Source: Escherichia phage UPEC01. From it: a DNA stretch of 64,000 bases. This document shows, in pieces, positions 1 through 64,000 of the stretch. Where the stretch lies: sequence record MW233709; one strand, 5' to 3'. Below the pieces are notes generated by a model that was given only the letters and a program-made list of their open reading frames with translations, was not told where the DNA came from and made no database searches. Made by a program: the position numbers and the translations under genes. Positions within the stretch are counted from its first letter, which is position 1. Each line of letters begins with the position of its first letter.

Positions 1-13
1 CCCTAAACTAGAC

Positions 14-439
14 GTGGGCAAGAAAACTTTCTTTAATGATACAATCTATACCCTTGACCATGACTCCATCCACGAGGCCGTGGCACTTGCTGATAAGCCT
101 GCATATAAGTTCTATATGAAGGATGATTCAGAAGTCATGACCTCACGTGAAAAATTTGAAGCACTCCCTGATGTTATTAAACTGGCAGGGGTTTATGAAG
201 AAGCATGTGTGCTTGCTCTGGAACGTTCACAGGTTCCTAATGAGTTCAATATCTCTCCATCCGTGAGCTTCCATATTGCTCTGGAAAAAGTCTGTACCTC
301 CATTACTTCTGGATGGTTCCGTGAGTATGCCTGGGAACATTACCAGGATGTGGTTAATATGTACAACACCCTGGGACACGAAGACTATGTTAAACGTTTC
401 AAAGCTAACCAACATTTAATTCGTCCTTTCGAAAAATAA
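14..439 (+). CDS. hypothetical protein (start uncertain; may be truncated by window edge)
   Basis: Open frame from window edge, 141 aa with GTG as first in-window start; same strand as gene array. Confidence 0.45.
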   Translation: MGKKTFFNDTIYTLDHDSIHEAVALADKPAYKFYMKDDSEVMTSREKFEALPDVIKLAGVYEEACVLALERSQVPNEFNISPSVSFHIALEKVCTSITSGWFREYAWEHYQDVVNMYNTLGHEDYVKRFKANQHLIRPFEK

Positions 440-441
440 GT

Positions 442-476
442 GTGTACAACCAAATGGGGCTATGACATAATGGTCC
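442..476 (+). promoter_or_regulatory. early promoter cassette (GTGTACAA -35-like, CATAATG -10-like)
   Basis: GTGTACAA 442-449, 16-nt spacer, CATAAT 466-471; member of repeated cassette family upstream of CDS 499. Confidence 0.5.
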
Positions 477-498
477 CACAATCAATGAGGAAAATATT

Positions 499-1185
499 AT
501 GAACGGTCCTAAAACTTTTAATAGTCAAGCTCGTGCAGTAGGTGGTTTTGCCGGCGGTATTTCTAATGATAAAATCAAGAACGAGCCTATGTTCTTCAAC
601 TGTAGTTTAGAATTTGCTTATAATAACGGCGGTCCTATTACTCGCAGCTTCATCATGAACTTGCCAGATGATTGGAACACCGACCAGGTTGTATTTGATT
701 CTCGGGTTCATATGCTGATGCCTGGTTGGTATCCTGCTATCCCAGGTTATCACCATGACGATGTACCACGCCCGGATATTCCGGTTGGTCAACACTTTAT
801 TACTGCAGGGCAACCTGATTATGATAATCCTCGTTACCATTCTGAACATATTCTTGGTCTTGTTAACGCTGATGTGTGTCCTACTTATTTTGCAACCGGA
901 ACTGCACAATTTAGTCAGATTCCTGAAGGCGAACTTATCTATCGCCAGTGGCATAAAGAAGTTCTGGAAAAAATTGAGTCCAATGAATTAACCAAGTGGG
1001 ATGCTCCTGACCGCACGTTGCTCCAGTTTGATTGGCAGACATGGCATACAGGTTCTCGCGCAGTAAGTAACGGTTGGCGCTGGTTTGGTCGCGTGTCTCG
1101 TAATACCGACCGTGTTAAAAAGATTACAAATGAAATCCGCGTTAATGCTCAAGTATATCTGGAATTCCCTATGGAGGGATGGTAA
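499..1185 (+). CDS. hypothetical protein (228 aa)
   Basis: Intact ORF with ATG after promoter cassette; no confident motif. Confidence 0.65.
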   Translation: MNGPKTFNSQARAVGGFAGGISNDKIKNEPMFFNCSLEFAYNNGGPITRSFIMNLPDDWNTDQVVFDSRVHMLMPGWYPAIPGYHHDDVPRPDIPVGQHFITAGQPDYDNPRYHSEHILGLVNADVCPTYFATGTAQFSQIPEGELIYRQWHKEVLEKIESNELTKWDAPDRTLLQFDWQTWHTGSRAVSNGWRWFGRVSRNTDRVKKITNEIRVNAQVYLEFPMEGW

Positions 1186-1760
1186 TGATGTATGAACCCG
1201 GTTGCATGGGTGATATGAAAGGTCCACAAGGATGTGCAGGTATTCCAGTTCCAAGAGATGAATTTATGATTACCAAAAGATATTGGGCAGACCTTGATGA
1301 TGGCGATGAAGGAATCAAGGTGGAAAACGTTGATTGGTCGCGATGCAATCGCCATATGAAAGAGCTTTTAATTGAGGAATATAAAATGAAGCACATCGTT
1401 AAAGGTTGGCAACCAGAACCACATAAAGAACAAACACCTGACCCATTGATTTGTTATAGTGAAAAATATGGTTTTCGTACATGGAGCGATGAATATGACA
1501 AGTTAGTGTGCTCCAGATTCTATGCCTGGATGGGAATACTATTTTTTCCAATCCTGTGGTTTTTCCTGACAACGAAAAATGACTTGCCAGTTTGCATATT
1601 CGGGGCAGCAGTGACTGCGGCCATTGCAGGTATTATCGCCTCATTTTTATGGACTGCGATTATTGAAGTACCTTTTCGTATTTCTAAAGTTAAAAAGGTA
1701 TATGACAATATCACAAAGAAAAATACATTGAACTCTTTTATTGAGGAATGTCGCAAATGA
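1185..1760 (+). CDS. hypothetical membrane protein
   Basis: GGAGGG SD 6 nt upstream of ATG 1185; C-terminal hydrophobic helices (ILFFPILWFFL, AAVTAAIAGIIASFLW). Confidence 0.55.
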   Translation: MMYEPGCMGDMKGPQGCAGIPVPRDEFMITKRYWADLDDGDEGIKVENVDWSRCNRHMKELLIEEYKMKHIVKGWQPEPHKEQTPDPLICYSEKYGFRTWSDEYDKLVCSRFYAWMGILFFPILWFFLTTKNDLPVCIFGAAVTAAIAGIIASFLWTAIIEVPFRISKVKKVYDNITKKNTLNSFIEECRK

Positions 1761-1993
1761 GTATTGCAATTTATATTAAATCCGAGTCATGTGATTCTTA
1801 CCTGTATTCCTATGATAAAGGTACGCCCGAAGTTGAAATCAAAGATGATTTAGAAATTGACCTGGACTTGTTCCGCCCAATTTCTGAATACAGAGTTCAA
1901 ACTTCTAGTAGTGAATCACCTTCAACAGAAACACGCATTGAAATTATTATGGCTGAAATCTTTAAAAAATCTTGGGAACGTGATGATGAGTAA
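1757..1993 (+). CDS. hypothetical small acidic protein
   Basis: ORF overlapping stop of upstream gene (ATGA coupling). Confidence 0.45.
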   Translation: MSIAIYIKSESCDSYLYSYDKGTPEVEIKDDLEIDLDLFRPISEYRVQTSSSESPSTETRIEIIMAEIFKKSWERDDE

Positions 1994-2444
1994 GAAAAAC
2001 GTGGTGAAAGAATTATCTGCTGGCATTATTTTCATGACTGAAGATAAAGAGTTATTCATGGGGCGCGTGACTGGTTCTCGCAAACCGGGTATGCCTGCGC
2101 ATAAATGGGATATCCCTAAGGGTCATGTTGAAGCCGGTGAATCCCCGATTGAAGCAGCTATGCGTGAATGTGAAGAAGAAACAGGCTTTACCCAGTATGA
2201 CCCGGCATTCTTAAAAGACCTAGGCGAGTTCCGTTATTCAGATAACAAAAACCTTCACCTGTTTTTGTACACGGCCCCGGTCGAGCATGAGCAGTTCAGA
2301 CATAGTAAATGCTCTGCCTATCATACCTTCCCGGATGGTAGTTCGGTCCCCGAGTTTGATGCATTTGCTCTGATTAAACCGAGCCAATGGCAATACGTAA
2401 TGGGTAAATCGATGTACAAGGTTTTGACTCAAATTTTCGGATAA
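1983..2444 (+). CDS. nudE: Nudix hydrolase (T4 NudE / e.1-like)
   Basis: Nudix box GHVEAGESPIEAAMRECEEETGF; position immediately upstream of lysozyme gene. Confidence 0.8.
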   Translation: MMSKKNVVKELSAGIIFMTEDKELFMGRVTGSRKPGMPAHKWDIPKGHVEAGESPIEAAMRECEEETGFTQYDPAFLKDLGEFRYSDNKNLHLFLYTAPVEHEQFRHSKCSAYHTFPDGSSVPEFDAFALIKPSQWQYVMGKSMYKVLTQIFG

Positions 2445-2470
2445 TAAATACCCCTATATAAGGGGGTATT
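2443..2470 (+). promoter_or_regulatory. late-promoter-like AATAAATA plus hairpin CCCC-tatataa-GGGGG covering the e ribosome-binding site
   Basis: AATAAATA 2443-2450; stem 2451-2454/2462-2466 includes Shine-Dalgarno; ATG at 2471. Confidence 0.5.
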
Positions 2471-2962
2471 ATGAATATATTCGAAATGTTACGCATAGAT
2501 GAAGGTTGTAAGTTGGATTTGTACCGTGACACCGAAGGCTTTTGGACCATCGGCATCGGTCAATTGATAACTAAGAACCCATCGAAAGACGTTGCTCGCG
2601 CTGAGCTGGACAAATTAATGGGTCGTGTTTGCAACGGTAGGATTACCCAGATTGAAGCTGAAACCTTGTTTAACCGTTCAGTGGAAAAAGCTAAAGCCGG
2701 AATCTTGAAACATCCTGTCTTAAAACCTGTTTATGATGTACTGGATGAAGTTCGTCGTTGCGCACTCATTAATATGGTATTCCAAATGGGTGTAGCTGGT
2801 GTAGCTGGTTTTCCTAAGGGGCTGCGATTGCTCAAGGCTAAATCATGGGAAGCTGCTGCTAAGGAACTGGCTGACTCAAGATGGTATAAAGTCCAGACTC
2901 CGAACCGGGCCAAACGAGTTATTGAAACTTTCCGTACTGGAACTTTTGACGCATACAAATGA
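2471..2962 (+). CDS. e: T4-type lysozyme (endolysin)
   Basis: Near-collinear match to recalled T4 lysozyme ([12 protein letters not shown]..., DAYK C-terminus). Confidence 0.95.
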
Positions 2963-3018
2963 GTTTACATCTCCAAACGATAGGGTTATAATGACCCTAT
3001 CAACTACGGAGAACAAAC
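2963..3018 (+). promoter_or_regulatory. early promoter cassette upstream of denV
   Basis: GTTTACA 2963-2969, TATAAT 2987-2992, leader CCCTATCAACTACGGAG. Confidence 0.5.
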
Positions 3019-3435
3019 ATGACTCGCATTAATTTAACCCTGGTATCTGAACTTGCTGACCAACACCTTATGGCTGAATACCGTGAGCTTCCTCGCGTGT
3101 TTGGTGCTGTTCGTAAGCATGTGCAAAATGGTAAAAAGGTGTCTGACTTTAAAATCCCATCATCTTTTCTTTTAGGAACTGGTCATGTCACCTTCTTTTA
3201 TGATAAGCTTTTGTTCCTTAAAAACCGTCATCAAGAACTTATTGCTGAATGTTTAAAGCGAGGGTTTAATATAAAAGATATTTCTACCCAAGATTTAAAT
3301 GATATTCCTGATGAATGGAAGAATGATTATCAACCATCAATCTGGTCAATTGAAATCAGTCAATCCAGACTGAATGAGAAAATTTCTCAAAAGCCTACCT
3401 GGTACAAATACTATGGGAAAGCTGTGTACGCTTAA
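3019..3435 (+). CDS. denV: endonuclease V (pyrimidine-dimer DNA glycosylase)
   Basis: Strong match to recalled T4 DenV ([34 protein letters not shown]...). Confidence 0.95.
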
Positions 3436-3483
3436 CTAAAAAGGTTGTATAATGATTTTATCAACCAAACAATGGAATATAAA

Positions 3484-3798
3484 ATGAAAACTTATCAAGA
3501 ATTTATTACTGAATCTACTCAACAACGTGTTGAAGGTGGTTATGTCTGGATTGAACAGTTAACCCCACCAAGTGAAACAAGCACTGGTTCGTGGAAAATT
3601 ACTGTTGATGGTCCTGGTGGAAAACGCAAGACTATTAAAGAAATTAAAGGTTATTATGACGAAGCTAAATCATGGGCTGGTAGTCATGTAATGCAGATTA
3701 AAATTGCAAACCCAGATAACGTTCATGCGGCAAAAGCGTTCCGTCGCATTGGTAATAAACTTTATGATGCGTTTTTGCGCGATTTCCCTAAAGCTTAA
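3484..3798 (+). CDS. internal head protein (IPII/IPIII-like) with capsid-targeting leader
   Basis: N-terminus MKTYQEFITE matches T4 internal-protein targeting sequence; ORF-track upstream extension rejected. Confidence 0.8.
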   Translation: MKTYQEFITESTQQRVEGGYVWIEQLTPPSETSTGSWKITVDGPGGKRKTIKEIKGYYDEAKSWAGSHVMQIKIANPDNVHAAKAFRRIGNKLYDAFLRDFPKA

Positions 3799-3811
3799 CT
3801 AAAGAGCCATT

Positions 3812-4075
3812 ATGAAAACTTATCAAGAATTTATTACTGAATCCGCTAAAGCTCCTGCTGGTTCCTTTAAAGTCCGCGCCTTCGCTGGTGATGCTGAAGA
3901 CTTTGGTACCATGAAGCGCAATGGTTATTCTTTCTTTGGCGGCGATGGCAAAGAAATTGTTACCTATGCAAAACGCCGCGAAATCGCATTTGTGGTTGCT
4001 GGTAAGAAAGTTGATGTTGACGATATTGAATGGGACTTTGAGACCTTTGGTATTGTTTCTGGCGGTAAAGCGTAA
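3812..4075 (+). CDS. internal head protein (IPII/IPIII-like) with capsid-targeting leader
   Basis: N-terminus MKTYQEFITE; tandem to previous internal-protein gene. Confidence 0.8.
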   Translation: MKTYQEFITESAKAPAGSFKVRAFAGDAEDFGTMKRNGYSFFGGDGKEIVTYAKRREIAFVVAGKKVDVDDIEWDFETFGIVSGGKA

Positions 4076-4217
4076 TAATTAAATGGGAATAACCTGGACC
4101 TCAATCCTGAGGGACTCCCGCCAACCTGTAATAAGGTCGAGCCCGCAGCGGTAATGGGTAATACAGGAAGGGATGAATTAATGTGCCAAGGAACGGCCCC
4201 ACAACTAAGAGACAACT

Positions 4218-4745
4218 ATGAAATTTTTAACTCCAATTTATCTAACCTTAATGCACGCCTTCGCTGAACGCGCCATTGAACGCTTAGATTCAGACCAATA
4301 CACCTGGTATGAACCTACTTCAAGAATGCAAGAGTTTGGTACTCTTAGACTTGATGGTGGAAGACAAACAGGTAAAACAAGTGCCATTGCACAGTTCGCC
4401 GCAGATTGGGTTTCTAAGGGTAATGATGTGATTGTTATGTCGAGTTCTTCGCATCGCTCACGAGAAATCTGTGATATAATAAAGCGGGTTTCTAAAGCAC
4501 AACCACATCTTAATGTTGAACGACCTGGTTTTGTTGTATATGATACCGTTCGTTCATTTTTAGACGAAGATAATTTCCATAAGTATCGTGGGTTATCTGT
4601 TACTCGATTATTGATTATTATCGAAGAGCCTATTCGCCTTCCAGCGATGGATAAGTTCTATGAAGCTTACCAGGTAATGCTGAATAAATTTATGTGTCAA
4701 GGTTCTAAACCTCTGCCGTTATTCTTTGTGATAGGAATGCAATAA
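4218..4745 (+). CDS. hypothetical small P-loop NTPase-like protein
   Basis: Walker A-like GGRQTGKTS and Walker B-like LLIIIEE. Confidence 0.55.
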   Translation: MKFLTPIYLTLMHAFAERAIERLDSDQYTWYEPTSRMQEFGTLRLDGGRQTGKTSAIAQFAADWVSKGNDVIVMSSSSHRSREICDIIKRVSKAQPHLNVERPGFVVYDTVRSFLDEDNFHKYRGLSVTRLLIIIEEPIRLPAMDKFYEAYQVMLNKFMCQGSKPLPLFFVIGMQ

Positions 4746-5041
4746 TGACTCATGAAGAGCTTTTTGACCAAATCTATTTTATTCCAAAGGTTAGGTCTGA
4801 AGATTTCGTAAAGAATTTTGAAATCTTTAATAAAGCAAATTTCTTTGAGTACGTGTTTTTGTCTGGACCTTTTATTGGGTCCAGATTTCGTTGCACTGCT
4901 CCGAGTATTCGCTTGATGAAGTTGGTTCCTTACTTTACTCTGGAATTTATTTCTGGACCATGTAGGGGTATTATAACTCGTAGCCTCCTGACGTATGACC
5001 AGGATGTGCGATTAATTAGTGACTGGAAAAAATATGTCTAA
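4745..5041 (+). CDS. hypothetical protein
   Basis: Intact ORF abutting upstream stop. Confidence 0.5.
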   Translation: MTHEELFDQIYFIPKVRSEDFVKNFEIFNKANFFEYVFLSGPFIGSRFRCTAPSIRLMKLVPYFTLEFISGPCRGIITRSLLTYDQDVRLISDWKKYV

Positions 5042-5248
5042 ACTGACGATTGAAGGCTCTGATGCAGCCTTGAAAAGATTCGTTGAATGGTTTAATGGCC
5101 CTGGTGAACAAGACTTTCTGGAAGTCTGGGACGGTGGTCAATGGAACGGTAAAGAACTGGTTTATCCTAGCACTTATATCTCCGTACAAGGTTGGACGGA
5201 TGGGCTTCGTTTGGTAGAATATGATATCGCAACCGGCGAGGAAGTGAA

Positions 5249-5252
<4 letters not shown>
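5019..5252 (+). CDS. hypothetical protein (start uncertain, 5019 or 5034)
   Basis: Intact ORF in array. Confidence 0.45.
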
Positions 5253-5831
<579 letters not shown>

Positions 5832-5832
<1 letters not shown>

Positions 5833-5888
5833 TGTACAAGCAGGTTGAAATGAGTTATGATTATCCCATCAAACAAAAGGAGATAATC
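5832..5888 (+). promoter_or_regulatory. early promoter cassette
   Basis: GTGTACAA 5832-5839, TATGAT -10-like, leader ATCCCATCAAACAAAAGGAG. Confidence 0.5.
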
Positions 5889-6347
5889 ATGACTACTATC
5901 GATTCAAGTGTTTACATTCGCCGCAATAAACTTCGTCGTATTTTTGAAACGGAGTTCCTCAAAATTAATAATGCTATCAACAAGGCTTGTAAAGAAGCAG
6001 GTCTTGAAGCATTCTTCATTAAGTACAGTCCACACCTGTTGGACCGTGCAATCCAACGTGAAATTGACGAACAATATGTTTTTGACTTGTTTGGAAAAAT
6101 CACACCACATGTAAAAGAAATCGTTGAATTCCTGGAGATGAAACCACTCCCGGAAGTTGAAGCACAAATTGACCCGAGTGTGAACTACCGTCCACTTCGT
6201 CTGGAAATCACAGACAAGAACCTATGGTTAGGAATGACAGTTAACCCAGCTCTTCCTGGGAAGTCTCCAACCATGTGTTGTCGTATGGCGTTTGTTAACT
6301 CTAATCGTCTTGAAGGAAAAATTAGCACAAAAGTGATTTATATCTAA
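5889..6347 (+). CDS. hypothetical protein
   Basis: ATG after AAGGAG SD at end of promoter leader. Confidence 0.55.
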   Translation: MTTIDSSVYIRRNKLRRIFETEFLKINNAINKACKEAGLEAFFIKYSPHLLDRAIQREIDEQYVFDLFGKITPHVKEIVEFLEMKPLPEVEAQIDPSVNYRPLRLEITDKNLWLGMTVNPALPGKSPTMCCRMAFVNSNRLEGKISTKVIYI

Positions 6348-6357
6348 TGGGGAATTC

Positions 6358-6900
6358 ATGAAAAAAGTAATCGCCACCTTACTATTGACAGTTAGTATGT
6401 CTGCCCATAGCGTAGAGCCTACTTTCAGTAATGAACAGATGGAAAATCTTCAATATGCTTATGCGTTTGGAGAACAGTTCCAGAAAAATGGTAAGTACAA
6501 AGAAAATCCGCACCAACATAATGGTTTGGGATATATCATGGCTGGTTTAACCTGGCAGGAATCATCTGCTGGTGTTAATACAGGATTAAATAAAGATAAG
6601 CATCATGCATATGGTATATTCCAAAATTATCTTCCAACCGTGCGCGCGCGCGTAAAACAGGTTGGGTGGACAATGACAGATAAAGAAATAATCAAGATGA
6701 TAAGCAAGAGAGAGAACAGTGCACGCTGGGCTTATATTGAGTTTTCATACTGGTTAAACATTCACAAGGGGGACATAAGAAAAACACTATCATCATATAA
6801 CGCAGGGTGGAATGTGAAAGCTGGAAATACGTATGCTTCGCAAGTCCTAGAAAAAGCTAACTACTTAAAATCACGAGGCCTATTAAAAACGGTGGATTAA
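6358..6900 (+). CDS. secreted lytic-transglycosylase-like protein (candidate)
   Basis: N-terminal signal peptide MKKVIATLLLTVSMSAHS; SLT-like motifs TWQESSAG, GIFQ, SYNAGWN. Confidence 0.55.
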   Translation: MKKVIATLLLTVSMSAHSVEPTFSNEQMENLQYAYAFGEQFQKNGKYKENPHQHNGLGYIMAGLTWQESSAGVNTGLNKDKHHAYGIFQNYLPTVRARVKQVGWTMTDKEIIKMISKRENSARWAYIEFSYWLNIHKGDIRKTLSSYNAGWNVKAGNTYASQVLEKANYLKSRGLLKTVD

Positions 6901-7260
6901 ATGGTAAGAGTCATAACTTTAGCCATAGGGTTAGTATTCAGCACGGGAGGAATAGCTTCAGTACAGAGCGATGACAATAATAGCATCATAGAATATGCAA
7001 CGAGGACGGCCAAAGATTATTGCGCATCAAGCAATGTGGATTGTGTAATCCGGTTCAGTGCCAAGCTCACCGCGGCATATAAAGACGGTCAAAATGATGT
7101 TGAACACACTCTTATGAAAAAGAGCACTTTATCCAACAAATATGAAAAGAAACTATTTGAAATGGATTGTATTCTGTCGAGTGCCAAATATAAAGCGGCC
7201 TGCACCAGTATGGTTGACAGGTTAGTCGATTCCTATAACAGAGGATTGAACTCTAAATGA
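6901..7260 (+). CDS. secreted Cys-containing hypothetical protein
   Basis: Signal-peptide-like N-terminus MVRVITLAIGLVFSTGGIASV; four Cys. Confidence 0.5.
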   Translation: MVRVITLAIGLVFSTGGIASVQSDDNNSIIEYATRTAKDYCASSNVDCVIRFSAKLTAAYKDGQNDVEHTLMKKSTLSNKYEKKLFEMDCILSSAKYKAACTSMVDRLVDSYNRGLNSK

Positions 7261-7721
7261 TTGTTAACTATATTAAGGGCGATATTGTCGCCCTTTTTCT
7301 CGAAGGAAACATCATAGCTCATGGCTGTAACTGCTTCCATACAATGGGTTCAGGCGTTGCTGGCCAACTGGCAAAGGCTTACCCAAAAATTTTAGAAATG
7401 GATAAGACAACAACTGAATACGGTTCCCGAGAAAAACTCGGTGATATGTCTATTGTTTTTAAACATAAGCCAACTGGATTTGGTATGTGCTATAACCTTT
7501 ATACCCAGTATGAACCGGGTCCAAATCTGGATTATGGCGCTTTAGTAAATTGTATGATAGAATTAAATCTACAAGCAGAAACCCTTTTGTTTAAACCGGT
7601 AATTTATATTCCCAGGATTGGCTGTGGTATTGCAGGTGGTGATTGGGATAAGGTTTCCCGGTTAATTGATATGTTTACTCCTGATATTGATTTGATAGTG
7701 GTGGATTATGAGTCAAACTAG
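7257..7721 (+). CDS. macro-domain-like protein (candidate ADP-ribose binding/hydrolase)
   Basis: Motifs GDIV, AHGCNCFHTMGSGVAGQL and IGCGIAGGDWDKV resemble macro-domain signatures. Confidence 0.45.
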   Translation: MIVNYIKGDIVALFLEGNIIAHGCNCFHTMGSGVAGQLAKAYPKILEMDKTTTEYGSREKLGDMSIVFKHKPTGFGMCYNLYTQYEPGPNLDYGALVNCMIELNLQAETLLFKPVIYIPRIGCGIAGGDWDKVSRLIDMFTPDIDLIVVDYESN

Positions 7722-7914
7722 TATTCTTAAAAATGCTCACTGTGAAAAGTGTAAATGGCCAGTTGTTTTTGCTTTATGCAACGATGAAATGATATGTGAT
7801 TTTGATTATTGGTGCTATTGTTCTAATAAAGGGTGTGTGAATCATGCAGGCGCCGGTTTCTATTCCGGGTTTCAACCGTATCCAGACTTTGTAAAACAAG
7901 GTGAACCGAAATGA
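7708..7914 (+). CDS. hypothetical Cys-rich small protein
   Basis: Ten Cys in 68 aa (CEKCKW, CYCSNKGC). Confidence 0.5.
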   Translation: MSQTSILKNAHCEKCKWPVVFALCNDEMICDFDYWCYCSNKGCVNHAGAGFYSGFQPYPDFVKQGEPK

Positions 7915-8096
7915 GTTTAAGTATTAGTCAGAAAAGTAGATTGTTTGAGCTTATCCATGAGCTTTTGGACGAGCATACGGAAGCGAACGCTTTTTATGAT
8001 GAATACGGCCCGATAGATGCCGAGCATCAGGAAGAATTTGCTAATCGGTTTGATGAGAAAGAAAACGAATTAATTGCTTATGTGAATACTCTTTAA
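7911..8096 (+). CDS. hypothetical small acidic protein
   Basis: ATGA-coupled ORF. Confidence 0.45.
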   Translation: MSLSISQKSRLFELIHELLDEHTEANAFYDEYGPIDAEHQEEFANRFDEKENELIAYVNTL

Positions 8097-8105
8097 GAAG
8101 GTGAT

Positions 8106-8678
8106 ATGGCGAGTTTAATTTATCATTACGCGGCAATGAATGCAGGCAAAACAGCTTCATTGCTGACTGCAGCTTATTCCTATAAAGAGCGTGGAATGAG
8201 TGTGCTTTTGCTAAAACCTGTTATTGATAATCGGGACTCGGAATCTGAAATTAAATCACGTATTGGTATTAGCCAGGAAGCAAACCTGGTAACGGCCGAC
8301 ATGAACCTGTTTGAATTCTATAAATGGGCCGAGTCTCAAAAGGATATCCATTGTGTCCTGGTCGATGAAGCTCAATTTTTGTTACCAGAGCAAATTGACC
8401 AGTTAGCACGAGTGGTTGATAATTATAATATCCCCGTTATGTGTTACGGGCTAAGAACAGATTTTCGGGGTCAGTTATTTCCCGGTTCGGCCAGACTTCT
8501 GGCTATTTCGGATAAACTGGTTGAATTAAAGGGCGTCTGCCATTGCGGCCGGAAAGCAACCATGACCGCTCGAGTAATCGACGGTGCTGCTGTAAAGGTC
8601 GGCGAGCAAGTATTGGTCGGTGGGAATGAATCGTACGTATCTTTATGCAGGAAACATTGGCTCGAATTGACAAGCTGA
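8106..8678 (+). CDS. tk: thymidine kinase
   Basis: P-loop NAGKTASLL, zinc motif CHCGRKAT..C; matches recalled T4 Tk. Confidence 0.92.
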   Translation: MASLIYHYAAMNAGKTASLLTAAYSYKERGMSVLLLKPVIDNRDSESEIKSRIGISQEANLVTADMNLFEFYKWAESQKDIHCVLVDEAQFLLPEQIDQLARVVDNYNIPVMCYGLRTDFRGQLFPGSARLLAISDKLVELKGVCHCGRKATMTARVIDGAAVKVGEQVLVGGNESYVSLCRKHWLELTS

Positions 8679-8685
8679 GGTCCTT

Positions 8686-8961
8686 ATGATATATAAGATT
8701 TGGACGTATATCTCTATTTTTGTTATTGCTGGAATTGCATTTATCCCCACACAAACAGATAGCGAGAGATATGAAAGGGAAATTGAAATAGTAGCAAGCA
8801 CGTACCATTCTGTTAATAAAGAATGCCCGAATAAAAATGGAATAAATTTACAAAAAGCACATTATATGCTGACTGTTACTAGCCCAGTGCAAAGAATATG
8901 GGTTGATAGACATTTTTCTGATTTATTTGCAATATATTGTTTCAAGTTTAAAAGATTATAA
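8686..8961 (+). CDS. hypothetical membrane-anchored protein
   Basis: N-terminal hydrophobic helix ISIFVIAGIAFIP. Confidence 0.5.
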   Translation: MIYKIWTYISIFVIAGIAFIPTQTDSERYEREIEIVASTYHSVNKECPNKNGINLQKAHYMLTVTSPVQRIWVDRHFSDLFAIYCFKFKRL

Positions 8962-8964
8962 ATA
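8957..8964 (+). promoter_or_regulatory. late-promoter-like TATAAATA
   Basis: Exact TATAAATA 8957-8964 upstream of CDS 9036. Confidence 0.35.
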
Positions 8965-9035
8965 CAGTTACTAACTAGTATTCCGCTATGTTAAGGCTGC
9001 AAAGCGTAATCATGACCAACAATAAGGAGTCCTTT

Positions 9036-9332
9036 ATGGACCTTATTCGAGGACTTTCTCTAAGTCTATTACTAATGGGCTGTTTAGGCCCAAATCTGTC
9101 CTCTGCTACAGATGGTAAATTTACCCAGTACGCAGATAGTGCGATGCAAATCTATTCGCAATTCAAAGAACCCAGCGTCGAGCAGTCCGAACAATTTTGG
9201 GCTTTTATTAAAACCGAATGGAACAATAAGAGTCAATGTGTAAATGAAATCACATGTCAAATTGATGGCCGGGCTGCTGCAGTCGAATATGCTAAATTAA
9301 TGAAGGTAAAATTGGAAGATGAAATTCGATGA
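9036..9332 (+). CDS. hypothetical secreted/lipoprotein-like protein
   Basis: AAGGAG SD 6 nt before ATG 9036; signal-like LSLSLLLMGC. Confidence 0.5.
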   Translation: MDLIRGLSLSLLLMGCLGPNLSSATDGKFTQYADSAMQIYSQFKEPSVEQSEQFWAFIKTEWNNKSQCVNEITCQIDGRAAAVEYAKLMKVKLEDEIR

Positions 9333-9702
9333 TTTCGTAACAGGTCGTGGGTCTGAGGTGGATTCATACATTGGGTGGCTATTAGTCTCTTTAGCATATT
9401 TTAAGTCCGCCCATCTTGAAACCAAAAGTTACGCCCGCCATAAAGCTTATGATTTCTACTTCACAGAAATCCAAGGTCCACTCGACCAGTTCAGTGAGCA
9501 ATGGTTAGGTTACAGCGGGAAACAATACAAAGCTGCATTACCGTCCGCCTCGGACTTGCCGAAAGATACAATTTTGTTTTTAGATGAAATGATTAAAAGC
9601 TCTGAAAGAGTCTATAAAGTTGTGCCCAAGGCTATTCAATCGACTCTGGACGATATCGTTGGCGTTTTCTTTCAAACCAAGTACCTGTTAACATTAGAGT
9701 AA
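9319..9702 (+). CDS. hypothetical protein
   Basis: Intact ORF followed by terminator. Confidence 0.5.
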   Translation: MKFDDFVTGRGSEVDSYIGWLLVSLAYFKSAHLETKSYARHKAYDFYFTEIQGPLDQFSEQWLGYSGKQYKAALPSASDLPKDTILFLDEMIKSSERVYKVVPKAIQSTLDDIVGVFFQTKYLLTLE

Positions 9703-9706
9703 TTCA

Positions 9707-9736
9707 AAAGGTCTGCCTTCGGGTGGACCTTTTTTC
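9707..9736 (+). terminator. rho-independent terminator
   Basis: GC stem with TTCG loop then TTTTT. Confidence 0.6.
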
Positions 9737-9744
9737 ATTTAGGG

Positions 9745-9802
9745 GTTTACATCCTCATCAAAAGGGTGTACTATTATCCCATCAACTACTGAGGAGAATA
9801 CA
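9745..9802 (+). promoter_or_regulatory. early promoter cassette with CAACTACTGA leader
   Basis: GTTTACA 9745-9751, GGGTGTACTATTAT, leader ATCCCATCAACTACTGAGGAG. Confidence 0.5.
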
Positions 9803-10006
9803 ATGAGAATTAAAAATATCAAGATTGATGCAGTTAATACTGGTGATGAGGTTGTTATCTATCTTAATGATTATGCAATCTTTATGGACAGTGCCACTGA
9901 TGAAGAAGTGGTTGAACTCTTACAGAAAGCTCCATTTGAACTGTGTGAAGAAGATGCTACTCATCTTTCATCAGCAATTTTCTCATTATCATATGTGGTG
10001 GAATAA
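9803..10006 (+). CDS. hypothetical protein
   Basis: ATG directly after cassette leader. Confidence 0.5.
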   Translation: MRIKNIKIDAVNTGDEVVIYLNDYAIFMDSATDEEVVELLQKAPFELCEEDATHLSSAIFSLSYVVE

Positions 10007-10242
10007 TGAAACTTACAAATACCATGGTTTCATTGGAATATGAAACCAATAATCATATTCTTGAAATTAAGATATTTGATGACAGAAGTATATTTGCTGA
10101 TTACAGGGGATACAGAATCCGCCTGGAAAAGGAACAGCTTAAAGATGTTGAGCTTTTTAAAGAAACATTAAAAAGTTGTGGGTGTAAACTGAAAAATACT
10201 CAAGTCCAAGAATTAATTTCTACCATCAACAAATACTGGTGA
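10006..10242 (+). CDS. hypothetical protein
   Basis: ATGA-coupled ORF. Confidence 0.5.
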   Translation: MKLTNTMVSLEYETNNHILEIKIFDDRSIFADYRGYRIRLEKEQLKDVELFKETLKSCGCKLKNTQVQELISTINKYW

Positions 10243-10246
10243 TATT

Positions 10247-10429
10247 ATGTTAACTACTGAACAAATTGAAAAAATTATTAAACTCGCCTGGCATATTGAA
10301 AATGCATCTAATGACCTGGCAGTGGAATTATGTGAAGGCTATTCATATTCTGGAATAGAACAGTGTAAGCGTGATTTGAATAGTTCTAAAGCTAATTTGG
10401 TTGAATATCTGAATGGGTTGAAAGCATAA
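10247..10429 (+). CDS. hypothetical protein
   Basis: Intact ORF. Confidence 0.45.
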   Translation: MLTTEQIEKIIKLAWHIENASNDLAVELCEGYSYSGIEQCKRDLNSSKANLVEYLNGLKA

Positions 10430-10686
10430 TGGCTGTTGGATTTGCAAAAGATGGCGCTGAACAGTTAGAGATGGAAGCGGTTGTACAAGCCGCTATCACC
10501 CATGCGAGAGCACAGGTTGCAGTTGAAAGGGAGTCTGCTGAATTCTGTTTTGACTGCGACGAAAAAATTCCTGAAGCGCGGAGACAAGCGATTAAGGGTG
10601 TGATATATTGTGTTGGTTGTCAATCAATGCATGATGAAATTTTTAAACGTGAGCCACGTAACTGTTGGCATAGGAGCATGAGATGA
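10429..10686 (+). CDS. TraR/DksA-type C4 zinc-finger protein (candidate)
   Basis: CFDCDEKIPEARRQAIKGVIYCVGC motif. Confidence 0.55.
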   Translation: MAVGFAKDGAEQLEMEAVVQAAITHARAQVAVERESAEFCFDCDEKIPEARRQAIKGVIYCVGCQSMHDEIFKREPRNCWHRSMR

Positions 10687-10777
10687 TTTACTATCTTGAA
10701 CCTTGGGCTTGGTTAATAATGGCTGTAGGGCCTGTTTTAATTGGTTTATTCTTTTCATGGTTAGCGAGGAAACTGTA

Positions 10778-10993
10778 ATGTTATACGACCCAAGTGGTAA
10801 TTCTGAAAATGGTGTGATTGTTCTGGAGCCTGAGCATCCGACTGGTGAGGTGTACCGTACCGTTGAAGTGTGTGAATGTAATTTCGTTGAAGGAAATACC
10901 GGTGGGATTTCCATTGAGCAAGATGATGATGTTATTTACCTGGATGCAAGCCAAGTAGAAGCTCTTTATAGTATTTTAAAACATAACCGTTAA
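10778..10993 (+). CDS. hypothetical protein
   Basis: GAGGA SD before ATG 10778. Confidence 0.5.
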   Translation: MLYDPSGNSENGVIVLEPEHPTGEVYRTVEVCECNFVEGNTGGISIEQDDDVIYLDASQVEALYSILKHNR

Positions 10994-11005
10994 GAGGAAA
11001 TTAAA

Positions 11006-11560
11006 ATGATTATTGAAAAATCTGGGTTGTTTGGTGACCTGACTGCCGATGTAATTGATAATGCAATCGTGCTTAAACAAGAAGATGATACAGTCGTTTT
11101 AACCATTCAAGATATTCAGAACCTGTACAAGTTGTCTGTTATTGATGCAGAGCAGTATATTCGAACTCATAATCGTGTCTTTAAAATTAACGATGAAGTT
11201 GTGGCTTGGTTGTATCGAGGTGAAAATGGCTTTAATCTGGAAACCGAATGGGCTTGTTTATCCATTAAAAACCGTTCAGAATTTTTAGAGAAAATTTTTA
11301 AACTGTTCCAAGAAGAGTGTGTACCTGAGCTCGAATGGAAAATCCCTGGTTGTGATGCTATTATGCATTCAAGCGAAACCTTTGAAGGTGATGAAGAAGG
11401 TGATTATAATACTGAATTCAGTGTCCACCAACATCAAGGTCGCGATATGTTATCTATCATCCAGACCCACGATGGTGAAGCTGAAGTAGTATTCACTAAA
11501 GACGAATTAAAAGTTCTGGTAAAATACCTGAACACTGTTATCCCAACTATGAACGCATAA
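11006..11560 (+). CDS. hypothetical protein
   Basis: Intact 184-aa ORF. Confidence 0.55.
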   Translation: MIIEKSGLFGDLTADVIDNAIVLKQEDDTVVLTIQDIQNLYKLSVIDAEQYIRTHNRVFKINDEVVAWLYRGENGFNLETEWACLSIKNRSEFLEKIFKLFQEECVPELEWKIPGCDAIMHSSETFEGDEEGDYNTEFSVHQHQGRDMLSIIQTHDGEAEVVFTKDELKVLVKYLNTVIPTMNA

Positions 11561-11569
11561 GGAATTACA

Positions 11570-12022
11570 ATGATTATTAATGAAAACGCCTGGCACGTTA
11601 AATTACACGACCGTTTTTATGGCCATTATTCTCGCCCACACTCTTTGTGTGCTTACTTCTGGAAAATTGTATGGGTCTGCTTTATTTGTTCTGTGCTTGC
11701 AGGTAGTACAATCTTCGCCTTAACTGTTGCAGGTGCTGGTGTATTGGAGCAGTTCTTTGTATTAAGTACTCCTGTTGGTTTAGGGTTAGGGTTTATTTTA
11801 GGATTAGCTACAATGGCTCTTATTTTGGCGGTAGCATTTGGTTTAATATATGGTCTAATGAATTTATGGGCCTGGTATGATTTACGTAAAGAAGAAAAAG
11901 AATGGGAACGAATTAAAGCCAAACGCGAAGGAAAGGAAATTAAAGAAAACGTTTTCATTCAATATATCAAAGCTCGTAAATCTAAGATGTGTCCGGTAAT
12001 CCATTTTGAGGCGAAGAAATGA
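11570..12022 (+). CDS. hypothetical multi-pass membrane protein
   Basis: Hydrophobic helices (VWVCFICSVLAGSTIFALTVAGAGVL; LGLGFILGLATMALILAVAFGLIYGL); stop overlaps next start. Confidence 0.55.
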   Translation: MIINENAWHVKLHDRFYGHYSRPHSLCAYFWKIVWVCFICSVLAGSTIFALTVAGAGVLEQFFVLSTPVGLGLGFILGLATMALILAVAFGLIYGLMNLWAWYDLRKEEKEWERIKAKREGKEIKENVFIQYIKARKSKMCPVIHFEAKK

Positions 12023-13029
12023 GAACAGTTATGAAAGGCTACTTCGGTAGCCATCTTTATGGAACAAGTACTCCTGAATCTGATGTCGATTTTAAGGAAA
12101 TCTTTGTTCCACACCCACGTGATATTCTGTTAGGTACGGCTATGAACCATACCAACTTGAACACGAATAATACGGCATCCAAAAACACTAAAGACGATGT
12201 TGACCACGAGCTTTATAGTCTGAAATATTTCTTTAAACTGGCGGCTGAAGGCGAAACTGTTGCTCTGGACATGATTCACACTCCGGCTAACCTGGTAGTC
12301 AAATCCGATTTACCAGATGTATGGAAATTTATCCAAGACAACCGTTCACGGTTCTATACGACCAACATGAAAGCATATTTGGGGTACGTCCGTAAGCAAG
12401 CTTCAAAATATGGTGTTAAAGGTTCTAGACTGGCTGCTTTACGTGGTGTACTGGCAATTGTTAACCAGATTCCTGAACAGTGGGTTGACTACCAAGAAGA
12501 TGGTTCGACTAAACAACGTCGCACTAAAGTTGAAGATATTAAGCATCGTCTTCCAGAGAACGAATTCTGCGAATGGGTATTCCATAACCATGAGAAAACT
12601 GGCCCTCAAACGTTTTATACTGTTCTCGGTCGCAAATACCAAACTACTTTGTCATTAATCGAGCTTAAGCAATCTCTGAATAAACTTGATGCCGAATATG
12701 GTGAACGCGCTCGTAAGGCAGAAGCCAATGAAGGTATTGACTGGAAAGCTCTGAGCCATGCTTATCGTGCTGGATACCAGTTGAAGGAAATCTATCAAAC
12801 TGGTGACCTGGTTTATCCGCTCAAAAACGCTTCTATTATTAAAGCAATCAAAGCTGGCGATATGCCTTTCAAAGTAGTCCAAGGCCTGTTGGAAAATACT
12901 GTCGATGAAGTCGAAGTCCTGGCTATCCAGGCCCATAAGAACGGTATGCCTGAGAAGGTAGACATGAAGTTCTGGGACAAGTTCGTTGAAGAGGTATACC
13001 TTGACAACCACAATTCCTATTATCGTTAA
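12019..13029 (+). CDS. Pol-beta superfamily nucleotidyltransferase (family unresolved)
   Basis: GS..YG..(11)..SDVDF motif near N-terminus; 336 aa; translationally coupled to upstream membrane protein. Confidence 0.6.
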   Translation: MRTVMKGYFGSHLYGTSTPESDVDFKEIFVPHPRDILLGTAMNHTNLNTNNTASKNTKDDVDHELYSLKYFFKLAAEGETVALDMIHTPANLVVKSDLPDVWKFIQDNRSRFYTTNMKAYLGYVRKQASKYGVKGSRLAALRGVLAIVNQIPEQWVDYQEDGSTKQRRTKVEDIKHRLPENEFCEWVFHNHEKTGPQTFYTVLGRKYQTTLSLIELKQSLNKLDAEYGERARKAEANEGIDWKALSHAYRAGYQLKEIYQTGDLVYPLKNASIIKAIKAGDMPFKVVQGLLENTVDEVEVLAIQAHKNGMPEKVDMKFWDKFVEEVYLDNHNSYYR

Positions 13030-13034
13030 ATTCT

Positions 13035-13060
13035 AAGGACCCTTCGGGGTCCTTTTTTAT
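13035..13060 (+). terminator. rho-independent terminator
   Basis: AAGGACCC-TTCG-GGGTCCTT then T-run. Confidence 0.65.
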
Positions 13061-13071
13061 TTTAAAAAGTA

Positions 13072-13142
13072 GTGTACAACCAGATGGTCATGAGGCATAA
13101 TGATTCCATACTGAGTTAACAAATAAACAAACGGAGAATAAA
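13072..13142 (+). promoter_or_regulatory. early promoter cassette (CCATACTGAGTTA leader variant)
   Basis: GTGTACAA 13072-13079, CATAATG 13096-13102, leader TTCCATACTGAGTTA. Confidence 0.5.
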
Positions 13143-13349
13143 ATGTTAGAATTAATCAAAGCTGCTGGTGAAAAAGGTCTGATGGTTAACACTCGTGACC
13201 CAGAACAACGTCAAGCATTTGGTGAGTTAAAAGCCAAAGGTCTGGTTAAAGCATCCCTTGGTATTGGTAATGCTTTGCGTGTGACTTTGACCCCTGCAGG
13301 TAAAGCAATGTTCTTCCCTAAACCATTACCAAAACGTCGTCGCAAGTGA
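13143..13349 (+). CDS. hypothetical basic protein
   Basis: ATG after GGAGAATAAA leader. Confidence 0.5.
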   Translation: MLELIKAAGEKGLMVNTRDPEQRQAFGELKAKGLVKASLGIGNALRVTLTPAGKAMFFPKPLPKRRRK

Positions 13350-13355
13350 GGAATT

Positions 13356-13658
13356 ATGAAAAAGTATGAACTTGACATGATTGAGGCATGTCTGAAATCT
13401 GCTGACCATTTTAAGTTGAAAATGCACAAGTTAAGAGGAATGGTCAAAACTTCAGAAGAGAAGAAGCGATATGCTCTGAAGGAGAAATGTAAAGCTCTTA
13501 TCATGATGGATAAGCTGCAAATGGTCGCCGCAGAAGCTCACAGGACACGTAAGGCTGAGGCCCTTGGTGTTTATATGGCAGAGCAGCTTCATCGTGCCCA
13601 GCAAGCCGTTAAGAGCGTCTGGTTCAGCGGTGAAAATACTGAAAGAACTTTTAATTAA
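13356..13658 (+). CDS. hypothetical protein
   Basis: GAGG SD; intact ORF. Confidence 0.5.
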   Translation: MKKYELDMIEACLKSADHFKLKMHKLRGMVKTSEEKKRYALKEKCKALIMMDKLQMVAAEAHRTRKAEALGVYMAEQLHRAQQAVKSVWFSGENTERTFN

Positions 13659-13660
13659 AT

Positions 13661-13726
13661 GTGTACATAGTATGGGGATAGACGTATAATGTTCCCATAC
13701 TGAGTTACCAAATACTGGAGAATAAA
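13661..13726 (+). promoter_or_regulatory. early promoter cassette (CCATACTGAGTTA leader variant)
   Basis: GTGTACAT, TATAATG, TTCCCATACTGAGTTA. Confidence 0.5.
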
Positions 13727-14251
13727 ATGGAAGCCAAATCAATCTTTAATCTGATTAATTACAATAATGGTAATTTTAAATCAGAAGCACAAAGTAAGTT
13801 CTTTAATGATGTTGCTTGTGCAGGCGAGATTACAGTATCAGGTGGTCAGACTTATAAAAACGCCTGGAACTGGATTGTGACTGTTGATTCAGTTGGTATT
13901 GTTGATGTGTATAAAAACACCAACAAAAACCGCTCTTTGTTCTGGTCAAGAGAGACTAATGCAGAATATCAAGCGGCAAGAGCAAAGAAAAATATGCCTA
14001 CTGAATCTGATGTACAAAACATCAAATCAGATATCCAATATTATGATGGTCTGATTGCTGAACAACAAGCAGTGCTTGATAAGTTCAATGAAATCAAAGC
14101 ATGTAAAGAGATTCCTGAATTCATGCGGGAATCAGTTAATGAACAATACAATCTCACTTCAGAGCGTATTGAAACCTATACCAAACAAAGAGCAGAGCGC
14201 CAGGTACTCCTTCAGAAGTTTGAAGAGCGTTTAAAGACGGTTCTCGCATAA
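13727..14251 (+). CDS. hypothetical protein
   Basis: Intact ORF after cassette. Confidence 0.55.
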   Translation: MEAKSIFNLINYNNGNFKSEAQSKFFNDVACAGEITVSGGQTYKNAWNWIVTVDSVGIVDVYKNTNKNRSLFWSRETNAEYQAARAKKNMPTESDVQNIKSDIQYYDGLIAEQQAVLDKFNEIKACKEIPEFMRESVNEQYNLTSERIETYTKQRAERQVLLQKFEERLKTVLA

Positions 14252-14277
14252 ACGCTTTATACCAAGGATGGTATAAT
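14251..14277 (+). promoter_or_regulatory. middle-promoter-like element (MotA-box-like CGCTTTA, CAAGGATG spacer, TATAAT)
   Basis: CGCTTTA 14253-14259, 12-nt spacer, TATAAT 14272-14277. Confidence 0.4.
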
Positions 14278-14314
14278 GGTTCTGACCTTTGATTAATCTA
14301 TTGAGGAAATTATT

Positions 14315-15166
14315 ATGTCACAAGCAATTAATGAAATTCGTTCTGAAGTTAAAAACGCTGTTAAATTCACAGGACGTATTCCAAGCACTAAAGATGTGGT
14401 TTTAAATGTTCTGTATATGATGTGGAATAAGTTCAATGTTTGTACTAATTCTGCTGAATTCACTAAAATCTTTGAAAAGACCAAAGGCCTTCTTACATTA
14501 GAAGACCGAGTCATGAAATCTCTTCATCGTTCGGGTATGTTGTCTCGCGCTAATGCCAAAATTATTCTTAAAAAATATAACAAAGGTTACGACCTTTATG
14601 GTCGTGCGATTAGCACCATGACGTTTGATGAAGTGGTTAAAGACCTTTGGAAGAACCAACGCCGTTTGCTGGCGCTTGGTGCGCGTCTTGCGAGTGGTCA
14701 AGATAAACAAATGACCTTTAAAACCAATAATTCTTTAGATTATAAACTATTTAATGTTATTAAAGGTCAAAATGAAGGTGAATACAGTATTTCTTCTTTT
14801 AGTGGATGTCAATACGAAAACTGGAAATTCCATCTTCGTTTGGCGTTGTCTGTACTGGAATGTCATGGTGTTCTTACCTTTTATGATGTTCAAACTGGAG
14901 GCGTCCAGCGTATTAAATTATGTCAAATTAAAGACCAAGTTGAAGTCGAGAGTCCTTCAGAACAAGCTCCTAAAATGGAACCTGTTCCAGTGCGAAGCAA
15001 TGAAAAATATTCAGAGCAAATTGAGCTTTTCACTAAACAGATTGAAGAACTTAACATCACCATCCAGCAACAAGATGATGAAATTTTCCGCCTGACAGGA
15101 TTGAACAGTGCAGCGAAAGCTGAACGTCAGAAACTGATGAACGTTATTGAATTACTTAAGGATTAA
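14315..15166 (+). CDS. hypothetical protein with C-terminal coiled-coil-like segment
   Basis: Intact 283-aa ORF; heptad-like C-terminus. Confidence 0.55.
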   Translation: MSQAINEIRSEVKNAVKFTGRIPSTKDVVLNVLYMMWNKFNVCTNSAEFTKIFEKTKGLLTLEDRVMKSLHRSGMLSRANAKIILKKYNKGYDLYGRAISTMTFDEVVKDLWKNQRRLLALGARLASGQDKQMTFKTNNSLDYKLFNVIKGQNEGEYSISSFSGCQYENWKFHLRLALSVLECHGVLTFYDVQTGGVQRIKLCQIKDQVEVESPSEQAPKMEPVPVRSNEKYSEQIELFTKQIEELNITIQQQDDEIFRLTGLNSAAKAERQKLMNVIELLKD

Positions 15167-15250
15167 TAATGGAATGGCTTGCTGTTCTTGGTTATGTAAT
15201 TGCCGCCACAGGTATTCTGTGGCTTATATTCTCAAATATTGTAGGTTAAT

Positions 15251-15466
15251 ATGGAAATCGTAGGTTTTATTCTCCTTTACTTTGTGCTAGGATTCATGAC
15301 GACCATTATCATTCATAAATCGGGTGATTGGAATCCAATCGAAATTGAATCAAGCTATGACGCAGTATTCATTACACTAGTATGGCCTCTGCTTTGGTTT
15401 GTTTGGGCAATTATGATGGTGTTTTGGCCTATTGCTAAATTCTATGAAAAATTATTTGGACTATGA
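15251..15466 (+). CDS. hypothetical membrane protein
   Basis: Two hydrophobic helices. Confidence 0.5.
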   Translation: MEIVGFILLYFVLGFMTTIIIHKSGDWNPIEIESSYDAVFITLVWPLLWFVWAIMMVFWPIAKFYEKLFGL

Positions 15467-15467
15467 T

Positions 15468-16349
15468 ATGAAAATTAAAACACGTAAAGAATATTCTCGA
15501 TTTGAACAGCGTGAAGGACGTGCAACCCGTCTTATCGCGATGAATTCTCTGGTTAACTTTGGCAAAATTAAATCAGGTTCTGCCACCCAGGGTTATGGCC
15601 AACGTATTGTAAGAATTAACTCTCTGAATGATTACTGCCGCCGCCCGGCGTTTTTGTTTGGTGCTACGGTTCGTAAGAGCATCAAGGAACTCCTGGCAGC
15701 TGGACTTCGTATTCGTAAAGCTCCGGTTAACATCAAGAACTATAATTTCAATTCCAGTAACTTGATTATCAATATCAAGAATGATGGCGTGCAGATTAAG
15801 TTCAAGCCAACCACCAAGGGCGATGTTGCTCTTTGTGATACCTTTAAAGAGGTTATGGGTATTGCACTGTTTTATATGCGTTATGCCGTTGAAGCATACA
15901 CGTTTGAAGAAGATACAAATTATATCCATCAAACAGAAAAATTCCTTAAAACTATAGTCATTGATATTAAATTAACTAAAGAATATCTTTTGTCTTATGC
16001 TCCTTATCAAGAGAAAAAGGAACCAGAAATGGCGGAACGTATCCCTACTGCATCATATGGTCCAGCATTTGCGGGTCAGTTTAAATCTTATGACCAGGCT
16101 AAAATTTCGCCACTGGACGTTAAAAACATGTACAAATGGAAAGTCCAACCATCCAGCTCTCTTGAAATCTTTAACCCACCAATGAAGCCTATTGAGAGCT
16201 ATCATGCTGATGCTATCCAGGAATCAGTTAACCGCTTAAATGGTCTGATTGAAGATGAGAAAAAGGGTATCCAGGATGTCCTGAATCGCATCAAGAACAT
16301 GGAAACGCAACGCAATAAATTGCAAGCTGCAATCAAAGCATTAAAATAA
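15468..16349 (+). CDS. hypothetical protein with C-terminal coiled-coil-like segment
   Basis: In-frame ATG 15468 just after upstream stop; earlier ATGs overlap previous gene. Confidence 0.55.
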   Translation: MKIKTRKEYSRFEQREGRATRLIAMNSLVNFGKIKSGSATQGYGQRIVRINSLNDYCRRPAFLFGATVRKSIKELLAAGLRIRKAPVNIKNYNFNSSNLIINIKNDGVQIKFKPTTKGDVALCDTFKEVMGIALFYMRYAVEAYTFEEDTNYIHQTEKFLKTIVIDIKLTKEYLLSYAPYQEKKEPEMAERIPTASYGPAFAGQFKSYDQAKISPLDVKNMYKWKVQPSSSLEIFNPPMKPIESYHADAIQESVNRLNGLIEDEKKGIQDVLNRIKNMETQRNKLQAAIKALK

Positions 16350-16407
16350 TGTTTACTTCCAAGGATGGAGGGAGTATAATGAATTCCTACTTTATGAGGA
16401 GAACACT

Positions 16408-17397
16408 ATGACACGTAACGAATATATCCAGGCCTTTAACGCAACTATCGACACAAAAGTAAAACCATTAATAGGCGAATTGGCTATCCTTTTAATTATC
16501 AATTATTGGTTAAATCAGATTGACTCGACGATTGTTGCATCTGGGCGCTTCAAGAAAGACATTGCAACTATTGCGAGTCGTGCTGGTAACGATGATATCA
16601 AGAAAACTTTTAAAAGTTCCCGAGTCCTGGCATACCTGGTTAATAAAGACCTTCTTAATAAGTTTGGTGTTGAATCCAGGCGTGGTAAAGGTACAATTGG
16701 ATATCATTGGTTTGGCGATGTTGAAAAATACTATCTTGATAAACAAGGCTATACTGCTTCTGAATTCGCAAATTGTTGGGCTCGTGAATTCAGAGATAAC
16801 AAAATGTCTATCATCAAATCAGCGACAAAAATGATGGATGGTGATTACCGCACTATCTGCCATTTGGCAGAGCACATGATAAATGTTAAAGAGTCTGGCG
16901 AAAACCAGGTAATTATTACAGTTAAGTATGAATTCTTTACGCCAGTGGCTACTCCAGAAAATGTCAAAAAGTATCTTGATGCTGCGAGCGCGCTTACTTC
17001 ACAGCTGCAGTGCGCCCTTAACTATATGCGCACTGTTGAAAAAATTAAAGTAGACCCTATCACCAGTACTCATGGTTGGAAAGGTTGGAAAATTGTGGCG
17101 ACATTGCGTGAAGTTAAATGTGCAAAACAACCAACTGTTGCAGAAATTTATAAAAAGAAAAGTGAGGAAATTATGAATGCACCACAAGAAACCACCCTTG
17201 AAGACCTGATTGATAATCTGAATAATGAGCCAGTGGAACAAAAAGCGCCTGAAATTGTTGCTCTGGAAATGGCGTATAATAAAGCTCTTGCTGTTAATAA
17301 AAAGGCAACTGAAGACTATACCAAAGCCAAGCGACTTTGGGAAGAATCAACTAATCGTCTGGATAAACTGGAACAGGCTCTGGAGCTGCTGAAATGA
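16408..17397 (+). CDS. hypothetical protein with C-terminal coiled-coil-like segment
   Basis: GAGG SD; intact 329-aa ORF. Confidence 0.55.
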   Translation: MTRNEYIQAFNATIDTKVKPLIGELAILLIINYWLNQIDSTIVASGRFKKDIATIASRAGNDDIKKTFKSSRVLAYLVNKDLLNKFGVESRRGKGTIGYHWFGDVEKYYLDKQGYTASEFANCWAREFRDNKMSIIKSATKMMDGDYRTICHLAEHMINVKESGENQVIITVKYEFFTPVATPENVKKYLDAASALTSQLQCALNYMRTVEKIKVDPITSTHGWKGWKIVATLREVKCAKQPTVAEIYKKKSEEIMNAPQETTLEDLIDNLNNEPVEQKAPEIVALEMAYNKALAVNKKATEDYTKAKRLWEESTNRLDKLEQALELLK

Positions 17398-17711
17398 AAC
17401 AACGTTTAGCTGAAGATATTGCTTCAGCATCTAATACAGGTTTATTGGAATTTATTAAAGAAGCCGACCTTGCTGAAGTTGAACTGAATGGTAAGATTCA
17501 TGGCTGTGATGATTATAGCCAAGATATTCCTGATTGGAATGCTATTATTAAAATTGTCGAACGTCGTGAAAAAGCTTCTAAGAACGTTCCGAACTGTCCT
17601 ATGTGTGGAACCGAACAGGTCCAGTTGGTTCAATGGCGGCATAATCCGCTTCAATATAAATGCAGACATTGTAAACACCGATTTGAGCGAGAAGAAAATG
17701 GCAAAGCGTAA
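17394..17711 (+). CDS. hypothetical zinc-ribbon protein
   Basis: CPMCG...CRHCKH. Confidence 0.5.
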
Positions 17712-17940
17712 AGAATATGTTGAGACCGCTGAAAGAGTGGTCCGTGAATTAACTCTGGCTTATTATAAAGAACACGGTAAACTTCCGGATAGTTATTCAG
17801 TATTGAAATCTGCTTTAACTCGTTCATATAATAATATGCGTTCAGAAGTTTATGGTATTATGGTCAAACATAAAGAACAAACCGGTCAATACCCCGATTA
17901 TACTGAGACCTTCAAACAAGTATTAGGAATTAAGGAATAA
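17695..17940 (+). CDS. hypothetical protein
   Basis: ORF overlapping upstream stop. Confidence 0.45.
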
Positions 17941-17941
17941 T

Positions 17942-18205
17942 ATGTTTAAAGTATATGGTTACGATTCATCTATCCATCGCTGTGTTTTCTGTGATAATGC
18001 AAAACGTTTACTTGACGTTAAAAAACAACCTTACGAATTCATTAACGTTATGCCTGAAAAAGGTGTGTTTGATGATGAGAAGATTGCTCAACTCCTGGTT
18101 GCGCTTGGTCGCGAATCCCAAATTGGTTTGACCATGCCGCAAGTATTTGCCCCTGATGGAAGTCATATTGGTGGCTTCGACCAACTGCGAGCTTATTTTA
18201 AATGA
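17942..18205 (+). CDS. nrdC: glutaredoxin/thioredoxin (T4 NrdC-like)
   Basis: Near-identical to recalled T4 NrdC (MFKVYGYDS..CVFCDNAKRLL...). Confidence 0.9.
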   Translation: MFKVYGYDSSIHRCVFCDNAKRLLDVKKQPYEFINVMPEKGVFDDEKIAQLLVALGRESQIGLTMPQVFAPDGSHIGGFDQLRAYFK

Positions 18206-18369
18206 TTGAATTATTGTTGGGTGTTTTGTATCTTATCATCGGTATTGGTTATGCTAAGACCCTAGCTAAATTAGATGATTTCGGTGCAGGTGACTTTTGT
18301 TGGTGGCTGACGTCTATGATTTGTTGGCCTTTATTTCTGGTTGGTGCTTCATTCTGGAACTTTAAATGA
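18202..18369 (+). CDS. hypothetical small membrane protein (55 aa; not in ORF track)
   Basis: ATGA overlap with nrdC stop; hydrophobic. Confidence 0.4.
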   Translation: MIELLLGVLYLIIGIGYAKTLAKLDDFGAGDFCWWLTSMICWPLFLVGASFWNFK

Positions 18370-18554
18370 CCGAATTTGATATGGCTTATGAAACCTGCGC
18401 AAGAGAGTTCACAAGAGAGTTTGATACTCCTGCGCTTAGTAAAGAAACCGTATTGGCAAATCTCCCGGATTGGTTAAAAGAAGAAGCCAACAAATGGGGT
18501 TGGACTGATACTTGTGTACGCGACCAGCTATTTGAATTTATGGTGGAATTATGA
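18366..18554 (+). CDS. hypothetical protein
   Basis: ATGA-coupled ORF. Confidence 0.45.
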   Translation: MTEFDMAYETCAREFTREFDTPALSKETVLANLPDWLKEEANKWGWTDTCVRDQLFEFMVEL

Positions 18555-18859
18555 GTGAATTAGACGGACAAACAATTTATCTGGGTGACGGTAAAGAAGA
18601 CGACCTGGAATATAAACTCTATGAATATATGGTAGCCTTGGCGAAAGAAGAAGGTATTGACTTTGCTGTGGCTAACCCGTATGGCGAGAACACTGTTGTA
18701 ATCGGCGGCACTGCTTATGAAGTCCAATGGCAATATGTTGGACTTGAATCTGAAATATACGAAGAAGATAAGCATGGCGATTGGCATCCGGTTGGTCCTT
18801 GGTACTGGGACGACGGCGAGCCTGATTTTGAAGTATCAAGCTATTGGAGTGACCAATGA
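18551..18859 (+). CDS. hypothetical acidic protein
   Basis: ATGA-coupled ORF. Confidence 0.5.
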   Translation: MSELDGQTIYLGDGKEDDLEYKLYEYMVALAKEEGIDFAVANPYGENTVVIGGTAYEVQWQYVGLESEIYEEDKHGDWHPVGPWYWDDGEPDFEVSSYWSDQ

Positions 18860-19176
18860 CTATTGAAAATGAATTAGATGTTGATGCTGTTTTAAGCGAA
18901 ATCATTGAAGACCATGACGCGTTTACTGAATCATACGAGTTTGAATTTTCGGACTACCTGGTTCCGGTTGAATTAGGCGAATGGACACAAACCGGCAAAT
19001 ACCAATATCGCCAGGCAATTTATTTCAGCAAAAAACATAATGTGCATGTGGCTGTAAACGAAACTCGTACCGGCTCTTATCATACTGACTGGGACCATAC
19101 GGTCCCGACTGTTGAACTGGTTAAGCTCCAAGAACGTGTCGTAACCCAAACTATCAGAGAATGGATTACGCTATAA
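18856..19176 (+). CDS. hypothetical protein
   Basis: ATGA-coupled ORF. Confidence 0.5.
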   Translation: MTIENELDVDAVLSEIIEDHDAFTESYEFEFSDYLVPVELGEWTQTGKYQYRQAIYFSKKHNVHVAVNETRTGSYHTDWDHTVPTVELVKLQERVVTQTIREWITL

Positions 19177-19293
19177 AACCATGGTATACCGCTCGATGGG
19201 AAACTGTCGAGCCAGAGGAACCTGTTTACAACGATTCCGAAATAGATTATAATGAACCTTCAAACAATGATTTAATTGATATGGAGTTTGGAT

Positions 19294-19467
19294 ATGAGTA
19301 CCAAAATTGAAGTTGGCCGTCATAAAGGCCGTCTGATTGAGCATTCGCTTTACGAATTGTCGGATTCTCGTAAGTTACCCGATGAAGAATCTGCTTTAAT
19401 TTTTGCTGCAGCTGACTACATTCATTGGCTTGAAGCCCAACTCCGCTTTTCTGATGAGGCCTTTTAA
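19294..19467 (+). CDS. hypothetical protein
   Basis: GGAG SD 7 nt before ATG 19294. Confidence 0.45.
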   Translation: MSTKIEVGRHKGRLIEHSLYELSDSRKLPDEESALIFAAADYIHWLEAQLRFSDEAF

Positions 19468-19739
19468 TGTTTTTAGAAATTGTTAATATTCATGCTGCGG
19501 CTCAATCAGGTTTTATGAAAGAGCTTCAAGACGCAGGATTTAAAAATGGCGATGTTATCCAGGCGTTAAGACAACGTTTTGACCCTGATGTTGAATGTAA
19601 TGTTTGGGACGTTGTTGAAACAGATGAATACCTTTTTGATACCATAGAAATTGAAGGGTCATGGACCTGTATCACTGAGTATATGATAATTGATAATGGT
19701 AACGTTGACTGCCATTATCCTTGTTTTAGGATTGTTTAA
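19467..19739 (+). CDS. hypothetical protein
   Basis: Intact ORF. Confidence 0.5.
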   Translation: MFLEIVNIHAAAQSGFMKELQDAGFKNGDVIQALRQRFDPDVECNVWDVVETDEYLFDTIEIEGSWTCITEYMIIDNGNVDCHYPCFRIV

Positions 19740-19915
19740 TGAAAACTGCATTAGTCTATACCGAAAAGTTAAACGGTGACAAGGTCTGGAAACTTCTTAT
19801 CAAAGGAAGTCCTACTGACCAGTTTATGGCCACCTGTGTGGGATTGTATACTCGTCCTACCAAAAAGATGATTCGTCAATTTAAACGGTTGCATCGTTCG
19901 TTCTATGGGGTCTGA
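19739..19915 (+). CDS. hypothetical small protein (58 aa; not in ORF track)
   Basis: Read manually from ATG 19739. Confidence 0.4.
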   Translation: MKTALVYTEKLNGDKVWKLLIKGSPTDQFMATCVGLYTRPTKKMIRQFKRLHRSFYGV

Positions 19916-20007
19916 TATGGATGCTCTTATTACGGTATTTTGGGCCGGAGTTGCTTTATTCGGATTGTTGTTAGTGCTAAGTTGCACTGCTAAACTATTA
20001 GGATATT

Positions 20008-20044
20008 AATAAATACCCTTATCTAATAATGGTAAGGGTTTATT
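20008..20044 (+). promoter_or_regulatory. late-promoter-like AATAAATA plus hairpin covering the gene 49 ribosome-binding site
   Basis: AATAAATACCC then stem CCCTTA/TAAGGG; same architecture as upstream of e. Confidence 0.5.
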
Positions 20045-20518
20045 ATGTTGTTGACTGGCAAATTATACAAAGAAGAAAAACAAAAACTTTATGATGCACA
20101 AGCTGGTAAGTGTCCAATTTGCCACCGTGATTTGGACTCCGATGTTCAGGCCAACCATCTTGACCATGACCACGAATTGAACGGGCCAAAAGCTGGTAAG
20201 GTTCGCGGGTTACTATGCAATCTGTGCAATGGAACAGAAGGACAAATGAAGCATAAGTTCAGCCGTTCGGGTCTAAAAGGTCGCAATGTTGACTACCTGG
20301 AATGGTTAGAGAGTTTGCTTGTCTATCTGAAATCTGATTATACCGAAAACAATATTCACCCTAATTTTGTGGCAGACAAAGCCAAAGAGTTCGGTCGTCT
20401 GGGGAAAGAAGAAATGATTCGGGAAATGCTTTTGAACGGTATGACTTATAATGAATCTGACACAAAAACACAATTAATGGCTTCATTTAAGAAGCAGCTT
20501 AGAAAGAGTTTAAAATGA
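20045..20518 (+). CDS. 49: endonuclease VII (Holliday-junction resolvase)
   Basis: Near-identical to recalled T4 gp49 (MLLTGKLYKEEKQK..CPICHR...). Confidence 0.93.
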   Translation: MLLTGKLYKEEKQKLYDAQAGKCPICHRDLDSDVQANHLDHDHELNGPKAGKVRGLLCNLCNGTEGQMKHKFSRSGLKGRNVDYLEWLESLLVYLKSDYTENNIHPNFVADKAKEFGRLGKEEMIREMLLNGMTYNESDTKTQLMASFKKQLRKSLK

Positions 20519-22332
20519 CAATTGAAAACGAAATTGAAGGATTGATTCATAAAACTAATAAAGACCTTTTAAACGAGAATGCTAATAAAGATTCTCGTGT
20601 TTTTCCAACTCAACGGGACCTTATGGCTGGTATTGTATCTAAACACATTGCCAAAAATATGGTCGCGTCTTTTATTATGAAAGCACATGAAAGCGGAATT
20701 ATTCATTTCCATGATATTGATTATTCCCCTGCTCTTCCATTTACTAATTGCTGTTTAGTAGATTTAAAAGGAATGCTTGAGAACGGGTTTAAGCTCGGTA
20801 ATGCACAGATTGAAACTCCTAAATCAATCAGTGTTGCTACTGCAATTATGGCACAAATTACTGCGCAGGTTGCTTCCCATCAATATGGCGGAACGACTTT
20901 TGCGAATGTAGATAAAGTACTTTCTCCTTATGTTAAACGTACCTATGCGAAACATATTGAGGACGCGGAAAAATGGCAAATCACTGATGCGTTGAATTAT
21001 GCTCAATCTAAAACAGAAAAAGACGTATATGATGCATTCCAAGCTTATGAATATGAAGTAAATACTCTCTTTAGTTCAAATGGTCAGACTCCTTTTGTGA
21101 CAATTACATTTGGTACTGGAACTGACTGGACTGAACGAATGATTCAGAAAGCAATTCTGAAAAATCGTATTAAAGGTCTTGGTCGTGATGGGATAACTCC
21201 TATTTTCCCTAAACTTGTTATGTTTGTTGAAGAAGGTGTTAATCTTTATAAAGACGACCCGAACTATGATATTAAGCAGCTTGCTTTAGAGTGTGCAAGC
21301 AAAAGAATGTATCCTGATATCATTTCAGCTAAGAATAACAAAGCTATCACTGGTTCATTTATTCCTGTTTCTCCAATGGGTTGCCGTAGTTTCTTGGGCG
21401 TATGGAAAGATTCGACTGGTAATGAAATTCTTGATGGACGTAATAATCTTGGTGTTGTAACACTGAATCTTCCTCGCATTGCATTAGATTCTTATATTGG
21501 AACACAGTTCAATGAACAGAAATTTACTGAATTGTTCAATGAGCGAATGGATTTATGTTTTGAAGCTTTGATGTGTAGAATTAGTTCCTTAAAAGGAGTT
21601 AAAGCGACTGTTGCTCCTATTCTTTATCAAGAAGGTGCATTCGGGGTTCGTCTTAAACCTGATGACGATATAATTGAGTTATTTAAAAACGGTAGAAGTT
21701 CAGTATCCCTGGGATACATCGGTATTCACGAATTGAATATTCTTGTCGGTCGTGATATTGGGCAAGAAATTTTGACTAAAATGAATGCTCGTCTTAAGCA
21801 GTGGACTGAAAGAACCGGATTTGCTTTTAGCTTGTATTCTACACCTGCTGAAAACCTGTGTTATCGCTTCTGTAAACTCGATACCGAAAAATATGGAAGT
21901 GTAAAAGATGTTACTGATAAAGGCTGGTACACTAACAGTTTCCATGTTTCAGTAGAAGAAAATATTACTCCGTTTGAAAAGATTTCTCGTGAAGCCCCAT
22001 ATCATTTCATTGCGACAGGCGGTCACATTTCTTATGTTGAACTTCCTGATATGAAAAATAACTTAAAAGGTCTTGAGGCTGTATGGGATTATGCTGCACA
22101 GCATTTAGATTATTTTGGTGTTAATATGCCAGTGGATAAATGTTTTACATGTGGAAGTACCCATGAAATGACTCCTACTGAAAACGGATTTGTTTGTTCT
22201 ATTTGTGGAGAAACTGACCCTAAAAAGATGAACACAATAAGAAGAACATGCGGCTATTTGGGAAATCCGAACGAACGCGGATTTAATCTCGGCAAAAATA
22301 AAGAAATCATGCATAGGGTTAAACACCAATGA
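20515..22332 (+). CDS. nrdD: anaerobic ribonucleoside-triphosphate reductase
   Basis: 605 aa; glycyl-radical motif RRTCGYLG near C-terminus; uninterrupted (no intron). Confidence 0.95.
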   Translation: MTIENEIEGLIHKTNKDLLNENANKDSRVFPTQRDLMAGIVSKHIAKNMVASFIMKAHESGIIHFHDIDYSPALPFTNCCLVDLKGMLENGFKLGNAQIETPKSISVATAIMAQITAQVASHQYGGTTFANVDKVLSPYVKRTYAKHIEDAEKWQITDALNYAQSKTEKDVYDAFQAYEYEVNTLFSSNGQTPFVTITFGTGTDWTERMIQKAILKNRIKGLGRDGITPIFPKLVMFVEEGVNLYKDDPNYDIKQLALECASKRMYPDIISAKNNKAITGSFIPVSPMGCRSFLGVWKDSTGNEILDGRNNLGVVTLNLPRIALDSYIGTQFNEQKFTELFNERMDLCFEALMCRISSLKGVKATVAPILYQEGAFGVRLKPDDDIIELFKNGRSSVSLGYIGIHELNILVGRDIGQEILTKMNARLKQWTERTGFAFSLYSTPAENLCYRFCKLDTEKYGSVKDVTDKGWYTNSFHVSVEENITPFEKISREAPYHFIATGGHISYVELPDMKNNLKGLEAVWDYAAQHLDYFGVNMPVDKCFTCGSTHEMTPTENGFVCSICGETDPKKMNTIRRTCGYLGNPNERGFNLGKNKEIMHRVKHQ

Positions 22333-22799
22333 ATTATGATAGAATTTATCCTTGCGATTTTGTGAATGGCCCTGGTTGTAGGGTCGTTCTTTTCGTTACA
22401 GGTTGTTTGCATAAATGCGAAGGGTGTTATAATAAATCAACATGGAATGCTAGAAATGGTGTTCCATTCACTGGTGAAACACTAGAACAATTAATTGAAT
22501 GTTTGAATAATGATTATATAGAAGGATTAACTATAACCGGAGGAGACCCTCTCTATCCTGATAACCGAGATGTTATTCACTCTGTGGTTCAAACTATTAA
22601 AAATCTTTATCCCAATAAAAGCATTTGGATGTGGACAGGATATAAGTTTGAAGATATTAAACAACTAGAAATGCTTAAATATGTTGATGTTATTATTGAT
22701 GGGAAGTATGAGAAAAATCTTCCGACCAAAAAACTGTGGCGAGGGTCAGATAATCAGCGACTTTGGTCAAATACCGATGGGGTGTGGAAACATGATTAA
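22329..22799 (+). CDS. nrdG: anaerobic RNR activating protein (radical SAM)
   Basis: CLHKCEGC motif; ATGA overlap with nrdD. Confidence 0.92.
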   Translation: MNYDRIYPCDFVNGPGCRVVLFVTGCLHKCEGCYNKSTWNARNGVPFTGETLEQLIECLNNDYIEGLTITGGDPLYPDNRDVIHSVVQTIKNLYPNKSIWMWTGYKFEDIKQLEMLKYVDVIIDGKYEKNLPTKKLWRGSDNQRLWSNTDGVWKHD

Positions 22800-22913
22800 A
22801 TTGAATTACATTATGGGTACTATAAATGATATGATTTTTCATTTTGGTCCAGAATTTTATTCGCAGTATAGTTTAGTGCTTATCAATGCTTGGTTAATCA
22901 ATTAAGGGTAAAT

Positions 22914-23129
22914 ATGGATAAATTTCGTAATGCTGCAGCAGATATTCTGGCAAACATAACGCTTGTGTTGTTCATCGTTTGCCTGCTTATTCTGGCTATT
23001 CCGTTTGGTTTGCTGTTTGTTATCATCGGTTGGTTAAGTACCAATCCTGGCCTCGAAAGCTCTGAATTCAACAAACGAATCCAGGCTATCCATAATACCA
23101 TCGCAAAAATGATGAAGGTGAAAGAATGA
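22914..23129 (+). CDS. hypothetical membrane protein
   Basis: AAGGG SD before ATG 22914; hydrophobic helix. Confidence 0.45.
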   Translation: MDKFRNAAADILANITLVLFIVCLLILAIPFGLLFVIIGWLSTNPGLESSEFNKRIQAIHNTIAKMMKVKE

Positions 23130-23425
23130 AACGTTTTGAAGAATATGTAACTACTAATTGGACCGCGTGGGACAAGTTCGGTGATGAATGGTACTTCCAC
23201 GACTGTGACCTGAACCCGGAATTCTTTGTCGATAAGGAAGAAGACCTTAAAGACATCTATGCTCTATCAGAGATTCACGGAATCAAACCGACGGTTTATT
23301 TCAGCTTCGACGATACCAGATTTCTTATTCGGATTTATGTTCCATACGAAACCGTTGATGATGAAGAAGATATTACAACCTGGGACTACCAAGGAGTGAT
23401 TTCCTGTGGACCAAAAGTTAACTAA
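23126..23425 (+). CDS. hypothetical acidic protein
   Basis: ATGA-coupled ORF. Confidence 0.5.
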   Translation: MKRFEEYVTTNWTAWDKFGDEWYFHDCDLNPEFFVDKEEDLKDIYALSEIHGIKPTVYFSFDDTRFLIRIYVPYETVDDEEDITTWDYQGVISCGPKVN

Positions 23426-23723
23426 GATTGAAATCTATGGTATCCCCGAAGAAGTCGGTCGATGCCCCGGTTGTATGCACGTCAGGAGCCTTCTGGGCTC
23501 CTTAAACCTTCCTTATACATTCTATTCAGTCCTTAACAAACAAGGCTCTGAAATCGCTTATGACAGGCCTTTAATCGTGTCTTTGGCTAAGCGTGCTGGA
23601 TATCCTACCCTTAACATTCGTTACCCAGTGATTTTTGTCAATGATGAAAAAATGACCAATATTCCTGCCTTTAAAACAAAACTGATATCCCTGGGGTATG
23701 ACCAGGACTTAATTGAAGATTAA
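23406..23723 (+). CDS. glutaredoxin/thioredoxin-fold protein (NrdH-like candidate; GTG start)
   Basis: CPGC active-site-like motif; AAGGAG SD 9 nt before GTG. Confidence 0.55.
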   Translation: MDQKLTKIEIYGIPEEVGRCPGCMHVRSLLGSLNLPYTFYSVLNKQGSEIAYDRPLIVSLAKRAGYPTLNIRYPVIFVNDEKMTNIPAFKTKLISLGYDQDLIED

Positions 23724-23725
23724 AA

Positions 23726-23790
23726 AGGGGTGTACAAGCCCCTTTGAATGATGTATCATTATCCCATCAACTACTGATGAGGAGAACATT
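23726..23790 (+). promoter_or_regulatory. early promoter cassette with CAACTACTGATGAGGAG leader
   Basis: GGGG-TGTACAAG-CCCC hairpin carries the -35-like GTGTACAA; TATCATTAT; leader ATCCCATCAACTACTGATGAGGAG. Confidence 0.5.
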
Positions 23791-23967
23791 ATGACTATCC
23801 AAGATAAAGAAATTAAAGTCAACCAGTATTATTCAATCAACGGCAAAGCTGTTCTAGTAACTGAAATATCTAGCCTGGATGTGTGGTATACCATAATTGA
23901 CCTTAATATTAAAATGATTTGTGACCGTGGTGTATTTTGCTCGATAGCTAAGGAAATTAAATTATGA
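23791..23967 (+). CDS. hypothetical small protein (58 aa; not in ORF track)
   Basis: ATG immediately after cassette leader. Confidence 0.4.
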   Translation: MTIQDKEIKVNQYYSINGKAVLVTEISSLDVWYTIIDLNIKMICDRGVFCSIAKEIKL

Positions 23968-24218
23968 GCCTGAAATTACATTCAATGAAAAATGTCGCCA
24001 CCCTTAATCTGGATGATGAGCGCCTAATTTTTATCACCGTCACTGATAAGAATATTGAAATTGCAAATGGTCCTAAGACTTATTGTTGTCCAGTGAAGAA
24101 TTGGAAACATGTAACCTTTTTGACCCTGGGTGACCGTCTGAAAGACCTTAAGTTGGATTTGGATGTCAAAGATATCCAGTACATTAAAAATCTTATTGGA
24201 TACAAACTGCTGAGGTAA
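23964..24218 (+). CDS. hypothetical protein
   Basis: ATGA-coupled ORF. Confidence 0.5.
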   Translation: MSLKLHSMKNVATLNLDDERLIFITVTDKNIEIANGPKTYCCPVKNWKHVTFLTLGDRLKDLKLDLDVKDIQYIKNLIGYKLLR

Positions 24219-24220
24219 CT

Positions 24221-24514
24221 ATGGGTAAAACTATTCGTCGCAAAGAATTGTCTGTAAAAGATTTTTATTATTCAGGGCGTCGTCAGGCGCCTGATGGTGT
24301 AAGTCAAGAACAAGTTGAAGAAAATATCTTCCGTTCAGACAAATGGAAGCGTATGCGTGGCGTTGATTCAGAAGTCAAGAATGAGATGAATCGTCAACTG
24401 CGTAAAGAAGTTCGTCAGTTGAAAAAAGATGTATACGTTGAGGATGATTTGGATTATAATACTTCTCATCGTGTTGCAAAACGTAAATCAAACGAGTGTT
24501 ATCGTTACAGCTGA
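24221..24514 (+). CDS. hypothetical basic protein
   Basis: Intact ORF. Confidence 0.5.
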   Translation: MGKTIRRKELSVKDFYYSGRRQAPDGVSQEQVEENIFRSDKWKRMRGVDSEVKNEMNRQLRKEVRQLKKDVYVEDDLDYNTSHRVAKRKSNECYRYS

Positions 24515-24521
24515 GGAAAAT

Positions 24522-24719
24522 ATGAATCCACAATCTAAATTATCACAGCGAATTGCTGAATCTCGTCGTCAGTTCTTTGAAAATATGATAGCTCAAGGTA
24601 TTGATGACGAAGTTTTTCTAAACTGGTTTTGGAATCTCTATTATTCAAAATGTGCAGGAGCAATATTAATTTCTGCCGCGATGATGTATGAAGGTTGGAA
24701 AGGCGCAAAAGCGCAGTAA
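24522..24719 (+). CDS. hypothetical protein
   Basis: GAGGAAAATATG; longer ORF-track start overlaps upstream gene. Confidence 0.45.
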   Translation: MNPQSKLSQRIAESRRQFFENMIAQGIDDEVFLNWFWNLYYSKCAGAILISAAMMYEGWKGAKAQ

Positions 24720-24791
24720 AAACCAGCGGGGTCATGGTATAATGACCCCAGGATAATAAAATTTTAATTTAATGAGACTGAGGAATATATC

Positions 24792-25118
24792 ATGACTGCA
24801 TCTATCACTAACACCATCGCTAATTTCGCATTTGCTAAAGTTAACACTCTGATGAAATCTGGTTTCGTTACCCCTGAGATTCTGGACCAGTGGGAAGGCG
24901 ATGTACAGAAGCTGATTATTGCAGAAGGTCAGACAATGGGTAAAGCGCGTATTCGTGAAAGCCTTGTTCAGTATATCCTGAATGAATTTGATGTAGTAGC
25001 GTTTGGTCTGCCGCTTCCACGCGAAAACAAAGAAGTTTCTGACAAAGCCATCAAGCGCATGAACTCCCAACGTAAGAAAGGTTTTGTTGACCTGAAAATT
25101 ATTAAGGGTGCGAAATGA
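24792..25118 (+). CDS. hypothetical protein
   Basis: GAGGAATATATCATG. Confidence 0.5.
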   Translation: MTASITNTIANFAFAKVNTLMKSGFVTPEILDQWEGDVQKLIIAEGQTMGKARIRESLVQYILNEFDVVAFGLPLPRENKEVSDKAIKRMNSQRKKGFVDLKIIKGAK

Positions 25119-25378
25119 TGTGTCCTGCTATTGAATTACCTGAAGGTGTTGCGGTAATAGTATCATACAAACATACGTATGCTAATGGAATTCGCCGAGC
25201 TCATAAAATTAGTCAAGGTTACTATTTACAAAGGACTTTAAATTATTTCATTTCAATGGGATATGAATTCAGAATCTATCCTATGTGTACTAAAACCAAG
25301 TACACTAAAATCGATGCTTGGGAAGCTTGGGCGGAAGGCATGACATTAGACGAATTCCTGGACTACTTAAATGATTAA
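25115..25378 (+). CDS. hypothetical protein
   Basis: ATGA-coupled ORF. Confidence 0.5.
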   Translation: MMCPAIELPEGVAVIVSYKHTYANGIRRAHKISQGYYLQRTLNYFISMGYEFRIYPMCTKTKYTKIDAWEAWAEGMTLDEFLDYLND

Positions 25379-25637
25379 AATAAAACTCTCTAATTACGAT
25401 AAAAACTTGGAAATGATTACTATGAAAGAAGAACTCCTGAATGATGTTCGCTTTACGGGTTATGCAGTTCAATTTAATGGTGATGGGGTTCTCCAGATTG
25501 AAGGTGACCACTTTATTATTGAATATGAATTCCACCAATATTGGTTGTATGCTAAAGATGAAGTTGGTGGGATTGATTATATTGACCAGTTTGATAAGCT
25601 TGATGATGTTTTAGAAGCTGCTCAATTGGTGTACTGA
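25371..25637 (+). CDS. hypothetical protein (start uncertain)
   Basis: Intact ORF. Confidence 0.45.
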   Translation: MIKIKLSNYDKNLEMITMKEELLNDVRFTGYAVQFNGDGVLQIEGDHFIIEYEFHQYWLYAKDEVGGIDYIDQFDKLDDVLEAAQLVY

Positions 25638-25903
25638 TGCACATCAATCATACAATGATATCTATCCAGGACCTGGGAACGTTTTGGGTGGATGAATTCA
25701 TGAAAATAACATTCTTCCCACACGCAGAAGGGTATGGCTCTTGGGAGTCTCATATCGGCATGTTGAATGAAGGACAATACCGCAACGAGCATGACCGTCT
25801 GATGGAATTCATTAGTGATGCCGAGGTTATCCCTTATATTGACATCCATGAATTTAAGGCAATTATGGAGAAGGTCTTCCAGGCTTACTGTTTACTTCGC
25901 TAA
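25637..25903 (+). CDS. hypothetical protein
   Basis: Intact ORF. Confidence 0.5.
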   Translation: MHINHTMISIQDLGTFWVDEFMKITFFPHAEGYGSWESHIGMLNEGQYRNEHDRLMEFISDAEVIPYIDIHEFKAIMEKVFQAYCLLR

Positions 25904-25928
25904 TGCTTTGTATCAAGGATGATATAAT
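25902..25928 (+). promoter_or_regulatory. middle-promoter-like element upstream of gene 55
   Basis: TGCTTTG 25904-25910, 12-nt CAAGGATG-containing spacer, TATAAT. Confidence 0.4.
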
Positions 25929-25951
25929 ATTCATATACTAAGTGAGGCGAT

Positions 25952-26509
25952 ATGAACGAAATTAAATTAACCAAGAATAACTATGTAAATAATAAAGAGC
26001 TTTTGAAAGCTATTTCGGAGTGGAAACAGAAGCTGAATGCGAACACCGACCCGAACAAAATTATTCGCCAGAACGATGTTATTGGTCTGGCGATTATGCT
26101 TATAGCCGAAGGTCTTAGCAAACGTTTCAACTTCTCCGGATATACCCAATCCTGGAAGCAAGAAATGATTGCTGACGGTATTGAGGCCGCAATAAAAGGT
26201 CTTCACAACTTCGACGAAACAAAATACGATAATCCACATGCTTACATAACAATGGCTTGCTTCAATGCTTTCGTTCAGCGTATCAAAAAAGAACGTAAAG
26301 AAATGGCAAAGAAATATAGCTACTTCGTCCATAACGTATATGATTCACGTGACGACGATATGGTGGCTCTGGCTGATGAAACATTTATCCAGGACATCTA
26401 TGACAAAATGACACAGTACGAATCCTCTTTAGTTAAAGCGCCAGGGTCTGATAAGAGCGCCAAAGATAAAGAAGGTGATTTGGATTTTTTATATGGAACA
26501 TCAATTTGA
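25952..26509 (+). CDS. 55: late-transcription sigma factor gp55
   Basis: Long identical stretches to recalled T4 gp55 (NYVNNKELL..., [41 protein letters not shown]). Confidence 0.93.
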
Positions 26510-26726
26510 TATTACCGATTTTTTAGATAAAATCGAGGAAGACTTTACGGCTCTCCCATATTTCATTAAACTTTATCTGCGAGACATAAAAGGTCTTCCA
26601 ATTGATATCGACCCTTTAAACGTCCGGAATCTGGAATTTACTTCTCCGGACAATAACGTTGATTACCGTTATCATGTGGATAATGCTAATCTATATTTTA
26701 CAATTGAGTTAACTCCCAAGGATTAA
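26493..26726 (+). CDS. hypothetical protein (start uncertain)
   Basis: ORF overlapping gp55 3' end. Confidence 0.4.
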
Positions 26727-26727
26727 T

Positions 26728-27039
26728 ATGCAAGCTCCAGATATTTCTCAACTGACCGATAAGCAGATTGAAGAAGCACAGGAACGTCTCGAAGAAGCGA
26801 ACGCACTCGAAGCAACCAGTCAAGCAGCGAAGATTCTGAAAAAGAATGCTCGTGAAATTGCACGACTGAATAAGCATGCTCAAGGCGCAGTGCTGGAAAA
26901 CAATTTTGAAGCATACAAATACGCTTTAGTTAAACTGCGTGGGATTTACCGCCAACCCGTTACGGAAGACCTGATTAAGTTGATGTGGGATTCTACTCGC
27001 AAACAAATTTGGGAAATCGTAAATGGCATTAGTAAATAA
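26728..27039 (+). CDS. hypothetical protein
   Basis: Intact ORF. Confidence 0.5.
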   Translation: MQAPDISQLTDKQIEEAQERLEEANALEATSQAAKILKKNAREIARLNKHAQGAVLENNFEAYKYALVKLRGIYRQPVTEDLIKLMWDSTRKQIWEIVNGISK

Positions 27040-27223
27040 ACCCTTTAAACGGCTTCTTATTGGAGCCGCTTTCAGACTTCGCTCATATGGTAATATCTGT
27101 ATCAAGCAGACCGAAACCGAATACAAAATGATGGGCCAATATTCTGATGGTATTTTTAAGATTGAGCCTGTAGCCAAGGTTTGGGTAGATTCTCATCAAC
27201 TTAAGAAATGGTGGCAACGATGA
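27023..27223 (+). CDS. hypothetical protein
   Basis: Intact ORF. Confidence 0.45.
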   Translation: MALVNKPFKRLLIGAAFRLRSYGNICIKQTETEYKMMGQYSDGIFKIEPVAKVWVDSHQLKKWWQR

Positions 27224-27288
27224 TAACATGGACAGGTGGCTAATGAACGACGAACATCCAGATTTTTAAGAGGTCATATGAATGACGA

Positions 27289-27453
27289 ATTCGACGGATT
27301 TTGATAAGATTAAATCTGACAAAAACGAGATGATTCTTCAATTTGAAGCTGCTCGTATTAAAGCAGAAAATGAAGGTACTATTACCTATAAGCCTATCAA
27401 GTTCAGGTCTTCTCACGAACCTCTGTACGGTGTATTAATTGGAAAGGAAGCCT
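27289..27453 (+). CDS. hypothetical small protein (54 aa; not in ORF track)
   Basis: Read manually; followed by terminator. Confidence 0.4.
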
Positions 27454-27460
27454 AGTGCTT
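27436..27460 (+). terminator. rho-independent terminator
   Basis: GGAAGC-CTAGT-GCTTCC then TTTTTT. Confidence 0.6.
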
Positions 27461-27482
27461 CCTTTTTTGCTTTATATTCGGG
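27456..27482 (+). promoter_or_regulatory. middle-promoter-like element upstream of gene 47
   Basis: TGCTTTA 27458-27464 fused to terminator T-run; 12-nt spacer; TAAAAT. Confidence 0.4.
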
Positions 27483-27652
27483 ATGATAAAATGAACCAAC
27501 TGAGGAGAGTATATGGAATTATTTTTAGGATATGTCGTGTTATTCATGGCATTCTACACATTCACAAGAGCTTGTTGGATAGGATTCTTTTCTACTCCTG
27601 ACGGGTTCATTTCAGTAATTTTATTTTGCATTGCAATAACGGTGCTTGGCTT

Positions 27653-28672
27653 ATGAAAATTTTAAATTTAGGTGATTGGCACTTAGGTGTCAAAGCTGAC
27701 GACCCATGGGCTCAAAACATTCAACGCGATGGTATTTTACAGGCGATTGCATATTCCAAAGCGAATGGGATTAAAGTCTGGATTCAATATGGTGATATTT
27801 TTGACGTCCGTAAGGCCGTAACGCATAAGACGATGGAATTCAGCCGTGAGATTATGGAACTCCTTCGTGAAGCAGGAATTACTATGCACACGATAGTCGG
27901 GAACCATGACATGAATCTGAAGAATAAGATTCATCCTAATGCTATCACTGAGCTCCTGAATAAGTATGACCATGTTAAAATCTATGATAAGCCAACGACT
28001 GTTGATTTTGACGGTTGTCAGATTGATATGATTCCATGGATGTGCGACGAGAACGCAACTGACATTCATCAACACATCAAAACTTCTGGGGCTGAATATT
28101 GCATCGGTCACTGGGAATTAACCGGGTTTTATTTCTATAAAGGATTGAAATCCCACGGACTTGAGCCTGATTTCCTTAAGAAGTACAAGCAAGTTTGGTC
28201 TGGTCACTTTCACACAATTTCAGAAGCTGCAAACGTTAAGTACATCGGGACCCCATGGACATTAACAGCAGGTGATGAGAACGACCCACGCGGGTTCTGG
28301 GAATTTGATACCGAAACCGAAGAGATGAAATTTATTCCGAATGAAACCACCTGGCATCGGAAGATTTTTTATCCAAACGAAACTATTAACTACGACGACT
28401 TCAAAGACTTATCAGTCCGTGTTATTGTAGAAAAAGTCGATAAAGACCTGACCAAGTTCGAATCTGAATTAGAAAAGCGTGTACATGAATTGCGTGTTGT
28501 CAATAAGGTTGATAACAGTGTTGATACGACTGACTCCGAAGAAGAGTTAGACATAAAACGCTTAACTGATATGATGGCAGAATATATTGATGCATTACCT
28601 GACACCAATGAGAAAGAATCAAAAGCTCTTAAAGCATTGGCCAACAAATTATATCTTGAGGTGCAACCGTGA
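27653..28672 (+). CDS. 47: recombination endonuclease subunit gp47 (Mre11-like)
   Basis: MKILNLGDWHLG, GNHD phosphoesterase motifs; ORF-track N-terminal extension rejected. Confidence 0.92.
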   Translation: MKILNLGDWHLGVKADDPWAQNIQRDGILQAIAYSKANGIKVWIQYGDIFDVRKAVTHKTMEFSREIMELLREAGITMHTIVGNHDMNLKNKIHPNAITELLNKYDHVKIYDKPTTVDFDGCQIDMIPWMCDENATDIHQHIKTSGAEYCIGHWELTGFYFYKGLKSHGLEPDFLKKYKQVWSGHFHTISEAANVKYIGTPWTLTAGDENDPRGFWEFDTETEEMKFIPNETTWHRKIFYPNETINYDDFKDLSVRVIVEKVDKDLTKFESELEKRVHELRVVNKVDNSVDTTDSEEELDIKRLTDMMAEYIDALPDTNEKESKALKALANKLYLEVQP

Positions 28673-28932
28673 GACTTTATGATTTTAATGAAGCGGGGCT
28701 TGAACATATCCGCGAATGTGATGTGGTTGACGACGATAATCAACCGAATACTATTAAGTATTGGTTTGAAGCTATCACTGACCGGGAAACTGGTCAACTT
28801 ATCAAAGTCTATGTAGTCACCGATTGGGCCGTAGAATTTAGCTTTAATGTAATGGAAGATGATACTCCAGAGACATTAATCCATATGGCTGAATCATGTA
28901 TCAAGGATGCTTATTATGATGAAAATGTATAA
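28669..28932 (+). CDS. hypothetical protein (GTG start)
   Basis: GAGGTG SD; GTGA overlap with gp47 stop. Confidence 0.45.
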   Translation: MRLYDFNEAGLEHIRECDVVDDDNQPNTIKYWFEAITDRETGQLIKVYVVTDWAVEFSFNVMEDDTPETLIHMAESCIKDAYYDENV

Positions 28933-29131
28933 ACATGATTTTCATATTGGCGATGGCTGGTTCGGTAATGTAGAATGGGACGTGGATGGTTCTTGGTATA
29001 CCGGAACTATGTATGTCACTTCTGAATATTCTGAAGGTGTTTCATGGGCCATGGAACTTGACGACGTGTTTGCTTCTTCCGAAGAAATGCTAGAATATGC
29101 TGAACAAACAATTCGTGAGAACAATACATGA
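28907..29131 (+). CDS. hypothetical protein (start uncertain)
   Basis: Intact ORF between 47 and 46. Confidence 0.45.
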   Translation: MLIMMKMYKHDFHIGDGWFGNVEWDVDGSWYTGTMYVTSEYSEGVSWAMELDDVFASSEEMLEYAEQTIRENNT

Positions 29132-30810
29132 AAACGTTTAAGTTAAAGAAAGTAACGTATAAAAATATTATGTCGGTAGGCCAGCAACCTATTACAATCC
29201 AACTTGATAAGGTCCAAAAGACCTTAGTCACCGGTAAAAATGGCGCTGGGAAATCTACGTTCCTTGAAGCTGTTACATTTGCTCTGTTTGGTAAGCCTTT
29301 TCGTGATGTTAAGAAAGGGCAATTAATTAACTCAAGTAACAAGAAAGACCTTTTGGTCGAACTGTGGATGGAATATGATGGAAAAGAATACTATATCAAA
29401 CGCGGGCAAAAACCCAATGTTTTTGAAATCTCTTGTGGCGGTAAACGTCTTGATGAATCTGCCAGCAGTAAAGACTTCCAAGCGGAATTTGAACAGCTCA
29501 TCGGAATGTCCTATGCAAGCTTCAAACAAATTGTCGTACTCGGCACAGCTGGATATACCCCTTTTATGGGCCTATCCACTCCTGCAAGAAGAAAACTCGT
29601 CGAAGACCTTTTAGAGGTTTCTGTACTGGCCGATATGGATAAGCTGAACAAATCTCTTATCCGCGAAGTCAATAGTCAAATCCAGGTGCTGGATGTGCAG
29701 CATGATGGTATTGTTCAACAGATTAAAATCTATCAGGACAACGAAGACCGTCAAAGAAAATTATCAGGTGATAATCTGTTGCGGCTGCAAACGATGTATG
29801 ATGAACTTGCCACAGAAGCACGTGGAATCAAAACGACTATCGAAGAAGCAACGACAAGACTGACCGAGATAATCTTGGGAGAAGACCCTGAGCATGAACT
29901 CACGAAGTTAAAGCAAGAATCATTCCTGATTAAGTCGAAGATAGACGATTACCGAAAGGTTGTTGGTCTGTACGAGAAAGGTGGTTGTTGTCAGACTTGT
30001 GCCAGCCAGTTGCATCCAGGAGACCCTATTGTCGCCAGGATTGAGTCAAAGATTGAAGAATGTAATGTATCAGCTGATAACCATAAAGCTCGCCAGAACG
30101 CTGTTCAGGAGCAATTTGATGCGTATTCTGCTGCAAGACAAAAACAACGTACAATAGCTCAAGACATTCAAACTAAGAAACAAACCTTAGTTCAGACTGT
30201 CGAAAAAGCTAAAAAGGTTAAAGCATTAATCGAGCAAGCTAAGTCAGAATTCATTGACCATGCGGCAGACATTAAAATGCTTCAAGACCAGCTTGATAAA
30301 ATAGTCAAACAGAAATCCGACCTTGTGATGGAAAAATATCAACGTGGTATCCTAACGGATATGTTGAAAGATTCCGGTATCAAAGGTGCGATTATTAAGA
30401 AATATATTCCTATCTTTAATAAGCAAATTAATGCTTACCTTAAAGTTATGGAAGCTGATTATAGTTTTACGTTAGATGAAGAGTTCAACGAAACGATTAA
30501 ATCTCGTGGACGTGAAGACTTCAGCTATGCATCATTTAGCCAGGGTGAAAAAGCTCGTATCGATATTGCATTGCTGTTTACATGGCGTGATATTGCTGCG
30601 AAAGTATCTGGTGTTAATATTAACACCTTGATTCTGGACGAAGTTTTCGATTCAGCTACTGATGTAGAGGGGGTTAAAGCAATTGCTACCATCCTGAACA
30701 AATTGGAAGACACCAACATCTTTATTATCAGTCACCGAGACCACGACCCGGAAGCATACGGTCAACATCTCCAGATGAAAAAAGTTGGTCGATTCACTGT
30801 TATGGAATAA
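29128..30810 (+). CDS. 46: recombination endonuclease subunit gp46 (Rad50/SbcC-like ATPase)
   Basis: Walker A GKNGAGKST, Walker B LILDEVFD, long coiled coil. Confidence 0.95.
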   Translation: MKTFKLKKVTYKNIMSVGQQPITIQLDKVQKTLVTGKNGAGKSTFLEAVTFALFGKPFRDVKKGQLINSSNKKDLLVELWMEYDGKEYYIKRGQKPNVFEISCGGKRLDESASSKDFQAEFEQLIGMSYASFKQIVVLGTAGYTPFMGLSTPARRKLVEDLLEVSVLADMDKLNKSLIREVNSQIQVLDVQHDGIVQQIKIYQDNEDRQRKLSGDNLLRLQTMYDELATEARGIKTTIEEATTRLTEIILGEDPEHELTKLKQESFLIKSKIDDYRKVVGLYEKGGCCQTCASQLHPGDPIVARIESKIEECNVSADNHKARQNAVQEQFDAYSAARQKQRTIAQDIQTKKQTLVQTVEKAKKVKALIEQAKSEFIDHAADIKMLQDQLDKIVKQKSDLVMEKYQRGILTDMLKDSGIKGAIIKKYIPIFNKQINAYLKVMEADYSFTLDEEFNETIKSRGREDFSYASFSQGEKARIDIALLFTWRDIAAKVSGVNINTLILDEVFDSATDVEGVKAIATILNKLEDTNIFIISHRDHDPEAYGQHLQMKKVGRFTVME

Positions 30811-30834
30811 TGCTTTAAACAAGGATGTTATAAT
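30809..30834 (+). promoter_or_regulatory. middle-promoter-like element
   Basis: TGCTTTA 30811-30817, 11-nt CAAGGATG-containing spacer, TATAAT 30829-30834. Confidence 0.45.
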
Positions 30835-30844
30835 AGAGGCTGTT

Positions 30845-31036
30845 ATGGCTGACTTCTTAACCGGGCAGCATTTACTGGCTGTCCCCGAAATTAAACGATA
30901 TGTGTTAGTTAATACCTTTTCGAAAGATGAACACCTAGTTACTGAACGTGACTTGCAAAACGCTTTCGGTGAAGAATATGTTAAAATAATCGCGAACAGA
31001 CATCCTGCCTGGTTCGCATATGAATACTTTGATTAA
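30845..31036 (+). CDS. hypothetical small protein (45.2 position)
   Basis: GAGG SD; upstream ORF-track extension overlaps gp46. Confidence 0.5.
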   Translation: MADFLTGQHLLAVPEIKRYVLVNTFSKDEHLVTERDLQNAFGEEYVKIIANRHPAWFAYEYFD

Positions 31037-31060
31037 TTGATAATGAATAGAGAGAATATT

Positions 31061-31468
31061 ATGAACAACGTAACTGCTAAAGATATCCAAGTTAAAACCA
31101 TCCGCACCGACGCGAACCCACATAACCAAAACCGTGTTCGTAAATCCTGGGTCCTGGCATGTGATGAAGCATCTGCTACCCGTCTGCAGTCTCTGCCGCA
31201 AGAAATTAAATTCATGCTGTACGGTGTGATTGATACTGATGTATCTGATAAGTGGATTGAACTGATGCGTAATCACTACAACGATTCACTGGCTGCTGGT
31301 GCTAAACTGGTTATCGACCGTGACGGTTCCGAACGTCTTGAAGATGATTATTGTGTTAACTCTGACGACCATCTGGTGCAAGCTGGTTCTATTATTGCTG
31401 CGCAACTTCCAGAGTATATTGAATCTCTTCCGGAAGCTATCCGCAAACAAATGGCAGTTGTTGCTTAA
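31061..31468 (+). CDS. rpbA: RNA polymerase-binding protein RpbA-like (by position)
   Basis: Lies between 46 and 45 as in T4; AGAGAG SD before ATG 31061. Confidence 0.6.
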   Translation: MNNVTAKDIQVKTIRTDANPHNQNRVRKSWVLACDEASATRLQSLPQEIKFMLYGVIDTDVSDKWIELMRNHYNDSLAAGAKLVIDRDGSERLEDDYCVNSDDHLVQAGSIIAAQLPEYIESLPEAIRKQMAVVA

Positions 31469-31495
31469 TTTTTGATTTGAATAAAAGGTAATTAA

Positions 31496-32191
31496 ATGAA
31501 ATTCTCTAAAGACACTATCGCAGTTCTGAAAAACTTCACCTCCATTTACTCTGGCATTATGCTTAAGCCGGGTAATACCATCCTGACTCGTTCTGTAACC
31601 GGAGCGTCATATGGTGAATCTGAAATCAATGATACAATCGACTTTGAAGCTGCAATTTATGACCTGAACGGCTTCTTAAGTATCCTGGGTCTGGTAACTG
31701 ACCAAGCTGAAGTATCTCTGGCTGAAGATGCATCGAATATCATTATCAAAGACCAACGTTCAACGATTCACTGGCCTGCAGCTGACCCGAGCACTATCGT
31801 GTTCCCTGCTAAGAAGATTCCTTTCCCGGTAGCTAAGGTTATCTTCGACCTGAAAGGTAGTGACCTGCAGCAGCTTCTGCGTGTGGCTGGTGGGTTGTCT
31901 CTGGATACTTTTGCAATCACCAACAAAGACGGTAAGATTGTTATCCATGGTTATAACCAGCTCGAAGATAAAGAATTAGCACGCCCATTGTATTCCCTGG
32001 TGTGTGGCGATTACGAAGGCGATGCAGCGTTTAAATTTATCATTAACAAACTGAACATGAAAATGATTCCGGCTGATTACCGTGTTATGCTTTGGGCGAA
32101 AGATGATAAATTTGCTACGAAGTTTGAAGGCACACAAGCAAGCTATGTGATTGCAATGGAACAAGGCTCTAGCCACGAATTCCAAGATTAA
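31496..32191 (+). CDS. 45: sliding clamp gp45
   Basis: Clear match to recalled T4 gp45 (AIYDLNGFL, WPAADPST, LQQLLRV). Confidence 0.95.
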   Translation: MKFSKDTIAVLKNFTSIYSGIMLKPGNTILTRSVTGASYGESEINDTIDFEAAIYDLNGFLSILGLVTDQAEVSLAEDASNIIIKDQRSTIHWPAADPSTIVFPAKKIPFPVAKVIFDLKGSDLQQLLRVAGGLSLDTFAITNKDGKIVIHGYNQLEDKELARPLYSLVCGDYEGDAAFKFIINKLNMKMIPADYRVMLWAKDDKFATKFEGTQASYVIAMEQGSSHEFQD

Positions 32192-32196
32192 TAAAT

Positions 32197-32210
32197 GGGG
32201 CTTCGGCCCC
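32197..32210 (+). other. intercistronic hairpin GGGGCTTCGGCCCC without U-tract
   Basis: Perfect 5-bp GC stem with CTTCGG loop between 45 and 44; identical copy at 62948-62961. Confidence 0.5.
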
Positions 32211-32249
32211 ATGGAGTACAAAGTAGAAACTAATATGAGGAAAATAATA

Positions 32250-33227
32250 ATGGCAACAGTAATTAACGGTTTGACAGTCAACGAATCCGACTTCATGTGG
32301 GAACAAAAATACCGCCCAGGTACATTATCAGAGTGTATTCTCCCGGCCCATGATAAAGAAACATTAGAGGCGATTGTTAAAAAAGGTTTGATTCCTAACT
32401 TGATTCTGGTCAGTAGTTCCCCTGGTACTGGTAAGACAACAGTTGCAAAAGCTATGTGTGCAGATACGAATTCTGATATGCTGTTTGTTAACGGCTCCGA
32501 TTGCCGAATTGACTTTGTGCGTAATGAATTGACTCGCTTTGCATCATCCAAATCAATCGAAGGTCGCCGCAAGGTAATCGTTATCGATGAGTTTGACCGT
32601 GCAGGTCTGGCTGAATCACAACGGCACCTCCGTAGCTTTATGGAAGCTTATTCGAGTAACTGTTCAATCATTATGACCGCGAACAATATTGATGGCATCA
32701 TCACTCCGTTGCAGTCTCGTTGTCGCGTCATTAAGTTCGGTGAAGCAACTCCGGCTGACCAGACTACCATGATGAAAGAGATGATTCATCGTGCAGTTGC
32801 GGTATGTAAAAATGAAGGCGTTGAAATCGAAGACCTGAAAGTTGTTGCTGCTCTGGTTAAGCATAACTTCCCGGACCTGCGTAAGACAATTAACGAGCTT
32901 GACCGTTACTCTGCAAAGGGTGTTATCGATTCTGGTATTCTGAGTATCGTGACAAACAATCGCACGCCAATTGATGATGTGATTGATGCCCTTAAGGACC
33001 GTAATTTTAAAGTTCTCCGTGGTCTGGCTCCTAAGCATGCAAATGATTATTCAAGCTTCATTGCAAAGCTGGCTGATGAAATGTATGGCAAACTGACTGG
33101 TGCAAGTATCATCCGCATGTATGAGATTGTAGGTGAGAATAATCAGTATCATGGCATTGCGGCCAATACCGAAGTTCACTTGACTTATCTGTTTGCTCAA
33201 CTGGCTGGGGAAATGAAATGGCTGTAA
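32250..33227 (+). CDS. 44: clamp loader large subunit gp44 (AAA+)
   Basis: Matches recalled T4 gp44 (EQKYRP, SPGTGKTT, VIVIDEFDR, SRC). Confidence 0.95.
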   Translation: MATVINGLTVNESDFMWEQKYRPGTLSECILPAHDKETLEAIVKKGLIPNLILVSSSPGTGKTTVAKAMCADTNSDMLFVNGSDCRIDFVRNELTRFASSKSIEGRRKVIVIDEFDRAGLAESQRHLRSFMEAYSSNCSIIMTANNIDGIITPLQSRCRVIKFGEATPADQTTMMKEMIHRAVAVCKNEGVEIEDLKVVAALVKHNFPDLRKTINELDRYSAKGVIDSGILSIVTNNRTPIDDVIDALKDRNFKVLRGLAPKHANDYSSFIAKLADEMYGKLTGASIIRMYEIVGENNQYHGIAANTEVHLTYLFAQLAGEMKWL

Positions 33228-33796
33228 GTCTCTTTGATGATGACGTTCAATTAAACGAACATGAGGTTGCGTGGAAATCACGCGACTTTAACAAAATTCA
33301 GGAATTGTCCGATTCATACAAAGAGAAAGCAGAAAATGAATTGTTCGCGATTCTTAACGACATAACCGTTAGCAAAAAACCACGGAACCTGATTCAATCG
33401 GAAAACTACAATAAATTCTGGCTGGATAACGCATTGAGTCAACATGTTGATTGCATCATGCAGGTGAACGTGATGAACTTAATCGGTTCCGGGTTAACAG
33501 ACCAGCAGCATTATAATTATTTGCTGCATGCAGTTCCGCAAGGTAAGCGTTACGGCAAATGGGCGAAGGCTGAACCGGATGTAGTCAACGTCCAGCTTGT
33601 GCTCAAGCTTTTAATGAAATATTATACAATTAATGCAGATGATGCTTTGATGTATATGGAAACATTGAAAGTCAAAGGTAGTCTTAAAGATGTTTTGAAA
33701 AAGACAAAAGGTCTGGTAACGGATGAATTCTTAAAGACCGTTACCAGTAATGTGAAAGAACAAAAAGAAATTAAAAAACAAATATTGGAATGGTAA
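33218..33796 (+). CDS. 62: clamp loader small subunit gp62
   Basis: Matches recalled T4 gp62 (VQLNEHEVAW, KRYGKWAK, GLVTDEFLK). Confidence 0.9.
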   Translation: MAVSLFDDDVQLNEHEVAWKSRDFNKIQELSDSYKEKAENELFAILNDITVSKKPRNLIQSENYNKFWLDNALSQHVDCIMQVNVMNLIGSGLTDQQHYNYLLHAVPQGKRYGKWAKAEPDVVNVQLVLKLLMKYYTINADDALMYMETLKVKGSLKDVLKKTKGLVTDEFLKTVTSNVKEQKEIKKQILEW

Positions 33797-33797
33797 A

Positions 33798-34166
33798 ATG
33801 ATTGAAATTACATTAAAGCAACCTGAAGACTTCCTGAAAGTTAAAGAAACTCTGACCCGTATGGGCATCGCAAATAATAAAGACCGTGTGCTGTACCAGA
33901 GCTGCCACATCCTCCAAAAGCAAGGTCGTTATTATATTGTTCACTTCAAAGAAATGCTGCGCATGGATGGTCGTCAGGTTGATATTGACGGTGAAGACTA
34001 TCAGCGCCGTGATTCCATCGCCCAACTGCTTGAAGACTGGGGCTTAATCGCTATCAAAGAAGAAGAGCATAATGAATTGTTCGCAGTAACAAATAACTTC
34101 CGTGTTATTTCATTCAAACAAAAAGACGACTGGAAGCTCGTAGCCAAATATACAATTGGTAATTGA
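33798..34166 (+). CDS. regA: translational repressor RegA
   Basis: Near-identical to recalled T4 RegA (MIEITLKQPEDFLKVKETLTRMGIANNKD...). Confidence 0.95.
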   Translation: MIEITLKQPEDFLKVKETLTRMGIANNKDRVLYQSCHILQKQGRYYIVHFKEMLRMDGRQVDIDGEDYQRRDSIAQLLEDWGLIAIKEEEHNELFAVTNNFRVISFKQKDDWKLVAKYTIGN

Positions 34167-34383
34167 TATGAAGCATGAAATTGAAACATGTGAACGCCTT
34201 AAAGAAGTATATGGACTTTCCCCAACTCAAACTATTTTTGACCTTTCCGAAGAACTTCAAATAGAATTTCAAAAGGAACTCAATAAATTATTGCATCCTG
34301 GACAGAGAGTCTTCCAGGCTATGGTTAGAACTAAAGATGAAAATGGTAATCCGACCATCGAACGTCGTACAATAGAAATTTAA
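34156..34383 (+). CDS. hypothetical small protein
   Basis: Intact ORF followed by terminator. Confidence 0.5.
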   Translation: MVIDMKHEIETCERLKEVYGLSPTQTIFDLSEELQIEFQKELNKLLHPGQRVFQAMVRTKDENGNPTIERRTIEI

Positions 34384-34387
34384 AGCA

Positions 34388-34410
34388 AAGGGACTTCGGT
34401 CCCTTTTGTA
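34388..34410 (+). terminator. rho-independent terminator-like hairpin
   Basis: AGGGAC-TTCG-GTCCCT then TTTT. Confidence 0.55.
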
Positions 34411-34468
34411 GTATAATAGCGTCAAGTCATAAAACAAAAGTCAATCACTCGACTATAAAGGAAATCAA

Positions 34469-37183
34469 ATGCAAGAATTTTATTTAACTATCGAACAAAT
34501 CGGTGACAACCTACTCGAACGATATATTGACAAGAATGGTCATGAACGTGTTCGTGAAATCCCTTATGCTCCATGCTTGTTTATGCACGCCCGCGAAGAC
34601 CAAGCTGCAAAGTATACAGACATCTATAATAAAGGTTGTGTGAAAAAAGAATTCGATTCCATGCGTGATGCATCCCAGTGGATGAAGCGAATGAATGACA
34701 TGGGTCTCGAAGCTATGGGTATGGACGACTTTAAACTCGCATACTTGTCCGACCGTTACCCACACGAAATCAAATATGATTCAAGTAAAATCCGTGTTGC
34801 TAACTTCGATATCGAGGTGACATCTCCTGATGGGTTCCCTGAACCGTCTGAAGCACGTCACCCTATTGACGCCCTGACGCACTATGATTCGGTAGACGAT
34901 AAATTCTATGTCTTTGACCTTTTGGGCTCACCATACGCCACTGTGGAGCAATGGTCTATTGATATTGCTGCTAAGCTGCAGGAAGACGGTGGTGATGAAG
35001 TCCCGGAAGAAATCCTGGAAAAAATTGTTTATATGGCTTTCGATTCAGAAGAAGAAATGCTCCAGCAGTATTTGGTATTCTGGAACGAGAAAACTCCGGT
35101 TATGTTAACTGGTTGGAACATCGAGAAGTTTGATATTCCATATATCTACAACCGCCTTAAAAATGTATTTGGTGAAGCTACAGCAAAACGTCTGAGCCCA
35201 CATCGTCGTACAAAAGTTAAGGTCATTAACAACGGCTTTGGCGAAGAACAAGAAATCATTCAGATTCTGGGTATCTCTGTTCTGGATTATCTGGACCTGT
35301 ATAAAAAGTTCAGCTTCACAAACCAACCGTCTTATTCGTTGGATTATGTTGCGGAATCTGAACTGGGTGTTGGTAAACTCCCGTATGATGGCCCGATTTC
35401 TAAACTGCGCGAATCAAATCACCAGCGGTATATTTCTTATAACATCATCGACGTTTATCGTGTTGTGCAGATTGACCGTAAGCGACAGTTTATTAACCTG
35501 AGTCAGTCAATGGGTTATTACGCAAAAATGCAGATTCAGTCTGTATTCAGCCCAATCAAAACTTGGGATGCGATTATCTTTAACAGCTTGAAGACTCAAA
35601 ACAAAGTTATTCCGGAAACCAAATCGCATGTTCGCCAATCGTTCCCTGGTGCATTTGTTAAGGAACCTATTCCGAACGCATACAAATATGTAATGAGCTG
35701 TGACTTAACATCTCTGTATCCGAGCATCATCCGACAGATTAACATCAGTCCAGAAACGATTGCCGGGTCATTTGCGCCAGCCCAGATGTATGAATACATC
35801 GCAGGAACTGCTGACCGTCCATCTGATACATTTAGTTGTGCTCCAAATGGTATGATGTATTTTAAAGATGTTGCGGGTATTATTCCGACAGAAGTCACCA
35901 AGGTGTTTAATCAGCGTAAAGAGCACAAAGGCTATATGCTTGCGGCTCAACGTAATGGTGAACTGATTAAGGAAGCTCTGCGTAATCCAGGAACTGGCAC
36001 AACCGAACCAGAAGTTGATTATCGTCATGACTTTGATGACAATATGAAAACGACCCTGCATGGTCTGAATCAAACAGTCCTAAATGGTATGCTGTACAAA
36101 GCGCAGATGGAAGAAGTTGCAGGCATGACCGCACAGATTAACCGTAAACTGCTTATCAACAGTTGTTATGGCGCTCTGGGTAATATCTGGTTCCGTTACT
36201 TTGACCTGCGAAATGCAACCGCGATTACATCTTTCGGACAACTTGCACTGCAGTGGATTGAGCGTAAAGTTAACGAATACTTCGATAGTGTTTGTGGTAC
36301 AAGCGGTGAAACTTATGTGTTCTATGGCGATACTGACTCCATTTATATCCAGTGCGATAACCTGATTAAAAAGGTTGGTGGCGAATCTAAATTCCGCGAT
36401 ACAAACCACCTGGTTGACTTCATGGACAAGTTTGCGAAAGACCGTCTGGAACCGGCAATCGATAAAGCTTTCCGTGAGCTGGCTGAATACATGAACAACA
36501 AACAGCACCTTATGTTTATGGACCGTGAGGCGATTGCATGTCCTCCGCTGGGTTCGAAGGGTGTGGGTGGATTCTGGACGGCGAAGAAGCGTTATGCGTT
36601 GAACGTGTACGATATGGAAGGCACACGTTATGCTGTTCCAAAATTGAAAATCATGGGTCTGGAAACTCAAAAGTCGAGTACTCCAAAGGCATGTCAGAAA
36701 GCTCTGAAAGAATGCATCCGCCGTATGCTGCAAGAAGGTGAAGAATCTCTGCAGACATACTTCAAGGAATTCAATAAGGAATTTAATGAGCTTAACTACA
36801 TGACCATCGCAGGGGTATCATCGGTTAACAACATCCAGAAATATAATGAAGGTGGTTTCCCTGGATTTAAGTGCCCGGCTCATATCAAAGGTGTGCTTGC
36901 ATATATGCGTGCAACTAAAGGTCTGAAGACTGTTCCGCAAATCATGGAAGGGGAAAAGGTGTATGTACTTCCTCTTAAAGTCGGCAACCCATTTGGTGAA
37001 ACCGTGATTGCATGGCCATCAGGGATTGAACTCCCGATTGAAATTCGTGACCAAGTCTTGCAGTGGATGGACTACAACACACTGTTCCAGAAGACTTTTG
37101 TCAAACCGTTAACAGGTTTCTCTGAAGCTGCAAAGGTTGATTACGAAAAGAAAGCAACTCTTTTTGATATGTTTGACTTTTAA
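34469..37183 (+). CDS. 43: DNA polymerase gp43 (family B)
   Basis: 904 aa; exo and pol motifs (FDIEV, YGDTDS, KKRYA); uninterrupted. Confidence 0.97.
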   Translation: MQEFYLTIEQIGDNLLERYIDKNGHERVREIPYAPCLFMHAREDQAAKYTDIYNKGCVKKEFDSMRDASQWMKRMNDMGLEAMGMDDFKLAYLSDRYPHEIKYDSSKIRVANFDIEVTSPDGFPEPSEARHPIDALTHYDSVDDKFYVFDLLGSPYATVEQWSIDIAAKLQEDGGDEVPEEILEKIVYMAFDSEEEMLQQYLVFWNEKTPVMLTGWNIEKFDIPYIYNRLKNVFGEATAKRLSPHRRTKVKVINNGFGEEQEIIQILGISVLDYLDLYKKFSFTNQPSYSLDYVAESELGVGKLPYDGPISKLRESNHQRYISYNIIDVYRVVQIDRKRQFINLSQSMGYYAKMQIQSVFSPIKTWDAIIFNSLKTQNKVIPETKSHVRQSFPGAFVKEPIPNAYKYVMSCDLTSLYPSIIRQINISPETIAGSFAPAQMYEYIAGTADRPSDTFSCAPNGMMYFKDVAGIIPTEVTKVFNQRKEHKGYMLAAQRNGELIKEALRNPGTGTTEPEVDYRHDFDDNMKTTLHGLNQTVLNGMLYKAQMEEVAGMTAQINRKLLINSCYGALGNIWFRYFDLRNATAITSFGQLALQWIERKVNEYFDSVCGTSGETYVFYGDTDSIYIQCDNLIKKVGGESKFRDTNHLVDFMDKFAKDRLEPAIDKAFRELAEYMNNKQHLMFMDREAIACPPLGSKGVGGFWTAKKRYALNVYDMEGTRYAVPKLKIMGLETQKSSTPKACQKALKECIRRMLQEGEESLQTYFKEFNKEFNELNYMTIAGVSSVNNIQKYNEGGFPGFKCPAHIKGVLAYMRATKGLKTVPQIMEGEKVYVLPLKVGNPFGETVIAWPSGIELPIEIRDQVLQWMDYNTLFQKTFVKPLTGFSEAAKVDYEKKATLFDMFDF

Positions 37184-37184
37184 G

Positions 37185-37252
37185 TGTTTACAACGGCAAT
37201 GGATTGCCGTATGATTACCCCATCAACTGATGAATAACTTGAGGATATTAAA
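37185..37252 (+). promoter_or_regulatory. early promoter cassette
   Basis: GTGTTTACAA, TATGATTA, leader CCCCATCAACTGATGAATAACTTGAGGA. Confidence 0.45.
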
Positions 37253-37495
37253 ATGGAAACATTAATTGCGGGTACTGTTGTTCTTGGTGCAGGTTCTTTC
37301 TTCCTGGCTGCACTGGCATATTTTCTGCCGTGGATTATCGCGCTACTGCGTGGAACCAAAAGTAATTGCGGAATCTTCTTTGTTAACCTCCTGTTAGGTT
37401 GGACAATGGTCGGATGGTTTATTGCATTTATCTGGGCACTCGTTGCTGAACGTAAATCAAACGCACAAGTAATTATCATCAAGGAATCAAAATGA
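37253..37495 (+). CDS. small two-helix membrane protein (Imm position; identity not verified)
   Basis: Two hydrophobic helices; sits where T4 imm lies downstream of 43. Confidence 0.5.
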   Translation: METLIAGTVVLGAGSFFLAALAYFLPWIIALLRGTKSNCGIFFVNLLLGWTMVGWFIAFIWALVAERKSNAQVIIIKESK

Positions 37496-37642
37496 AGATA
37501 ATTACAATTATTGTATTGATTGCATTTTTAGTATGTCAATCTATTGGGCAATAATGACTCCACATATGATTCCAACTTTAATTTTGGGTTGGGTATTTTT
37601 GGGGCTCCAAGCCCGCTATGAATGTTTTAATTAGGAAGCAAA

Positions 37643-38146
37643 ATGAAAAAGTTAGCTATCGCAGCTGTTATGCTGCTATCTGGTTGTGCTTACCAGGGTG
37701 ATGTTGTTAATGCCAACGAGATTGGTAAAGCGCGAATTGCTGCAGACCGTCAGGTGCATAATGGTTCCTTTGATTTCAAAGGTGGTACTGGACTTATCTA
37801 CAAACGCGACAACAATCAATGTGGAAACAACTGCGCGAAATATGCTCAACAAGAAATTGAGTACAAACGCGAGCAAGCTGCGAAGCATGACGAAATCATT
37901 GCCAAGCTGGAAGCAGAAACCAAGCGACAAAATGACCTGGACACTGTTAACCAGATTTCACAGGTCTGCATGTCATACATCAATATGCAGATAAACATCA
38001 TGCGCGCAGAAGCTTATCAGGCAGCGGAGATGGGTTCTCCAAAAGCTAATGAGTACCGCGATATGTATCAGCGTTCTGCTCAAAACCGTCTGAGCTATAT
38101 TAATAAATGTGTAGCTAAAGAGAAAGCACGCCAAGGTATTAACTGA
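37643..38146 (+). CDS. hypothetical lipoprotein
   Basis: Lipobox LLSGC after basic N-terminus. Confidence 0.55.
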   Translation: MKKLAIAAVMLLSGCAYQGDVVNANEIGKARIAADRQVHNGSFDFKGGTGLIYKRDNNQCGNNCAKYAQQEIEYKREQAAKHDEIIAKLEAETKRQNDLDTVNQISQVCMSYINMQINIMRAEAYQAAEMGSPKANEYRDMYQRSAQNRLSYINKCVAKEKARQGIN

Positions 38147-38257
38147 TGTTATTATTACTTCTGATTGTTGTAACAGTAATTGGTTTGCTGCTATTAGAAA
38201 AGCGTAATAAGCATTTGGCTGAAGAAAACTGGAAATGTGGTAACGTTTACTGAGTTA

Positions 38258-38284
38258 ATTGCTCTAAAAATACAGTGATATAAT
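38258..38284 (+). promoter_or_regulatory. middle-promoter-like element upstream of uvsX
   Basis: TGCTCTA 38260-38266, 12-nt spacer, TATAAT 38279-38284. Confidence 0.4.
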
Positions 38285-38337
38285 TATCCTATCTTAAACC
38301 TGTGAGAAAAATATAATGGTGCCTATGGAAAAAATGA

Positions 38338-39516
38338 ATGTCTATTGCAGATTTGAAATCCCGTTTGATTAAAGCTTCTACATCCAAAATGACTGCGACT
38401 CTTACCAAGTCCAAGTTCTTTAATGATAAAGATGTAGTTCGTACAAAAATCCCGATGCTGAACATTGCAATCAGCGGTGCACTAGATGGTGGTATGCAGT
38501 CAGGTTTGACTATTTTTGCTGGTCCGTCAAAACACTTTAAATCCAATATGGGTTTAACGATGGTCTCTGCATATATGAACAAATACCCCGATGCAATCTG
38601 TTTGTTCTATGATTCAGAATTTGGTATCACAGAAGCATATCTTCGTGCAATGAAAGTTGACCCGGAACGTGTTATCCATACACCAATCCAGTCGGTTGAA
38701 CAATTGAAAGTTGATATGGTTAACCAGCTTGAAGCAATTGAGCGTGGTGAAAAAGTCATTATCTTTATTGACTCAATCGGTAACATGGCGTCGAAAAAAG
38801 AAACAGAAGATGCGATGAACGAAAAAGTTGTTGGTGATATGACTCGCGCTAAATCCCTGAAATCTCTGTTCCGTATTGTTACCCCATATTTTAGTATCAA
38901 GGATATTCCTTGTGTCGCGGTTAACCATACAATTGAGACGATTGAGATGTACAGCAAAACCGTTATGACCGGTGGCACAGGTGTTATGTATTCCGCAGAC
39001 ACCGTATTCATTATCGGCAAACGCCAGATTAAAGAAACTGGTAAAGAACTTGAAGGCTTCCAATTTGTTCTGAACGCCGAAAAATCTCGTATGGTCAAAG
39101 AGAAAAGTAAATTCTTCATTGATGTAAAATTCGATGGGGGTATTGACCCGTATTCTGGCCTGCTTGATATGGCAATGGAAATCGGATTTGTGGTGAAACC
39201 AAAAGTTGGTTGGTATAACCGTGAATATCTTGATGTTGAGACCGGCGAAATGGTCCGCGAAGAAAAATCATGGCGCGCAAAAGATACTAACTGCACCGAA
39301 TTCTGGGGTCCGCTGTTCAAGCACGAACCTTTCCGTGATGCAATTAAACGCCATTACCAACTGGGTGCAATCGATAGCAATGCTGTTGTTGATGCTGAAG
39401 TTGATGCGCTTATTGCCTCCAAGGTTGAAAAATACTCTGCTCCTGAAGGTAAGACAAAACCGTCCGCTGCAGATATCGAAAACGATTTAGATATGATGGA
39501 AGACCTTGATGAATGA
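38338..39516 (+). CDS. uvsX: recombinase UvsX (RecA-like)
   Basis: Long identical stretches to recalled T4 UvsX; Walker A GPSKHFKS. Confidence 0.96.
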   Translation: MSIADLKSRLIKASTSKMTATLTKSKFFNDKDVVRTKIPMLNIAISGALDGGMQSGLTIFAGPSKHFKSNMGLTMVSAYMNKYPDAICLFYDSEFGITEAYLRAMKVDPERVIHTPIQSVEQLKVDMVNQLEAIERGEKVIIFIDSIGNMASKKETEDAMNEKVVGDMTRAKSLKSLFRIVTPYFSIKDIPCVAVNHTIETIEMYSKTVMTGGTGVMYSADTVFIIGKRQIKETGKELEGFQFVLNAEKSRMVKEKSKFFIDVKFDGGIDPYSGLLDMAMEIGFVVKPKVGWYNREYLDVETGEMVREEKSWRAKDTNCTEFWGPLFKHEPFRDAIKRHYQLGAIDSNAVVDAEVDALIASKVEKYSAPEGKTKPSAADIENDLDMMEDLDE

Positions 39517-39850
39517 TATCGATTTATCTGATTTAGATAATTTCGAGAAAGATGCGGAGGGAGCTAAGGCTCCTTCTGTACCTTACTACGAAAAAAGTTT
39601 GGAGATTATCCGGCAATCCATGGGAACCGTACGACAGGAAATTCTGTTATCACTCCCTGATGGGTCCAGTCACATTGTGTACGTAACCGGAATTAAAATT
39701 GAACCATCTGGAAAAGTTTCAGTTGATTTCGGCACCCCTTCTGAAGACCGCAAAGCGGAGCTTGCAGTGCATGTAGAAAAGTGTGTTACAATGCAAATAC
39801 AAGATGAAATTGATAAGATTAAAATGAAAAAGAGGTGGTGGAAGTGGTAG
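39509..39850 (+). CDS. 40: gp40-like protein (by position between uvsX and 41)
   Basis: ATG 39509 overlapping uvsX stop; synteny only. Confidence 0.55.
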   Translation: MNDIDLSDLDNFEKDAEGAKAPSVPYYEKSLEIIRQSMGTVRQEILLSLPDGSSHIVYVTGIKIEPSGKVSVDFGTPSEDRKAELAVHVEKCVTMQIQDEIDKIKMKKRWWKW

Positions 39851-41274
39851 AAACTATTTTATCCCAGCTACTCTTTAACAAGGAATATTTTGTTAAAGTC
39901 TGGCCATATCTGAATAACACATATTTTGAAAAGGGTCCAGCAAAGACCCTTTTTAATACGATTAACGAACACGTAAAAGAATATCAAGCGGTACCAACTA
40001 AGACTGCACTTGATATCGCGCTCGACAGTTCTGACCTTTCTGAAGTCGAATATGAAGGCACAAAGAAACTCTTAGGAGTCCTGGCCGATACTCCAGAAGA
40101 CCAGGAATGGTTGGTTAAAGAAACCGAGAAGTATGTACAGAAGTCTGCGATGTTCAATGCCACATCCAGGATTATCGAAATCCAGAGCAATGCCGAACTT
40201 CCGAAAGATAAACGTGATAAACGAATCCCGGATATTGGTGCTATCCCTGACATCATGCGCGATGCATTGTCTATCTGTTTTGACTCTGCTCTGGGCCATG
40301 ACTGGTTAAACGATTACGAAGCTCGATTCCAGACTTATCTGAACAAATCGAAGAAGGTTCCGTTCCGTATTAACATCCTGAATAAAATCACGAAGGGCGG
40401 GGTTGAGTACGGTACAGAGAACGTTTTACTGGCCGGGACGAACGTCGGCAAATCCCTTGGACTTTGTTCGCTGGCGGCTGACTATCTTCAGACTGGTCAT
40501 AATGTGCTTTATATAAGCATGGAAATGGCTGAAGAAGTATGTGCCAAACGTATTGATGCCAACTTGCTGGATGTGTCTCTGGATGATATTGATGAAGGTC
40601 ATGTGTCATGGGCGGAATACAAAAGTAAGATGGAAAAATGGCGTGCAGCCGGGACCCTTGGGACTCTGAAGATAAAACAATATCCAACTGGCGGTGCTCA
40701 TGCGGATACCTTCCGTGCATTGCTGAATGAATACAAACTGAAGCAAGGGTTTGTGCCGGATGTGATTATTGTTGACTACCTGGCAATCTGTGCAAGCTCA
40801 AGACTGAAAACGTTTACCGAAAACAGTTACGGCCTGATTAAGATGGTTGCAGAAGAACTTCGTGGTCTGGCGGTCGAGAAAAATGTGGTCCTGTGGACTG
40901 CAGCGCAGACAACCAGGGGTGCGAACGTTGCAGCTGAGATTGATATGGCTGACATCGCTGAATCTTTTGGTATTGCTCACACGGCCGACTTTATGTTGGG
41001 TGTTGTTGAGACCGAAGAATTCGCTCAAATGGGACTACAGTTAATCAAACAGCTTAAGTCTCGTTACGGCGATAAGAACTACTATAATAAATTCAAGATG
41101 GGTGTTAAGAAAGGTAATCAGCGCTGGTACGAGGTTGATGATGATTCAGCTCCTAAACAAGGCCCTACGGTTAAAGAAGCCACTGGTGAGATGAATCGCC
41201 AGGCTGAAATGAATAGACAAACCAGGGTCAACAGGAGCGACCTGGACGACCTTGCTGCTCAAATGAAATTCTAA
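39844..41274 (+). CDS. 41: replicative DNA helicase gp41 (DnaB-like; GTG start)
   Basis: GTG 39844 gives MVETILSQLLF matching recalled T4 gp41 N-terminus; Walker A GTNVGKS. Confidence 0.94.
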   Translation: MVETILSQLLFNKEYFVKVWPYLNNTYFEKGPAKTLFNTINEHVKEYQAVPTKTALDIALDSSDLSEVEYEGTKKLLGVLADTPEDQEWLVKETEKYVQKSAMFNATSRIIEIQSNAELPKDKRDKRIPDIGAIPDIMRDALSICFDSALGHDWLNDYEARFQTYLNKSKKVPFRINILNKITKGGVEYGTENVLLAGTNVGKSLGLCSLAADYLQTGHNVLYISMEMAEEVCAKRIDANLLDVSLDDIDEGHVSWAEYKSKMEKWRAAGTLGTLKIKQYPTGGAHADTFRALLNEYKLKQGFVPDVIIVDYLAICASSRLKTFTENSYGLIKMVAEELRGLAVEKNVVLWTAAQTTRGANVAAEIDMADIAESFGIAHTADFMLGVVETEEFAQMGLQLIKQLKSRYGDKNYYNKFKMGVKKGNQRWYEVDDDSAPKQGPTVKEATGEMNRQAEMNRQTRVNRSDLDDLAAQMKF

Positions 41275-41296
41275 AGACCTTCGGGTCTTTTTCATT
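41274..41296 (+). terminator. rho-independent terminator
   Basis: AAGACC-TTCG-GGTCTT then T-run. Confidence 0.6.
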
Positions 41297-41301
41297 TAGA
41301 G

Positions 41302-41362
41302 GTTTACAACACCATAAAAAGGGTGTACTATTATCCCATCAACTACTGATGAGGATAATAAA
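41302..41362 (+). promoter_or_regulatory. early promoter cassette with CAACTACTGATGAGGA leader
   Basis: GTTTACAAC, GGGTGTACTATTAT, ATCCCATCAACTACTGATGAGGATAATAAA. Confidence 0.5.
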
Positions 41363-41611
41363 ATGTTATTAGTTAATGTGCAGTACCAGTTCAAATCTGA
41401 AGAAGCTCTCCAAAAGTATGCTGATATTTGTGAGCATAATAAAAGAACAGCTGCCATTGTTGGTCTGAAGCCTTTTAAAATTTTGGATTGCTCCTTGAAC
41501 AGAGCAAGACGCTGGTGTAGTGTTGCCTGTCATGCTTCAGTTGAAGGGAATGATTATTTTTTCATTACTTTCAATGCACAAGATTTTCATTTAATTAATG
41601 AATTAAAATAG
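41363..41611 (+). CDS. hypothetical protein
   Basis: ATG after cassette leader. Confidence 0.5.
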   Translation: MLLVNVQYQFKSEEALQKYADICEHNKRTAAIVGLKPFKILDCSLNRARRWCSVACHASVEGNDYFFITFNAQDFHLINELK

Positions 41612-41689
41612 TGTACAAGCCCCTTGTCTTAGGACATAATGATTCCATACTGAGTTACACAATAAACCAACTGTTAAAAGGAAAACCAT
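41611..41689 (+). promoter_or_regulatory. early promoter cassette (CCATACTGAGTTA leader variant)
   Basis: GTGTACAA 41611-41618, CATAATG, TTCCATACTGAGTTA. Confidence 0.5.
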
Positions 41690-41992
41690 ATGTTTAATCA
41701 AACCGATATGAACCGTTACTATTTTGGTCAGTTCGCTCGCCGTGATGAAAACTGTGCTGCTCTTATCGCATCAGGCATTCAAACTGGTAAATTAATAAAG
41801 CTCAAAAGCGATGTTCAACCTTCATCTGTTCGCAGCTCTCTTCGTGAGTATCTGCTTGCAGGCGGGGCAGTATATGTTATCGCTGAACCTTTTGTTAACG
41901 TGTGCGACGATTACACAATTAGTGTGACTGTTATGCACCCAACTACTGGGAAAATTCGTTGTCTGACTATGCACAACTATGAGTTGGCGTAA
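41690..41992 (+). CDS. hypothetical protein
   Basis: Intact ORF. Confidence 0.5.
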   Translation: MFNQTDMNRYYFGQFARRDENCAALIASGIQTGKLIKLKSDVQPSSVRSSLREYLLAGGAVYVIAEPFVNVCDDYTISVTVMHPTTGKIRCLTMHNYELA

Positions 41993-42000
41993 GTGAATAA

Positions 42001-42060
42001 AGGGGCTTACAGCCCCTTTTTCTTATGTTATAATGACTCTATCAACTACTGGAGAATAAA
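42001..42060 (+). promoter_or_regulatory. terminator-like hairpin fused to early promoter cassette
   Basis: AGGGGC-TTAC-AGCCCCT + T-run; GTTATAATG; leader CTATCAACTACTGGAG. Confidence 0.45.
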
Positions 42061-42378
42061 ATGAAAACCATTGATTGCAAGGCAGAATACAAAGTTTATT
42101 ATCATGGGTCAAGTTCTAATGCTGGAATCCAAAATATGCTTTGTCCTCCTGATGCAACTGGTGTTCTGTCAGAAGTTGGGCGTAAGAAAAATTTAGGGCG
42201 TGTGTTTTTTACTGAAGATATTGGTTTGGCGCGTATCTATGCAGGAAGAGCAGCTCGCTCATATGGAGGAGAACCCCGTCTTTATCGTGTGATTGCACCT
42301 GTTGACGTGGTTTGTTTAAATGATACTAAAGGCGCAACAGTTTATCACGCTGACTGGGCCTTCTGTGAGGAAATCTAA
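42061..42378 (+). CDS. hypothetical protein with PARP-like H-G-S motif (possible minimal ADP-ribosyltransferase fold)
   Basis: YYHGSSSNAGI resembles PARP HGSRTTNFAGI; RVFFTED resembles GIYFAD; only 105 aa. Confidence 0.5.
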   Translation: MKTIDCKAEYKVYYHGSSSNAGIQNMLCPPDATGVLSEVGRKKNLGRVFFTEDIGLARIYAGRAARSYGGEPRLYRVIAPVDVVCLNDTKGATVYHADWAFCEEI

Positions 42379-42582
42379 ATGTATAAATTAGAGAACGTAG
42401 TATTTATTGGTTGGTTTGAAAATGGTAATATGTTTACCAAAGAAACCGCGCTGGATGTCAGTGACAAAAATATGATTGAATGGGTTACAGTGCAGTATGC
42501 GGAAGTGAATAATGCGCTGGTTAAAGCCTTTGTTAATGACAATAAAGTTTTTGAATATGATGCCCGCATTGAGGAAATCTAA
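42379..42582 (+). CDS. hypothetical protein (paralogue of 42583 gene)
   Basis: Shares NALVKAFVNDNKV with next ORF; repeated junction GAGGAAATCTAAATG. Confidence 0.5.
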   Translation: MYKLENVVFIGWFENGNMFTKETALDVSDKNMIEWVTVQYAEVNNALVKAFVNDNKVFEYDARIEEI

Positions 42583-42924
42583 ATGACTTTTAATCCAGAA
42601 GACCGCGTAAAAGTAACAATCAAAGTGAGTGCCGTTGGCGTTCCATCTTTTGAGCGCTCAAGTATGTTCCATCCCGCAGGTATTCACTGGTATGTTCAGA
42701 AGACTGCTGATAACTATAATGCGCTGGTTGAAGCTTTTGTTGATGACAAGCTAATTCATAAAGTAGACATGCGTAAGGGTACTGCATTGCGTAATCTGAT
42801 TTTGACCGTTGAAGCGCAACTGGTAAATGAAGAAATCTGCCTTACTGATATTGAAGCAGCTCTTCATATTGCACGTGCTGAATATTACAAATTGACTGGT
42901 TTTTCAGTTGAAGGTGAAAAATAA
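42583..42924 (+). CDS. hypothetical protein (paralogue of 42379 gene)
   Basis: YNALVEAFVDDKLIHKV; repeated junction. Confidence 0.5.
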   Translation: MTFNPEDRVKVTIKVSAVGVPSFERSSMFHPAGIHWYVQKTADNYNALVEAFVDDKLIHKVDMRKGTALRNLILTVEAQLVNEEICLTDIEAALHIARAEYYKLTGFSVEGEK

Positions 42925-42982
42925 GTGTACATCAAAGGGGTAATGCAGTATATTATCCCTATCAACTACTGAGGAGATTGAA
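42925..42982 (+). promoter_or_regulatory. early promoter cassette
   Basis: GTGTACAT, TATATTAT, CCCTATCAACTACTGAGGAG. Confidence 0.5.
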
Positions 42983-43276
42983 ATGAAAAAGTTATTAATC
43001 GCAGCAATTCTTACCGTAGCATCATGTGGTACAGCCCCAGTTACTGCTGGGCTTGATAAAGACCTTTGTGAGTGGTCCATGACTGCGGACCAGACTGATG
43101 TTGAACACCAGATTTATGCTGACATCATGAACATTACTAAACGTGACCACCCAGATATGGTTAAAGAAGTATCTGACCAACTGGCTTCTGGTGACGTTAT
43201 GCAGTATAACTATGTTCTGTATTGCGATGCTTCATTTGACAACAGCAAGATTGTTCAATGGGTTACAGGTGAATAA
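42983..43276 (+). CDS. hypothetical lipoprotein
   Basis: Lipobox VASCG. Confidence 0.55.
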   Translation: MKKLLIAAILTVASCGTAPVTAGLDKDLCEWSMTADQTDVEHQIYADIMNITKRDHPDMVKEVSDQLASGDVMQYNYVLYCDASFDNSKIVQWVTGE

Positions 43277-43277
43277 A

Positions 43278-43718
43278 ATGATTAACAGAAATTTAGTTAT
43301 CAAAAAACTTCGTTGTAAAAATCAAAATGCACAAGCATACAGGATGTTTTGGAGCGACGAACCCATTCAATACCTGGGTTATTTTCTTGTTGATAGTGAT
43401 AATAGAATTACGTTTGCTCATAAACTTCTTAACAAAGAATTAAACCATTGGCAAGAACTTATTGCGGTCAAGTCTAAATTATTTTCGCGCAATACAATGC
43501 ACCAATTGGTTTATTTTTTCGCTGACGGTATTCCTGACAAGGTTGAGTTTGATGGGTTTGAATTTAAAGACATCACCCCTGATAATGAATTGAATGACAG
43601 TATTGTTAATATGGGTATCCCGGGTAAGTACATCAAAAACAGTCTTTTGAAACTTCTGGAAACCCCTGTATATTCAGTTGACGACCAGATTTTTAATGCC
43701 TTCATGAAGCGAGATTAG
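43278..43718 (+). CDS. hypothetical protein
   Basis: ATG 43278 after upstream stop; C-terminus SVDDQIFNAFMKRD. Confidence 0.5.
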   Translation: MINRNLVIKKLRCKNQNAQAYRMFWSDEPIQYLGYFLVDSDNRITFAHKLLNKELNHWQELIAVKSKLFSRNTMHQLVYFFADGIPDKVEFDGFEFKDITPDNELNDSIVNMGIPGKYIKNSLLKLLETPVYSVDDQIFNAFMKRD

Positions 43719-43722
43719 TATG
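43677..43722. repeat. direct repeat copy A (about 37-46 bp) at 3' end of CDS 43278-43718
   Basis: GTTGACGACCAGATTTTTAATGCCTTCATGAAGCGAG identical to 44033-44069. Confidence 0.8.
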
Positions 43723-44073
43723 AGTTATTATAATTTTCTGAATTTTGAACTGGCGAGCAATAATGATGGTAATGCTCATTATGAATTTCGTGAGCCACGG
43801 TTTAATCAAGCGATTGGTTATATTATCGTCAAAGATGATGTTATCATAAAGGCTCGCTCATTTATGGTAATGAATGGACCTTATGAAGATACTCGCGGCT
43901 ATCCATTTGATAAAAAGAATGTGCGCGATTGTGCAGCATGGATAACCGGAAACCCCGAAATTGGGGTCATGATATCTACTGAAGCGAATGACATTCTGGA
44001 AGGGGCTTGGGTCAAAGCTCAAGAACAGTCTGTTGACGACCAGATTTTTAATGCCTTCATGAAGCGAGGTTAA
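43720..44073 (+). CDS. hypothetical protein flanked by direct repeats
   Basis: C-terminus SVDDQIFNAFMKRG duplicates that of upstream gene. Confidence 0.5.
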   Translation: MSYYNFLNFELASNNDGNAHYEFREPRFNQAIGYIIVKDDVIIKARSFMVMNGPYEDTRGYPFDKKNVRDCAAWITGNPEIGVMISTEANDILEGAWVKAQEQSVDDQIFNAFMKRG

Positions 44074-44078
44074 TATGT
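44033..44078. repeat. direct repeat copy B
   Basis: Identical 37-mer; flanks differ. Confidence 0.8.
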
Positions 44079-44296
44079 TTGTTTTGACCCAATTCTCTAA
44101 AGCAATATATAGTTACTCTTGCCAGTGGGAAGTCTTTATTGATACGCCGTCTCCCAAGTATGGAGTTTTTGGACGAGTAACTACTCAAGCTTATGTTGCG
44201 CGACCGACTAAACGTCAGATTCGTAAACTTAAAAAGGCACATCGTCAACTGATTAAAAGAAGGGAACAATATGAGTGCAATGTGTACGGGCTCTAA
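44075..44296 (+). CDS. hypothetical basic protein
   Basis: Intact ORF. Confidence 0.45.
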   Translation: MFVLTQFSKAIYSYSCQWEVFIDTPSPKYGVFGRVTTQAYVARPTKRQIRKLKKAHRQLIKRREQYECNVYGL

Positions 44297-44462
44297 GATT
44301 TCCGTCTTCCAGATTTTTGAAGAATATGAAATCGTGTCGCAAGACCAAGAAGCAATCCATGCTATCGCTGATGATGGGGTTACCTGGATTATTCCGTTGT
44401 ATCATGAAGACACTTATGAAGTGACTGATGCAAATGGTGATAAAGCTATCTTCGTTGTATAA
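44271..44462 (+). CDS. hypothetical protein
   Basis: Intact ORF. Confidence 0.45.
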   Translation: MSAMCTGSKISVFQIFEEYEIVSQDQEAIHAIADDGVTWIIPLYHEDTYEVTDANGDKAIFVV

Positions 44463-44482
44463 ATAGCGGAAAGGGGGGTGTT

Positions 44483-44650
44483 ATGAAAACATTCAAAGAT
44501 TTTATCAACGAAGATATGGTTGCTGGTGATGCAGGTGGAAACCCAACTAATATCGCAACAGGTACCACTTCCGGGGCAGTTGTCAATAAAGGCCCTGAAC
44601 AAATCCCATCAAAAAAGCGTAAGAACAAAGACGATAAACCTACAGTATAA
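44483..44650 (+). CDS. small protein with internal-protein-like capsid-targeting leader (55 aa; not in ORF track)
   Basis: N-terminus MKTFKDFINE parallels MKTYQEFITE of the IP genes at 3484/3812; SD AAGGGGGG. Confidence 0.45.
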   Translation: MKTFKDFINEDMVAGDAGGNPTNIATGTTSGAVVNKGPEQIPSKKRKNKDDKPTV

Positions 44651-44669
44651 TGGTCCTCCGGGACCATTG
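44651..44669 (+). other. hairpin TGGTCC-TCCG-GGACCA upstream of gene 61
   Basis: 6-bp stem, no U-tract. Confidence 0.4.
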
Positions 44670-44682
44670 AAATGAGGAAACT

Positions 44683-45711
44683 ATGTCATATATTGATAGA
44701 GAATTTGCAGTCAGAGCTTTATCGTATCAACCACGTTATAGAGAAGTCACCGGGAGCACATTTAAAGCAAACTGTCGTTGCAAGGTTTGTGGGGACTCCC
44801 AGAAAGATTCACACAAGGCTCGATTCTGGGCGTATACTAATCCGGCCGATGGCGCGGTTTACGTGAAATGTTTTAACTGTGACTACTCCACGCATATAAG
44901 CAAATACATAAAAGAGTTTGAGCCGGATTTACACCGGGAATATATGGTTGAGAAGTATAAGGAGAATGCCTTTGGGCGACAACGCAATGAAGTCATTGAA
45001 ACTCCGAAAGAACCAGAAAAAACTCCGGTTATCGAACAGCTTGCTTTTTGTGAAAGACTCGATACTTTACCAGAAGCACATCCGATAATTAAGTATGTAA
45101 AAAGTCGATGTATTCCAAGCAATGTTTGGAATCGACTATGGTTTACAAACCAATGGCCCACATTAGTTAACTCCGTTAATCCTGGGACGTATAAGAATGA
45201 AACGAATGAACCACGCTTGGTTATTCCTATCTTCAACGGCAAAAAAGAAATCGAATCTTTCCAAGGACGAGCTCTTCGCAAAGATGCACCACAAAAATAT
45301 ATCACAATCAAAGCTCACCCAGAAGCTTCCAAAGTCTATGGCGTAGACAAGATTGATGAGCGTAAACGCGTATGGGTAATGGAAGGTCCGATTGATAGTT
45401 TGTTTATCCCTAACAGCATTGCGATAACTGGTGGAACATTGTCATTGGAAGCCGTTCCTTATCCAGAAACCAGAGTATGGGTAATGGACAACGAACCAAG
45501 ACATCCGGATACGATTAAACGTATGAAGAAGCTCGTTGAAGCTGGCGAAGCTGTTATGTTCTGGGACAATGCACCATGGCATACGAAAGACATAAATGAG
45601 ATGGTTAAATCAGAAGGAGCAACCCCTGAACAAATCGAATCATATATGGCTGATAACGTTGCCCAAGGATTGATGGCGAGAATGCGACTTTCGAAGTACG
45701 CAAAAGTTTAG
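44683..45711 (+). CDS. 61: DNA primase gp61
   Basis: Zinc ribbon CRCKVCGDS..CFNCDY; long matches to recalled T4 gp61. Confidence 0.95.
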   Translation: MSYIDREFAVRALSYQPRYREVTGSTFKANCRCKVCGDSQKDSHKARFWAYTNPADGAVYVKCFNCDYSTHISKYIKEFEPDLHREYMVEKYKENAFGRQRNEVIETPKEPEKTPVIEQLAFCERLDTLPEAHPIIKYVKSRCIPSNVWNRLWFTNQWPTLVNSVNPGTYKNETNEPRLVIPIFNGKKEIESFQGRALRKDAPQKYITIKAHPEASKVYGVDKIDERKRVWVMEGPIDSLFIPNSIAITGGTLSLEAVPYPETRVWVMDNEPRHPDTIKRMKKLVEAGEAVMFWDNAPWHTKDINEMVKSEGATPEQIESYMADNVAQGLMARMRLSKYAKV

Positions 45712-45908
45712 GAAGGGATTCCGGTAAAGTAACCAATAATAGAATGGATATGTTCCATTGTGACCTGAGGTAAGTGCACCCCTTGTGTTGCGGCGATGGG
45801 TACAACCAGTAAGTTCCACAGGAAAACATCAAGAGCTAAAAAGCCCATGATGAGCTTCTTGTCTTTCTTACTGGTTAATTTCCAAATCTGATAGAATAAT
45901 GTTCCCAT
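45708..45908 (-). CDS. small membrane protein, paralogue B (minus strand)
   Basis: Lies in a 490-bp gap with no + ORF; paralogous to 45917-46114. Confidence 0.5.
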   Translation of the reverse strand: MGTLFYQIWKLTSKKDKKLIMGFLALDVFLWNLLVVPIAATQGVHLPQVTMEHIHSIIGYFTGIPS

Positions 45909-45916
45909 AGTTCCAC

Positions 45917-46114
45917 CTATATAAGGCCGATTAATGCCAGTGAAACATCTACAACTGATTCGAGCGCGACGACTGGTAATATAACACCATGTGCCAATGC
46001 AATAGGGGCAACAATGAAATTCCAGAGTAGAACTAAACAGAGTACCGAAAGGACCAGAATCGTTCGCTTACGACTGCCTTTGATGGCTTGAATTAGACTA
46101 GATAGTTTTAGCAT
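45917..46114 (-). CDS. small membrane protein, paralogue A (minus strand)
   Basis: AGGAGG SD before ATG on minus strand; late-promoter-like CATAAATA upstream. Confidence 0.5.
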   Translation of the reverse strand: MLKLSSLIQAIKGSRKRTILVLSVLCLVLLWNFIVAPIALAHGVILPVVALESVVDVSLALIGLI

Positions 46115-46130
46115 ACATCCTCCTTTCTTG

Positions 46131-46138
46131 TATTTATG
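46131..46138 (-). promoter_or_regulatory. late-promoter-like CATAAATA on minus strand
   Basis: Reverse complement of TATTTATG 46131-46138. Confidence 0.35.
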
Positions 46139-46160
46139 CTTTAAACCAATACGATATAAT
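46137..46160 (+). promoter_or_regulatory. middle-promoter-like element upstream of gene 56
   Basis: TGCTTTA 46137-46143, 11-nt spacer, TATAAT 46155-46160. Confidence 0.4.
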
Positions 46161-46198
46161 TAACATACAAACAACATGAATTGATAAGGAAAAATATA

Positions 46199-46717
46199 AT
46201 GGCACATTTTAACGAATGTTCTCAACTGATTGCTGGTGTTGATAAAGCTCAAGGCGCTTATGATAATGCAATTTTTGAAGGCACTGACCCACTGCAAATT
46301 ATGCTTGATATGCAGAAATCGTTGCAGGTTCGTCTGGCTAAAGAAAAACCAGAATATAACGAACATCCTGATAACCTGGCGACTGCTGGTGAAGTTGTTA
46401 CCTGGCTCCGCAACCAGAAAGATTATATTGATGATGAATTCCGTGAACTGATTACTGCATTAGGTGGCATGTCCAATGGCGAGAAAGCTGCCTCGGCCGT
46501 ATGGAAGCCTTGGAAAGCACAACATGGCGAAATGCAGCAAACCCTAATTAATGATTTATCTCCTGAAGACCAGCTCGAAATTAAATTTGAGATGATTGAT
46601 ATCCTGCACTTTGTTCTGAATATGTTCCATGGCCTTGGACTGACTGCAGAAGAAATCTTTAAATTGTATTACCTGAAAAATGCTGAGAACTTTGCTCGTC
46701 AAGACCGAGGTTATTAA
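46199..46717 (+). CDS. 56: dCTP pyrophosphatase gp56-like
   Basis: Strong match to recalled T4 gp56 (MAHFNEC, DPLQIMLDMQ, EIFKLYYLKN..FARQDRGY). Confidence 0.9.
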   Translation: MAHFNECSQLIAGVDKAQGAYDNAIFEGTDPLQIMLDMQKSLQVRLAKEKPEYNEHPDNLATAGEVVTWLRNQKDYIDDEFRELITALGGMSNGEKAASAVWKPWKAQHGEMQQTLINDLSPEDQLEIKFEMIDILHFVLNMFHGLGLTAEEIFKLYYLKNAENFARQDRGY

Positions 46718-46998
46718 TGGCTCGTTTAAATAAACGTCAGCTTAAGAAAGCTCGCAAGAAATATATTAACGATATAATTGAAAATGTTAATACCGAAATC
46801 TTCGTAGAACTCTTATCTAATCAACTAAAACATTTATCTAAACATGAAATTGATATGAATACTGAAAATGCTAAAAATGTAATTGAAACTCATAATGCTT
46901 TTGCTAATGCAACAGCAGAATGGATGGCGAATCCTACTGCTGAAAATCTAGCTAAAATGACTGAAGCCAATAAAGCAGTTCAAGCCATCAAATTGTAA
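46717..46998 (+). CDS. hypothetical protein
   Basis: ATGA-coupled ORF. Confidence 0.5.
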   Translation: MARLNKRQLKKARKKYINDIIENVNTEIFVELLSNQLKHLSKHEIDMNTENAKNVIETHNAFANATAEWMANPTAENLAKMTEANKAVQAIKL

Positions 46999-47000
46999 GT

Positions 47001-47008
47001 TATAAATA
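47001..47008 (+). promoter_or_regulatory. late promoter TATAAATA upstream of soc
   Basis: Exact TATAAATA 32 nt before soc ATG. Confidence 0.55.
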
Positions 47009-47039
47009 CACCTGTAATTAAACAACAAAGGAGTTAATT

Positions 47040-47273
47040 ATGGGTGGTTTCGTTAATATCAAAACCTTTACGCATCCAGCTGGTGAAGGTAAAGAAGTTA
47101 AAGGTGTTGAAGTATCTGTTCCGTTTGAAATCTATTCAAATGAGCACCGTATTGCCAATGCTCATTATCAGACTTTTCCTTCCGAAAAGGCCGCTTATGT
47201 CACCGTAGCGTCTAGTGCAGCTGATTGGCGAACTAAGAACGCGGCGATGTTTACGCCTACCCCAGTAGTTTAA
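47040..47273 (+). CDS. soc: small outer capsid protein Soc
   Basis: AHYQTFPSEKAAY identical to recalled T4 Soc. Confidence 0.85.
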   Translation: MGGFVNIKTFTHPAGEGKEVKGVEVSVPFEIYSNEHRIANAHYQTFPSEKAAYVTVASSAADWRTKNAAMFTPTPVV

Positions 47274-47278
47274 TTATA

Positions 47279-47303
47279 GGGAACCTTCGGGTTCCCTTTT
47301 TGC
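47279..47303 (+). terminator. rho-independent terminator
   Basis: GGGAACC-TTCG-GGTTCCC then TTTTT. Confidence 0.65.
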
Positions 47304-47324
47304 TTTTAATAGAAGCGGTATAAT
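47299..47324 (+). promoter_or_regulatory. middle-promoter-like element fused to terminator
   Basis: TGCTTTT 47301-47307, 11-nt spacer, TATAAT 47319-47324. Confidence 0.4.
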
Positions 47325-47349
47325 TATTTCAATTACAGAGGAGAATACT

Positions 47350-47547
47350 ATGTTAAACCGTTGGATTAAACCAAATAAAACTTTAGATGAAGTTATTGCC
47401 CATGATGTCCATTTTAAGTATGGTCTGGGTGTGTTTGATGAGGTTGTCGTACATTCATTCATGATGCACGATGATGATTCTTTAGAATTCAATATTGAAA
47501 TCCGTTGTGATGATGGTAAAGTTGAATTTAAACGAGGTTTTCTATGA
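47350..47547 (+). CDS. hypothetical protein
   Basis: GAGGAGAATACTATG. Confidence 0.5.
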   Translation: MLNRWIKPNKTLDEVIAHDVHFKYGLGVFDEVVVHSFMMHDDDSLEFNIEIRCDDGKVEFKRGFL

Positions 47548-47885
47548 TTAGTTGGCTCAAGAATTTATTCAAGACCAAACCGAATGAAGGTGTGGTTCCC
47601 GTTAGCCTACCGGATGTTAAGCTAAGAGAATATGTTTACATGGGCGATGGCATGATGGAAGAAGTGGTCAAATCAAAATCAAAAGACCTATATTCTACAA
47701 TGTCAGAAGAAGACTTACAAAAACGTTTAACTCGACTGCAAGAACAAAGAGCTCAAGCCCAAAGCAGTATCGATACTACTTCGATTGTGGTTACCGCTGC
47801 TGCAGTTAGTTCGTGGACTGGTGATTCGTCTTATTCCTCCTATGATTCAGGAAGCTGCGATTCGTCTTCCAGCTCGTGTGATTAA
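47544..47885 (+). CDS. hypothetical protein with Ser/Cys-rich C-terminal tail
   Basis: Tail SSWTGDSSYSSYDSGSCDSSSSSCD. Confidence 0.5.
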   Translation: MISWLKNLFKTKPNEGVVPVSLPDVKLREYVYMGDGMMEEVVKSKSKDLYSTMSEEDLQKRLTRLQEQRAQAQSSIDTTSIVVTAAAVSSWTGDSSYSSYDSGSCDSSSSSCD

Positions 47886-48080
47886 ATGAGAATTACAAGT
47901 TGGCTTAAAGATTGGTTGGTTACTCCAGGGATTGATGATTCCTGGGTGGCCAGAGCCGAGGAAGAAATGCAGCGCGAAGCTGAAGAATGGGCTGCTACAG
48001 GGCTTAAAGCTATGCAGGAAAAGAAGACCGAACGAGCTGCGCTTAAACTGATGCGTGATATCTACGGAGATAAATCATGA
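47886..48080 (+). CDS. hypothetical protein
   Basis: Intact ORF. Confidence 0.45.
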
Positions 48081-48222
48081 CACAAGAAGAAGCTGAACGC
48101 CGGGCAAAAGAAGCACTGGATTTGCTTTTGAAAATTGGCAGTAAAATGATGGAAGAAAATGAAAAGTACATCAAGGAAAATAAAGTTCCTGATGGTCCAT
48201 TAGTTGGTAAGAGGAAAACATT

Positions 48223-48711
48223 ATGAAAGTATATGAATTAGAATTCTATGTCCGTGATTCTGCTGGGCAAACACGACCTTACGATGCAACAGCCTGTCTT
48301 ATCTTTGCATATAATGGCATGGATTCGGTTACTGAGTTGGAAACAAAATTAATGAACCTGACGATGCCAGAAAACGTTATGCTGAAGGTATTTCATAGAA
48401 AAAACGTTAATGTGGCTGAAGGGTGTCCGTTTACTGTTTCCGAAGCTCTGCATATCAAAGGCTATCGTCACCCGGACCCATATGCAGAAGGTACTGCGGA
48501 TATTTTCTATAAAGATAGAGATAAAATGGCCACTGAACGTCTCCAAGGTCGCACATATCTGATTTCCACTACCGACGACCTTGCTGAAGTTGAACGTCAG
48601 ATTTGGAAGCACTTTGATATCGGCTTGCGCTTTACTTTAACAGAAGAAGCTATTCAAGATACTAAAATGCGTGCTCGTATGTATGGTTACGGTCCTATCG
48701 GTGGCTACTAA
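48223..48711 (+). CDS. hypothetical protein (Mrh position)
   Basis: Position between soc and Mod-like genes; sequence identity not verified. Confidence 0.5.
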
Positions 48712-48886
48712 TGGATTTATTTGAACTTTTTGAAGAGCCTAAAGCTCCTACGGAAGCCCGTGTGGACCTAGTTGACGAACTTGATGCGATTATACAGAAG
48801 CACGGTTTTAGTCTCCCAATGGAAGTTCTGCGCGACCTGGCCTCATATTACGACGACCCACCTCCATGGGCACCGTGGGTGAAACA

Positions 48887-49120
48887 ATGAACTGGTTAAC
48901 AAATATCCCTACATCGGCGCTGGATATCGACCGGAAATACGCTCATAAGGAAGTCGAGCAACAAAAAATTAATCGCTTGCAAAGGCTTAAGACTGAATCC
49001 GAGACAATTAAAGTCGAAACCCCGATAAAATCGAAAAGTTCTTACTCATCATATCAATCTCCTATTGGCATGGCCACAGACATCGCTATCTTCGGCGTCC
49101 CACTTGGAGTATTTAAGTAG
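48887..49120 (+). CDS. hypothetical protein
   Basis: In-frame ATG 48887. Confidence 0.4.
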   Translation: MNWLTNIPTSALDIDRKYAHKEVEQQKINRLQRLKTESETIKVETPIKSKSSYSSYQSPIGMATDIAIFGVPLGVFK

Positions 49121-49176
49121 TTTACTTACTTCCCTCCTAATGACATAATGGTCTTTCTTACAACAGAGAGGCCATT

Positions 49177-49737
49177 ATGAACATCATCAAATCTGATACC
49201 GAACCCAACCAGTTAAAATTTAGTGAAATGGAGATAGCTTCATTATTTGAATGCCGTACATCAAAGGTTGATAAAACCTTGCATTCAAACATCAACTCAA
49301 TTATCAAGCCAAGGTTGTCTATACCCGATACAGTCTTGTGGCGCGGGGTAACCCAGCAAGAGATTGATTTGTTAGATGAAGCAAAAGAATCAATGCAACC
49401 TTTTGAATTTGGACGGATAACCTCCTTTACAGAAGACTATGGTATTGCCAGGGATTTTGCTGCAATGGAATATGCATCAAGGACTATCGTCAGATTGAAT
49501 CAGACAAAAGCTTTTTGTTACCATGATGCGATGCGCAAAATCGCGCTTGATGTTCCGCTGGAATTCTTCAATACAGTTTCTGGTTCCGAACAGGCAGCAA
49601 CGTTAAGACGTGAAGAATACATGGACATGATTGATTCTGAGCTTGAATGGTTTGTTCCAGTTGACCAGAAATTCGTGGTGGTTGATGCTGGATTTGTTGG
49701 TGATTATTATGTTCTTGACTGTGTACAAGAGCAATAA
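49177..49737 (+). CDS. ADP-ribosyltransferase (ModB-like by order)
   Basis: R-S-E-type ART motifs: LWRGV, SFT, ELEW. Confidence 0.65.
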   Translation: MNIIKSDTEPNQLKFSEMEIASLFECRTSKVDKTLHSNINSIIKPRLSIPDTVLWRGVTQQEIDLLDEAKESMQPFEFGRITSFTEDYGIARDFAAMEYASRTIVRLNQTKAFCYHDAMRKIALDVPLEFFNTVSGSEQAATLRREEYMDMIDSELEWFVPVDQKFVVVDAGFVGDYYVLDCVQEQ

Positions 49738-49781
49738 GACACGTTAAGATGCTCCTATCAACTACTGATGAGGATAATAAA
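49721..49781 (+). promoter_or_regulatory. early promoter cassette overlapping 3' end of upstream ART gene
   Basis: GTGTACAA 49721-49728, GTTAAGATG, CTCCTATCAACTACTGATGAGGA. Confidence 0.45.
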
Positions 49782-50396
49782 ATGCTGTACACTGATGACG
49801 TTTTGAATGGAATTATTGACACTGCCGCTTCTAGTGAGTCTTTTCGTGACCAATGTCAAGCAGAGATTGATGCTCTTTATACAGATAATGAGCAATCAGT
49901 ACTCTGGCAGTGTATGGAAAATAAACCTGACCTGATTCAAGAAGACTTAACCAGGATTATCCGCAACAATCTGAATACTACACCGCCGGCAGCGTTGTTC
50001 CGCGGTATATCAAAGAAAACCATGGAATACCTGGAAGATTTAAGATATGTTGGTGCGACAATTGAGTTCAACCGTGTGATGAGTTTTTCCAGAGACTGGC
50101 AGGTTGCAAGAAATTTCGCATCATATAGTTTCTATGGCACAAGGAATATTTTCTGCATAAACAATGCACCTTATGCGTATAACTATCAGGAAGCAATCTT
50201 TAAAATGATTTGCGGTGCTCCTCCTGAAGAGTTCAATGGTGCATATCCAGAAGCAACCAGGAAGTCAAACTTACACCTAGTTAATGATGAGGATGAGTTT
50301 ATGTTTCCCGCTGGGACTACGCTTCGCGTAGATTTGATTGAGAAACACCCATTGAATAACCTTTATACTGTTTGGCATTTGACTGTTTTGAACTAA
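49782..50396 (+). CDS. ADP-ribosyltransferase (ModA-like by order)
   Basis: LFRGI, SFSRD, DEDEF; ORF-track start lies inside promoter leader. Confidence 0.65.
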   Translation: MLYTDDVLNGIIDTAASSESFRDQCQAEIDALYTDNEQSVLWQCMENKPDLIQEDLTRIIRNNLNTTPPAALFRGISKKTMEYLEDLRYVGATIEFNRVMSFSRDWQVARNFASYSFYGTRNIFCINNAPYAYNYQEAIFKMICGAPPEEFNGAYPEATRKSNLHLVNDEDEFMFPAGTTLRVDLIEKHPLNNLYTVWHLTVLN

Positions 50397-50455
50397 CCAA
50401 AGACCTTAGAACCATTATACACGGTAAAAATAAAAGCGTTAAAGGCGAAAAAGTA

Positions 50456-50531
50456 GTGTACATGAAAGATGAATAGTGTATAATAATTCCATACTGAGTT
50501 ATTTAATCGTCCGTAAGATGAGAAAAATATC
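50456..50531 (+). promoter_or_regulatory. early promoter cassette (CCATACTGAGTTA leader variant)
   Basis: GTGTACAT, TATAATAA, TTCCATACTGAGTTA. Confidence 0.5.
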
Positions 50532-51278
50532 ATGACTTTATCAAAAACCAAAACGCTGAAAGTTAAACGTCGCCTGGAACACACTCAAGCTTCTGCTAAA
50601 CGTCGTGGTAAGGACTTTAACCTGGATTTCAATTACCTGGTTAACATTCTTGACCAAAAAGTTTGTGCTTATTCTGGTGAAGCATTTAATAACTCTATTG
50701 AAGACGAGAAGTTATCATTAGAACGTTTTAACAATGATATTGGTTATATCAAGGGTAATGTTATTCCTGTTAAAAAGAAATACAATACCATGCGTTCTGA
50801 TTGGTCCTTGGATGAGCTTAAACAACGTCGCGATGATGTTGCTGTAAAAATTGCTCGCCCCTCTGCCAAGAAGATTGAAAAGTTAAATCTGACTTCAGAG
50901 AAATGGGAACAGATTAAAAAGTCATATACTCATATCAAGAACATCCAGCACAAACGTGATAATCGCGTTAAGCATTATGCTCAAATGAGTAAATCAGAGC
51001 AGTCCAAAGAAAACCAATTAAAAATGGTTGCTCTGAAGGCTCGCATTGATGGTTCCCGTGTTGCGGAAGGACATGAGCTTACTAAATTGAATGTCCTGCT
51101 CAAAGGTAATGACTGGAAAGTTACCAAGAAATTAACTGATGCTGAAACGCTTTTTGATTGCTATGATAAAATCATTCAAGGTCTTGAGCGTTTTGAGAAG
51201 ATTGGTTTTATTGGTAAATTAAAACTGAAACGTGGTCTGCCTTTGAACGCGTCAATTTTTAAACTGATTAGAGGTTAA
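50532..51278 (+). CDS. hypothetical basic protein (Srd position)
   Basis: 248 aa between Mod-like genes and dda; LSLERFNNDIGYIKGNV resembles a degenerate HNH-like segment. Confidence 0.5.
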   Translation: MTLSKTKTLKVKRRLEHTQASAKRRGKDFNLDFNYLVNILDQKVCAYSGEAFNNSIEDEKLSLERFNNDIGYIKGNVIPVKKKYNTMRSDWSLDELKQRRDDVAVKIARPSAKKIEKLNLTSEKWEQIKKSYTHIKNIQHKRDNRVKHYAQMSKSEQSKENQLKMVALKARIDGSRVAEGHELTKLNVLLKGNDWKVTKKLTDAETLFDCYDKIIQGLERFEKIGFIGKLKLKRGLPLNASIFKLIRG

Positions 51279-51279
51279 T

Positions 51280-51579
51280 GTGATGTACTACGCATATGTG
51301 CTGGTTCACAAAGATAAAGATGGTTTTGAACGCCCATTGGAGTATGATGGAAAGGTTACCTTATACACCACAAAACCGGGCGCAGAGTATGAACTTGCCA
51401 ACTATTTATATACTACAAACCGCTATTTACGCATGGGACGTATTGAAACACGGTATACTCCCAGAAAATGGTGGTTTGATAAGCGGGAAACAAAAACTGT
51501 TTTTCCTACTGAAGAACACGCACGAGAATTGAAATTAGTTTTAGATACTTTATATGTTAAGCGAGTAAAATTGGCATGA
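51280..51579 (+). CDS. hypothetical protein
   Basis: Stop overlaps dda start. Confidence 0.5.
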   Translation: MMYYAYVLVHKDKDGFERPLEYDGKVTLYTTKPGAEYELANYLYTTNRYLRMGRIETRYTPRKWWFDKRETKTVFPTEEHARELKLVLDTLYVKRVKLA

Positions 51580-52904
51580 TTAAATTTGAAGACTTGAACA
51601 CAGGACAAAAAGAAGCTTTTGATTATATCACTGAAGCTATTCAGCGACGTTCAGGGGAATGTATCACTCTGAATGGTCCAGCTGGTACAGGTAAGACCAC
51701 TCTGACAAAATTTGTCATTGACCATCTAGTGCGTAATGGAGTTATGGGAATTGTGCTTGCTGCGCCAACTCACCAGGCGAAAAAAGTTTTATCTAAATTG
51801 TCTGGTCAAACCGCGAATACAATCCATAGTATCCTGAAGATTAACCCGACCACATATGAAGACCAAAACGTTTTTGAACAACGCGAAATGCCTGACATGT
51901 CAAAATGCAATGTTCTGGTTTGTGATGAAGCAAGTATGTATGACGGGTCTCTGTTTAAGATTATTCTTAACTCTGTTCCTGAATGGTGTACTATTCTTGG
52001 GATTGGTGATATGCACCAGCTGCAGCCAGTTGACCCAGGAAGCACACAACAAAAGATAAGCCCATTCTTTACGCATCCTAAGTTCAAACAGATTCATCTG
52101 ACTGAGGTCATGCGAAGCAATGCTCCTATCATTGAAGTGGCGACAGAAATTCGTAATGGTGGTTGGTTCCGTGACTGTATGTATGATGGTCATGGTGTAC
52201 AGGGTTTCACCTCACAAACCGCTTTAAAGGATTTCATGATAAACTATTTCAGTATTGTAAAAGATGCTGATATGTTGATGGAAAACAGGATGTATGCGTA
52301 CACGAATAAATCAGTTGAAAAACTGAACAATATTATTCGTCGCAAGCTCTATGAAACGGATAAAGCATTTTTACCGTATGAAGTCCTGGTTATGCAAGAG
52401 CCACACATGAAAGAGCTGGAATTTGAAGGCAAGAAATTCAGCGAAACCATTTTTAATAATGGTCAGTTGGTTCGCATCAAGGATTGCAAATACACTTCCA
52501 CAATTCTCCGTTGTAAAGGTGAATCGCACCAGTTAGTGATTAATTACTGGGACCTGGAAGTTGAGTCAATTGATGAAGATGAAGAATATCAGGTTGACCG
52601 CATCAAAGTTTTACCAGAAGACCAGCAACCGAAATTCCAGGCATATCTGGCTAAAGTTGCTGACACATACAAACAGATGAAAGCCGCTGGTAAACGTCCA
52701 GAGTGGAAAGACTTCTGGAAAGCTCGCCGGACCTTCTTGAAAGTTCGGGCTCTTCCGGTCAGTACAATCCACAAGGCCCAGGGCGTTTCAGTAGACAAAG
52801 CATTCATCTATACCCCATGCATCCATATGGCCGAAGCTTCATTAGCGAGCCAGTTGGCTTATGTTGGAATCACACGAGCGAGGTACGACGCATATTATGT
52901 ATAA
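51576..52904 (+). CDS. dda: DNA helicase Dda (SF1)
   Basis: Walker A GPAGTGKTT; long matches to recalled T4 Dda. Confidence 0.95.
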   Translation: MIKFEDLNTGQKEAFDYITEAIQRRSGECITLNGPAGTGKTTLTKFVIDHLVRNGVMGIVLAAPTHQAKKVLSKLSGQTANTIHSILKINPTTYEDQNVFEQREMPDMSKCNVLVCDEASMYDGSLFKIILNSVPEWCTILGIGDMHQLQPVDPGSTQQKISPFFTHPKFKQIHLTEVMRSNAPIIEVATEIRNGGWFRDCMYDGHGVQGFTSQTALKDFMINYFSIVKDADMLMENRMYAYTNKSVEKLNNIIRRKLYETDKAFLPYEVLVMQEPHMKELEFEGKKFSETIFNNGQLVRIKDCKYTSTILRCKGESHQLVINYWDLEVESIDEDEEYQVDRIKVLPEDQQPKFQAYLAKVADTYKQMKAAGKRPEWKDFWKARRTFLKVRALPVSTIHKAQGVSVDKAFIYTPCIHMAEASLASQLAYVGITRARYDAYYV

Positions 52905-53142
52905 AGTACATAAAGAAGATTTAGATAATCTTATCTACGGTATTCAGGACGCGGTTGAATTTTTCGAAGATAATTCGACTATCGTCGTGCAGGGTAATTA
53001 CGTTTTACTGGAACTGAATCTTATTCGGAAACGTATGGCCGCGATTGAATATTTTAACAATGAAGAGCCAGGGATTTTTATCTCTGATTATGTTGCTGGT
53101 GAAATTCAGAAATTAAAAGAGATGTGCGATGGTTGCTGGTGA
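52897..53142 (+). CDS. hypothetical protein (dda.1 position)
   Basis: ATG overlapping dda stop; C-terminus lies inside 40-bp tandem repeat. Confidence 0.5.
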   Translation: MYKVHKEDLDNLIYGIQDAVEFFEDNSTIVVQGNYVLLELNLIRKRMAAIEYFNNEEPGIFISDYVAGEIQKLKEMCDGCW

Positions 53143-53171
53143 AATTCAGAAATTAAAAGAGATGTGTGATG
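53092..53171. repeat. 2 x 40-bp tandem direct repeat at dda.1/dexA junction
   Basis: 53092-53131 and 53132-53171 differ at one position (C/T). Confidence 0.85.
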
Positions 53172-53852
53172 ATTGATGCTATTATTGACTTTGAAACTCT
53201 GGGAAACGGCTCGAAGGGAGCCGTTATTGACCTGGCGCTGATTACATTCGAATCTGACCCTGCTATTGTGGAATCGTTCGAAACCCTGGTTAATCGCGGC
53301 AAACGCATTAAGTTTAGTCTCGAATACCAAAAAGGAAAACGTCTGTTTGATACAACAACCATGGGTTGGTGGAAAAAGCAATCAGCAGAAGCTCGTGTTA
53401 ACCTGACTCCTTCTGCACATGATGTTGATACTCTGACCGGTATCCAACAGGCGATTGACTATCTGAATGGTAATGGAATTAACAAATACGAAAGCCTTAT
53501 GTGGTGCCGTGGGATGTCTTTTGACTTCCCGTTGTTTGTTGACCTTATCCGCGACCTACAGCGCAATGAGGGGATTCCTGAGCGTGAATTGAATACCTAT
53601 AACCTGGAGCCGGTTGTATTCTGGAACCAGCGAGATATCAGGACAGCCATCGAAGCCTTGTCACTCGTCCGTAAGATGTGTGAAACCCCATTACCGAAAG
53701 GGACTTTAGATGGATTTGTGGCGCACGATTCGGTACATGACTGCGCGAAAGATATTTTGATGTTGAAGTATGCCCAGCGCTATGCTCTTGGTTTAGATGA
53801 AGTTCCTTCCGAAGAAGATGCAGACCCATTATCTTTGCCGAAAAAACGATAA
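53169..53852 (+). CDS. dexA: exonuclease A (DexA)
   Basis: IIDFET, WCRGMSFDFP, AHDSxHDCAKD match recalled T4 DexA; start 53169 (ATG) or 53166 (GTG). Confidence 0.93.
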   Translation: MIDAIIDFETLGNGSKGAVIDLALITFESDPAIVESFETLVNRGKRIKFSLEYQKGKRLFDTTTMGWWKKQSAEARVNLTPSAHDVDTLTGIQQAIDYLNGNGINKYESLMWCRGMSFDFPLFVDLIRDLQRNEGIPERELNTYNLEPVVFWNQRDIRTAIEALSLVRKMCETPLPKGTLDGFVAHDSVHDCAKDILMLKYAQRYALGLDEVPSEEDADPLSLPKKR

Positions 53853-53858
53853 AAAGTA

Positions 53859-53919
53859 GTGTACAAGGCCAATGGAAAGAGACATAATCATCTCATCAAC
53901 TACTGATGAGGATAACAAA
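53859..53919 (+). promoter_or_regulatory. early promoter cassette
   Basis: GTGTACAA, CATAATCA, CTCATCAACTACTGATGAGGATAAC. Confidence 0.5.
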
Positions 53920-54177
53920 ATGATTACTTCTTTTGAAATTGGCCAACAATATGAAATGTCCGCTCTTCAAGCTGCTGAAGCAGGTCTGACTAAAGCGTTT
54001 GAATGTGCATTTGCAAATATTCGTGGTAAAATCTTTACTGTCAATAAAATTGCGGTATATGATAAAGAAACTGATATGAACAAAGGCATCTACCTGAACG
54101 TGTCAAATGCAAAAGGTCGTCGTGAAATTATGGTTGTACAACCTAATCAACTGGCGATGTTCAATAAGGTTGCATAA
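53920..54177 (+). CDS. hypothetical protein
   Basis: ATG after cassette leader. Confidence 0.5.
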   Translation: MITSFEIGQQYEMSALQAAEAGLTKAFECAFANIRGKIFTVNKIAVYDKETDMNKGIYLNVSNAKGRREIMVVQPNQLAMFNKVA

Positions 54178-54932
54178 TGAAACCAGAATTTATTGACTTT
54201 GATGTTGTAAGTATGTATGTTCGCCCAATTAAACCATTAAAACTTGAGAAACAAAATATGACTATTGAAATTAACAAAACTTATCAACTGATTGAACCTA
54301 TTATTCAAAACGCAGCTATGGTTTCTGGGTATAATACTCTGACTGATGCTTTAGGTGAAGGTGAATTTATTGTTGAAACTTTTGTAAAAAGTAACTGGTT
54401 TGATAAAGCATATATTCTACATGCACGTCGCCTTGATACAAATGAAGTAGAAAAAATTATGGTTTATGAAGCTGAGATTGAACTCTTCAAAGAAGTTGAA
54501 GAAACTCCTATCAAAGTTGGTAAAACCTATCAGCTTATTGAAGATGATAGTCAGTTTGGAAAGACTGTCGCAATGCATGCTGGTTGGCGGGTACTGAAAG
54601 GTATTTTTGGATTTGCTCCATTTACCGTTAAAACAGTTAAGTACCACAATCACCAAAGCATCTTTGAATTTACTGCAGTCAATGAATCAGGTGACAATCT
54701 TGAAGCTATCCTTTATCCGCGTGAATCTGTGCTGCTGGAAGAAGTTAGCGAGCTTGGCGACCCTATTGACTTGCTATGTAAACCAGTTCAAATCAAACGC
54801 CCATTTAACAGTTCCATTTGTGGTTGGGTAACAGACCAGTGGATTGAAGATGGTGTTGAACTCCTGAACGTTGTTCATTGTGGTAGTTTTACTGTTGTAC
54901 CACGTTCCATGGTTGTTGAAATTTTTAATTAA
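54177..54932 (+). CDS. hypothetical protein with internal repeat (paralogue of 55009 gene)
   Basis: KTYQLIE repeated; C-terminal WVTDQWIEDGVELLNVVHCGSFTVVP shared with next gene. Confidence 0.55.
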   Translation: MKPEFIDFDVVSMYVRPIKPLKLEKQNMTIEINKTYQLIEPIIQNAAMVSGYNTLTDALGEGEFIVETFVKSNWFDKAYILHARRLDTNEVEKIMVYEAEIELFKEVEETPIKVGKTYQLIEDDSQFGKTVAMHAGWRVLKGIFGFAPFTVKTVKYHNHQSIFEFTAVNESGDNLEAILYPRESVLLEEVSELGDPIDLLCKPVQIKRPFNSSICGWVTDQWIEDGVELLNVVHCGSFTVVPRSMVVEIFN

Positions 54933-54936
54933 ATTT

Positions 54937-55008
54937 GTGTACAAACTCGTGGGGCCAGAGTATAATGGTCCCACTGGAGAATAAACTTATTAATCAAGAG
55001 AGAAAATT
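54937..55008 (+). promoter_or_regulatory. early promoter cassette
   Basis: GTGTACAA 54937-54944, TATAATGG, CCCACTGGAG. Confidence 0.5.
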
Positions 55009-55500
55009 ATGAAAGTTGAAGCTGGTGATATTGTACGCGTTTCTAAAGAATCTCGTTCTAAAGCTGCTGGTCGTTTTGTTGAGGTTGTGGGTCTTCGCAC
55101 TAATTTAGTAGGTGGAATTAAAGAAGTTAAAGTGCGTATTATTCCTAAAAATGGCCAGACTGAAACTCAATTGGCTTATGTACATCCTAAATTCCTGGAA
55201 TCAACTGAATTTACTGGATATATCGCTCCTGTGGTTGAAGAAGTTGAAACCATTGACCAGTCTCATGTTGGGGTTGATTTTAAATGGAAATTAGGTAAAG
55301 GTGTCTTTTTCGTTTCACCTAAACCGTTTGAATACAATTGCAAGTATGGTCCGACTTATGAAACCACTAGCATGTCTGGTTATATCACAGACCAGTGGGT
55401 TGAAGAAGGGGTTAAACTGTATAATATTGTGTTCCTTGGAACCTTTAAGGTTGTTCCTGAAAGTTTTATCGTTGAGTATGCTGATATTCATTTTGCCTAA
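55009..55500 (+). CDS. hypothetical protein (paralogue of 54177 gene)
   Basis: YITDQWVEEGVKLYNIVFLGTFKVVP. Confidence 0.55.
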   Translation: MKVEAGDIVRVSKESRSKAAGRFVEVVGLRTNLVGGIKEVKVRIIPKNGQTETQLAYVHPKFLESTEFTGYIAPVVEEVETIDQSHVGVDFKWKLGKGVFFVSPKPFEYNCKYGPTYETTSMSGYITDQWVEEGVKLYNIVFLGTFKVVPESFIVEYADIHFA

Positions 55501-55550
55501 ATTATAAAATAATGATAGGGTAATTTTGCCCTATCAATGAGGAGAATATT

Positions 55551-55781
55551 ATGTTTAATGAAGATTGCGTGACCACTTCCCTGACCGCTGAAGAGTTCTG
55601 GGAAACCGCTGAAAGTGATAAAGTGATTGTTAAGAAAAACATCAATGAATTTCTTTGCACCACTGATATCATTTATGTGTATGCGTATGAAGGCGCGGAA
55701 TTACCTAGCTATGCACTGTTCCGTGAAGAATCAGAAGATGGCACAGATTTTTGGAAGGAGACTTATCATGTTGAAATTTGA
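55551..55781 (+). CDS. hypothetical acidic protein
   Basis: GAGGAGAATATTATG. Confidence 0.5.
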   Translation: MFNEDCVTTSLTAEEFWETAESDKVIVKKNINEFLCTTDIIYVYAYEGAELPSYALFREESEDGTDFWKETYHVEI

Positions 55782-56142
55782 AACTGATAAATGGTATTAT
55801 TTTAAAGATAATGTTGCTGAAAGCAGATTTCGTTTGTTATGCTCTGATAATGATAATATAGCTGATGCTATAATCAATGGTGAAGGATTTAGACCAGTCG
55901 GAATTGAAGGTGGTGATGTATATCGGATAGAATTTTCGACCGGTGGAATAGAGAGAATATTCATAAAGGAAGATGAGCGTCGTTTCTTTGAAGAAGAAAA
56001 AGATGACGATACTGAAGACGAATGCGAAGACGCTGATGAAGCATTTGAACCAAGCGAATTCCCTTTGACTAAAATCACCATTTCTAATAACTCTGAAGCC
56101 TGGACCGTTTACCAGATGTTGAAAGCACACTTTAAGGAATAA
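55768..56142 (+). CDS. hypothetical acidic protein
   Basis: ATG 55768 overlapping upstream stop; longer ORF-track form rejected. Confidence 0.5.
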   Translation: MLKFETDKWYYFKDNVAESRFRLLCSDNDNIADAIINGEGFRPVGIEGGDVYRIEFSTGGIERIFIKEDERRFFEEEKDDDTEDECEDADEAFEPSEFPLTKITISNNSEAWTVYQMLKAHFKE

Positions 56143-56143
56143 C

Positions 56144-56320
56144 ATGCCACTTTATGATTACAAATGCCAATCCAATGACTGCGCGAAAGAATACGAAAAA
56201 ATCAAGAAAATCTCTGAAAGAGATAATGATGTTTGCCCTGATTGCCATCGGCTGGCTGTTCGGTTAGTCTCGGCTCCTAAACATGTTAATGGCGGTTTTT
56301 ACGACCTGCTGACTAAGTGA
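56144..56320 (+). CDS. zinc-ribbon small protein (58 aa; not in ORF track)
   Basis: YDYKCQSNDC...CPDCHRL. Confidence 0.45.
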   Translation: MPLYDYKCQSNDCAKEYEKIKKISERDNDVCPDCHRLAVRLVSAPKHVNGGFYDLLTK

Positions 56321-56326
56321 GGAATT

Positions 56327-56587
56327 ATGAAATACATTAATCGTTCTATTGCAGCACTGGTACTGGCGGTTTCATTGGCTGGTTGTACTGATGCAGATAA
56401 TGCCATTCGTGTATTAGATGCAAACGGCTATGAGCAAATCCAAATCACCGGATATAATTGGTTCTCTTGCGGTAAAGATGATTTTCAACACACAGGTTTT
56501 ACAGCCGTGGGCCCAACTGGTAAGAAAGTTGAAGGAACCGTTTGTTCTGGATTGCTGTTTAAGAATTCAACCATCCGATTCGAATGA
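56327..56587 (+). CDS. hypothetical lipoprotein
   Basis: Lipobox SLAGC. Confidence 0.55.
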   Translation: MKYINRSIAALVLAVSLAGCTDADNAIRVLDANGYEQIQITGYNWFSCGKDDFQHTGFTAVGPTGKKVEGTVCSGLLFKNSTIRFE

Positions 56588-56594
56588 GGATATT

Positions 56595-56993
56595 ATGTTT
56601 AAAATTGGAAAGAGTTATTGCATTAAAGATTTAGATGGCTTCCTTAAACATGTCGGTATGCCTGGTAGCATTTTGAACCAACAAGGAACCTCTATCATTG
56701 ATTTGGTTACTACCAAAGAGTTTTCAGTCACTAAGATGGAAGCAAATGTTGTTACGGAATTTAGTACTATAGATGGAACTGGATTTTCTTTCCATAGTCG
56801 TAATGGAACCGGTCTTATTTTTGGTGATGAATTTAAATATTTTGAAGAAGTCCCGGAATGTGATTCTGAAATAACCGAACAGGAATCAAAAGAGGATATC
56901 GTTGTTACCGGCGGCGATGTTATTATTACGGTTAAAACTGAAGCCGGCCGTCTACAAGCTATTAAAATGTTAGAGCAGCTTCGATTCAAATAA
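56595..56993 (+). CDS. hypothetical protein
   Basis: GAGGA SD then ATG 56595; ORF-track extension overlaps lipoprotein gene. Confidence 0.5.
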   Translation: MFKIGKSYCIKDLDGFLKHVGMPGSILNQQGTSIIDLVTTKEFSVTKMEANVVTEFSTIDGTGFSFHSRNGTGLIFGDEFKYFEEVPECDSEITEQESKEDIVVTGGDVIITVKTEAGRLQAIKMLEQLRFK

Positions 56994-57013
56994 AAGGCCT
57001 TCGGGCCTTTTTG
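56994..57013 (+). terminator. rho-independent terminator
   Basis: AAGGCC-TTCG-GGCCTT then TTTTT. Confidence 0.65.
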
Positions 57014-57036
57014 CTTTAAAATATGTGACTTATAAT
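57010..57036 (+). promoter_or_regulatory. middle-promoter-like element upstream of gene 39
   Basis: TGCTTTA 57012-57018 fused to terminator T-run; 12-nt spacer; TATAAT 57031-57036. Confidence 0.45.
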
Positions 57037-57058
57037 ACCTCCATACACAAGAGGAAAG

Positions 57059-58891
57059 ATGATGATTAATAATGAAATTAAAGTACTCTCGGACGTCGAG
57101 CATATCAAAAAACGTTCCGGGATGTATATTGGTTCCAGTTCAAATGAAGCGCATGAGCGATTCTTGTTTGGTGAATATAAGTCTGTAAGCTATGTTCCTG
57201 GTATTGTAAAACTGATTGATGAAATTATCGATAACTCTGTTGATGAAGCAATTCGCACCAGTTTTAAATTTGCCAATAAAATTGATGTTCAAATTAAAGA
57301 TAATCAGATTTCGGTTTCTGATAATGGTCGTGGTATTCCTCAAGCAATGGTTACAGACCAAAACGGTGAACAAATCCCTGGCCCTGTTGCAGCATGGACT
57401 ATTCCAAAAGCCGGTGGCAACTTCGGTGATGATGCTGAACGTAAAACTGGCGGGATGAATGGTGTCGGGTCTTCTCTGACCAATATTTTCTCTGTATTGT
57501 TCACCGGGATTACCTCTGATGGAGCAAACGAAATTACTGTTAACTGCTCCAACGGTATGGAAAACAAAGGTTGGTCCACCAAGAAATCTAAGGGCAAAGG
57601 TACAACTGTTATATTTGTTCCAGATTTTAGTCACTTTGAAGAAAATAGTCTGTCCCAGATTTATCTGGATATTACATTGGACCGTTTACAGACTCTCGCG
57701 GTTGTTTATCCGGATATTCAGTTCACCTTTAATGGTAAAAAGGTTGATGGTAATTTCAAGAAGTTCTCCAAGCAATTCGGAACCGAAGTTGTTATCCAGG
57801 AAACTGATACAGTATCAATGGCTTTTACGACCAGCCCGGATGGTTTCCGTCAGTTGACTTATGTCAACAACATTCATACAAAGAATGGCGGACACCACGT
57901 TGAATGTGTTATGGATGATATCTGTGAACACCTTCAGCCTGCGATTAAGCGCAAATATAAAGGCATCGAGGTGACCAAGGCACGAGTTAAAGAATGCCTC
58001 ACCATGCTTATGTTCATCCGCGATATGAGCAACATGCGATTTGATTCCCAGACCAAGGAGCGATTGACTTCTCCGGCTGGTGAAATTCGAAATCACATTA
58101 AGATTGATGCTAAGAAAATCGCACAAGCTATTCTGAAAAATGAACCGCTGATTATGCCGATTGTTGAAGCTGCATTGGCTCGTAAATTGGCTGCAGAGAA
58201 AGCAGCAGAGACCAAGGCGAATAAGAAAGCTTCGAAGGCCAAGGTGCAGAAACACATCAAGGCAAACGAATGGGGCAATGATAAGCTGGAAACGACTCTA
58301 TTCCTGACCGAAGGGGATTCTGCAACTGGTCCATTTATCAAGGTTCGCGACCGTGAATTGCAAGGTGCTTATCCATTACGTGGTAAGTTTAAAAACACAT
58401 GGGGTCTGAAAGCTGTTGAAGTTATGAAGAACGCTGAAGCCTTTGATGTGTGTGCAATTACTGGGTTAACGATTGGACAACCGGCCGAGAATATGAATTA
58501 CCGAAACATTGCTATCATGACAGATGCGGATGTGGATGGTGTCGGTAGTATCTATCCATCGTTATTGGCGTTTTTCAGTAACTGGCCAGAGTTGTTCCAT
58601 GAAGGACGAATTCGCTTTGTGAAAACACCTGTTATTATTGCACAGCTCAAAGATAAACAAGAATGGTTCTATTCTCTTCCTGACTATGAAGAAGCTAAGG
58701 ATAAACTTCCGAAGCACACCATCCGATATATCAAGGGGCTTGGTTCTCTGGAAGATTCCGAGTACAAACGCGTATTGCTCGAACCGGTATTCGAAGTTGT
58801 TCAATTGCCCGACAACTGGAAAGAACTGTTCGAAATGCTATTCGGTAAAGATTCCCAGCAGCGTAAAGACTGGATGAATGCGACGCTATAA
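57059..58891 (+). CDS. 39: DNA topoisomerase II large subunit (fused 39+60 form)
   Basis: 610 aa continuous; GHKL ATPase motifs (EIIDNSVDE, GRGIP); no gene-60-type interruption. Confidence 0.95.
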   Translation: MMINNEIKVLSDVEHIKKRSGMYIGSSSNEAHERFLFGEYKSVSYVPGIVKLIDEIIDNSVDEAIRTSFKFANKIDVQIKDNQISVSDNGRGIPQAMVTDQNGEQIPGPVAAWTIPKAGGNFGDDAERKTGGMNGVGSSLTNIFSVLFTGITSDGANEITVNCSNGMENKGWSTKKSKGKGTTVIFVPDFSHFEENSLSQIYLDITLDRLQTLAVVYPDIQFTFNGKKVDGNFKKFSKQFGTEVVIQETDTVSMAFTTSPDGFRQLTYVNNIHTKNGGHHVECVMDDICEHLQPAIKRKYKGIEVTKARVKECLTMLMFIRDMSNMRFDSQTKERLTSPAGEIRNHIKIDAKKIAQAILKNEPLIMPIVEAALARKLAAEKAAETKANKKASKAKVQKHIKANEWGNDKLETTLFLTEGDSATGPFIKVRDRELQGAYPLRGKFKNTWGLKAVEVMKNAEAFDVCAITGLTIGQPAENMNYRNIAIMTDADVDGVGSIYPSLLAFFSNWPELFHEGRIRFVKTPVIIAQLKDKQEWFYSLPDYEEAKDKLPKHTIRYIKGLGSLEDSEYKRVLLEPVFEVVQLPDNWKELFEMLFGKDSQQRKDWMNATL

Positions 58892-58933
58892 ATAGATACG
58901 GGAGAATATTCTCCCGTCTTATAGGAGAAGTCC

Positions 58934-59086
58934 ATGAAAAAGTGGTGGGTTACGTTGTCAAATGGCGAATACGGTTATCTGTGGGCCGATACTAAACCCC
59001 TGTTTGCATCCTTTGTCACCATTATGTGCGAGACCTGGGATGGTGAATACTATACCGCGTATGGGCAAGTCTATAAAGTTGAGTAG
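58934..59086 (+). CDS. hypothetical small protein (50 aa; not in ORF track)
   Basis: Read manually; followed by terminator. Confidence 0.4.
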   Translation: MKKWWVTLSNGEYGYLWADTKPLFASFVTIMCETWDGEYYTAYGQVYKVE

Positions 59087-59089
59087 CCA

Positions 59090-59114
59090 AAAGGACCTTC
59101 GGGTCCTTTTTTAT
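59090..59114 (+). terminator. rho-independent terminator
   Basis: AAGGACC-TTCG-GGTCCTT then TTTTTT. Confidence 0.65.
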
Positions 59115-59288
59115 TATGTACAAGCCATAAAAATTGCGTTAAGATGTCCTTGAGGTGAAAATATGATTATGTCTGACGGAAGTTTAGTTAATCTACATTT
59201 TTTATTATGTACAAGCCATAAAAATTGCGTTAAGATGTCCTTGAGGTGAAAATATGATTATGTCTGACGGAAGTTTAGTTAATCTACA
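59107..59288. repeat. 2 x 91-bp perfect tandem duplication (promoter-like element, RBS and first 12 codons)
   Basis: 59107-59197 identical to 59198-59288. Confidence 0.9.
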
Positions 59289-59538
59289 GAATGTTGCTCG
59301 TTGTATTATGGAAGCAGGCCTGAGGAAGGTGCAGGAGCTCCCAGATAGCGACAGGAAGCGAAGTTACTTGTTGGCTGTAAGAGCATCAGCCATGAGCATT
59401 AAGGCTGGCCAGAAGGTTCCTGAGGAGCGAATTGAAGCACTCCTTGCATTGATATACCATGGCCAAGAACATAAAGCTACCATGCGTAGTATGAGAAAAA
59501 TATTACAGGAGATTGGAAATGACGAACTTCAAAGTTAA
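59254..59538 (+). CDS. hypothetical protein (complete copy downstream of duplication)
   Basis: ATG in second repeat copy; first copy gives a 26-codon truncated frame. Confidence 0.5.
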   Translation: MIMSDGSLVNLQNVARCIMEAGLRKVQELPDSDRKRSYLLAVRASAMSIKAGQKVPEERIEALLALIYHGQEHKATMRSMRKILQEIGNDELQS

Positions 59539-59722
59539 TATGGAACTGTTTGATAAGGCTATCCATAAAGAGTACCGTGTTATCCAACGATTTTTTGATA
59601 TAAGAGAAGCTGAAGAGTTTAAAGAACGCTTCAAAGAAATCCGTATTAAAATAGCTTCAGACACCGCAACAAAGGATGAACTTCTTGAAGTTGCAGAATT
59701 AATCAAACGTAACATAAAGTGA
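59519..59722 (+). CDS. hypothetical protein (start uncertain)
   Basis: GGAG SD 7 nt before ATG 59519. Confidence 0.45.
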   Translation: MTNFKVNMELFDKAIHKEYRVIQRFFDIREAEEFKERFKEIRIKIASDTATKDELLEVAELIKRNIK

Positions 59723-59729
59723 GAAAAAC

Positions 59730-61964
59730 ATGATTTTAGAAACTGAAAAGGAAACAATCCTTGGTAATGGTGCCAAGGCATCAGCATTCACAATCCAGGC
59801 ATCTCCAAAGGTGTTTAAGATTCTGACCAGCGACCTTTATACAAACAAGGTGCGTGCGGTTGTTCGTGAGCTGATTACCAATATGATTGATGCTCATATG
59901 CTCAATGGTTGTCAGGATAAATTCATTGTGCAAGCTCCTGGTGAACTGGACCCACGTTTTGTATGCCGTGACTTTGGTCCGGGTATGAGTGATTTCCAGA
60001 TTCGTGGTGATGAAAATACCCCAGGTCTGTATAACAGTTTCTTTGCATCATCCAAGGCTGAATCCAACGATTTTATTGGCGGCTTTGGTCTGGGCTCTAA
60101 ATCTCCGTTCAGTTATACAGAGACGTTTAGCCTGATTTCATATCACGATGGTCAAGTTAATGGTTATGTCGCTTATATGGACGGCGATGGCCCACAGATT
60201 AAACCAACCTTTAGCGAACCAATGAAACCTGGTGACCGCACGGGGATTGAAGTTGTTGTCCCGGTTGATAGTAATGATTTTGGTAAGTTCCGCTACGAGA
60301 TTGCATATATCATGCGTCCATTTGCTGGACTGGCTGAAGTGCAAGGCGTAAGCGAAATTGAATACTTCCCGGAATTTGATGATTATTATGCTCCAGAGCG
60401 TATTAATTATAGCAGCCCAGAACGTTATGGTCTTTATGCAATTTACGGTGGAATTGTTTATCCAATTGCCGACGGTTATACAAAGAAAACCTGGATGACT
60501 GCCAAAAACGATGTTGTCTTTATTAAGTTCCCGATGGGTTCGTTGGATATTGCACCTTCTCGCGAAGCATTATCACTGGATAAACGTACGGTCGCAAATA
60601 TCGTTGAACGTATTGAATCCCTTGATAAGAAAGTCATGGAAGATGATTGTAAGAAATGGCAGGAATCAGAATGTATCCGCCACACGTATCGCGAATTACA
60701 GAGTCTGAGTTATGAAGCTCGTAATTTTCTGAAAGCTCGTAATGCTGAAACGAAATTTACGAAATCGCAATTGACCTTTAACCAGATGTATGAAATGTTC
60801 GAGCTGGACAAAGACCTTATTAATGCCGGGGTTGTCTATGATATCTATAGCACTACCCGTCTGAAACGTCTGCGTAACTCAAGCTCGAACACGAATACTG
60901 CAAGTCTGACGAGCATGTTTGGTATTCAGAATAATACCTTGAACATTGTTATTGACGATGCTAAAGGGCGAATTGCGATGATTCGTGGTATCAGTTCAAT
61001 GCTATATGACACCAGCGCGAAAGCCAAAAAGCTCAAAGCATCTGGTAAAGTCCCGACTGTACAAGGTAGTAGTCTATTGTTCGTTGACCCAACCAGCGAA
61101 ATTCAAACACGTCTGATGGTTCAACTTCAAGAACGATTTAAAGGCGATACAGTTAATATCTATCGTACGTCTGAACTGACCGCCCTTGTAAAAGACTGGA
61201 TTCCGGTTGCTGACCCGAAAGCGCGCGTTAAGTCAAAGACTCCATCATTGATTCGTTGGACTAAAACTAATGGCAAATGGCAGTCTGTTGAAGAATTTAC
61301 ATGTGCAGCTGATGCAGAGGAAATCGATGGTTATGCTGTATTCATTAACCGCAGTAGCATTTCCCCGTTGAATCAAGAATATGGCACCACGACCTTCGGG
61401 ACCCAGACATTGTGTAAACTGGCAAACCTGTTGGAAATCAATGAATTCTGTGTTATTCGTCCACAGCTTCAGAAAAAGATTACCAAGCTGGCGCAGTGTG
61501 ATTGTCTGATTGAAGCTGCAGTCAATCGTTATGTGGAATTGATTGATGCGGTTGATGCGGACCAGTACATTGCCGCTTCAAGCCGTTCGCGTTATTATAT
61601 TCCTATCCTGTCTGAATATGCAGAACTGAATTTTATGTTCAAGTATTTTTATGCAAAAGATGTTCAGAAAGATGTGAATACTGACTATGCCGAATTAATG
61701 CAGTTCAATAAGTTCTTTGCTTATAACGCATATAACAGTGGAACAGTTGATAAGACCATGCAGGAAACTCTGGTCCTTTGTAATAAGATTTATGACGACC
61801 TGACCAAAAACGCTTCGGTAACAAGCGATAAAATGGTTTTTGAATTTGAAAAGAATCACCCGATTGTTTCACACTTTTTATATAACCGTAACGCCATGTC
61901 AACTGAACAAGTACAGAACGTTGCTCAAATCATGAAGGCCGTGGAAGCGGCCAATAAGGAATAA
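59730..61964 (+). CDS. rIIA: membrane-associated protein RIIA
   Basis: 744 aa; N-terminal GHKL-like motifs (ELITNMIDA, DFGPGM, GGFGLGSKS); long matches to recalled T4 RIIA. Confidence 0.95.
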   Translation: MILETEKETILGNGAKASAFTIQASPKVFKILTSDLYTNKVRAVVRELITNMIDAHMLNGCQDKFIVQAPGELDPRFVCRDFGPGMSDFQIRGDENTPGLYNSFFASSKAESNDFIGGFGLGSKSPFSYTETFSLISYHDGQVNGYVAYMDGDGPQIKPTFSEPMKPGDRTGIEVVVPVDSNDFGKFRYEIAYIMRPFAGLAEVQGVSEIEYFPEFDDYYAPERINYSSPERYGLYAIYGGIVYPIADGYTKKTWMTAKNDVVFIKFPMGSLDIAPSREALSLDKRTVANIVERIESLDKKVMEDDCKKWQESECIRHTYRELQSLSYEARNFLKARNAETKFTKSQLTFNQMYEMFELDKDLINAGVVYDIYSTTRLKRLRNSSSNTNTASLTSMFGIQNNTLNIVIDDAKGRIAMIRGISSMLYDTSAKAKKLKASGKVPTVQGSSLLFVDPTSEIQTRLMVQLQERFKGDTVNIYRTSELTALVKDWIPVADPKARVKSKTPSLIRWTKTNGKWQSVEEFTCAADAEEIDGYAVFINRSSISPLNQEYGTTTFGTQTLCKLANLLEINEFCVIRPQLQKKITKLAQCDCLIEAAVNRYVELIDAVDADQYIAASSRSRYYIPILSEYAELNFMFKYFYAKDVQKDVNTDYAELMQFNKFFAYNAYNSGTVDKTMQETLVLCNKIYDDLTKNASVTSDKMVFEFEKNHPIVSHFLYNRNAMSTEQVQNVAQIMKAVEAANKE

Positions 61965-61965
61965 T

Positions 61966-62940
61966 ATGTTTAATATCAAATGTATGTCTAAAGCCGAACA
62001 AGCTGATGTGGTCCAGATGTATTCAACGGGCAATTATACCCAGCCTGAATTGGCAGAATATTTTGCTGTGTCCGTTGACACCATTCGCCGCGTTTTGAAA
62101 AATGATAAAGAATCAAAATTAGCTAAAACCATTTCTGCATCACTGAAAGCAGCTGTTGGTGTGGCGATTAATGCTCCGGTGACAGTAACGGTTGAAGTCC
62201 CGGTTGTTGAAGATACAATCGGTGGAAGCCGCCCGGAAATCGTATGGAACGCATCGAGTAAATTCGTTTCCATCACTGAAGGCCGTACAGTCTGGAACGC
62301 AACAAAAGACCATAAACACTTTGATGATATTATTCAGGCATTGATTGAATTCCGTTATGAAGATGCTATTGAGTATATCTCAATCAAAGCCGCGGTGCAA
62401 AAATATGTGAAAGGTGATGTGCGTATTGAAGGTGGTAGTCTGTTCTATCAGGGAATTGAACTGCGCTCTGGTTTGGTTACTCGTATCATCGATTCAATGC
62501 AAAATGGCGAAGACTTTGAATTCTATCTGCCATTCCTTGAAAATCTCCTTGAGAACCCAAGCGAAAAAGCAGTACAACGTTTGTTTGACTTCCTGGTTGC
62601 GAATGATATCGAAATCACCGAAGACGGTCATTTCATCGCATGGAAAATGGTTCGTTCAACCTACAAAGATTGTCACTCAAACACATTCGACAACAGTCCT
62701 GGTCAATATGTTAAAATGCCACGCTCTCGTGTGAATGACAATGACGAACAGACCTGTTCAACTGGGCTGCACGTTTGTTCTAAAGGTTATATCGGAAGTG
62801 GTTTTGGTCATGGTGATGGGCGCATCGTATCCTGTAAAGTTCACCCGCGTGATGTTGTAAGTATCCCGGTAGATTATAACGATTCCAAAATGAGGGTCTG
62901 TGGTTACCTGGTTCTTGATGATGTAACTGAACAATTTTAA
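61966..62940 (+). CDS. rIIB: protein RIIB
   Basis: Strong match to recalled T4 RIIB (YSxGNYTQ, VSVDTIRRVLKN, GGSLFYQ, RVNDxDxQTCSxGLHVCSK). Confidence 0.95.
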   Translation: MFNIKCMSKAEQADVVQMYSTGNYTQPELAEYFAVSVDTIRRVLKNDKESKLAKTISASLKAAVGVAINAPVTVTVEVPVVEDTIGGSRPEIVWNASSKFVSITEGRTVWNATKDHKHFDDIIQALIEFRYEDAIEYISIKAAVQKYVKGDVRIEGGSLFYQGIELRSGLVTRIIDSMQNGEDFEFYLPFLENLLENPSEKAVQRLFDFLVANDIEITEDGHFIAWKMVRSTYKDCHSNTFDNSPGQYVKMPRSRVNDNDEQTCSTGLHVCSKGYIGSGFGHGDGRIVSCKVHPRDVVSIPVDYNDSKMRVCGYLVLDDVTEQF

Positions 62941-62947
62941 ATTAATC

Positions 62948-62961
62948 GGGGCTTCGGCCCC
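62948..62961 (+). other. intercistronic hairpin GGGGCTTCGGCCCC without U-tract
   Basis: Identical to hairpin at 32197-32210. Confidence 0.5.
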
Positions 62962-62973
62962 TAATGAGGCTTT

Positions 62974-63171
62974 ATGTTAGGTTTCCAAGCACGTGTAGTT
63001 GAAGAGTATGACCAGCTGGTTTTGAAAATTAACGCTCTTGAAGAGTTTATTAAGGGTGGAGTTTTTGAAACTCTCGATGCTCGTCAACAAGGTCTTTTGA
63101 ATGCCCAGTTAGATGCAATGAGTGCTTATGCTCATGTACTGGCAATTCGTATCTCTTATTTTGGTGAATAA
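62974..63171 (+). CDS. hypothetical protein
   Basis: GAGG SD before ATG. Confidence 0.5.
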   Translation: MLGFQARVVEEYDQLVLKINALEEFIKGGVFETLDARQQGLLNAQLDAMSAYAHVLAIRISYFGE

Positions 63172-63174
63172 ATT

Positions 63175-63444
63175 ATGATTAAGCATTTCAATGTGTCAGA
63201 CCGTGACATCAAAGTTTCAAATCTCCGGGGTCACCATTACGCAGGAATAGTTTACTGTGGTAAGCTCATTAAGCATGAAGGTGATGTTCACTATGGCTGG
63301 TTGGAATGTGATGAAGTAGTTGTTGGGGAATTCCCTGACCCGGATTCTGATACATTTGATGCTAATGACCGTTTGTACTATGGCGAGCTTCATATCCGAG
63401 GAATCGTCGGTATCGATGAGGTTCAAGATGATTCAGAAGAGTAA
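63175..63444 (+). CDS. hypothetical protein
   Basis: Intact ORF. Confidence 0.5.
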   Translation: MIKHFNVSDRDIKVSNLRGHHYAGIVYCGKLIKHEGDVHYGWLECDEVVVGEFPDPDSDTFDANDRLYYGELHIRGIVGIDEVQDDSEE

Positions 63445-63466
63445 AACATGGGAGCATCTGAAAAAG

Positions 63467-64000
63467 ATGCCCTCCTTTCTTTATACAAAGGAAGACTTAA
63501 CCCCCGAATCCCTGCAAAAGATTGTAGATACAGCCAGGTATTCATTGCGTAAAGACCCGGGTCAGGACCGTGAGCAAGTCATGCAAAGATGTATGGTGGC
63601 TACAATGGCTGAACAAGCTATTGCTAAATGGACTTCAGGTTTTTTATGCGGCGGCGACGAAGATTACGATAATCCTTATTCCTTTGCATTTGATGTAGTT
63701 TCGAAAGAAGGGGTGAGAATCGAAGTCAAGACACATCAATCTGGCTCCAAATGGATATCCGTGCATACTGGTCACCAGGGTGATTATCCACATGGTTACG
63801 GGGTCAATCTTGGTCCTTTTATGCAACACAAGCTTGCCGACCTTATGATTATGTTCAATGTAAAAGAGACTATCAAAGGGTATAGATTTAAACCAAAATT
63901 CCTTGCTGGACCTGGTGCTTTCGTTCCTGAGTCTGGTCTTGTGCAGAAGTCACAAGGGGATGGCTGGTACCTCCGTTCTTGTTCAGAAGAAAAATTTCCC
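63467..64000 (+). CDS. hypothetical protein, 3'-truncated by window end
   Basis: Open frame from ATG 63467 to window edge; absent from ORF track. Confidence 0.45.
   Translation, partial: MPSFLYTKEDLTPESLQKIVDTARYSLRKDPGQDREQVMQRCMVATMAEQAIAKWTSGFLCGGDEDYDNPYSFAFDVVSKEGVRIEVKTHQSGSKWISVHTGHQGDYPHGYGVNLGPFMQHKLADLMIMFNVKETIKGYRFKPKFLAGPGAFVPESGLVQKSQGDGWYLRSCSEEKFP

Follow-up and report, generated by a model that had tools for sequence, protein, structure and literature searches.

A predicted minimal Arr-like ADP-ribosyltransferase of T4-like phages, with a proposed early role

[quoted passage not shown] The enzyme to which it is most closely related, Arr, relies on an H19/Y49/D84 triad and has a C-terminal helix, alpha-2, that caps the rifampin cleft (PMC8120803). 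Active ARTs that lack the canonical glutamate are on record: the acid is D84 in Arr and D115 in AcrIF11, and Tpt1 is a member of the H-H-h clade; AcrIF11 (H7/F26/H37/D115) is in addition a precedent for phenylalanine replacing the first tyrosine in an active enzyme (PMC8120803). Among viral ARTs, Iyer et al. 2022 (PMC9503650) described a 'p0068-like' family of the HY-[EDQ] clade, counted it among the most frequent, and noted that it adjoins Dmd in phages of Escherichia, Shigella and Salmonella, where a 'p0068-family ART + Dmd' toxin-antitoxin module was proposed. In clade, frequency and Dmd neighbor this account fits the locus described below and its spread across 609 phage records, a match made by description only; the p0068 label occurs neither in the locus tags of SP18 or JS10 nor in the polyvalent-protein paper. 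The ART prediction for the family is already public, and ours is an uncharacterized member of it. GenBank lists orthologs as 'putative ADP-ribosyl transferase' in Acinetobacter phages Konradin, DLP1 and Kimel and in Pantoea phage Phynn, and as 'rifampin ADP-ribosyl transferase' in Klebsiella phage KLB25; no experimental or biochemical work on any family member was found in the literature searched.

The gene lies in a 64-kb stretch of DNA, analyzed as a whole and referred to here as the window, in a region that encodes UvsX, gp40, the gp41 helicase, a run of small ORFs and the gp61 primase. This region shares 99.6% identity with Escherichia virus TH41 and 96-98% with VR20, SP18 (classified as Gaprivervirus) and phage 212. 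The ART gene occupies an interval of variable content flanked by genes 41 and 61, which in T4 holds dmd, 61.4, sp, 61.2 and 61.1. Both tifA and adfA map to this interval as well. tifA is a counter-defence gene of T4-like phages (PMC10853763). The features to which we refer are as follows.

41363-41611, + strand: goF-like mRNA-metabolism modulator (phrog_2980, E 4.5e-20)
41690-41992, + strand: 100-aa ORF of unknown function (phrog_17014)
41999-42019, + strand: predicted terminator, a GC-rich hairpin followed by a T-run, closing the upstream unit (terminator scan)
42006-42034, + strand: predicted sigma-70 early-type promoter, CTTACA-17-TATAAT with extended -10 TG (a consensus match only)
42051-42055, + strand: Shine-Dalgarno GGAGA, 5 nt 5' of the ATG (read from the sequence)
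42061-42378, + strand: CDS of the minimal Arr-like ADP-ribosyltransferase, 105 aa (phrog_2110)
42103-42111, + strand: codons of H15-G16-S17, the strand-1 NAD-binding motif (conserved in 262 sequences; aligned to Arr 'LHGT')
42205-42240, + strand: codons of F49 to Y60, comprising strand 2 (VFFT) and the start of the next helix and ending on Y60
42379-42582, + strand: dmd, antitoxin-like inhibitor of RnlA/LsoA (phrog_2102, E 1.1e-33; annotated dmd in relatives)
42583-42924, + strand: Dmd-like paralog, extended, 113 aa, last gene of the coupled string (phrog_23762, E 3e-65)
49177-49737 and 49749-50396, + strand: two Mod-like genes (phrog_832 'RNA polymerase ADP-ribosylase', E 6e-27 and 1e-38)

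As first described, the ORF at 42061-42378 on the + strand contains YYHGSSSNAGI (residues 13-23) and RVFFTED (residues 47-53), and in the translation of the 64-kb window its 105-aa product reads MKTIDCKAEYKVYYHGSSSNAGIQ...RVFFTEDIGLARIYAGRA...FCEEI. It is a real gene and not a chance ORF, as indicated by its ribosome binding site and promoter match, an end-to-end match to phrog_2110 ('unknown function', E 1.3e-58), its homologs, its recurrence across phage records and its substitution pattern. We found 115 homologs of 52-98% identity and roughly 80-139 aa (most 96-112), phage VR20 carries a gene that is 100% identical, and tblastn recovered the ART gene in 609 phage records (Escherichia 215, Klebsiella 116, Acinetobacter 68, Aeromonas 62, and others). 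Pairwise dN/dS against diverged orthologs (60-82% DNA identity) ranges from 0.09 to 0.22, and the gene is under purifying selection. With 10 of 12 consensus matches plus the TG, the putative promoter is the top-scoring site between 41200 and 43300 and is predicted to drive the string formed by the ART gene, dmd and the dmd-like gene. Its -35 element is overlapped by the terminator hairpin, for which the scan gives a 9-bp stem with 5 GC pairs, a 3-nt loop and a T tail. Similar terminator/promoter units occur near 41273-41331 and 42926-42954, and several small modules of the interval have a promoter-like site of their own. The 41999-42034 unit resembles the 'promoter-early stem-loop' shuffling cassettes that Arbiol et al. 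2010 reportedly described in T4-type phages.

Downstream, the ATG of dmd abuts the ART stop codon (TAAATG), and dmd is in turn followed by an ORF that matches the Dmd profile over residues 30-65 (E 8.8e-6) and forms a family of its own, phrog_23762; from its sequence, this product looks like a second, C-terminally extended Dmd paralog. Shigella phage SP18 lacks it and has sp directly after dmd. The 15-mer GAGGAAATCTAAATG, which comprises a Shine-Dalgarno element, '...EEI' codons, a stop and an ATG, lies at 42367-42381 and again at 42571-42585. It occurs exactly twice in the 64-kb window (chance expectation 0.01) and marks both the ART/dmd and the dmd/dmd-like junctions, so that the 204-bp dmd has a direct repeat at either end, which may be the trace of a cassette gained or lost by microhomology. 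Upstream, the goF-like gene and the phrog_17014 ORF separate gene 41 from the ART gene, and together with the two Dmd-like genes they give the interval an mRNA-stability theme.

An exhaustive profile search extended the family by 242 relatives. In bacteria, a scan of 185,579 species genomes returned four loci, but since the scan relied on one narrow peptide pattern this near-absence is only suggestive. One of these copies, 70% identical to the ART, is on a 178,077-bp contig assigned to 'Flagellimonas marina' (NZ_JBHSCL010000010.1); the contig has the size of a T4-like phage, and the copy probably belongs to a co-assembled phage rather than being a chromosomal gene. Two homologs of about 48-49% identity come from candidate-phyla-radiation genomes, a Candidatus Kaiserbacteria MAG (L074, 5902-6348) and a Patescibacteria MAG (L075). 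The former is 148 aa long with an N-terminal extension and is followed by an ORF at 6433-7476 that, judged from its translation, is transposase-like.

Among the distant relatives, the core of about 95 residues is also embedded in phage proteins of 272-3924 aa, whereas the window copy is a solo gene. The partner domains include ART-PolyVal, NUDIX, a lambda-type portal with a 2H/Acb1-like phosphoesterase, GNAT with Toprim, DUF7178 and PhageMin_Tail, and with these large multidomain phage proteins the domain belongs to the 'polyvalent', virion-delivered effector pattern (PMC5512222, PMC9503650). In the tape-measure-like protein P0130 (3924 aa), PhageMin_Tail spans 143-352 and the ART domain 599-696; in P0148 (954 aa), the ART domain sits between the lambda-type portal domain and the 2H/Acb1-like phosphoesterase. 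Either layout implies that the domain is physically carried in with the virion.

The first-pass annotation had read the H-G-S motif as PARP-like and raised the possibility of a minimal ART fold. Foldseek, profile comparison and conservation bear out the fold but put Arr, not PARP, nearest. An AlphaFold2 model built from a 42-sequence alignment (pLDDT 85.3, pTM 0.77) has the element order strand, short helices, strand, long helix and then four strands, with no helix beyond residue 68, and shows that the 105-aa protein has the split beta-sheet of the ART fold. When the model was compared with the PDB by Foldseek, a single confident match was obtained, Arr 9IAF (probability 1.00, TM 0.61), and the ART fold thus withstood the structural check. 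Matches outside the family in BFVD include a 94-aa phage 'Rifampin ADP-ribosyl transferase' (TM 0.70) and a PcfJ-like protein. Membership of the PARP family was considered and rejected on weak PARP structural scores and the lack of any sequence signal.

At the level of sequence the kinship to Arr is distant. Taken alone, the 105-aa protein matches nothing in Pfam (E up to 10), NCBIfam or PADLOC, and a profile of the T4-like members alone matches no PDB sequence; the link surfaced only once distant relatives from the exhaustive search had joined the profile, the extended version of which reaches Arr 2HW2/9IAF in the PDB at E 0.007. Pfam PF12120 (Arr-ms) is matched at E up to 1 by 23 of 33 family members (best E 2.2e-8), and the longer relatives P0126, P0143 and P0124 score 27.5, 29.4 and 26.9 bits against a cut-off of 25 bits; the window protein falls below the Pfam gathering threshold. 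Aligned by hhalign with 24 genuine Arr sequences, residues 9-84 cover Arr residues 14-83 (95.9%, E 5.5e-9), with H15 on Arr H19 and F49 on Arr Y49. RVFFTED, which had been likened to the strand following the motif in PARPs, is borne out in that F49 falls on a residue of the Arr catalytic triad. The near-invariant Arr motif 'EDDPN', which includes D84, has no aligned counterpart, as both the hhalign and the HMM alignments end at Arr 82-83, and helix alpha-2 likewise has none, the 105-aa protein ending about 38 residues short of Arr's 143. Because the alignment ends before D84 and alpha-2 is missing, we regard the family as a sister of Arr and not as its ortholog.

To follow individual residues we used an alignment of 262 sequences, comprising the 115 T4-like members and 147 distant representatives. 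Wherever a sequence extends over these columns, H15 and G16 are kept, the sole exception being one tyrosine at position 15, and residue 17 is always serine or threonine. Position 49 is phenylalanine in 253 sequences and tyrosine in 8, position 60 is tyrosine in 257 and phenylalanine in 3, position 63 is always arginine or lysine, and E38, R41, T51, A57, A61 and GG69-70 are near-invariant. The motif residues H15, G16, S/T17, F49 and Y60 are hence conserved far above chance. From the alignment, F49 and Y60 are expected to form the aromatic pair that sandwiches nicotinamide. In PARP1 (H862/Y896/Y907) the spacings of 34 and 11 are the same as those from H15 to F49 to Y60.

The catalytic acid is less straightforward. 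The topology of the model suggests that residue 93, the first of the penultimate strand, occupies the slot of PARP1 E988 and diphtheria-toxin E148, and in the 115 T4-like members it is threonine or serine apart from two glycines. With the canonical glutamate slot so filled, ART activity is not guaranteed, and a non-catalytic ART fold, that is, a pseudoenzyme or a 'sponge' holding on to NAD+ or to an immune signal derived from ADP-ribose but transferring nothing, would also be in keeping with a very small, single-domain protein whose conserved H, G, F and Y might serve ligand binding rather than chemistry. We nonetheless judge this unlikely: 24 distant members have glutamate or aspartate at the same slot, the active enzymes introduced above manage without the canonical residue, other acids are strongly kept (E38 in 254 of 262 sequences, E103 in 113 of 115 T4-like members) and the domain keeps company with enzymatic modules in polyvalent proteins. 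E38, D88 and E103 are candidate catalytic acids. A more specific but equally doubtful proposal is that the T4-like subfamily ADP-ribosylates a nucleic-acid phosphate (RNA or DNA ends, or a site in mRNA or tRNA) in a substrate-assisted manner, or sponges ADP-ribose-derived immune signals. A phosphate acceptor on nucleic acid is suggested by Thr/Ser93, by the Tpt1 NAD lobe as the closest in structure and by an invariant basic cluster, R41-K42-K43/R63; placed as it is within the string of goF-like, dmd and dmd-like genes, which has a theme of mRNA stability and counter-defence, such an enzyme could cap or mark RNA to evade host RNase toxins, RnlA/LsoA for example. If true, no smaller ART acting on nucleic acid would be known, and the counter-defence mechanism would be a new one for phages. 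True orthology with Arr, with rifamycin-type antibiotics or another small molecule as the substrate, might be expected from Arr being the closest characterized relative in both sequence and structure and from the annotation of the KLB25 record. We consider it very improbable given that the window protein scores under the Arr-ms threshold, its homology is limited to Arr residues 14-83, the alpha-2 cap and an aligned EDDPN are missing and W-G-A-E is replaced by I-Y-A-G; we also infer that strictly lytic T4-like phages, the carriers of the gene, would gain little from the antibiotic resistance of a host. As for the motif being a coincidence in a small protein with some other fold, a caveat of the first-pass annotation that the missing Pfam, NCBIfam and PDB sequence matches of the protein alone might have encouraged, it is effectively refuted by the convergence of structure, profile-profile and conservation evidence on the ART fold.

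The remaining alternative concerns the neighbor rather than the fold. An ART toxin with the adjacent Dmd as its cognate antitoxin, as in the module proposed by Iyer et al., is what the abutting stop and start codons and the recurrence of the ART-dmd order in Escherichia and Shigella phage lineages would lead one to expect. Yet of 72 ART loci only about 13 are followed by a Dmd-like gene, all of them from Escherichia or Shigella lineages. Elsewhere the downstream position is taken by periplasmic spackle (Yersinia phages), by a phrog_7619 peptide annotated as transmembrane and with a signal peptide (RB16 and Klebsiella phages), by a Cys-rich peptide of 41-46 aa (phrog_13952), by phrog_7668 (Aeromonas phages) or by nothing. 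Conversely, T4 has dmd directly after gene 41 and no ART in that interval. Back-to-back stop and start codons are also ordinary here, the dmd/dmd-like junction being identical. The ART gene itself changes position: RB16 and Klebsiella phages have it close to srd/rnlB, Aeromonas phages close to capsid genes. An obligate Dmd partner was rejected on the 72-locus neighborhood survey and the T4 interval. With neighbors this variable, and with the T4 arrangement, the pairing looks like a lineage-specific adjacency in a hyperplastic region and not an obligate module, and we find a toxin-antitoxin pair improbable.

The reading we favor, with rather better than even confidence, is that the gene encodes an early NAD+-dependent mono-ADP-ribosyltransferase of an Arr sister family that acts as a host-takeover or counter-defence effector; activity, timing and role are the predicted parts of this account. 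Transcription from the sigma-70 early promoter would begin right after infection, and the product would bind NAD+ with H15-G16-S17 of strand 1 and the aromatic residues F49 and Y60, then attach one ADP-ribose to a target in the host or in a defence system, aiding takeover or counter-defence much as T4 Alt/ModA/ModB or AcrIF11 do. The location of the gene between genes 41 and 61, adjoining dmd, whose product lets phages inhibit RNase toxins of the host, supports this reading, as do the 609 phage records set against four bacterial loci. The protein is a stand-alone counterpart of a domain that in other phages forms part of virion-delivered polyvalent, tape-measure or portal fusions, and it would not be an obligate toxin paired with Dmd. 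Reuse of the domain in virion-injected polyvalent proteins suggests that the ART acts in the first moments of infection. This fourth ART is present in at least 609 sequenced relatives, with hosts that include Escherichia, Klebsiella, Acinetobacter, Aeromonas and Vibrio. Its core of about 95 residues is near the minimum size of an ART and useful for defining the smallest scaffold for NAD+ binding and transfer. The gene is small, soluble-looking and easily tested, and the family is widespread, minimal and conceptually unsurprising; knowing its target could bring to light a host-takeover or anti-defence mechanism not yet described and settle the ART-Dmd toxin-antitoxin prediction.

Set against known systems, the protein is most like Arr (PF12120; 2HW2, 9IAF), which is also a small single-domain ART of the H-Y-[E/D/Q] clade, is homologous from strand 1 to strand 3 and has in common with it an E-x-G-R element between strands 1 and 2. 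It differs in being 105 rather than 143 aa long, in lacking the alpha-2 cap and in having phenylalanine for the triad tyrosine. Where the window protein has the classical helix tyrosine (Y60), Arr has glycine, and the helix residues W-G-A-E of Arr contrast with I-Y-A-G. The window protein is further set apart by an RKKN insertion of two residues and by an invariant GG, and is phage-borne and phage-restricted. Set beside Arr, or beside the 137-residue AcrIF11 chain 6KYF, the initial remark that a protein of 105 aa is much smaller than known ARTs proves overstated. AcrIF11 is likewise small and phage-encoded, with phenylalanine for the first tyrosine; it uses a non-Glu catalytic acid and serves in counter-defence, a role predicted for the window protein too (PMC8120803). 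It differs in that it targets Cas8f N250; no sequence homology between the two was detected, and nothing in this analysis ties the window protein to CRISPR.

PARP and diphtheria toxin are further removed, as none of their chains is among the sequence matches at E up to 10, and the window protein, at less than half their size, lacks the helical or regulatory domain, the acceptor loop and a glutamate at the E988/E148 slot. With Tpt1/KptA (9LD3, 7KW9) the match is confined to the NAD lobe, 75 residues aligning to a 179-residue chain. Tpt1/KptA carries an HG[ST] motif, and its canonical glutamate slot is similarly non-acidic, as in the H-H-h clade. Unlike it, the window protein is a single 105-aa domain without the N-terminal RNA-binding lobe, and with that lobe most of the Tpt1 R-H-R-R tetrad is missing. 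T4 Alt, ModA and ModB are, like the predicted effector, phage-encoded ARTs acting on host proteins during takeover, but they are of the R-S-E and not the H-Y-x clade, are about twice the size and have no sequence similarity to it. The distinction drawn at first sight from the R-S-E Mod-like enzymes at 49177-50396 was a sound one, as these are of the other clade and without sequence similarity. The two Mod-like genes sit between Mrh (48223-48711) and Srd (50532-51278), and the window thus holds at least three predicted ARTs, one of the H-Y type and two Mod-like.

Follow-up and report, generated by a model that had tools for sequence, protein, structure and literature searches.

A direct repeat around a gene in the anti-TA island of a T4-like coliphage encodes the conserved C terminus of the AdfA family

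Two adjacent genes of Escherichia phage UPEC01, here called A and B, end in the same 37 nucleotides (nt), and these bracket B as an exact direct repeat. The peptide encoded by the repeat is the conserved C terminus of the AdfA family (T4 gp61.2) and not an insertion scar. We consider it likely that these neighbors both belong to the AdfA family and that the repeat is the coding sequence of their conserved tail, serving only secondarily as a site of recombination.

Results

Genomic setting and extent of the repeat

The window analyzed here is a 64-kb stretch of the genome of UPEC01, a T4-like coliphage of the genus Gaprivervirus that is 96 to 98% identical to TH41, PSD2001, and VR20 over the stretch holding the locus. 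The locus is flanked by the gene 41 helicase (39835 to 41274) and the gene 61 primase (44683 to 45711). From gene 41, the order is two hypothetical genes, dmd, a Dmd-like paralog, sp, A, B, a DUF7279 gene, a 63-amino-acid (aa) open reading frame (ORF), and a 61.1-like gene; the syntenic order in T4 is 41-dmd-61.4-sp-61.2-61.1-61. The interval from gene 41 to gene 61 corresponds to the dmd/tifA/sp/adfA "anti-TA island," a designation proposed for this region, in which Dmd inhibits RnlA, TifA inhibits ToxN, and AdfA (gp61.2) counters DarT (PMC9391042). A single nucleotide separates the sp stop codon from gene A, which occupies the position of adfA in T4, with B next. Elsewhere in the island, dmd is likewise bracketed by identical 16-mers (TGAGGAAATCTAAATG). 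The features of the locus are as follows.

42983 to 43276, + strand: sp (Spackle; Pfam T4_Spackle, E = 2.5e-43), the conserved left neighbor of the slot
43278 to 43718, + strand: gene A, 146 aa, ending in SVDDQIFNAFMKRD before the stop; PHROG 8539, no Pfam family
43674 to 43722, + strand (exact core, 43677 to 43713): tail copy 1, comprising the last 14 codons of A (SVDDQIFNAFMKRD), the stop codon TAG, a T, and the ATG of B
43720 to 44073, + strand: gene B, 117 aa, of the RB32ORF033c type, ending in SVDDQIFNAFMKRG before the stop; PHROG 4122
44029 to 44077, + strand (exact core, 44032 to 44068): tail copy 2, comprising the last 14 codons of B (SVDDQIFNAFMKRG), the stop codon TAA, a T, and the ATG of the next gene
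44075 to 44296, + strand: a TifA/gp61.4-like gene 3′ of B (Pfam DUF7279, E = 3e-20; 39% identity to RB51 gp61.4, E = 1e-13)

The 37-nt sequence GTTGACGACCAGATTTTTAATGCCTTCATGAAGCGAG occurs exactly twice in the window, at 43677 to 43713 and 44032 to 44068, with a spacing of 355 nt, and an exact repeat of this length in 64 kb is far beyond chance. It ends both coding sequences, as a sequence-only reading of this DNA had claimed. The wider identity is 46 of 49 nt (43674 to 43722 versus 44029 to 44077), a span that runs on through the stop codon (TAG in one copy, TAA in the other), a single spacer base, and the following ATG. A look-alike of the tail, matching at 26 of 33 nt, lies in frame inside sp at 43099 to 43131.

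The tail ends in the codons CGA GGT, which at the same time form the ribosome-binding site of the gene that follows. In copy 2, CGAGGT places a GAGG Shine-Dalgarno sequence 5 nt ahead of the next ATG; the copy preceding B nearly always has GAT (GAGA) or AAAGGT and not the GAGG form. The arrangement suggests that translation is coupled across the tail junction.

The tail peptide and its distribution

The repeat codes for S(V/I)DDQIFNAFM(K/N)R(G/D), which broadens to S(V/I)DDQIFNAFM(K/N/E/S)(R/K)(G/D) in wider sampling. The AdfA C terminus has the motif S(I/V)DDQIFNAFM(N/K)(R/K)G ahead of a stop and the next ATG, and both A and B carry it. The tail ends three gene bodies: AdfA (208 to 216 aa), the B family (116 to 125 aa), and the A family (143 to 148 aa). 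In the loci read (T4, RB51, slur03, T2, RB69-like phages, Dhakavirus, Gaprivervirus, and metagenome contigs), tail-bearing genes always occupy the slot after sp, and the tail is always followed by a stop, 1 nt, and an ATG. The gene that comes next varies among B, 61.1, the tifA-like gene, and the 63-aa ORF. When viral and metagenome collections were scanned for the DNA pattern, the tail turned up on no gene body other than AdfA, B, and A, and a search with a 40-aa tail-peptide query returned short fragments alone. The tail is also present in genomes with a single copy. The sequence-only reading had taken the repeat for the footprint of a modular insertion, an interpretation that does not hold for a sequence found in single-copy genomes, shared by the AdfA, B, and A bodies of several genera, and kept there by selection on the peptide.

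Among 26 distinct tails, the core DDQIFNAFM has nine synonymous and no nonsynonymous variant states (P of about 1.6e-8 under neutrality, as just 11 of 81 possible single-base substitutions in the core are synonymous). The synonymous variation is spread over eight of the nine core codons. Since none of the core variants changes an amino acid, selection acts on the peptide. In the structure models of A and B, the tail forms a separate helix behind a disordered linker, with a confidence (pLDDT) of about 50 or less, and the I-F...F-M spacing would give this helix one hydrophobic face. As modeled, the tail may therefore be a short, amphipathic docking or oligomerization helix.

Relationship of B to AdfA

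Sequence comparison identifies B as a paralog of AdfA that has one domain, corresponding to the C-terminal half, and a common tail that was inherited and not captured. The homology of B to this half of AdfA includes the tail, so the shared end reflects common ancestry. B matches phrog_4122 over residues 1 to 117 (E = 3.1e-53) and is 49% identical to RB51 ORF033c. By tblastn, it occurs in 332 records, about 33 of them at 80% identity or more and 299 of the Tequatrovirus type; the N-terminal half of AdfA occurs in 487. Compared without the tail, the B of the window matches the T2/RB51-type B at an E value of 2e-20, and the T2-type B in turn passes the Pfam AdfA profile (PF23813) with 32.4 bits (cutoff, 27 bits; E = 7.6e-8), its residues 21 to 118 aligning to profile positions 112 to 211. 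The sole Pfam match of the B of the window is to this profile and stays under the gathering cutoff (21.4 versus 27 bits), with only residues 102 to 117 aligned to positions 196 to 211, and the membership of this B in the AdfA family would follow by transitivity through the T2-type B. PHROG profiles of B and AdfA match each other in both directions at E values of about 1e-6.

Other comparisons give weaker signals. Without the tail, BLASTP among A, B, and AdfA yields E values of 0.009 to 0.1, and hhalign yields P values of 0.002 to 0.02, which are not decisive alone. BLASTP of A against B returns a sole 13-residue match, in keeping with the earlier observation that the sequences flanking the repeat are unrelated at simple comparison. 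A Gaprivervirus B profile, searched exhaustively with HMMER against 1.84 billion representatives, returned seven matches, two of them repetitive unrelated proteins, and did not retrieve AdfA. The structure models are of moderate quality (pLDDT of 75 for B, for which one model out of five was good, and 67 for A). With the B model as query, Foldseek matched the BFVD model of the VR25 A protein (E = 4e-5; TM score, 0.57) and also a 212-aa protein (E = 1.5e-3). The dN/dS ratio of B is 0.13 to 0.33, indicating purifying selection. ORFs of 33 aa that had been considered as remnants of B derive from a frameshifted T2-like B gene.

Relationship of A to AdfA

The evidence tying A to AdfA is weaker than that for B. 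Gene A was found by tblastn in 85 phage records, all Dhakavirus or Gaprivervirus, and matches phrog_8539 over residues 1 to 146 (E = 3.5e-91); like B, it is under purifying selection (dN/dS, 0.09 to 0.24). Against Pfam AdfA (PF23813), A gives no match even at E values up to 10. The PHROG profiles of A and AdfA cross-match at E values of 0.004 to 0.007 with the tail included, and tail-less hhalign alignments of A have P values of 0.0015 to 0.02, centered on a common hG(Y/F)hhV(K)D(N)xI motif. A multiple alignment that includes A is plausibly colinear, placing GYEL opposite GFEF/GFDF. In the models of A and B, the secondary-structure elements follow one order (four or five strands, one helix, one strand, then helices), and strand 3 carries the hG(Y/F)hhV(K)D(N) motif in both. 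With the A model as query, Foldseek matched only the family of A itself, and neither B nor AdfA. Word-index searches returned close relatives of A and B plus one A homolog of 34% identity.

Neither gene has the full AdfA architecture of about 210 aa, A having 146 aa and B having 117 aa, and B corresponds to only the C-terminal half of the profile. DarT1 is bound by AdfA, whose specificity is set by a residue called 164 (PMC11257639). The "INH" histidine of AdfA (164 in RB69 numbering) aligns with Cys71 in the B of the window and with Gln in A. Both A and B may act as inhibitors of toxins or defense systems.

Identity of the two tail copies

Across 18 two-copy genomes, the tail copies differ at 0 to 10 of the 37 positions. 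Exact identity is limited to the lineage of the window, VR20, and RZ and to slur03, a Tequatrovirus; the other two-copy genomes have 2 to 10 differences. Variation is confined to about six sites, so identity between the copies would not be very surprising; from allele frequencies, we estimate it at roughly 5 to 10% per lineage.

The 37/37 identity could instead have arisen by recent gene conversion between the tails, that is, by active homogenization. We regard such concerted evolution as possible, though we favor it less than constraint, and several features would fit it: the A tails of the window, VR20, RZ, TH41, and UPEC07 carry the B-typical codons CAG and TTC in place of the CAA and TTT of other A tails in Gaprivervirus, the B tail of the window type has an A-like GTT (Val) where other B tails have ATT, and within each genus both copies share the Arg codon (CGA or AGA) and the K/N state. 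However, the informative sites amount to only about six, all biallelic, and the CAG/CAA and TTC/TTT alternatives are also polymorphic in the tails of Dhakaviruses that lack B. Many genomes, moreover, keep their 2 to 10 differences between copies, and constraint together with codon bias can by itself produce identity. Under the reading that the repeat is a conserved coding tail, the near-identity of the copies would come mainly from selection on the peptide and AT-biased codon use; homogenization between copies may have occurred but would not be required.

Presence and absence of B and recombination at the tails

The slot after sp varies in gene content among T4-like phages as follows.

T4: sp-AdfA-61.1
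RB51 and slur03: sp-AdfA-B-61.1
T2: sp-B-61.1
Window, VR20, SP18, VR7, and others: sp-A-B-tifA-like gene
VR26, MX01, and JS98: sp-A-tifA-like gene
EAWsc9 and MN01: sp-A-B-63-aa ORF
Metagenomic contig L025: sp-A′-B, with A′ only 34% identical to A

VR26, MX01, JS98, and most Dhakaviruses lack precisely the B segment between the tails, as does T4 compared with RB51 and slur03; in each case, one tail remains and is joined to the next gene. A comparison of relatives for the presence of the 354-bp unit, suggested along with the original observation, thus finds it present in some genomes and absent in others, bounded exactly by the repeat, with VR26, MX01, JS98, and other Dhakaviruses having A and a single tail. 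The tifA-like gene is itself variable in presence, being absent from EAWsc9 and MN01, where the junction lies at the TAATATG of the tail.

Exchange between phages can also be placed at the tails. In UGJNEcP3, both flanks are Dhakavirus (92 to 100% identity to MX01 and JS98); the sequence is Gaprivervirus-like from just 5′ of tail 1 through B, comprising the 3′ end of A and B, and reverts to the Dhakavirus type inside tail 2, between GTC and TTT ATG AAT. Distances from the window are discordant between the two genes, with dS values for A and B of 0.70 and 0.19 in VR7, 0.16 and 0.47 in EAWsc9, and 0.06 and 0.22 in SP18. Switches in divergence cluster in two places, one at tail 1 and the conserved 3′ end of A, the other at tail 2 and immediately ahead of it (VR7, TH41, and EAWsc9), and most breakpoints adjoin the identical core and do not fall within it. 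T4 phages recombine at short homologies, yielding amplifications and deletions in the same island (PMC9391042). These comparisons of sequence suggest that the repeat is secondarily a site of homologous recombination, at which B is lost or swapped between phages.

These data also bear on the idea that an ancestor without B recently gained it as a cassette through a short shared 3′ sequence, with the identical copies as the trace. The exact absence of B between the tails in VR26 and most Dhakaviruses, the larger number of records with A (85) than with B at 80% identity or more (about 33), the entry of B into a Dhakavirus backbone in UGJNEcP3 by a crossover inside tail 2, and the 37/37 identity of the copies in the window, VR20, and RZ all agree with it. 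We nonetheless consider it unlikely. Gene A has its tail in genomes without B, and B has its tail in T2, where no upstream gene remains; the tail is a C terminus of the AdfA family whose peptide is conserved across genera. B follows a tail-bearing gene in several lineages, L025 among them, with a divergence typical of vertical descent, and the flanks of the window show no mosaic boundary at the tails against VR20 or RZ. The exact identity of the copies is the extreme of the distribution of 0 to 10 differences, expected at roughly the frequency given above. What survives of cassette entry through a shared 3′ sequence is the indel module and the UGJNEcP3 crossover in tail 2; the repeat itself is an intrinsic C-terminal motif and not a footprint. 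Nor does the unit resemble a self-mobile element such as a homing endonuclease gene or a transposon or insertion sequence with target-site duplication, as it encodes no nuclease, transposase, or recombinase and its repeats are not a duplicated target.

The polarity of change points to loss. B follows a tail-bearing gene in four lineages, namely, Tequatrovirus, Gaprivervirus, some Dhakaviruses, and a divergent metagenomic lineage, and its identity between genera (49%) is similar to the values of 57% for dmd, 61% for gp61, and 66% for sp. In T2, a 13-nt vestige of the upstream tail (AGAGGTTAGTATG) survives between sp and B, implying that AdfA was deleted there. The GAT codon retained by VR26, which has no B, is otherwise confined to copy 1 in genomes that have B, and this also suggests loss. 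The states without B and without AdfA look like deletions, and the tandem itself probably originated by partial duplication of an adfA-like gene. Parsimony and small sequence signatures lead us to prefer an old tandem, repeatedly subject to loss and to exchange of alleles, over a recent gain of a cassette.

Nucleic acid elements and assembly

It is also conceivable, although very improbable, that the repeat is maintained as a DNA or RNA element in cis that overlaps the coding ends, such as a promoter/terminator like those of the promoter early stem-loop (PeSL) type, an RNA structure, or the site of a site-specific enzyme. The last 12 nt do hold a GAGG Shine-Dalgarno sequence, the stop, and the ATG of the next gene, and a sigma-70-like match (TTGAAA-16-TATATT) lies at 43647 to 43674, just 5′ of copy 1; PeSL cassettes are known to mediate shuffling in hyperplastic regions of T4-like phages (PMC2839356, PMC4122927). 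However, the core varies at synonymous positions and never in amino acid, the repeat is coding and not intergenic, and the promoter-like match is not repeated ahead of copy 2. The tails fold no better than shuffled sequence (z of +2.37 for copy 1 and +0.17 for copy 2), and a terminator scan found neither a terminator nor a stem-loop overlapping either copy. The PeSL and RNA-element ideas were accordingly set aside, with no structure having emerged from folding or from promoter and terminator scans of the tails. A 10-bp palindrome of the window tails (CTTCATGAAG) was rejected as a site, being absent from T4-type and many Gaprivervirus tails, and a MotA-box-like reading of TGCCTTCA...TAGTAT was dropped, as it would fit the consensus only with an indel.

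A spurious duplication by the assembler, a concern raised with the first observation, can be dismissed, since the two-copy arrangement, with an intact ORF of 116 to 122 aa between the copies, occurs in at least 18 independently sequenced genomes or contigs from different laboratories and platforms, and B is under purifying selection.

Discussion

The reading of A and B as tandem AdfA-family genes with a conserved coding tail suggests how the variation at this locus could arise. The tail is the longest perfect identity between diverged phages here, and its two copies are a direct repeat around B, properties that could make it a recombination site. Recombination between the two tails would delete B precisely, and crossovers in or beside the tails could reassort alleles of A, B, and the downstream gene between coinfecting phages. 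Such recombination would explain the AdfA-only, B-only, and AdfA-plus-B states represented by T4, T2, and RB51-type phages, and also why T2 "lacks adfA" although it has a gene annotated as 61.2.

A more speculative and rather doubtful extension is that the tail is a dual-purpose adaptor, at once a shared docking or oligomerization helix, through which different inhibitor "heads" (AdfA, A, and B) would reach a single common partner or form hetero-oligomers, and, with its Shine-Dalgarno, stop, and ATG junction, a coding analogue of PeSLs. If this were true, T-even phages could stack, drop, and swap antitoxin heads in frame while leaving downstream translation intact, and would thereby have a cassette system of antidefense genes. 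The 16-mers that bracket dmd hint that such an architecture may be general.

The analysis places two uncharacterized genes of Gaprivervirus and Dhakavirus in or beside the AdfA family, making them candidate inhibitors of DarT-like or other toxins. The nine-residue core DDQIFNAFM, invariant over three very different bodies, is a clear target for mutagenesis, and the locus offers a sequence-resolved natural case of a conserved coding end as a site of crossover and deletion.

Comparison with known systems

Among characterized proteins, the closest parallel is AdfA itself (PF23813; PHROG 3781; gp61.2 of T4 and RB69), which has the same slot after sp, the same tail, and the same stop/ATG junction, and to whose positions 112 to 211, including the helix with the residue of DarT1 specificity, the B family aligns. 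AdfA differs in having about 210 aa that appear to hold two domains, whereas A (146 aa) and B (117 aa) are single-domain proteins. Moreover, the specificity histidine is replaced by Cys in B, and anti-DarT activity is known for AdfA and not for A or B.

The RB32ORF033c-type gene of Tequatroviruses (T2 "gp61.2"; PHROG 4122) is the ortholog of the B of the window, with 49% identity. It too follows a tail-bearing gene and precedes the ATG of the next gene, and it too varies in presence, T4 being without it and T2 having only that one. Its upstream partner, in contrast, is a full-length AdfA and not A, and its downstream neighbor is 61.1 and not the tifA-like gene. The B family was first annotated under the name RB32ORF033c, as "similar to gp61.2."

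The shuffling of genes by PeSLs (PMC2839356, PMC4122927) is similar in that, in hyperplastic regions, homologous exchange between related phages takes place at short sequences conserved at the borders of modules and results in insertions, deletions, and replacements. The tails share with PeSLs their place at indel boundaries (the absence of B and of the tifA-like gene) and at a crossover point (UGJNEcP3). PeSLs, however, are intergenic and combine a strong sigma-70-like early promoter with a stem-loop terminator, a combination that the repeat lacks; it is a coding C terminus with a Shine-Dalgarno sequence, stop, and start.

Closest in setting are the amplifications and deletions of dmd-tifA in T4 (PMC9391042), which occur in the same island and in which short direct homologies drive changes in copy number and loss. 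Those events involved microhomologies of 2 to 10 bp and were selected in the laboratory, whereas here a natural repeat of 37 to 49 bp brackets one gene and the evidence is comparative. The mechanism is not of a new kind and amounts to fairly ordinary phage gene shuffling.

Tail-like sequence within sp

Within the anti-toxin-antitoxin gene cluster, genes A and B follow the Spackle gene (sp) in succession, and both end in the conserved C-terminal peptide of the AdfA (anti-DarT factor) family, here called the tail. Other features of this cluster are as follows.

42379-42582, dmd
42583-42924, Dmd-like paralog of 113 amino acids, directly after dmd
42983-43276, sp
43099-43131, tail look-alike, in frame within sp
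44075-44296, DUF7279 gene, downstream of B
44271-44462, open reading frame of 63 amino acids

The segment of sp that resembles the tail (DVEHQIYADIMN) is identical to it (SVDDQIFNAFMK) at 26 of 33 nucleotides; none of 200 Markov-simulated windows of 64 kb gave a score above 23. In other genera, 18 to 22 of 34 positions match between sp and the tail, indicating that the two have a peptide-like motif in common, V(E/D)xQI(F/Y)xx(I/F)M(N/K), which, with the tails of A and B, is thus present in three consecutive genes.

Remnant and divergent tails

In phage T2 (positions 1732-1746 of its locus, L008) and in T2-like contigs, 13 nt of the AdfA tail, AGAGGTTAGTATG, persist as a remnant between sp and B. 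This remnant accounts for the fact that T2, which "lacks adfA," nevertheless has a gene annotated as gp61.2. Gene B is itself frameshifted in a T2-like metagenomic contig (L042), leaving a C-terminal open reading frame of 33 amino acids, and 33-amino-acid open reading frames resembling this one are annotated in several phages.

A divergent lineage is represented by another metagenomic contig (L025, from SRR8048120, positions 560-1349), in which the homolog of A precedes a B gene. The body of this A homolog is only 34% identical, and its C-terminal 27 residues are identical (KYIKNSLLKILETPVYSVDDQIFNAFM); the two tail copies in this contig differ from each other at 10 of 37 nt.

Other direct repeats

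A scattered family of exact repeats of 20 to 32 nt occurs at 9760, 23758, 41317-41348, 49757, and 53894. The copy at 41317 is just 3' of gene 41, with a hairpin resembling a terminator (41273-41290) and a site resembling a promoter (41303-41331) adjacent to it, and the family may represent PeSL-type (promoter and stem-loop) or early-promoter cassettes. Additional long exact direct repeats are present at 59107/59198 (91 nt), 53092/53132 (35 nt), and 3484/3812 (32 nt), some of which exceed or approach the length of the A/B tail repeat.

Comparison with dmd and tifA

The Dmd-like paralog matches the Pfam Dmd family (E = 0.0017) and has a 34-nt repeat in common with dmd (42509-42542 and 42716-42749, 91% identity); judging from the annotations of MX01, RZ, and SP18, it is apparently missing from these phages. 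Identical 16-mers, TGAGGAAATCTAAATG, lie on both sides of dmd (42366-42381 and 42570-42585), with a third copy of 81% identity at 42970-42985. Each dmd-flanking 16-mer comprises the final codons of the upstream gene (...EEI), its stop codon, and the next ATG, such that these repeats and the A/B tail repeat have the same architecture, a shared 3' end with Shine-Dalgarno, stop, and start, in the same island.

The DUF7279 gene, which overlaps the 63-amino-acid open reading frame by 26 nt and is absent from both EAWsc9 and MN01, is a homolog of TifA (T4 gp61.4), the ToxN inhibitor. Its position downstream of B differs from that in T4, where tifA adjoins dmd.

What the first reader, a model, noticed from the sequence alone, without database searches (positions are those of the whole stretch)
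44483..44650. Unannotated 55-aa protein with internal-protein-type capsid-targeting leader
This ORF (under the 60-aa threshold of the ORF track) begins MKTFKDFINE, paralleling the MKTYQEFITE leader of the two internal-protein genes at 3484 and 3812, including the I-x-E site expected for prohead-protease cleavage. In T4, proteins carrying this leader are packaged and injected with the DNA, and IPI acts against a host restriction system. This is therefore a candidate injected effector of unknown target.
Basis: partly seen in the sequence, partly recalled or inferred. Interest (0 to 1): 0.55.

Follow-up and report, generated by a model that had tools for sequence, protein, structure and literature searches.

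The report
Head-targeted peptide mimicking capsid protein
This 55-codon gene matches phage T4's uncharacterised gene 61.1: a small, widely conserved protein that joins the short tag T4 uses to load proteins into its head to a copy of the start of the mature major capsid protein, so it is probably a protease-trimmed head peptide, not a new injected weapon.

Summary
The ORF at 44483-44650 is real. It has a strong ribosome-binding site and is under purifying selection. It is the ortholog of T4 gene 61.1, annotated "hypothetical" in T4 and VR7, and sits directly upstream of primase gene 61.

MKTFKDFINE keeps all four positions that experiments found critical in the IPIII capsid-targeting sequence (4, 7, 8, 10). 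In T4, 61.1 and ipI share their first 22 nucleotides.

Residues 2-44 are homologous to major capsid protein gp23 residues 57-99 (hhalign 96.7-98%). This span covers the prohead-protease cut site (Glu10 aligns with Glu65) and the 25-residue "N-fist" of mature gp23*. A Lys/Arg cluster follows.

The family has short forms (~55 aa) and long forms (~160 aa). Of 117 members, 94 keep L/I-x-E at that junction.

A long-form ortholog was detected in purified Yersinia phage phiR1-RT particles (9 peptides, 62% coverage). T4 61.1 is non-essential, like ipI-III.

Best reading: a head-core passenger cleaved after Glu10, working by mimicry of the capsid protein's maturation junction. Its high conservation argues against an IPI-like arms-race effector. 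Packaging, cleavage and function of the short form remain untested.

The parts
44483..44650 (+). gene 61.1 ortholog, 55 codons plus stop (MKTFKDFINEDMVAGDAGGNPTNIATGTTSGAVVNKGPEQIPSKKRKNKDDKPTV)
   Evidence: ORF list. 100% identical to VR7 gp61.1 and 86% identical to T4 gp61.1 over residues 1-42. phrog_1823 E 1e-32. All 3 nt differences from VR7 are synonymous; against T4, 18 synonymous versus 6 non-synonymous codon differences in 42 codons.
44470..44478 (+). Shine-Dalgarno-like AAAGGGGGG, ending 4 nt before the ATG
   Evidence: Read directly from the sequence; conserved in VR7.
44483..44512 (+). 10-residue IP-type capsid-targeting leader MKTFKDFINE, ending in the predicted prohead-protease site I-N-E (cut after Glu10)
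   Evidence: Pattern found only in this ORF and the two IP ORFs of the window. F4, F7, I8 and E10 are the IPIII CTS positions needed for targeting (4, 7) and processing (8, 10) (PMC9026906). gp21 cuts after L/I-x-E. Glu10 aligns with the gp23 cleavage Glu65.
44513..44596 (+). Residues 11-38 (DMVAGDAGGNPTNIATGTTSGAVVNKGP): copy of the N-terminus (N-fist region) of mature major capsid protein gp23*
   Evidence: phmmer versus PDB: gp23 residues 58-96, E 8.9e-5. hhalign versus gp23 N-termini: 96.7% (E 4e-10) and 98% (E 2e-13). Conserved Gly, Pro, Ile and Asp positions coincide with those of gp23.
44597..44647 (+). Residues 39-55: tail with a Lys/Arg cluster (SKKRKNK)
   Evidence: K+R make up 42% of the 16 residues after the core across 113 family members. 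Predicted mature peptide is 45 aa, 4.6 kDa, pI 9.3.
44649..44668 (+). 8-bp GC-rich hairpin (AATGGTCC-TCCG-GGACCATT) overlapping the stop codon, between 61.1 and gene 61; no T-run follows
   Evidence: RNA fold -18.4 kcal/mol, z -3.4. Present in VR7 with one A-to-G change in the 3' arm (U-A to U-G, pairing kept). Absent in T4, where the 61.1 stop and the gene 61 ATG are 2 nt apart.
44458..44465 (+). TATAAATA (T4 late-promoter consensus) 17 nt upstream of the ATG, overlapping the upstream ORF's stop codon; of uncertain significance
   Evidence: 5 matches in the window against 5.1 expected. Conserved in VR7. T4 has TATGAATA.
44683..45711 (+). Gene 61 (DNA primase), the conserved downstream neighbour
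   Evidence: The same adjacency is seen in Acinetobacter Octan, a metagenomic T4-like contig and KVP40-like phi-pp2.
3484..3798 (+). Internal-protein-like gene 1 with leader MKTYQEFITE (comparison point)
   Evidence: phrog_3966 E 2e-32, with weak leader-only hits to internal head/virion protein PHROGs.
3812..4075 (+). Internal-protein-like gene 2 with leader MKTYQEFITE (comparison point)
   Evidence: phrog_2667 'internal head protein' E 9e-21. The leader is 30/30 nt identical to that of the 3484 gene.

Best explanation
The ORF encodes gp61.1, a small accessory protein of the phage head.

Inferred mechanism:
1. [quoted passage not shown]
2. The prohead protease gp21 cuts after Glu10 (I-N-E|D). 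This is the same junction at which it cuts the major capsid protein gp23 (L-T-E|A).
3. A roughly 45-residue peptide is released. Its first ~28 residues copy the N-terminus (N-fist region) of mature gp23*. A Lys/Arg cluster follows.

The protein therefore works by mimicking the capsid protein's maturation junction. It should be recognised by whatever recognises that segment of gp23 in the prohead (scaffold core and protease). The mature peptide would then stay associated with the capsid lattice, acidic core remnants or DNA.

Shown here: the gene is real and conserved; the homology to gp23 57-99; the CTS-type leader; conservation of the cleavage motif; virion association of a long-form ortholog; dispensability in T4.

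Inferred only: packaging and cleavage of the short form, and what the mature peptide does.
For: - The gene is real. It is 100% identical to VR7 gp61.1, has T4 61.1 synteny and is under purifying selection.
- Leader. It is unique to this ORF and the two IP ORFs among 1,037 frames. It keeps F4, F7, I8 and E10, the positions experimentally required for IPIII targeting and processing (PMC9026906). T4 gp61.1 (MKTFKEFIKE) shares 7/10 residues with IPI, IPII and IPIII, and its first 22 nt with ipI.
- Capsid mimicry. gp61.1 residues 3-41 align to gp23 58-96 at E 8.9e-5. Profile-profile comparisons give 96.7% and 98%. Glu10 sits on the gp23 cleavage Glu65.
- Cleavage motif. Across 117 family members of two architectures, 116 have Glu within 4 residues upstream of the core, 111 have a hydrophobic residue at P3 of such a Glu, and 94 have L or I there. 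That is the gp21 motif L/I-x-E; its background rate is 2.1% per position.
- The gp23 segment being copied (aa 66-105) lies inside the unexpanded head and is thought to contact the scaffold core (PMC9546572).
- Virion evidence. LC-MS/MS of purified phiR1-RT particles found Gp036 'gp61.1' (160-aa long form) with 9 unique peptides and 61.9% coverage (PMC6893735 Tables S3/S4).
- T4 61.1 tolerates insertions at 13/13 sites, like ipI (24/24), ipII (22/23) and ipIII (42/46) (HIDEN-SEQ preprint).
- Early transcription is no obstacle. ipII, ipIII and head-assembly gene 40 transcripts are also classed 'early' in T4 (PMC9697503 Table S2).
- AlphaFold finds no independent fold: pLDDT 60, with only a leader helix at residues 4-11 and a short helix at 21-25. 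This fits a peptide that is ordered only when bound.
Against: - No direct evidence exists for the short form. T4 gp61.1 protein was not detected in a time-resolved whole-cell proteome.
- It is not among the core components listed for T4 heads (PMC9546572).
- No density in the T4 capsid maps has been assigned to it.
- P1' is Asp here, while known gp21 sites shown in this work have Ala or Ser (gp23 E|A, IPII/III E|A, gp24 E|S).
- A 4.6-kDa unfolded peptide could leave the prohead through the 14-17 A capsomer openings, as scaffold fragments are thought to do.
- The phiR1-RT particle list also contains obvious carry-over enzymes. It concerns the long form, whose 62% coverage must include the N-domain that the window protein lacks.
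- The late-promoter motif upstream is not conserved in T4.
Confidence: 0.45

Rival explanations
1. Cytoplasmic decoy or competitor. gp61.1 is made early and stays in the cytoplasm. There it mimics the nascent N-terminal segment of gp23 to occupy a factor that recognises that segment. Candidates are the GroEL/gp31 folding route, the gp21 zymogen, or a host immune sensor of capsid protein.
For: - The T4 61.1 transcript is classed 'early'.
- The gene sits in an early replication-gene cluster.
- The mimicry of gp23 57-99 is strong.
- Capsid proteins are known triggers of several defence systems, including Lit, which is activated by a gp23 peptide (discussion in PMC11312562).
- From memory, not checked here: Snyder and Tarkowski (2005) reported that the gp23 N-terminus directs proteins to GroEL.
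Against: - It does not explain why short forms carry a near-perfect IP capsid-targeting leader.
- It does not explain why the protease motif is conserved at the junction.
- It does not explain why the long form is abundant in purified particles.
- From memory: the Gol peptide that activates Lit lies around gp23 residues 93-122, just downstream of the copied segment.
- The one HIDEN-SEQ comparison read showed no host-dependent fitness effect.
Confidence: 0.2
2. One reading: an IPI-like effector that is packaged, injected with the DNA and acts on a host restriction or defence system.
For: - IP-type leader and I-x-E site.
- Small and non-essential, like the internal proteins.
- A basic cluster, as in the basic internal proteins.
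- A family member is present in particles.
Against: - Arms-race effectors vary fast. The IP at 3812 matches only 208 records, mostly Escherichia/Shigella phages. gp61.1 keeps the same ~28-residue core from coliphages to Acinetobacter, Klebsiella and Vibrio phages, at a fixed locus.
- The core copies a structural segment of the phage's own capsid protein rather than forming a folded inhibitor.
- No conditional phenotype appeared in the comparison inspected.
Confidence: 0.12
3. Trans-acting N-fist. After release, the peptide docks on the expanded gp23*/gp24* lattice in the manner of the gp23* N-fist. It might act at positions that lack one, or in competition with it, and so tune capsid stability, expansion or Soc binding.
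For: - Every conserved Gly, Pro, Ile and Asp of the gp23 N-fist segment is conserved in gp61.1. This is far more than the short L/I-x-E determinant of gp21 needs.
- The N-fist contacts four subunits and helps form the Soc site (PMC9958956).
- Unassigned helical density under gp24* is reported in the expanded head (PMC9546572).
Against: - Published near-atomic maps did not report extra N-fist-like density.
- gp24* uses its own N-terminus for the equivalent contacts.
- The gene is dispensable in T4.
- Cognate gp61.1/gp23 pairs are no more similar than non-cognate pairs in a 5x5 comparison.
Confidence: 0.1
4. No protein function: the ORF is a leader ORF or translational-coupling device for primase gene 61, or a decaying capsid-gene fragment.
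For: - Constant position directly upstream of gene 61.
- In T4 the 61.1 stop codon is 2 nt from the gene 61 ATG.
Against: - Strong purifying selection on the amino-acid sequence.
- Family-wide conservation of the peptide in two architectures.
- Protein detected by MS in phiR1-RT.
- In this window a 32-nt spacer with a hairpin and a separate ribosome-binding site uncouples the two genes.
Confidence: 0.03

Closest known systems
T4 gene 61.1 product (NP_049649; PHROG phrog_1823), a 'conserved hypothetical' protein
   Same: Ortholog. It has the same position between the 61.2-like genes and primase gene 61. Residues 1-42 are 86% identical. The leader, core and Lys cluster are the same.
   Different: The C-terminal tail differs: T4 has KKKKEESKEKEE (mature pI 5.0) and the window has SKKRKNKDDKPTV (mature pI 9.3). 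The window has an intergenic hairpin and a TATAAATA motif that T4 lacks.
[quoted passage not shown]
   Same: A 10-residue leader with an aromatic residue at 4, Phe at 7, Ile at 8 and Glu at 10. The T4 61.1 and ipI leaders share 22 nt. All are small and non-essential.
   Different: The mature part is not a variable folded effector. It is a conserved copy of the gp23 N-terminus with no predicted independent fold. It lies at a fixed locus next to primase, not in the IP loci. It is far more widely distributed.
Major capsid protein gp23: propeptide junction plus N-fist of gp23* (PDB 6UZC, 7VS5, 5VF3)
   Same: About 45% identity over ~40 residues. The cleavage Glu aligns, and the GD, G, IA, G, G and GP positions are shared.
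   Different: It has none of the HK97-fold body, gives no Pfam hit and is only 55 aa. In place of the continuing N-arm it has a poly-Lys/Arg tail.
Long-form gp61.1 (phrog_2086): KP27_034, Acinetobacter Octan_054/Acj9 61.1, phiR1-RT Gp036, KVP40-type 159-aa protein
   Same: The same C-terminal module ([L/I]-x-E | MVAGD...GP + KKKK) and the same position upstream of primase.
   Different: Long forms carry a ~105-residue helical N-domain (AlphaFold pLDDT 85-95, no PDB fold match) in place of the 10-residue CTS. That domain is not encoded anywhere in this window. Only the long form has direct virion MS evidence.
Small prohead core proteins gp67 and gp68, and the internal peptides derived from core proteins
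   Same: Small, core-associated and cut by gp21 into peptides.
   Different: gp67 and gp68 are essential (0 insertions) and gp67 is strongly acidic. gp61.1 is dispensable and carries a basic cluster. There is no sequence similarity.

Membership tests
gp61.1 family (PHROG phrog_1823; T4 gene 61.1 orthologs) | Full-length sequence match to the family profile | tested here: met
   phrog_1823 E 1e-32 over residues 1-52. 100% identical to VR7 gp61.1 and 86% to T4 over residues 1-42.
gp61.1 family (PHROG phrog_1823; T4 gene 61.1 orthologs) | Position immediately upstream of DNA primase gene 61, same strand | tested here: met
   61.1 at 44483-44650 and primase at 44683-45711. Same arrangement in T4, VR7, Octan, a metagenomic contig and phi-pp2.
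T4-type CTS-bearing internal (packaged, injected) proteins | N-terminal ~10-residue capsid-targeting sequence with the residues needed for targeting (positions 4 and 7) | tested here: met
   F4 and F7, against Y4 and F7 in IPII/III and F4 and F7 in IPI. The pattern is unique to the IP ORFs and this ORF in the window.
T4-type CTS-bearing internal (packaged, injected) proteins | gp21 processing determinants: L/I at position 8 and Glu at position 10 (L/I-x-E motif) | tested here: met
   I8-N9-E10. The motif is conserved in 94/117 family members. P1' Asp is atypical.
T4-type CTS-bearing internal (packaged, injected) proteins | Physical presence in proheads and virions | not testable with these tools
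   Indirect only. The long-form ortholog phiR1-RT Gp036 was detected in purified particles (9 peptides, 62% coverage). T4 gp61.1 was not detected in a whole-cell proteome.
T4-type CTS-bearing internal (packaged, injected) proteins | Cleavage by prohead protease gp21 in vivo | not testable with these tools
   Motif evidence only.
T4-type CTS-bearing internal (packaged, injected) proteins | Ejection into the host with the DNA, and action on a host target | not testable with these tools
   No data. The one HIDEN-SEQ conditional comparison inspected was not significant.
T4-type CTS-bearing internal (packaged, injected) proteins | Hypervariable mature domain at the polymorphic IP loci (a typical, not strictly defining, feature) | tested here: not met
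   The mature part is highly conserved across genera and the locus is fixed next to primase. Compare the narrow distribution of the window's own IP.
Major capsid protein gp23/gp24 (HK97 fold; Pfam Gp23) | HK97-fold body (A and P domains, E-loop) | tested here: not met
   55 aa only. No Pfam or NCBIfam hit. Similarity is confined to gp23 residues 57-99. Database names such as 'major capsid (domain-containing) protein' for this family are over-annotations.
Major capsid protein gp23/gp24 (HK97 fold; Pfam Gp23) | Maturation junction (L/I-x-E|) followed by the N-fist segment | tested here: met
   hhalign 96.7-98%, with the cleavage Glu aligned.

The most novel reading that the evidence does not exclude
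gp61.1 may be a free-standing, trans-acting copy of the capsid protein's N-fist. It would be loaded into the prohead by a CTS, released by the maturation protease, and then dock on the capsid lattice or scaffold in place of, or alongside, gp23's own N-terminus to tune assembly, expansion or stability.

A corollary is evolutionary. The IP capsid-targeting sequence itself would derive from the gp23 maturation junction (gp23 AFGSFLTE | ~ gp61.1 TFKDFINE | ~ IP TYQEFITE |), with gp61.1 as the surviving intermediate. This would give a molecular explanation for how the CTS is recognised, which reviews still describe as unexplained (PMC9958956).
Probability: 0.12. Interest if true: 0.7.

Novelty: new variant of a known kind. 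Interest (0 to 1): 0.5.

Why it matters
How proteins are selected for the T4 scaffolding core is still described as unexplained (PMC9958956). The capsid-targeting sequence is also used as an engineering tool to load cargo into T4 heads.

gp61.1 is a conserved natural protein in which a CTS-type leader sits directly on a copy of the capsid protein's own maturation junction. This suggests that the CTS, the gp23 propeptide junction and gp61.1 are read by the same partner. It also offers a small, dispensable and easily mutated probe for that recognition step.

The work adds a candidate head component to one of the best-studied viruses. It shows that database names such as 'major capsid protein' for this family are over-annotations.

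If the peptide only rides along and has no role, the finding is a modest annotation improvement for a conserved hypothetical gene.

Tried and rejected
- **Pfam and NCBIfam scans** of the short and long forms gave no family.
- **Long-form N-domain fold.** The AlphaFold model was confident, but Foldseek against the PDB gave no hit with E <= 0.001. The N-domain's function remains unknown.
- **Long-form N-domain versus the gp23 propeptide.** hhalign aligns only the C-terminal module, so the N-domain is not a second copy of the gp23 delta-piece.
- **Split-gene idea** (N-domain encoded separately near the short form). An HMM of the N-domain finds nothing in the six-frame translation of the window (best E 0.11).
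- **Cognate co-variation or gene conversion between gp61.1 and gp23.** In a 5x5 identity matrix (T4, VR7, KP27, Octan, MIZ4), cognate pairs are not more alike than non-cognate pairs (14-20/33). The sample is small.
- **Late promoter.** TATAAATA lies 17 nt upstream of the ATG here and in VR7, but the window holds 5 matches against 5.1 expected, and T4 has TATGAATA. I did not use it as evidence.
- **Sigma-70 promoter and terminator scan** around the gene was uninformative.
- **Literature.** 'gp61.1' occurs in only two full texts, both genome descriptions. A 2006 comparative paper lists 61.1 as a conserved ORF without function. The KP15/KP27 paper holds no virion proteome. Several '61.1' hits were only journal volume numbers.
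- **Antisense ORFs** overlapping the gene (44446-44667 and 44414-44602, minus strand) were rejected as spurious. Conservation and synonymous-site variation follow the + frame.

Full report
**What is at the coordinates**

An ATG-initiated ORF of 55 codons runs from 44483 to 44650 on the + strand. A purine-rich ribosome-binding site (AAAGGGGGG, 44470-44478) ends 4 nt before the ATG.

Its product begins MKTFKDFINE. Two ORFs starting at 3484 and 3812, next to the lysozyme and denV genes, begin MKTYQEFITE. The 3812 product matches the PHROG 'internal head protein' family at E 9e-21.

I tested all 1,037 ATG-initiated frames of at least 30 aa on both strands. Only these three match MK[TS][YF]x[ED]F[ILVM]xE, or even a loose hydrophobic/acidic version of it. 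Composition predicts 9e-5 and 0.25 matches respectively.

**It is a known but uncharacterised gene**

The window is a T4-like phage of the VR7/SP18/DK-13 group (Gaprivervirus), 94-98% identical across this region.

The ORF is 100% identical to VR7 gp61.1. It is the positional and sequence ortholog of T4 gene 61.1 (54 aa, 'hypothetical protein'), which lies between 61.2 and primase gene 61. It matches PHROG phrog_1823 at E 1e-32.

It is under purifying selection:
- All 3 nucleotide differences from VR7 are synonymous.
- Against T4, 18 of 24 differing codons in the first 42 are synonymous.

Only two full texts in the library mention 'gp61.1', both genome descriptions. A 2006 comparative study lists 61.1 among conserved ORFs with no function (PMC1524935).

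- A search of solved structures hits T4 major capsid protein gp23, with residues 3-41 of the ORF on gp23 residues 58-96 (E 8.9e-5).
- Profile-profile comparison with gp23 N-termini from five genera gives 96.7% probability (E 4e-10) for the short family. It gives 98% (E 2e-13) for the long family described below.
- gp23 is cut by the prohead protease gp21 after Glu65 (L-T-E|A-E-I-G-G-D...). That Glu aligns with Glu10 of the ORF (I-N-E|D-M-V-A-G-D...).
- The residues that follow, gp23* 66-90, form the 25-residue 'N-fist' (PMC9958956).
- In the unexpanded head, gp23* residues 66-105 are disordered and inside the shell, probably in contact with the scaffold core. On expansion they move outside, bind four neighbouring subunits and help form the Soc site (PMC9546572).
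- The conserved positions coincide in the two families: GD, G, I-A, G, G, G-P.
- Some database records name members of this family 'major capsid protein' or 'major capsid domain-containing protein'. This is an over-annotation, because nothing of the HK97 body is present and Pfam gives no hit.

**Family anatomy**

A profile search of 1.84 billion representatives found 48 clusters, none longer than 251 aa. There are two main architectures.

- **Short forms (50-70 aa).** They have a leader such as MK[TS][FY][KN][ED]F[ILV]xE. The window's protein is one of these.
- **Long forms (about 130-165 aa).** A conserved ~105-residue helical N-domain precedes the same C-terminal module. Examples are Klebsiella KP27_034, Acinetobacter Octan_054/Acj9 61.1, Yersinia TG1/phiR1-RT and the KVP40-type 159-aa protein.

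Both architectures are found upstream of primase: directly in T4, VR7, Octan, a metagenomic contig and phi-pp2, and with one or two small ORFs between in KP27 and MIZ4.

The long-form N-domain models confidently (pLDDT 85-95), while the gp23-like tail is disordered. The N-domain has no PDB fold match. It is not encoded anywhere in this window.

A few members carry a further C-terminal extension. It starts, right after the Lys cluster, with a second leader-like stretch (MNEV..F.QF...).

**The junction is conserved as a protease site**

gp21 cuts after L/I-x-E (PMC9026906). Counts for the 117 family members with the core:

| Feature | Members |
|---|---|
| Glu within four residues upstream of the xGD core | 116 |
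| Hydrophobic residue (LIVMF) at P3 of such a Glu | 111 |
| L or I at P3 of such a Glu | 94 |

The background rate of [LI]xE in the upstream parts of the same proteins is 2.1% per position. The 16 residues after the core are 42% Lys+Arg.

**The leader meets the experimental definition of a capsid-targeting sequence**

For IPIII, the first 10 residues suffice for packaging. Positions 4 and 7 govern targeting, and positions 8 and 10 govern processing (Mullaney and Black 1996, as reviewed in PMC9026906). The ORF has F4, F7, I8 and E10.

In T4 itself:
- gp61.1 begins MKTFKEFIKE, IPI begins MKTFKEFTST, and IPII/III begin MKTYQEFIAE.
- 61.1 and ipI share their first 22 nucleotides exactly.

In this window the 61.1 leader is 22/30 nt identical to the two IP leaders, which are 30/30 identical to each other.

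The last nine residues of the gp23 propeptide (AFGSFLTE) show the same aromatic-x-x-F-[LI]-x-E spacing. The three kinds of junction therefore look like variants of one signal.

**Experimental data in the literature**

- LC-MS/MS of purified particles of the T4-like Yersinia phage phiR1-RT detected 'Gp036 gp61.1 conserved hypothetical protein' (160 aa). The values were score 44.1, 61.9% coverage and 9 unique peptides. It heads the list of hypothetical proteins re-annotated as structural (PMC6893735 Tables S3 and S4). The authors note that some enzymes in that list are probably carry-over.
- In the HIDEN-SEQ insertion map of T4, 61.1 is non-essential (13/13 sites hit), like ipI (24/24), ipII (22/23) and ipIII (42/46). 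By contrast gp67 and gp68 take no insertions. One conditional comparison gave log2FC +1.23, adjusted p 1.0 (preprint 10.1101/2025.11.20.689424).
- In a time-resolved T4 omics study the 61.1 transcript is 'early' and the protein was not detected. The ipII, ipIII and gene 40 transcripts are also classed 'early' (PMC9697503 Table S2).

**Most likely mechanism (confidence about 0.45)**

The leader takes gp61.1 into the scaffolding core. gp21 cuts after Glu10. A 45-residue peptide is released (4.6 kDa, pI 9.3 here), made of an N-fist-like segment and a basic cluster. It has no fold of its own (pLDDT 60).

It works by mimicry of the capsid protein's maturation junction. Its partners are probably those of that gp23 segment: the scaffold core and protease in the prohead, and possibly the lattice afterwards.

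Shown here: the homology, the leader, motif conservation, virion association of a long-form relative, and dispensability. Inferred only: packaging and cleavage of the short form, and the role of the mature peptide.

Points against:
- The protein was not detected in T4 cells.
- It is absent from published lists of T4 core proteins and has no assigned density in maps.
- P1' is Asp instead of Ala or Ser.
- A small peptide could escape through the capsomer openings.

**Rivals**

- A cytoplasmic decoy for a factor that reads the gp23 N-terminus (0.2).
This is weakened by the extreme conservation and by the self-capsid nature of the mature part, in contrast to the narrow distribution of the window's own IP (208 records against 1,518).
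- A trans-acting N-fist that docks on the lattice (0.1).
- A mere leader ORF for primase (0.03). This is contradicted by the selection pattern and the MS detection.

**Comparison with the known, and novelty**

It works like a T4 internal protein in its address tag and cut site. It meets the sequence-level criteria for that class. The physical criteria (packaging, cleavage, ejection) could not be tested, and the typical hypervariability is not met.

It is not a capsid protein. It is a member of the gp61.1 family, which is annotated but uncharacterised.

I found no description of its CTS-type leader or its gp23-junction mimicry in the searchable literature. I therefore rate it a new variant of a known kind, with moderate interest (0.5). 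It offers a simple, dispensable probe for how the T4 core selects its passengers. It also suggests that the CTS descends from the capsid protein's own junction.

Noticed in passing
window 44649-44668: A stable 8-bp GC-rich hairpin with a TCCG loop overlaps the 61.1 stop codon, in the 32-nt spacer before primase gene 61 (-18.4 kcal/mol, z -3.4). No T-run follows, so it is not a classical terminator. VR7 keeps it with one A-to-G change in the 3' arm that preserves pairing as a G-U wobble. T4 has no spacer at all. It may be an mRNA-stability or processing element.
   Followed up: partly
window 44458-44465: An exact T4 late-promoter consensus, TATAAATA, lies 17 nt upstream of the 61.1 ATG and overlaps the stop codon of the upstream ORF. 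It is conserved in VR7 but not in T4 (TATGAATA). The window as a whole has as many matches as chance predicts.
   Followed up: partly
window 43143-43718 and 43720-44073: Two adjacent ORFs (191 and 117 aa) end in nearly the same C-terminal motif, SVDDQIFNAFMKRD and SVDDQIFNAFMKRG. The motif also ends T4 gp61.2 (IDDQIFNAFMNRG). This looks like a tandem duplication of a 61.2-like gene with a conserved C-terminal tag.
   Followed up: no
window 3484-3513 and 3812-3841; L001:2501-2522 and L013 (T4 ipI start): The two IP genes of the window have 30/30 identical leader nucleotides although their mature parts are unrelated. In T4, ipI and 61.1 share their first 22 nt exactly. The leader-coding stretch behaves like a shared cassette, possibly a recombination site.
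   Followed up: partly
P0039, P0056, P0059, P0123, P0124; L012:4001-4720: Some gp61.1 family members (239-251 aa, from T4-like metagenomic contigs) continue past the Lys cluster. The extension starts with a second leader-like stretch (MNEV..F.QF..) and adds a ~90-residue domain. This looks like a polyprotein with two protease junctions, or a fusion with a downstream CTS-bearing gene.
   Followed up: partly
P0118 (Yersinia phage TG1 gp61.1 long form): The TG1-type protein has an insertion and substitution in the otherwise near-invariant core (MVAGNASAPGTSPEHNAENIASG instead of MVAGDxGGxxxNIASG). TG1's close relative phiR1-RT is the phage whose gp61.1 was detected in particles.
   Followed up: no
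L007:7503-10067 (VR7, closest annotated relative): VR7 carries two tandem gp24 vertex-protein paralogs. Their 10-residue leaders are MAKINELLRE and MQKINALIHE, both ending in a hydrophobic-x-E site. The head-gene region itself lies outside this window.
   Followed up: no
window 42983-43276: A 97-aa ORF has a lipoprotein-type signal (MKKLLIAAILTVASCG...). Its position matches the spackle (sp) gene of T4 and VR7.
   Followed up: no
public records hit: Several GenBank and UniProt entries name gp61.1 orthologs 'major capsid protein', 'major head protein' or 'major capsid domain-containing protein'. The name rests only on the ~40-residue similarity to the gp23 N-terminus.
   Followed up: yes
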